Below, piece by piece: positions 1 through 19,259 of a stretch of 19,259 nt of DNA (the stretch's first letter is position 1; the number at the start of each line of letters is the position of its first letter). The notes below the pieces were generated by a model. That model was not told the origin of the DNA. It saw only the letters and a program-made list of their open reading frames with translations, and did not search any database. A program made the translations under genes and the position numbers. Source of the stretch: Thermoproteaceae archaeon (GTDB lineage Archaea > Thermoproteota > Thermoprotei > Thermoproteales > Thermoproteaceae). The stretch is taken from the NCBI GenBank assembly GCA_020833025.1, contig JAJHRB010000025.1, positions 1-19,259 on the forward strand. Reading direction: 5' to 3'.

Positions 1-11
1 CTTAGTGCGGC

Positions 12-1505
12 ATGCGCATGGTGCGCGCGGGCGCCGCGCCGGCGCTGCATGGCGCGAGGCTCCTCGCGATTGCCGCCGCTGCTGTAGCCCTGGCCCTCGC
101 GACGTGGGCCGTCTACACGTGGCCCGTGACGGTGCAGTACTTCCCGACGTATGCCGTGACGTATAGCAAGGGCCTCTGGCAGGGCTTCGAGCTCGAGGTC
201 GTCAACGAGACCGGGCACCCGGTGCACTTCTGCGCCACCCTCTACGGCTGGCTGCCAAACGGCTCCTTCGTGAGAATCGGCTGGGGATGCGGCAGGGGCA
301 GCAAGGGCCTCGACCCGGGGCCCCTCAGGAGGTACGCTGAGGCGTGGAGGGACTACAGGGGCGTCGAGCCCGGCGTGATAGTCCTGCTCACGTACGTCAA
401 CGGCACGGACCACCGCGGGAGGCCAACGCTGGCGAGGGCGGCCAAGAGCTTTACCGTGCAGCCGGAGAGGGTTCTGAGGGGCGAGAGCGTGAGGGCAAGA
501 GTCGTGGTAAGGGGGAGTCCGCCGAGGGAGGGCGGGGGCGCTCCCGCGGCCGCCGTGGTGCAGAGCGGCTGGCCGCCGGGCAGGATAATGGACCCGCGCG
601 ACTGCATCCCCCTCAGTTATGACGCCCTTTACTGTTACGAGTGGTGGCTCGACGCGGTCAACTACAGCGCCCTCGACGCGAGGGTGCCAACCGTGGCGGC
701 AAGGATAAAGACTGCATCTGAAGCGTACAAGGTAAGCATCGTCGTGCTGACCTTTGGCGTAGATGCCACTACGAGCGCCGCCGTTTACTTCAGCGCCAGC
801 GCGGCCATATCCGGCAGCGGTGCCTCCGTCAGCTACTCGCAGGACATATATGCAGTGGTGCTTAGCAACAGCAAGATCAAGAACGACACCAGTACGTGGC
901 AGCTGGGAATATTCGAGCCGCGGAGGCTGGGACCCGGTGTGTACGTGGTAGGCTTTTACGGCGATGTCGCCATGGCTCGGTACAAGGAATGCGTCGTGGT
1001 TTACTTTGCGGGCGGTGCGTACGACTACTACGAGACGGGGTACGTCGCCGACATGTACCTAGCGAGGCCGAGCGCGTCCAGAATGCAGAGAGGGGTCCTG
1101 GCGCTGTTTGAGGGCGTGGACTGGGGGCCCACTGACGATTACAGCTACAGCCGGATGTTCAACTTGATAGAGAGCAAGTGGAACTACAATACTCAGTCCA
1201 ACCCTGTAGCCGTAAATATAAACTCTTGGGTTGCGGCTAGCGAGGTCAGCGGCAAACTTGAAATCTCAATAGGCGTGCCCCTGCTGCCAGGCCTCACCAT
1301 TACCAATGTGAATGTCAACCTGGCGTTCTCAGTAGGCTCGGAGTTAAAGGAGTACGCGTATGCATACGTGGTCGCCGCCTTGTATGATGACTATCGGTAT
1401 TACTACCGCATTCACGGCAGGTACTACTACTCCAACGCCACGTTCGAGTTCCAGGGCGGCTACTACCGCATACCGTCAATCTTCGTCGACATATCCGTGA
1501 GCTGA
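12..1505 (+). CDS. Secreted or membrane-anchored glycoprotein of unknown function (497 aa)
   Basis: Long ORF. N-terminal hydrophobic segment LLAIAAAAVALALATWAVY and six N-x-S/T sequons (NET, NGS, NGT, NYS, NDT, NAT). A Gly/Pro/Ala linker (GSPPREGGGAPAAA) precedes a Tyr/Ser/Val-rich, beta-like C-terminal region. The start could be ATG 12 or ATG 18. Confidence 0.75.
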   Translation: MRMVRAGAAPALHGARLLAIAAAAVALALATWAVYTWPVTVQYFPTYAVTYSKGLWQGFELEVVNETGHPVHFCATLYGWLPNGSFVRIGWGCGRGSKGLDPGPLRRYAEAWRDYRGVEPGVIVLLTYVNGTDHRGRPTLARAAKSFTVQPERVLRGESVRARVVVRGSPPREGGGAPAAAVVQSGWPPGRIMDPRDCIPLSYDALYCYEWWLDAVNYSALDARVPTVAARIKTASEAYKVSIVVLTFGVDATTSAAVYFSASAAISGSGASVSYSQDIYAVVLSNSKIKNDTSTWQLGIFEPRRLGPGVYVVGFYGDVAMARYKECVVVYFAGGAYDYYETGYVADMYLARPSASRMQRGVLALFEGVDWGPTDDYSYSRMFNLIESKWNYNTQSNPVAVNINSWVAASEVSGKLEISIGVPLLPGLTITNVNVNLAFSVGSELKEYAYAYVVAALYDDYRYYYRIHGRYYYSNATFEFQGGYYRIPSIFVDISVS

Positions 1506-1537
1506 GCCGGGCTTGGAGGGCTGGCCCAACCCGCGCG

Positions 1538-1560
1538 CCTTTTTCCGTTCCTGGTTTTCC
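1538..1560 (+). terminator. Candidate oligo-T/pyrimidine-rich archaeal terminator
   Basis: T5 (1540-1544) and T4 (1555-1558) in a pyrimidine tract about 35 nt after the stop at 1505. Confidence 0.4.
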
Positions 1561-1594
1561 GCCGCCCTTACCGCCGCCCGGAACGCGGGCAAGG

Positions 1595-1600
1595 CATAAA
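1595..1600 (+). promoter_or_regulatory. TATA-like box for the PaREP1 gene
   Basis: CATAAA, 21 nt before GTG 1622, with purines upstream. Confidence 0.5.
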
Positions 1601-1621
1601 GAGGATTCATGGCCCCTTACC

Positions 1622-2032
1622 GTGGAGGCGAGAGTCAAGATTTACCTCGAGGACGCGAGGAAGTTCCTCGAGGAGGCCGAGCAGGAGCTCGCGGAGGGCG
1701 TGAGGGAGTCAAGCGCGGTGAAGATACGCGACGCGGCTGAGAAGGCGTGGAACGCCGTAGTCCAGGCGACAAACGCGCTTATCTTGAGGCTGCTGGGCAA
1801 GGTGCCGTCAAGCCACTTCGAGAGGAGGAAGATGCTGACGAGGCTGGAGGAGCTTTACCCCGAGGTGGAGAGGCTTGGGCTCAGGGACAGGTACTCGGCG
1901 AGGGAGAGAAACCTCCACGAGCTGGTGTTTTACGAAGGCATAATCGACGTCGAGGAGGTAAGGAAGGAGCTTGAGAAGGCGAGAAGGTACGTGGACGACG
2001 TGGAGAGACTGCTCGCCCTCTCCCGCGGCTGA
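1622..2032 (+). CDS. PaREP1-family (HEPN superfamily) protein
   Basis: Helical pattern YLEDARKFLEEAEQEL...DAAEKAWNAV..ATNAL typical of PaREP1/HEPN. R-x4-H motif RERNLH at 1901-1918. Confidence 0.85.
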   Translation: MEARVKIYLEDARKFLEEAEQELAEGVRESSAVKIRDAAEKAWNAVVQATNALILRLLGKVPSSHFERRKMLTRLEELYPEVERLGLRDRYSARERNLHELVFYEGIIDVEEVRKELEKARRYVDDVERLLALSRG

Positions 2033-2045
2033 CCTCCCAGCCGCC

Positions 2046-3902
2046 TTACCACGCGGCGAATATCCGCTTTACCTCCTCCCACGGGATGGGGGAGCCCTTA
2101 CCCTCCTCCAGCACTCTGGACGGCCCGGGGAGCGCCGCGGCGATCTCGTCCGCGCTGCAGCCCTCCCACCTCCCCGCCAGCTCCCTGGCCAGCCTCCCCC
2201 TCTCCACGTTGCCGGGGGCGAGCACGACGTAGCGCTCGGCGAGGAGCGGGGCAGACTGGGGCGGCGCGGCGACCACTCTGCAAACGCCGCCGTCTCTTCT
2301 GCAGCCGACCGCCAGCTCCACTCTCACGCCCCTGACGTACTCTCTCTTGCCGTACACCATGAACGAGCCCCTCGCCAGGTACTGCCCGGCCGGGGCCTGC
2401 TTCGACACCTGCTCCCCGCGGGCGTAGAACACGTCAATTGCGTGCAGCCCCATCCTCCACGCCCTGCTGTAGGCTGCGGCGAACTGCGCGGCTTGCAATA
2501 TCTCCAGCGGGTCGTCAATCGGCGGCGAGACGACGACGGACGCCCCCGGTATGTCTGCGTGGAAGAACAGATAGTGATCCTTCAGGTACCTCCTTACGAC
2601 CACCTCGTTCTGGGACGCGTCCCTCCCGCCTATCACGGGCCTCCTGCCTGCGGTTACGGTCCAGTGGAACTTCTCGAACCAGCTCCTCTCCGCGACAGCC
2701 CTGACAGCGTCTCTCACCCTCTTCTTGATGCGCTCTATCTCCGCGCTTAGCGACTCGAGCTCTTCTTCCAGCCTCTTCAGGGCCTGCTCGGCCCTCGCGG
2801 CCTTCCCCTCTAGCTCCCTCGCCCTATTGAACATCTCGGAGATCTGCCTGCCGAGCGGCACGTCGCGCCTGATCTCTACTTGCTCGCCGCCGGGGAGCTT
2901 TATCTTGATAGACTTGCCGTATACGTGTACGACACGTACACTTGCCTCCGAGCCTCCGAGCGCTTCCTCGATCTCACTTTTGTACATCAGGAGCTTGTGA
3001 GCCGTCGACTTCAGGCGCCCTGCCTCTCCCCTGAGCTCAGGAATTCTCTCCCTGAGCTCCGCAATCGTTGCCTCGAGCCTCTTGCGCCTCTGCTCTGCAT
3101 CCTGAGAGCTCCGCGCTGCCGCGAGCTCTAGCTCGAGGGGCCCGAAATAAAAGTCGAGCGCGGCCCAGAAGTGCTCGAACTGCCTCACCTCGTCGCACTG
3201 CAGGTGAGCGGGCCTTATTGGCATCACGGTCACGGGCACTCCCTCCTTAGTGCAGACGGAGGGCTCAAGCGCGCCCGACCTCACCCTGTCGACGATTGCC
3301 TTGAGCTCCTCGGCGATTGCCCCCGGGGACGCGCCCGCACGCGCCACTAGCTCCTCTGCCAGGTCGGGCCCCGTCCCGAGCCGCCGGACTAAGCTCCTCT
3401 TCAGGTCGCCCGGGTCTATCGCCCTCTCTATCTCGCTGATCTCCGCGCTCAGCAGATCCACGAAGGCCGCGGGGGGGTGCGCGTAGGGCACGCCGGGCCT
3501 CAGCTCCCTGCCCCTCCCCCTGTAGCTGTGCAGTAGCCACACTACTCTGCCCTCCCGCACAGCAATCACGTTGAACGGCTCCACGAGCTCGACCACGAGC
3601 CTCCCGGAGTAGAGTTCGAACTCGACAACGCGGTCAAATCTCGGCATTGAAACTCTCACTAGCCTCGCTCCCCTGAATAGCCCTCTGAGAGTCTCGGCGC
3701 CCCTGTGGGTCCTCTCCGGGACGATGCCGGTCAGCGACACCCTGAACTTCGTTACCGCCACGAGCCCGGAGGAGAGCTTGAGGAGGAGCCCCGCGCCGCT
3801 TCTATACACGTTCTCGACGCGGCTGCCTTGAAGTCCCGACATTTCCGCCACTGACGCCAGGAGGTCGAGAGGGGAGAGCACTCTCTTAGTCCTCAGGGAC
3901 AT
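2046..3902 (-). CDS. rqcH: NFACT/FbpA-family ribosome quality control protein (RqcH/Rqc2 homologue)
   Basis: N-terminal RFDRVVEF...LVVELV, HhH-like LGTGPDLAEE and a central coiled coil. NFACT-R motifs WFEKFHW, GGRDASQNE, FFHADIPGAS, QVSKQAPAGQYLARGSFMVYGKREY. Confidence 0.92.
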   Translation of the reverse strand: MSLRTKRVLSPLDLLASVAEMSGLQGSRVENVYRSGAGLLLKLSSGLVAVTKFRVSLTGIVPERTHRGAETLRGLFRGARLVRVSMPRFDRVVEFELYSGRLVVELVEPFNVIAVREGRVVWLLHSYRGRGRELRPGVPYAHPPAAFVDLLSAEISEIERAIDPGDLKRSLVRRLGTGPDLAEELVARAGASPGAIAEELKAIVDRVRSGALEPSVCTKEGVPVTVMPIRPAHLQCDEVRQFEHFWAALDFYFGPLELELAAARSSQDAEQRRKRLEATIAELRERIPELRGEAGRLKSTAHKLLMYKSEIEEALGGSEASVRVVHVYGKSIKIKLPGGEQVEIRRDVPLGRQISEMFNRARELEGKAARAEQALKRLEEELESLSAEIERIKKRVRDAVRAVAERSWFEKFHWTVTAGRRPVIGGRDASQNEVVVRRYLKDHYLFFHADIPGASVVVSPPIDDPLEILQAAQFAAAYSRAWRMGLHAIDVFYARGEQVSKQAPAGQYLARGSFMVYGKREYVRGVRVELAVGCRRDGGVCRVVAAPPQSAPLLAERYVVLAPGNVERGRLARELAGRWEGCSADEIAAALPGPSRVLEEGKGSPIPWEEVKRIFAAW

Positions 3903-3908
3903 CTGGCT

Positions 3909-3962
3909 AGTCAGCCCGTCCGTCGCAAATCACGGGCTCATCCACCAACGCTGTCATCACTC
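3909..3962 (-). ncRNA. Box C/D methylation-guide sRNA (sRNA-A)
   Basis: Minus strand: C GTGATGA (3960-3954), guide CAGCGTTGGTGG (12 nt), D' ATGA (3941-3938), GCCC, C' GTGATTT (3933-3927), guide GCGACGGACGGG (12 nt), D CTGA (3914-3911). It fills the gap between two CDSs. Confidence 0.85.
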
Positions 3963-4758
3963 ACTCGCGCTTCCAGCTGAGCAGTATGCCTATGTTGCTC
4001 GTCAGCTTTATCTTCATCTTGCTCCGCTCCAGGAGCTGCGGGAGCCCGGCCCTCGGCGGCGGCCCGCCGTAGTAGAAGTATATGTAGCCGATGTCCTCCG
4101 GATTCACGCCGAGGGCGCTGGCAGTCGCGGCGTCAATCTCGGCGCAGTTGTCCCCTACGACAGTCACGCCCCAGTAGCGCTGGAAGCCCTTGATCGGCCC
4201 GTCCCCTTCGATCACAAACTTCCCGTCGACAAGGCACAGGGTATTCCTCTCGAGCTTGTATATGTCCGCTATGAGCTTGTACAGCGCTCTGAGGCCCTCG
4301 TAGAGGCTCTGCACGTCCTTCGGCATGAGCACGTGGAGCGCGGCGGTGGGCATTGTTAGATACAGTATTATCTGCGGGTGGCTCACCGGAATCGCCACGA
4401 CGATCTTGGTCAGCGACTCGTCAAACGCGGCCTCCAGCGCCCTCACCGCGATTTTCGCGCCTGCGGGCGTCTCTAGCTCCAGCTTGTAGTTAGCCTGCTG
4501 GTAGGGCCTGATTATCCTGGCGCCGTACCTCGCGGCGAGCTTCTCGAGCCCCGTTATCTTCAGTGCCTTCTCGAAGTACGCCTTTGGCATTGAGAACGTT
4601 ATCGACACGTCCCTCCCTTGAAGGCTGCGGAGAATAGGCTCGAGGAACTCGAGCCGCGGGTTAGCCTGCGAGGGTATGTAGCTGTGGACTGCCAGCACCA
4701 CGAGGGCGTCCCTCCTCGGTATTGGCAGCTCGGCATCTGCGGGATAGGCCTCTATCAT
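3961..4758 (-). CDS. DUF362-like protein (divergent)
   Basis: The C-terminal pattern LVDGKFVIEGDGPIKG...VVGDNCAEIDAATASALGVNPEDIGYI matches the DUF362 C-terminal half. ATG 4758 is preferred to GTG 4761 because it lies 21 nt from the TAAA element at 4783-4780. Confidence 0.7.
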   Translation of the reverse strand: MIEAYPADAELPIPRRDALVVLAVHSYIPSQANPRLEFLEPILRSLQGRDVSITFSMPKAYFEKALKITGLEKLAARYGARIIRPYQQANYKLELETPAGAKIAVRALEAAFDESLTKIVVAIPVSHPQIILYLTMPTAALHVLMPKDVQSLYEGLRALYKLIADIYKLERNTLCLVDGKFVIEGDGPIKGFQRYWGVTVVGDNCAEIDAATASALGVNPEDIGYIYFYYGGPPPRAGLPQLLERSKMKIKLTSNIGILLSWKRE

Positions 4759-4849
4759 CACGCGACAGCGCAGTGCGGCTTTACAACCTTATCGCCGCCC
4801 GGCCGCGCTGGCTCTGCAGCACGAGCACAGCCCCGGCGCTCCCGGAGCC

Positions 4850-6094
4850 CTAAAACCCGTGCGCGCGGGGATCTACCGGCTTTACCAGCTCGCGGAGCAG
4901 CACGGTGGCATAACTCCCTCTCGGCAGCGTGAATTGCAGCCTCACGGCGCCGCCCTCAATGCAGTACGCGAAGTCCCTGAGCTCGAGCCTCGCGCGCCTG
5001 TAGCTCCCGTAGGCCCTCAGGCCCCGCGGCAGTCTCAAGAAGGCAGGCGCGTCAACGCCGAGCTCCCTAAGCACGCGCGCCAGCGCGCTGCCGACGCGCC
5101 CCGATGGCATTCTAATCCCGGCGCCGACGAGGGGGAGCACGACGTTGCCCTCAAGATCCCCGGCGTAGTACGTCACCTGCCCCCCGACCTCTACCAAGTC
5201 CCCCTCGACCGGCAAGTCTAGGGGGCCGAGCTCCATGCGCCTTGACAGGAACAGGTTGAACACGTACGCCTGAAACGCCTCGACGTAGACTCTGAGTATC
5301 TGCAGCGGTATTGACATTATTGCGTTCCACCTGTCGCGGCCCCGCAGCAGGCTCCTGAGCACGGCCCGCTCCTCGATGAACTTTCCCGGGAATGCCTCCA
5401 GGGCCTTCCTGTAGTCCCCCCGGCACGCTAGCTCTCTCGCCCTCTTGGCGCTCTCCGACTCGCGGGGGAATACCCTGCAGAACATAACGTCAAGGAATCC
5501 ATCGGCGTCCCTCATGATGAGCGCCCTCCCCAGCAGGTGGCTCACGGGCCTCACGGTGCCAAAGCGCTGGTACCCGTAGTAATTGGGCAGCGGCGTCCTG
5601 AGGAGCAGCCGGAGGGCCTCCCGCGCGCAGCCCTCGCGCTCCACGCCCCTCACGACGATCGCGAACCTGTTACCGTAAATGTCCGAGGGCATTATTGGCC
5701 TGTCCATCGGCCACGCGCCGAGGTACTGCACGTTCGGGACTCTGGGCAGCCTCGACGCGTCGACCCCGCGAACCGATATTATCTGCGACGCCAGAGCCCT
5801 CGCGTCCTTGATACCGCCGACTGACACGTCTCTGCTGCCCAGCCCGAGGGCTCTCGCTATGCGCAGCGCGAGCTTCAGCGTGTCGACGTTCCGCTTGACG
5901 ACGTGGACCCACAGCCACTCGCCGACTCTCGGCGCAAGGCTCACTCCCGACACAGAGACCACGGTGCCGTCGGCGAGCACCTCCTCGACGATAAAGTCCT
6001 CCGGGCTTGCCTTGATGACGCCGCCTGCCGGGCACGTGTCAGTGGCGTAGTACAGCATGCCGAGCTCTCTGTCAAACGGCGGGGCCTCCAGCAC
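4850..6094 (-). CDS. truD: tRNA pseudouridine(13) synthase TruD
   Basis: PEDFIVEE, catalytic GIKDARA, PNYYGYQRFG, FTLPRGSYATVLLREL. Start moved from 6190 to in-frame GTG 6094, 20 nt from TTATAA, which removes the overlap with the endonuclease IV gene. Confidence 0.93.
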   Translation of the reverse strand: MLEAPPFDRELGMLYYATDTCPAGGVIKASPEDFIVEEVLADGTVVSVSGVSLAPRVGEWLWVHVVKRNVDTLKLALRIARALGLGSRDVSVGGIKDARALASQIISVRGVDASRLPRVPNVQYLGAWPMDRPIMPSDIYGNRFAIVVRGVEREGCAREALRLLLRTPLPNYYGYQRFGTVRPVSHLLGRALIMRDADGFLDVMFCRVFPRESESAKRARELACRGDYRKALEAFPGKFIEERAVLRSLLRGRDRWNAIMSIPLQILRVYVEAFQAYVFNLFLSRRMELGPLDLPVEGDLVEVGGQVTYYAGDLEGNVVLPLVGAGIRMPSGRVGSALARVLRELGVDAPAFLRLPRGLRAYGSYRRARLELRDFAYCIEGGAVRLQFTLPRGSYATVLLRELVKPVDPRAHGF

Positions 6095-6114
6095 GCCCCC
6101 GGCGGCATCTTCCG

Positions 6115-6120
6115 TTATAA
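6115..6120. promoter_or_regulatory. Palindromic TATA box shared by divergent truD and nfo
   Basis: TTATAA is its own reverse complement, lies exactly 20 nt from GTG 6094 (-) and 20 nt from GTG 6141 (+), and is the only AT-rich element in the gap. Confidence 0.7.
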
Positions 6121-6140
6121 CCCCTCGCGCGCGGTGCTGC

Positions 6141-6974
6141 GTGCCTAGAGTGTACCTGGGGCCCGCGGGCATTCCCAAGTACGTCGCCAAGGCCAGGGGT
6201 ACTCTCGACGCCGTGAGGGTCGTGAGGGAGGTGGGGCTGAACGCAATGGAGGTGGAGTTCGTGCAGGGAGTGAGAATGTCGAGAGAGCTGGCGAAGGAGG
6301 TGGGCAGGGCCGCCAGGGACTACGGCGTTAGGCTCTCGGTCCACGCCCCCTACTTCATAAATCTTTGCTCCGAGGAGGCAGACAAGGTCGAGAGGTCGAG
6401 GCAGAGAATTGTCGAGTCGCTCGACAGGGCCTACCACATGGAGGCGTGGATTGTCGTCGTCCACGCGGCGTACTACGGCGCGCTCGGCCCCGAGGAGTGC
6501 TACGACAGGGTGAGGCGGGAGCTAGAGCGCGCATACAGCGAGTCGGGAATAGGCTCGGGGGTGTACATAGGGGTTGAGACCACGGCGAGAGAGGGCCAGT
6601 TCGGGACGCTGGAGGAGGCCGTCAGGCTCGCCAAGGAGCTGCCGTTCGCGCTCCCGGTCATAGACTGGGCGCACTTATTCATCAGGGGCGGCGGGTCCGT
6701 GAATTACGGCAGCGTGCTCGACATGTGGACGAGAGAGTTCGGAGGCGCCCACATGCACACGCACTTCACCTGCGTCCGCTACTCTAGCGGCAAGTTCGTT
6801 GACGAGCACGAGCCGCTGGACTACGGCACGCCGCCCTTCGAGCCCCTCGCGAGAGAGCTGCAAGGCAGGGACGTCGTCATGACAATCATATCTGAGTCGC
6901 CGCTTCTCGAGAGGGACGCGCTCCTAATGAAGCAAGTTCTCGAGAAGTACGGCATTGCGCTGGCCGAGAGCTGA
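6141..6974 (+). CDS. nfo: Endonuclease IV (AP endonuclease family 2, TIM barrel)
   Basis: YLGPAG, SVHAPYFINL, VVVHAAY, ETTAREGQFGT, IDWAH, HTHF and DEHEPL metal-ligand motifs. Start reassigned from ATG 6057 to in-frame GTG 6141. Confidence 0.88.
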   Translation: MPRVYLGPAGIPKYVAKARGTLDAVRVVREVGLNAMEVEFVQGVRMSRELAKEVGRAARDYGVRLSVHAPYFINLCSEEADKVERSRQRIVESLDRAYHMEAWIVVVHAAYYGALGPEECYDRVRRELERAYSESGIGSGVYIGVETTAREGQFGTLEEAVRLAKELPFALPVIDWAHLFIRGGGSVNYGSVLDMWTREFGGAHMHTHFTCVRYSSGKFVDEHEPLDYGTPPFEPLARELQGRDVVMTIISESPLLERDALLMKQVLEKYGIALAES

Positions 6975-7050
6975 CCCCCGCGGCGCGGGGCCTGACTCCT
7001 GCCGTGCAGCGGGGCTCGGCACACTGCGGCCCAGCCCCGGCCGGCAGCCT

Positions 7051-7064
7051 GAAAAGGTATATAA
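7051..7064 (+). promoter_or_regulatory. BRE plus TATA promoter of uL14
   Basis: GAAAAGG followed by TATATAA (7058-7064), 21 nt before ATG 7086. Confidence 0.75.
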
Positions 7065-7085
7065 TTTCGCGCCGCGCTGAAAGGC

Positions 7086-7520
7086 ATGGCGAAGCGAGGT
7101 GGCAAGAGAGTTGTGGGAGTGTCTTACAGGTTTCACATAACGCCGGGCATCTTTGCGAACAGCCTAGTGCCTGTCGCTGACAACTCCGGGGCCAAGCTAG
7201 TGCGCGTTATAGGCGTTGCGGGTCACTACGCGAAGACCGTGCACAGGAGAATTCCTGGCGCCGCCGTCGGCGACATGGTCGTCGTTACTGTCAGGGAGGG
7301 CAAGCCGGAGCTGAGGAAACAGATATTCAGGGCTGTCGTGATCAGGCAGCGAAGGCCGTACAGGAGACCGGACGGCACGTGGATCGCATTTGAGGACAAC
7401 GCGGTTGTTCTCGTCACGCCGGAGGGCGACCCGAAGGGCTCTGAAATTCACGGGCCCGTTGCGCTGGAGGCCGCGCTGCGCTGGCCGCCGATTGCCAACA
7501 TAGCGTCAATAATTGTTTAG
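7086..7520 (+). CDS. rpl14: 50S ribosomal protein uL14
   Basis: [53 protein letters not shown]. Confidence 0.97.
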
Positions 7521-7581
7521 AGCCCCCAGCGGAAATTTCACAAAACCCTCTCACTCGCGGGCCGGGGCATAAACGCTGCGC

Positions 7582-7587
7582 TTAAAT
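7582..7587 (+). promoter_or_regulatory. TATA-like box
   Basis: TTAAAT, 21 nt before ATG 7609. Confidence 0.55.
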
Positions 7588-7608
7588 TGCACGCCGGAGT
7601 CTCGGTCG

Positions 7609-7944
7609 ATGAAGGCAGCGGCGCTCGAGCCGGCCGTGTTGCTGCCGAAGTTGAGGAGACTGCCGGCGGAGAGAAGAATAGCGTTACTGTACAGGGCAAG
7701 GGACTTCTTGAGCGAGGAGGACTTCAGGCATCTCGCCGCGCTGCTCTCAATAGATCTCGCCCGCGCCGACAGCCCGCGGAGGTGGGCTCGCCTGGGCGAG
7801 ATCGAGGAGGCGCTCGAAGACGGCCATGCTGTCGTGGGCGACGACTTAGTGACTTCCGTCGGGCCGCTTGAGGAGATCGTCAACGGCGAGGAGTATCTCG
7901 GCGAGAGCACCGTCAGGAGGCGATGGAGGTCGTTTACCTTGTGA
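7609..7944 (+). CDS. Hypothetical protein (111 aa)
   Basis: Protein-like L/E/R composition, TATA at the leaderless spacing, and overlap coupling to the next ORF. Confidence 0.65.
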   Translation: MKAAALEPAVLLPKLRRLPAERRIALLYRARDFLSEEDFRHLAALLSIDLARADSPRRWARLGEIEEALEDGHAVVGDDLVTSVGPLEEIVNGEEYLGESTVRRRWRSFTL

Positions 7945-8369
7945 GAAGGCTGGGGCAGTATCTCGGCGGCATAGACGTAGAGAGGATAAGGGAGCTGCTG
8001 GCAGGGAGCCGCGCCAGCGCCATTGCTGTGGAGAGGCTGCTTGGAATCAGCGTGGCGGAGGGCGGGCAGGACGCGGCGCTTGCGCTCGAGTGCGCGAGAC
8101 TCGCGAGATTCCTAGAGCTCTACCGGAGAGAGGAGAGGAGGCTGCTGGGCCTCCGCGCGGAGCTGAGGGCAATGGGCGTGGCGCCGAGCGAGACCGCGCC
8201 GCTCCGCAGGAGGATTCGCTCGGTGAGGAGGGCCTTGCGCGTCTACGGGGAAATTCTGCAGGAGTGCCTCGCCGAGGCGAGGGCGGCGGGCGTCAGTGCA
8301 GGTCATAGTCGTCACTGCTCGGCAACCCCAGGGATCGCATCACCGGCCGCCGCGGCGCCCGGGCATTAA
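7923..8369 (+). CDS. Hypothetical helical protein (148 aa)
   Basis: Amphipathic helical L/E/R pattern. AGGAGG lies before ATG 7923. An alternative GTG at 7941 has GGAGGT upstream and a GTGA overlap with the previous stop. Confidence 0.65.
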   Translation: MEVVYLVRRLGQYLGGIDVERIRELLAGSRASAIAVERLLGISVAEGGQDAALALECARLARFLELYRREERRLLGLRAELRAMGVAPSETAPLRRRIRSVRRALRVYGEILQECLAEARAAGVSAGHSRHCSATPGIASPAAAAPGH

Positions 8370-8387
8370 AAAACTGCGCCCGCGGCT

Positions 8388-9704
8388 TCACGTGCCGAGC
8401 TCCCACGAGCTTACGTAGCGCCTCTGCTCCTCGGTCATCTCCTCGAGCTCCACGCCCATGGTGCTCAGCTTGAGTCTCGCAACCTCCTCGTCCAGCTCGT
8501 CGGGAAGCTTGTAGACGTCCGGCGGCAGCTCGTGCTTGACGAGGTACTCGACCGCCAGCGCCTGGTTGGCAAATGACATGTCCATGACCTCGGAGGGGTG
8601 CCCCTCTGCTGCCACCAGATTGACGAGCCTGCCCTCGCCCACTAGGTACACGCGCTTGCCGCTTGGCAAGACGTACTCGTCCAAGTACGGCCTGATGCTC
8701 CTCTTAGACGCGGCGGCTCTATCCAGCGCCGCTGTGTCTATCTCAACGTTGAAGTGGCCCGCGTTAGCGAGAACGGCGCCGTCTCTCATCTTGAGTATGT
8801 GGTTGAGGTTTATCACGCGTATGTTCCCCGTCGCCGTTATGAAGATGTCGCCGACTTCAGCCGCCCTGTCCATGGGCATTACCTCGAATCCGTCAAACAG
8901 CGCCTCCAGGGCCCTAACTGGATTCACCTCGACCACGATGACCCTCCGGGCGCCGAGACCCCTCGCCCTCAGGGCTATCCCCCTGCCCACCCAGCCGTAC
9001 CCTGCCACCACGACGACCTTGCCGGCCACGAGCATGTTGGTGGCCCTCATGATGCCGTCCCACGTCGACTGGCCCGTGCCGTACCTGTTGTCAAATAGGT
9101 ATTTAGTGTACGACTCGTTGACGGCAATTATCGGGTAGGCCAGCTTGCCCTCGCGCTTCAGGGCCCTCAGCCTGAGAACGCCAGTGGTGGTCTCCTCTGT
9201 GCCCCCGCGGATTTTCTCAACGAGCTTGTCTGCATCAGTCTGCCCGGCCGTCTCGAGGGCGTACTCTACAGTTCTGTCCCTCACGCCGTGCTTGAGCTTG
9301 TGTATCGTCACGGTCAGATCGGCGCCGTCGTCAAGCGTTATCGTCGGGCTGAAGGACGCGGCAAAGCCTATTGCGTTGTAGTACTCCCTCTCGCTCATGC
9401 CGCGCCACGCGTAGACGTAAACTCCCTCCTCTGCCAGGGCCGCGGCGATCTCGTCCTGCGTAGACAGGGGATTGGAGGGGACCAGCACCACCTGCGCGCC
9501 GCCTGCGGCGAGAGTTCGCACGAGGACTCCTGTCTCCTTGGTGACGTGGAGGCACGCGGCGATGAGCTGCCCTGCCAGCGGCCTCTCCCTCTCGAACCTC
9601 CTCCTTATTTCCATTAGCACTGGCATGTTCCTCTCGGCCCAGTAAAGCTGGTCCCTGCCCTTGCCCGCGAGCGAGGGATCCCTTACTTTTGACTCGCGCG
9701 CCAC
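8388..9704 (-). CDS. ahcY: Adenosylhomocysteinase (SAH hydrolase)
   Basis: [85 protein letters not shown]. Confidence 0.97.
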
Positions 9705-9723
9705 GAGTGCCTGGCACCAGCCG

Positions 9724-9732
9724 TTTTATATA
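9724..9732 (-). promoter_or_regulatory. TATA box of ahcY
   Basis: TATATAAAA on the minus strand, about 19-20 nt before GTG 9704. Confidence 0.65.
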
Positions 9733-9779
9733 GTGCGTGCAGGGCCGCGCTTGTCGCGCGGAAATCTCGTGAGAACCGA

Positions 9780-9785
9780 TTTATG
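9780..9785 (+). promoter_or_regulatory. TATA-like box for the 9806-11621 gene run
   Basis: TTTATG, 20 nt before GTG 9806. Confidence 0.5.
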
Positions 9786-9805
9786 GGCTGCACATAGCGC
9801 CCGGC

Positions 9806-10336
9806 GTGGCAGCGCCAAAAGTGCGCACGTACACTACCGGCCTGGACGAGGCGCTCTGCGGGGGCAAGCGCGTGAGAATCAGCGCGCCGGCACTTCGGAT
9901 AGAGCCTCTCTCGAAGGAGGACGTTGAGGCCGTGGGGAGAGCTGTCGAGGAAGTAGAGAGGCGTGCGCAGCAGAAACGGGGAGAGATAGCTGAATTTGAC
10001 AGCGAGACTCTGGAGACCCTCGGGGGCCCCTCTGCGAGATTGACGTGGGTTGACTCGCTTTATGTCGCGGCGGCACTAGCCCGCGAGACGGCTGGCGTGC
10101 CTGTGTCGAGAGTAGCGGGCGAGCTGGAAGCGTCCGGGAGCCGTGAGGCGCCACATGCGGGGGGAGACAGGGACGGGTCAGATAACTGCCCGCGCCTACA
10201 ATGGACTCGCGAGGGAGGCTTCAGGGCGAAGCCGCCGGCCTGGCTCTCCGCAGGCTGCGAGAGACAGCTGGCAGAGCTTGAGGACAGGCTCGAGAGAGCG
10301 GGAGAGGCCCTGGAGGAAGTCCTCCGCGCGCTGTGA
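9806..10336 (+). CDS. Hypothetical protein (176 aa)
   Basis: TATA at the leaderless spacing, TGATG overlap with the next gene, and helical E/R/A-rich segments. Confidence 0.65.
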   Translation: MAAPKVRTYTTGLDEALCGGKRVRISAPALRIEPLSKEDVEAVGRAVEEVERRAQQKRGEIAEFDSETLETLGGPSARLTWVDSLYVAAALARETAGVPVSRVAGELEASGSREAPHAGGDRDGSDNCPRLQWTREGGFRAKPPAWLSAGCERQLAELEDRLERAGEALEEVLRAL

Positions 10337-11019
10337 TGCAGCCCCCGGAGAGCCTGACCGTAATTAATGAAGTCAGGGACCTGGGCGTCTTTGTTGTGTA
10401 CGACATCATAGTCGGGGCGAGTAACACAAGCTACCCCGAGGGGCTGGAGAGGGAAGTTGAGAGCGCCGTCGGCGAGGCGAGGCGAGCTCTCTCTCTCGCC
10501 GCGCTTAAGGACAACCCGGTGATACGCGCCTACAGGGACTTCTACTGGCGGGTGTTGAAAATAGACCCCACGAAGCAGAGGCCCGCCCAGGAGGCCCTAC
10601 TGAGGAGGATCCTGCGCGGGGAGCCGCTGCCGAGAATAAGCCCCGCTGTTGACGCCGGAAATGCCGCCTCAATCAAGTACCTAGTCCCCATCGGGCTGTA
10701 CGACATCGGCAAGATAAGCGGCAGGACGCTCTACTTGAGGAGGGCGAGGCGGGGTGAGGTCTTCCGGCCCGTAGGCGGCCGGCCCTTCGAGCTCGCGGAC
10801 AACCAGATAGTCCTGGCGTCTGGCGGGCAGATACTTCACGTCTATCCCTACAGAGACAGCATCGACACAGTGGTAGACGAGAGGACTAGGGACTTCCTCG
10901 TAGTGATAGCCGGAGCTCCCGGCGTGGAGAGGGAGCGCCTGGTGGGGGCCGCGCTGTACCTCCGCAAGCTCTTCTCGCTCCTCGGCGGCATTGCCGTCGG
11001 GGAGATCCGCACCGCGTAG
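10336..11019 (+). CDS. Stand-alone B3/4 domain protein (PheRS beta editing-domain-like)
   Basis: IRAYRDFYWR..KIDPTKQRPAQEALLRRILRG..LPRISPAVDAGNAASIKYLVPIGLYD pattern. ATG 10336 overlaps the upstream TGA; GTG 10333 is an alternative start. Confidence 0.88.
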   Translation: MQPPESLTVINEVRDLGVFVVYDIIVGASNTSYPEGLEREVESAVGEARRALSLAALKDNPVIRAYRDFYWRVLKIDPTKQRPAQEALLRRILRGEPLPRISPAVDAGNAASIKYLVPIGLYDIGKISGRTLYLRRARRGEVFRPVGGRPFELADNQIVLASGGQILHVYPYRDSIDTVVDERTRDFLVVIAGAPGVERERLVGAALYLRKLFSLLGGIAVGEIRTA

Positions 11020-11024
11020 CGGCA

Positions 11025-11621
11025 ATGGTCGAGGTAGTGGTGTTCGGCGACATTCACATAGGCTCGAGGCACTCGCGGCTTGGCGAACTAAGGCGCTGCC
11101 TCAAGTCGGCCAGCCCCGAGGAGGTCGTAATGACCGGCGACTTATTTGAGAACCAGCACAGGAGGGTCGGGCACGACGAGGCCGTGCGCCTGATAAGAAA
11201 GGCGCTCGAGCTGCTGCAGCTAGAGCCGCTCAGAGTTTTCATCGCGCTCAGCAGGGCATCGCACGACCCGCAGCTCCCGGGCCCTCTCGTGGCGAGAGTA
11301 GGGCGCAGCGAGGTGGTCGCGCACAACGGGGAGGTCTTCGTCGACGGCGCGGTTAAGATAGTGGCCTCGCACGGCGATGGGGTGATCAAGAGCGGCGTCG
11401 TGGCCTACCTCGCCGACATCGTTAGGAGGGGCCACGTCGGGAGGGTGTTGCGCAGCAGGCTCGGTGTGCCGCGCGACGTGTGGGTCGTGTACGGCCACAG
11501 TCACGTGCCCTTTATTGACGCCGGCGAGAGGATACTGAACCCGGGAGCCTGGAAGGTCTACGGCATCAGGAGAGTGAGGGGCAGCGTCTACCGGCTACCT
11601 TCTGCCAAGCCGCTCTGCTAG
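11025..11621 (+). CDS. Calcineurin-like metallophosphoesterase
   Basis: FGDIHIG, TGDLFE, ASHD, SHGD, YGHSH and NPGAW motifs. Confidence 0.85.
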   Translation: MVEVVVFGDIHIGSRHSRLGELRRCLKSASPEEVVMTGDLFENQHRRVGHDEAVRLIRKALELLQLEPLRVFIALSRASHDPQLPGPLVARVGRSEVVAHNGEVFVDGAVKIVASHGDGVIKSGVVAYLADIVRRGHVGRVLRSRLGVPRDVWVVYGHSHVPFIDAGERILNPGAWKVYGIRRVRGSVYRLPSAKPLC

Positions 11622-12125
11622 CCACGTCTCAATCCTGCTGAGGGCCTCGGGCAGCCTCCCCAGGTCTATGACGTCCCCGCGCTGCGGCGCGCCTGCGAGA
11701 CAGCGCTCCCACGGCACGCGGAATTGCACATTGCCGCGCGCAATGCGCCTCACGGTCTCGGGCGCTAGCTCCTCGCGATCTACCACACCGCCGTAGCCGG
11801 CATACGCTACGTACGGCGCGTAGCCGATGTAAAGCAGCTCTCCGCTCGCGTGGGCCAGGACTTTCGATATTGTTGCCTGCCTGCACGTGGACATGTTGAG
11901 CACTCTCACCCTGTAGCCCATCTTTGCCACGAGGGCCCCGACGGCCGCGAACTGGTATGAAGATGCCGGGGGCGGGGGCACGACGGTAACCTCGCCGAGG
12001 GGGTTCTGCACGTCAAACAGCAAGTACACGCAGAAGTCGCGGAGCAGGTAGCGCTCTGGAACCTCTCCCGCCAGCCCTAGCACTCTCCCGCACGCCACGC
12101 CCCCTACCGGGGGCTCTCGGCGCAT
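11595..12125 (-). CDS. Hypothetical protein, possibly a degenerate RecA-like P-loop fold
   Basis: Protein-like composition. The segment GEVTVVPPPPASSYQF...AKMGYRVRVLN resembles RecA/KaiC strand-1/P-loop/helix/strand-2 but lacks GKT. 27-nt convergent overlap with the upstream gene. Confidence 0.6.
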   Translation of the reverse strand: MRREPPVGGVACGRVLGLAGEVPERYLLRDFCVYLLFDVQNPLGEVTVVPPPPASSYQFAAVGALVAKMGYRVRVLNMSTCRQATISKVLAHASGELLYIGYAPYVAYAGYGGVVDREELAPETVRRIARGNVQFRVPWERCLAGAPQRGDVIDLGRLPEALSRIETWLAERLGRR

Positions 12126-12180
12126 TCCGAGCCTCTCTGGGGCCGTCCAGAAGGCAGGGGTTTCAGGCGAGAGAGCGCCA

Positions 12181-12693
12181 TCAGCGCAAGAGGTACTCGA
12201 GCACTGCCTCGACGACCTCGTCCTGCATAAGATAGCCGAAGTGCATGTAGCCCCTGCCTTTCTTGAGATCGTACAGCAGTAGCGTCGGCGTTCCGTACAC
12301 GCCGACCTCCTCGGCGAGTCTCTCGCACTCCTTGTAACTCTCTCCGGGGCAGTCGCCGACCTTTACCTCACCGCCGTTAAACACCTGCGCCACGAACTCA
12401 AGCCTCTCCTCGTCAGGAATGCAGCGGAGCGCCCGGTGTAAAGGCTCGGCGCTCTTGTGGACTATGTAGTCGCACATGATGTATGTCAGAATGCCCCGGA
12501 ATGCCAGGTCGGCGAAGTACTCTTCGGTCTCCCGAAAGAGCCTGGCACAGTAGGGGCACTTGAAGTCAAAGAACACGGCAACAACTCTGTCGTTATTGCT
12601 GCCGAGCTTGATTGGGGCGACGTCCAGCAGCCTCCTCACAGACTCCGTCTTTGCGACGGGCACGAATTTCGGCCTGCTCCGTCTGAACAGCAC
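12181..12693 (-). CDS. Thioredoxin-fold DsbA/DsbG-like protein
   Basis: VFFDFKCPYC active site and GVYGTPTL cis-Pro motif. Confidence 0.85.
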   Translation of the reverse strand: MLFRRSRPKFVPVAKTESVRRLLDVAPIKLGSNNDRVVAVFFDFKCPYCARLFRETEEYFADLAFRGILTYIMCDYIVHKSAEPLHRALRCIPDEERLEFVAQVFNGGEVKVGDCPGESYKECERLAEEVGVYGTPTLLLYDLKKGRGYMHFGYLMQDEVVEAVLEYLLR

Positions 12694-12717
12694 CGTGAGA
12701 GAGCGCGCGCGGGCGCG

Positions 12718-12724
12718 ATATAAA
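12718..12724 (-). promoter_or_regulatory. TATA box of the thioredoxin-fold gene
   Basis: TTTATAT on the minus strand, 24 nt before GTG 12693. Confidence 0.55.
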
Positions 12725-12772
12725 CATTCAGTGCCGCGGCGCGGAGCGGCAGCCGTTTTCTGTCTGCAGCGC

Positions 12773-12782
12773 TAATTAATTA
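12773..12782 (+). promoter_or_regulatory. TATA-like AT palindrome before the membrane-protein gene
   Basis: TAATTAATTA, 17-21 nt before ATG 12800 depending on which hexamer is used. Confidence 0.5.
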
Positions 12783-12799
12783 CCAAGGCGATCCTCTCG

Positions 12800-13282
12800 A
12801 TGCTGGACCTAAGCTTCATTTCGCGCGCCGTGAGAGCATCTCTCGTCTTTGTAATACTTAGCGTGCTCTGCGTGATGTTCGGCGTCTGGCTCACTGGAGT
12901 CCTCGACATCTACCCGCTACTCGTCGGGATCTACCTGATGACCGTGACCTCGGTGGTGCCGTACGCCGCGATCACGGTAGCAAGGGCCGTCAGGAATAGG
13001 GAGAACGGCAAGTGGATTATCACGGTCGCGCTGGCTCTCGCGCTCACCATCTCGCTCGCCGCCGCGGCCGTTAAGCTGTGCGCCCTCAGGAGCGCAATAC
13101 CGCAGGTCGCGCTGTTGCAGTTGAGATTTGACGGCATTCTGGCCCTCTCTCTTGCATTACTGGCCCTCTCCGCCGTGATTTACTTGGGGAGCGCGATACA
13201 AGACGGCAGGAGGCTGGCGCGCAAGCTGTACTTCAGCATCGTCGAGGGGAGAGAGGACGATAGGGAGGTTGAAGTTATCTGA
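12800..13282 (+). CDS. Integral membrane protein, about 4 TM helices
   Basis: Four hydrophobic segments (ASLVFVILSVLCVMFGVWL, LLVGIYLMTVTSVVPYAAITV, WIITVALALALTISLAAAAV, GILALSLALLALSAVIYLG) and a charged C-terminal tail. Confidence 0.8.
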   Translation: MLDLSFISRAVRASLVFVILSVLCVMFGVWLTGVLDIYPLLVGIYLMTVTSVVPYAAITVARAVRNRENGKWIITVALALALTISLAAAAVKLCALRSAIPQVALLQLRFDGILALSLALLALSAVIYLGSAIQDGRRLARKLYFSIVEGREDDREVEVI

Positions 13283-13595
13283 GCTCTTAGAGGCAAGACT
13301 ATATACCCGCGGACCCGCGATCTGCGTGGACTGCGTGGTCTCGCTGATTAGGGAGTTTGAGAAGACTTGCGAGCTTGTGGAATCGCTGAGGTTTGAGCGC
13401 GGCAGGCGCTATGTGTACAGGCTGGCGTCGGACGATTGCGAGTACCTCGTTCACATAGTCTCCCACAACGATAACTTGTATGTTGAGTTCTGGACTCCGA
13501 GACACGCCGTGCCGATAATAGTGCTCAGGGTGTCTGAGGGCGGCGACATTTACCGGACGGCAGCGCTCTTGAGAGTACTGGCGGGGAGGCGCTGA
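13269..13595 (+). CDS. Hypothetical protein with CxxC (108 aa)
   Basis: TTG start overlapping the upstream gene by 14 nt, purine-rich SD-like context, ICVDC motif and alpha/beta pattern. Confidence 0.7.
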   Translation: MKLSELLEARLYTRGPAICVDCVVSLIREFEKTCELVESLRFERGRRYVYRLASDDCEYLVHIVSHNDNLYVEFWTPRHAVPIIVLRVSEGGDIYRTAALLRVLAGRR

Positions 13596-13643
13596 TAACT
13601 GAAAGCCCGGCCCTGCCGGCGGGATACCGCTAGCGGGGAACGC

Positions 13644-13649
13644 TTATAT
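13644..13649 (+). promoter_or_regulatory. TATA box of serS
   Basis: TTATAT, 20 nt before GTG 13670. Confidence 0.65.
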
Positions 13650-13669
13650 GACGCGAGCCGCTCTGCGCC

Positions 13670-15013
13670 GTGTCATACAGTGTGCTCGAAGCGCTGAGGA
13701 ACAGCCCGGATTGCGTGAGGGAGGCCCTCACGGCGAGACGTCTCGACGCCTCGCTGGTCGACAGATTCCTGGAACTGGACGCTAAGTGGAGGCGCCTAAA
13801 GGGAGAGGTCGACGGCCTGAGACACCAGTATAACGCGCTGGCAAGGGAGGGCGCGAGGGCGCCGCCAGAGGAAAAAGGGAAAATTGCAGAGAGGGCGAGA
13901 GAGCTCGCAGAGAGAATTGAAAAGCTGGAGAGAGAATTGAAAGAGATAGAGCGCGCGAGAGAGGAGCTTCTGTGGAGCCTTCCCAACTTAGTTCATGAGT
14001 CAGTTCCGGTGTGCCCGGAGGGCGTGGAATCAGTTCCCGTGAGGTACTGGGGCGCCACCGCGGCCGCGAGAGACGCCGCGGAGGCCGCCGGCGGGACCGG
14101 CAGCGTCGTACTGAGCAAGCCGCCAGTAGGTCATGCCGACATGGCCGAGAAAGTGCTGAGAATGGCCGACACGGAGAAGGCGGGAGAGGTCGCGGGGAGT
14201 CGGTTCTACTACCTCTTCGACGATCTCGTATGGCTCGACCTCGCGCTTGCCCTCTACGCGCTGGACCGTCTCGTGCAGCGGGGCTTCAAGCCGGTCATAC
14301 CCCCGTACATGCTCAAGTTCGACATAATAAGGAGAGTACTTGACTTGGACACGTTTAAAGATGCCATTTACAAGATTGAGGGGGAGGACTTGTACCTGAT
14401 AGCGACATCCGAGCACTCAATAGCGGCATATCTGTACAAGCGCGAGCTTGTCGAGGACGAGCTCCCGCAGCTTTACGCCGGCTGGTCGCCGTGTTTCAGG
14501 AGGGAGGCCGGCGCCGGCAGCAGAGACCTGAAGGGAATCTTCAGAGTTCACGTGTTCCACAAGGTCGAGCAGTTTGTCTTCTCGCTGCCCGAGGAGTCGT
14601 GGAAGTGGCACGAGGAGATAACGAGAAACACCGAGGAGCTCGTAAGGGACCTCGGGCTGCCGTACAGAGTTGTTAACATCTGCGCGCACGAGCTGGGGGC
14701 GCCTGCCGCCAAGAAGTACGACATAGAAGTGTGGTACCCAGCCCAGGGCAGGTACAGGGAGATTGCCAGCTGCTCTAACGTCACGGACTGGCAGTCCTTC
14801 AGGCTCGGCATAAGGGTGCTGAGGAGGGACATGAGGCGCGAGTACGTCCACACGCTCAACTGCACGGGGCTTGCCACGACGCGCACGATAACGGCAATAC
14901 TCGAGAACTTCCAGCGGGAGGGCGGAGTCGTGGAGATACCAAAGGTGCTGAGACCGTACCTGGAGCCCATAAGGTCGGCGCCCAGAGATTACATATACCC
15001 GAGAAAGGCGTAG
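13670..15013 (+). CDS. serS: Seryl-tRNA synthetase (standard class II type)
   Basis: N-terminal coiled-coil arm, LPNLVHESVP, LIATSEH, motif 2 FRREAG...GIFRVHVFHKVEQF, EIASCSN, motif 3 HTLNCTGLATTRT. Confidence 0.97.
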   Translation: MSYSVLEALRNSPDCVREALTARRLDASLVDRFLELDAKWRRLKGEVDGLRHQYNALAREGARAPPEEKGKIAERARELAERIEKLERELKEIERAREELLWSLPNLVHESVPVCPEGVESVPVRYWGATAAARDAAEAAGGTGSVVLSKPPVGHADMAEKVLRMADTEKAGEVAGSRFYYLFDDLVWLDLALALYALDRLVQRGFKPVIPPYMLKFDIIRRVLDLDTFKDAIYKIEGEDLYLIATSEHSIAAYLYKRELVEDELPQLYAGWSPCFRREAGAGSRDLKGIFRVHVFHKVEQFVFSLPEESWKWHEEITRNTEELVRDLGLPYRVVNICAHELGAPAAKKYDIEVWYPAQGRYREIASCSNVTDWQSFRLGIRVLRRDMRREYVHTLNCTGLATTRTITAILENFQREGGVVEIPKVLRPYLEPIRSAPRDYIYPRKA

Positions 15014-15115
15014 CGCCGGGAACGTCAGCCGCCCGGCCGCGCCCGCGCTGCCGGCGCTCGCGCCGCAGGAGCGCGCTGCAGGGGGTTGCCAAATTCGCAC
15101 GCAGAGACGCCCGGC

Positions 15116-15168
15116 GCTCAGAGATTAGGTCCGTCGTCACCGCTCTGCAAGCCTGGACTCCTCATGCC
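15116..15168 (-). ncRNA. Box C/D methylation-guide sRNA (sRNA-B)
   Basis: Minus strand: C ATGAGGA (15165-15159), guide GTCCAGGCTTG (11 nt), D' CAGA (15147-15144), GCG, C' GTGACGA (15140-15134), guide CGGACCTAATCT (12 nt), D CTGA (15121-15118). TATA TTAAAA at 15194-15189. Confidence 0.75.
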
Positions 15169-15188
15169 GACGTACCGCGGCGTGCGCA

Positions 15189-15194
15189 TTTTAA
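15189..15194 (-). promoter_or_regulatory. TATA box for sRNA-B
   Basis: TTAAAA on the minus strand. The 20-21 nt spacing seen elsewhere puts the start at about 15168, three bases before the C box. Confidence 0.55.
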
Positions 15195-15232
15195 GCCTTC
15201 CGGCTCTGCCGCGGCTCCCGCCGGGGCTGGTG

Positions 15233-15242
15233 TATTTATTTT
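15233..15242 (+). promoter_or_regulatory. TATA-like box for the 15265/pyrH run
   Basis: TATTTATTTT, about 22 nt before GTG 15265. Confidence 0.55.
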
Positions 15243-15264
15243 CTGCCGCAGCCGCCTCTGCACA

Positions 15265-15783
15265 GTGTCTGCGCGTGATATTGTTACCAGCATCATAGCC
15301 GACGCGGTTGCAGACTTCATAAGGAGGGTTTGCGAGTGCGAGAGGTCTAGAGAGACGCTCGTGGAGGATCTAGAGCTCGCGAGGGTTGCAGACGAGGTCG
15401 TCAGGGCGGTGTCAGAGGGCAGGGAGGGGGTCTTCGGCCCTGTCATTATGCGCGCTCAAAAGAAGCCGCTGAGGCGCAGGATAAGGGTGTGGCTCTTCGG
15501 GCGTGAGGTCAGCGTCGAGGAGCTGCTGGTTAGAATCTCCAAGGCGAGGTCGCGCGCCGCGTGGCTGAACAGCGACTGCTCGCAGAACGCGCTCCTTGAG
15601 ACTATTTACAAGACGGAAGACCGCTACCTTATTGAAATCATCAAGCGGGATTTCGAGAAGTTCAAGGCTGCGTGCCGCGGGGAGGCACCGAGCATAGACT
15701 TCAACGAGGTGCCGAGCTATGTTTCGGAGGGCATAAGGAGGGGCATTGAAGTGTATCTAGCGGCGCATGGCGCTAGTCGTTAA
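15265..15783 (+). CDS. Hypothetical protein (172 aa)
   Basis: Protein-like composition, TATA at the expected spacing, 17-nt overlap with pyrH. Confidence 0.75.
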   Translation: MSARDIVTSIIADAVADFIRRVCECERSRETLVEDLELARVADEVVRAVSEGREGVFGPVIMRAQKKPLRRRIRVWLFGREVSVEELLVRISKARSRAAWLNSDCSQNALLETIYKTEDRYLIEIIKRDFEKFKAACRGEAPSIDFNEVPSYVSEGIRRGIEVYLAAHGASR

Positions 15784-16420
15784 GCTCTCCGGGAGGATAT
15801 TCAACGACGAGGCGCTCGTGTTGAGGTATGCCAAAGTATTGAGCGAGCGCCAGGAGAGAATAGGCGTCGTGGTGGGAGGCGGCGATATTGCCAGGAGGTA
15901 CATTGCCGTTGCCAGGAGGGGCGGCGCCTCTCCCACATTTCAGGACCTGCTGGGCATTCAGGCAAGCCGCCTGAATGCGCTCCTTTTAGTGTCGCTAGTG
16001 AGCGACGCGTGCCCGAGAGTGCCCGCGTCGCTCGAGGAGTTCCTAGACGCGTGGAGGCGGTGCAGAGTCGTAATCGCCGGGGGGTTCCAGCCTGGCCAGT
16101 CGACTGCGACCGTCGCGGCGCTGGTTGCAGAGGCCGTCGGCGCGAGCGTGTTGGCAAACGCGGCGAGCGTTGACGCGATATACACGGACGATCCCCGGAG
16201 AAATCCCGAGGCCAAGAGACTCCCCGAGCTTAAGTACGACGAGCTTGAAAAACTGGTCCGCTCATCGCCAGCACCCGGCGGCTACGAGCTAGTCGACCCG
16301 TGGAGCATAGCAATTCTCAGGCGGAGCTGCATCTCGCTGTACGTGTTCGACGGAAGGAGGCCGGAGTATCTGCTCGCCGTGATGCGGGGGGAGAACCCCG
16401 GCAGCAGGGTTGTGTGCTAG
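15767..16420 (+). CDS. pyrH: Uridylate kinase
   Basis: VVKLSG, VVVGGGDIARRYI, DLLGIQASRLNA, GGFQPGQST, VDAIYTDDPRRNPEA, ELVDPWS. Confidence 0.93.
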   Translation: MALVVKLSGRIFNDEALVLRYAKVLSERQERIGVVVGGGDIARRYIAVARRGGASPTFQDLLGIQASRLNALLLVSLVSDACPRVPASLEEFLDAWRRCRVVIAGGFQPGQSTATVAALVAEAVGASVLANAASVDAIYTDDPRRNPEAKRLPELKYDELEKLVRSSPAPGGYELVDPWSIAILRRSCISLYVFDGRRPEYLLAVMRGENPGSRVVC

Positions 16421-16510
16421 GCAGCGCCACTGCCCGCCTTAGATGGCGTGATAAGGCCGGCGACAAACCTCGCCCTTTAGGGCAGGGGCCATATCTCCGC
16501 GGCCCGTGTC

Positions 16511-16517
16511 TTTTTTT
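16511..16517 (+). terminator. Candidate oligo-T terminator downstream of pyrH
   Basis: T7 run 90 nt after the pyrH stop, preceded by a small hairpin GCCC-TTTA-GGGC (16472-16483). Confidence 0.45.
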
Positions 16518-16888
16518 GGTGTTAAGTGTACATTGAGCATCACCGGCGGTCTCATCCTGTGTTTGATCACTCGCCCGCCCTCCGCGCGTGAATGAGCTCC
16601 TCTGCGAGGCACCTCGGCGCCCTGCCGTTGTTGTCCCCCGCCCGCTCCGAAGCTCACTTTCTGAGCCCCTCCTGCGTTTTGAGCGGCGCGGTGATTTAGG
16701 ATTGAGGTGGAACGCCCCCCAGCCTTGTGTTGTGCAACCCCGCGGCAGGGAGCCCTCTCATTGGAGCCCGCCGGGCATCTCCGGGCCCCCACCCGCGCGT
16801 CCCGCGGCCGCGCATAAATACATTCTCCCGGCCGGCACGAATCTTACTCTGGTATTCCGCCGGGGGGTTTTAGCGCGGCGCGGAGGGC

Positions 16889-17398
16889 GTGACGGTGAGA
16901 CTTTCCGCCACAGAGCGCAAGGTTGCGGAGCTGTACTCAGCCGGGCTGAGGCCGAGGGAAATAGCAAACGTGCTGGGCATTTCAATAAATACTGTGTACA
17001 AGGCGCTGTCGAAGGCGCGCAGGGCGCTCGGCGCGCTGGAGCGCCCGTCCCTCCAGCTCGCGCGCTCCTACACCATAAGCGTCCCGGCCCCTCCCAGCAA
17101 ATTTACGCCGCTTAGACTCGCGCTGTCGCTTTACTACAACGGCGCGCCGGCGCTCGGGGGGCAGCCAGCCGCGGGAGCCGCGGCGCTCCCGGAGGAGCTT
17201 AACCGAGTTCTTGAGAGGCTTGAGAGAGTCATATTGCAGCTCTGTCAGGCCCAGCGCCGCGCCGGAGAGGCGCCGCCGCGCCGCGAGGCCCCCAGCGGCG
17301 GCGATGACGGGGACGGCCGCCTGCCCCCGCTCCTGCGCAAGAACGTGTGGGTCGCGCTGCTGCGCAGCAAGGCCCCTACCTCGCGAGGATCTTTATGA
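16889..17398 (+). CDS. HTH DNA-binding protein (sigma70 region 4/LuxR-like N-terminus)
   Basis: LSATERKVAELYSAGLRPREIANVLGISINTVYKALSKARRAL. GGAGG at 16882-16886 favours a start at GTG 16895. 23-nt convergent overlap with ychF. Confidence 0.8.
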   Translation: MTVRLSATERKVAELYSAGLRPREIANVLGISINTVYKALSKARRALGALERPSLQLARSYTISVPAPPSKFTPLRLALSLYYNGAPALGGQPAAGAAALPEELNRVLERLERVILQLCQAQRRAGEAPPRREAPSGGDDGDGRLPPLLRKNVWVALLRSKAPTSRGSL

Positions 17399-18581
17399 CG
17401 AGCCCCTGGTACACGCGGTCGCCCGCCGCAAGCCTCCTGCCGGTGCGGGCGTCTATTGCGCCCACGAATCTCTCGCCTAGCTCTGTGTGAATTGCGTAGG
17501 CCACGTCCCTAGCGGTAAACGAGCTCGGCACTAGCAGCAGATCGGGCAGCACGCTGCCCTGCCTGTCGCTCAGCCTTTTCTCATCCTCGACGGGATAGAC
17601 GGCCACGTAATTAAGCGCATCAAACACCGCGGCGTTAATTGTCTGGACAACGCCGGTGCTGCCCCACCTCCGCAACAGCTCGGCTATCCTCTCCAGCGCT
17701 GCCTTTTGCTGCGGCGTCGGGCTCCCCACGAGCTCGAAGCTTGAGTCCCCCGGCCTGTACTTCACGAGCCCCTTAGCCGCCGCCCTCCGCAGCGCCAGCT
17801 CGGCTTCGGCTGACGTAGGCACTATAATGCGCCCGGGGAAGGCCTGCCTGAGCCTCCTGTAGCCGTCCTCGGCCTCCGGCACGTCTATCTTGTTTGCCGC
17901 AATCACTATGGGCCTGCTGTAAGTTCTCACCAGGCTGCTGAATTTGTAGAAGTCGTCGTCTGTCCAAACACTCGGGGGCTTCTTCGCGAGGCCCGCCTCG
18001 TTTAGCGCCGCCTCGACGTGGGCGCGCCTTACGCCGAGTCCCGCCAGCCTCTCGGACAGCACGTCCGCCACATCCCTCTTGCTGTACTCAACGAGCTTAG
18101 CCGTTTTGCTCCAGTCCCTGCGCAGTATAGAGACTATCCACATATCAATCTCCCTCTCGAGAAATATCACGTCAACCACGGGGTCGTGGGTGCCGGGCCT
18201 CACGAGCCTCCCCTCCTCGTCAGTCGAACCAGACGCGTCAACGACGTGTATTAGGGCAGGCGCCCTGCGGAGGTGGTCAAGGAACTGGTTGCCGAGGCCC
18301 CTCCCCTGCCACGCGCCCGGAATGAGGCCAGCGACGTCGATTAGCTCCACGGGGGCGAAACACACGCCGCCGACGATCACGTAGCTTCTCGGGCTGCACG
18401 CGAGAGACGAGCACGGGCAGCCGTCTACTCTGGCATGGCCAATTCCGACGTTTGGCTCTATGGTCGTGAAGGGAGTCGGCGATATTCTGACGTCCCTCAT
18501 GGTGGCGGCGGCGAAGAAAGTCGACTTCCCGGCATTAGGCTTCCCGACTATGCCGATCTGCAGCCTGCCCTGCAGAACCAC
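17376..18581 (-). CDS. ychF: OBG-family ATPase YchF (archaeal type)
   Basis: GKPNAGKST, PFTT, DVAG, NKID, the Cys-rich insert common in archaeal members, and a C-terminal TGS-like region (ARDVAYAIHTELG). Confidence 0.93.
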   Translation of the reverse strand: MVLQGRLQIGIVGKPNAGKSTFFAAATMRDVRISPTPFTTIEPNVGIGHARVDGCPCSSLACSPRSYVIVGGVCFAPVELIDVAGLIPGAWQGRGLGNQFLDHLRRAPALIHVVDASGSTDEEGRLVRPGTHDPVVDVIFLEREIDMWIVSILRRDWSKTAKLVEYSKRDVADVLSERLAGLGVRRAHVEAALNEAGLAKKPPSVWTDDDFYKFSSLVRTYSRPIVIAANKIDVPEAEDGYRRLRQAFPGRIIVPTSAEAELALRRAAAKGLVKYRPGDSSFELVGSPTPQQKAALERIAELLRRWGSTGVVQTINAAVFDALNYVAVYPVEDEKRLSDRQGSVLPDLLLVPSSFTARDVAYAIHTELGERFVGAIDARTGRRLAAGDRVYQGLVIKILAR

Positions 18582-18601
18582 TGAGTGCCCGCGGCGGGGT
18601 G

Positions 18602-18608
18602 TTATATA
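18602..18608 (-). promoter_or_regulatory. TATA box of ychF
   Basis: TATATAA on the minus strand, 20 nt before GTG 18581. Confidence 0.65.
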
Positions 18609-18638
18609 CTGTGCAGCCCCGCCGCGCGTGGAGCAAGC

Positions 18639-18644
18639 TTTTTA
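18639..18644 (+). promoter_or_regulatory. TATA-like box of cdc48
   Basis: TTTTTA, 21 nt before ATG 18666. Confidence 0.5.
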
Positions 18645-18665
18645 CTTTTAGCAGCACGCACGCAC

Positions 18666-19259
18666 ATGCCGAGTTCGAGCGAGGCCGTCTTGCGAGTCAC
18701 GGAGGCCAAGTCGCGCGACGTTGGCAGGAGTATAGTCAGGATACCGGTGCGGATCATGAAGATGCTGGGAGTCGAGCCTGGCGATTACGTCGAGATAACC
18801 GGCAGGAGGACGGCATACGCCCAGGTGTGGCCGGCATATCCCGAGGACGAGGACAAGGACGTCATAAGAATGGACGGCATTATAAGGCAGAATGCCGGCG
18901 TTGGCATTGGCGACACAGTCAGAGCGCGTAAAGTCTCGTTAAAGCCAGCGCAGAGAGTTGTCCTGGCGCCGGTCGAGCACGTCAGGGTGGATCCCGAGTA
19001 CTTGAAGAGACATATCCTGCTCGGCAAGCCCGTCGCGCGCGGGCAGGCAATTGACGTTCCATTCTACGGCGGGTCCATAAGGTTCGTTGTGACCCAGGTG
19101 CAGCCGGGGCCCGCCGCCTACGTCAATGTGGACACTGAGGTTGTAGTGCGCGAGGAGCCCGTCAGAGAGACGGAGCTCTCGATACCCAGGGTGACGTGGG
19201 AGGACATCGGCGATCTTGAGGACGCGAAGCAGAAGGTGAGGGAGCTCGTCGAGCTCCCG
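18666..19259 (+). CDS. cdc48: CDC48/VCP-family AAA ATPase, 5' part only (runs off the window)
   Basis: Translated by hand from ATG 18666: MPSSSEAVLRVTEAKSRDVGRSIVRI...VEPGDYVEITG...IRMDGIIRQNAGVGIGDTV...IPRVTWEDIGDLEDAKQKVRELVELP. This is the N-domain plus the start of D1. Confidence 0.95.
   Translation, partial: MPSSSEAVLRVTEAKSRDVGRSIVRIPVRIMKMLGVEPGDYVEITGRRTAYAQVWPAYPEDEDKDVIRMDGIIRQNAGVGIGDTVRARKVSLKPAQRVVLAPVEHVRVDPEYLKRHILLGKPVARGQAIDVPFYGGSIRFVVTQVQPGPAAYVNVDTEVVVREEPVRETELSIPRVTWEDIGDLEDAKQKVRELVELP

Follow-up and report, generated by a model that had tools for sequence, protein, structure and literature searches.

Positions 3960 to 3911 on the minus strand of the DNA analysed here (the window, 19,259 nucleotides from a Thermoproteaceae archaeon) are occupied by the gene of a box C/D sRNA, which is a member of the published Pyrobaculum/Thermoproteus family sR25 and whose D guide pairs with the decoding site of 16S rRNA, leaving an A opposite the equivalent of E. 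coli C1402 at the N+5 position. Both the RNA and its mismatch are already known; since the feature is in the literature, the preliminary description of this DNA, made from raw sequence, correctly rediscovered it. According to the published reading, which we consider probable, the sR25 RNP binds 16S rRNA with both of its guides, the D' arm methylating its target and the D arm binding without methylating.

The elements of the gene and the two genes that flank it are as follows.

3911..3960, minus strand: box C/D sRNA gene of the sR25 family from C box to D box, 50 nt, with orthologues, its guides shared with PCAsR25 and TtesR135
3954..3960, minus strand: C box GUGAUGA, adjoining the stop codon of the DUF362 gene
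3942..3953, minus strand: D' guide CAGCGUUGGUGG, 12 nt, pairing with 16S UCACCAACGC
3938..3941, minus strand: variant D' box AUGA, read from the sequence and the orthologue alignment
3934..3937, minus strand: loop GCCC between the D' and C' boxes, 4 nt
3927..3933, minus strand: variant C' box GUGAUUU, read from the sequence and the orthologue alignment
3915..3926, minus strand: D guide GCGACGGACGGG, 12 nt, positions 2-4 and 6-12 of which pair with 16S 1399-1401 and 1403-1409 (E. coli numbering)
3919, minus strand: N+5 nucleotide of the D guide, an A that faces the 16S C1402 equivalent (Pae C1368)
3911..3914, minus strand: D box CUGA, ending 8 nt short of the ATG (3902) that opens the NFACT gene
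3961..4761, minus strand: DUF362-family gene (Pfam PF04015), the conserved upstream neighbour of sR25
2046..3902, minus strand: NFACT/RqcH-like gene (Pfam PF05670 and PF05833), downstream of the sRNA

On the plus strand, TCAG at 3911-3914 is the reverse complement of box D, and CCCGTCCGTCGC at 3915-3926 that of the D guide; the coordinates first assigned to the feature (3911-3926) therefore proved, when the sequence was re-read, to cover exactly these two elements. Read from 3960 to 3911, the gene displays an RUGAUGA-type C box near its 5' end and CUGA at its 3' end, and its internal variant D' and C' boxes, two 12-nt spacers and 4-nt loop correspond to the layout of archaeal C/D sRNAs. At the gathering threshold no Rfam family matched the locus, and Rfam contains no sR25 model. 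A relaxed search returned only sub-threshold Pyrococcus sR20 (12.3 bits) and sR36 (10.9 bits) there; these matches, together with one to an unrelated lncRNA, were rejected as noise level. Weak C/D-like Rfam matches to snoR79, sR52 and sR43 (E of 1.5 or worse) were also seen at 3974-4030 on the minus strand, inside the 3' end of the DUF362 gene, and are probably noise because their spacer lengths are unlike those of a C/D sRNA. Elsewhere in the window, positions 16731-16794 of the minus strand match PyrR207, a Pyrobaculum H/ACA-like sRNA, above the Rfam threshold (64.7 bits, E 2.5e-11).

Membership in the sR25 family is evident from the D core CGACGGACGG and the D' core GCGUUGGUG, which are identical to those of PCAsR25 and TtesR135. 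In the supplement of Dennis et al. 2015, PCAsR25 is placed at position 1654863 of P. calidifontis and is identical in sequence to one of the orthologous loci collected here (L020, at G017:1654864), and TtesR135, i.e. sR135 of T. tenax, matches another (L028). RNA-seq yielded 35,958 reads for TtesR135 and 7 for the P. calidifontis sR25, and the targets of both RNAs are given as '16S C1389* / 16S C1349', the asterisk indicating that the target site is mismatched (Dennis et al. 2015, PMC4644070). As A1395 in that numbering is A1408 of E. coli, C1389 is C1402. Moreover, four Pyrobaculum families with a conserved N+5 mismatch have been reported, including sR25:C1368 in 16S, and such mismatches were taken to mean that contact with the rRNA is of benefit while the modification itself is dispensable or does harm (Lui et al. 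2018, PMC6009581).

With 16S ACCGCCCGUCGC (E. coli 1398-1409) the D guide forms pairs at ten of its 12 positions, the two exceptions being, just as described beforehand, position 1, which adjoins box D, and position 5, the A at N+5. The guide thus places A opposite C where methylation competence calls for a Watson-Crick pair. Because the genome of the window, a MAG of 126 contigs, lacks the 3' end of 16S (the gene is cut off by the end of its contig at about model position 828) as well as 23S, the target was deduced from relatives. Among the rRNA sequences of four complete genomes from the same genus, the best match of the D guide is 16S ACCGCCCGTCGC, the sequence given in the preliminary description. 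This 12-nt site does not vary among the 25 relatives that have an assembled 16S 3' end, and its 23-nt context is identical or near-identical in each of them. The target C, which we take to be the equivalent of E. coli C1402 by way of the 1392-1406 universal-primer numbering, lies at position 2081 of the 16S gene in G005 and G012; since this gene carries a 713-nt intron, the residue is number 1368 in Pae numbering and matches sR25:C1368. The only 16S piece of the MAG (contig C81:3215-4265, cut at the contig end) is without this intron, which in G005 and G012 follows about position 384, and has about 60 nt there instead. A further candidate 16S fragment, CCCGCCCGTCGC on contig C1 with one mismatch, was rejected, as it falls in coding sequence.

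BLAST and pattern searches found orthologues at 33 loci in two genera, with 22 distinct sequences among them; those that come from genome contig records belong to records titled Pyrobaculum, Thermoproteus, or uncultured Thermoproteaceae/Thermoproteales. Position 5 of the D guide is A in all 22, and positions 2-10 are invariant, the search patterns having fixed positions 2-4 and 6-10 and left position 5 free, with 20 BLAST-derived loci unconstrained. Positions 1 and 12 show all four bases, and position 11 a single C-to-U change that keeps a G-U pair. Conservation of the A, with no G in any orthologue, is what had been named beforehand as the sign of a selected mismatch. A nearest-neighbour estimate for the D-guide duplex with its A-C mismatch amounts to -20.5 kcal/mol at 37 C, as compared with -27.7 kcal/mol for a hypothetical G version and -17.4 kcal/mol for the D' guide duplex. 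Since the bare duplex is still predicted at -20.5 kcal/mol, binding of the D guide appears plausible despite the mismatch.

The D' guide CAGCGUUGGUGG pairs with 16S UCACCAACGC, 40 nt upstream of the D target, by nine Watson-Crick pairs and one G-U pair. Its core GCGUUGGU is invariant among the orthologues, and at N+5 it forms a G-C pair with Pae C1328 (C1349 in the alignment of Dennis et al., about E. coli 1362), as is proper for a methylating guide. Together with the conservation among orthologues, the in-register guides of other lineages described below and the two published analyses, this nearby canonical target supports the earlier proposal of a selected mismatch on the decoding site.

If any base other than G blocks methylation, the strict conservation of A needs an extra argument, e.g. 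that A-C is the least destabilising mismatch; retention of A, not of any non-G base, fits A-C as the least disruptive one, but it could instead hint at an A+-C pairing that permits some methylation. As far as can be read from sequence, the guide is compatible with a binding-only chaperone or blocker as well as with a tolerated A-C pair. The latter alternative, in which e.g. a protonated A+-C wobble in the RNP at high temperature would let sR25 guide 2'-O-methylation of the C1402 equivalent, at least in part, we hold to be unlikely. It would account for an A that is kept strictly rather than as anything but G, and it agrees with the methylation of this site by RsmI in bacteria and its targeting by guides in eukaryotes, as well as with the G-type guides of sister lineages. 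In addition, the window's own genome contains no homologue of either bacterial enzyme over threshold: RsmH was not found, and RsmI gave a sub-threshold match only, which is probably another tetrapyrrole-type methylase. On the other hand, a Watson-Crick pair at N+5 is held to be essential according to the in vivo and in vitro work cited by Lui et al. 2018 (PMC6009581), and both prior analyses (Dennis et al. 2015; Lui et al. 2018) treat the site as unmodified. A literature search for a modification map of Pyrobaculum 16S found none. Two published entries were set aside as evidence, namely an archaeal 'Cm1369' aligned to E. coli Cm1402 in a review table, the organism of which is not traceable, and C1369 of S. 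solfataricus, which is reported as m5C without a stated E. coli equivalent.

Guides that address the C1402 equivalent in the same register with G at N+5, and in clear C/D context, are present in other families of the Thermoproteota: in the D position in f11, f23 and f55, and in the D' position in f18 (where the pattern occurs in 13 of 17 genomes), f59 and f64. The G-type D' guides of f18, f59 and f64 would predict Cm at the C1402 equivalent in those lineages; in six loci of these families (L175-L178, L180 and L181) the G-type D' guide is followed by CUGA and then by a UGAUGA C' box. The A-type guide extends beyond Thermoproteaceae to one sister-family genome (G025 of f2), as part of an sR25-like RNA whose D box is AUGA, and to three genomes of family f6, where its partner is a different D' guide (core AUUCCUU) that presumably matches 16S around E. 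coli 905-915; 16S is unassembled in the MAGs of f6, f11 and f13. A-type pattern matches in f22 and f40 as well as G-type matches at L152, L156, L171, L173 and L174 were treated as chance because they are without C boxes. A simple scan of the window's own genome for a second, G-type in-register guide returned many loose matches, none in a convincing C/D context.

Judged from these sequences, the pattern suggests a lineage-specific switch between G and A at N+5 on a widely targeted site. A more specific scenario, to which we give somewhat less than even credence, is that Thermoproteales (Pyrobaculum, Thermoproteus and at least one f2 genome) and f6 turned an ancestral Cm1402-type guide into a binding-only one by a single G-to-A change at N+5, which would have been kept by purifying selection with A as the mildest mismatch, other Thermoproteota (f11, f18, f23, f55 and others) keeping the G. 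If this is true, these organisms lack, by selection, a ribose methyl on the P-site cytidine that is installed by bacteria, by eukaryotes and by their own relatives.

Taken by itself, the match of the D guide to the decoding site is at chance level. When guides were shuffled and scored against 16S and 23S of G012 (Watson-Crick pair 2, G-U 1, mismatch -2, as in Lui et al.), 1001 of 2000 shuffled D guides and 662 of 2000 shuffled D' guides reached an equal or better local match, and both guides matched within 100 nt of each other in 109 of 2000 shuffles. Since the single match of the D guide is at chance level, the case rests on conservation and on the D' guide; supporting facts beyond the single match are the D' target, the conservation among orthologues, the lack of another conserved target and the in-register G-type guides. 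The shuffling result, as well as the 28% of Pyrobaculum guides that are orphans (Lui et al. 2018, PMC6009581), would be in keeping with a D guide that is itself an orphan, directed to a different target with U at N+5 and matching the decoding site incidentally. We deem this very improbable: a search of five complete relatives for the perfect-complement 10-mer CCGTCCGTCG returned the sRNA gene and, in two of the genomes, non-conserved singletons, but nothing else, and a different true target reading CCCGUCCGUCGC, as considered in the preliminary description, is thus unsupported. Neither was another perfect 12-mer match of the D guide found in its own genome, nor any tRNA with at least 11 pairs to it (long 'tRNAs' proposed by ARAGORN with introns allowed were discarded as spurious). 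In addition, the block of the guide that is conserved is the one complementary to 16S, the D' guide targets 16S only 40 nt away, and the G-type guides of other lineages share both site and register.

With regard to its genomic setting, the sRNA follows immediately upon the DUF362 gene, whose stop codon TGA occupies 3963-3961, so that the C box begins straight after it. In each of the 19 orthologous loci tested, the sRNA is immediately preceded by a DUF362 homologue (61-77% amino acid identity), as expected of positional orthologues of sR25. The NFACT/RqcH gene gave no tblastn match in the same 19 loci and is not a conserved neighbour; accordingly, the suggestion to look for orthologues upstream of rqcH chose the wrong anchor, the constant neighbour being the upstream DUF362 gene.

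A rearrangement breakpoint is located directly after sR25 (window 3903-3911 and 7083-7520). The DNA that follows sR25 in G012 and G016 corresponds to window positions 7083-7520 in opposite orientation, and only in the window's genome does the NFACT/RqcH gene adjoin sR25. The same genome (G000) carries a second, decayed copy of sR25 on another contig (C34:12009-12245, locus L038), whose C box (GCGATGA) and C' box (GTGGTCG) are degenerate and whose D guide, GCGATAGACGGG, differs by two substitutions from that of the copy in the window. This copy is preceded by a 3' fragment of DUF362 of about 190 nt and followed by a region syntenic with G015, apparently Pyrobaculum sp. WP30 (79.7% identity over 1.8 kb); it has the appearance of a duplicated junction at a rearrangement bounded by an sRNA, the alternative being mis-binning of a second strain. 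That the window's genome has no functional sRNA here at all, the locus being a chance box-like sequence or a decaying copy, might be argued from the missing above-threshold Rfam match and from the decayed second copy, but can practically be dismissed in view of four boxes, spacer lengths and two guides that are all intact and match expressed orthologues, of the conserved DUF362 synteny, and of Rfam simply being without a model for the family.

In the published reading of a D' arm that methylates and a D arm that binds, sR25, lying in the 3' tail of the DUF362 gene, would probably be processed from the DUF362 transcript and, as an RNP with L7Ae, Nop5 and fibrillarin, could use both guides to dock on 16S rRNA while the latter is still nascent. 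The D' guide would form a canonical duplex on the loop region of helix 43, from which 2'-O-methylation of Pae C1328 is expected. The D guide, on the other arm, would pair with E. coli positions 1399-1409, which cover the decoding site and the beginning of helix 44, the conserved A being set opposite the C1402 equivalent; as Watson-Crick pairing at N+5 is required for methylation, binding alone is the most likely outcome for this arm. It may serve as a second anchor or as a folding chaperone that holds the future base strand of helix 44 during 30S assembly. While the sequences themselves show the anatomy, the complementarity, the conservation of the A and of its target, and the family membership, the chaperone role and the unmethylated state of the C1402 equivalent are inferred.

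Since the analysis mainly confirms published predictions, its value lies in the correct annotation of a previously unannotated MAG sRNA. Modest additions are the DUF362 anchor and the occurrence of in-register G-type guides elsewhere, as opposed to A-type guides in Thermoproteaceae, one sister-family genome and one further family. The mismatch sits on the one ribose methylation of the small subunit that is common to bacteria and eukaryotes. As related archaea appear to keep a methylation-competent guide, sR25 provides a natural case in which guide binding uncoupled from modification can be tested cleanly.

Among known systems, Pyrobaculum sR25 and T. tenax sR135 share with the RNA described here the box layout, the guide cores, the predicted targets, the A-C mismatch at N+5 and the DUF362 neighbour, whereas the present locus is a new species-level copy in a MAG that has NFACT/RqcH downstream and is accompanied by a decayed further copy on a different contig. 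Pyrobaculum sR33 (D' guide to 23S C2045, with a C:U mismatch), sR116 and sR56 likewise combine a conserved non-Watson-Crick N+5 position with a canonical second guide and have also been interpreted as interacting without methylation (Lui et al. 2018); they differ in their rRNA sites and mismatch types, and sR25 alone is directed to the universally conserved P-site cytidine. In eukaryotes, AtU43 guides Cm1645 of Arabidopsis 18S rRNA, which equals Cm1639 in yeast and Cm1703 in human (PMC11542601). Such U43-type snoRNAs and the archaeal G-type guides of f11, f18, f23 and f55 all pair with the decoding-site strand and set N+5 on the C1402 equivalent, and both are methylation-competent because they have G at N+5, where sR25 has A; the likeness is one of site and register and does not imply homology. 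Bacterial RsmI and RsmH, which produce m4Cm1402, act on the same universally conserved cytidine but are stand-alone protein enzymes.
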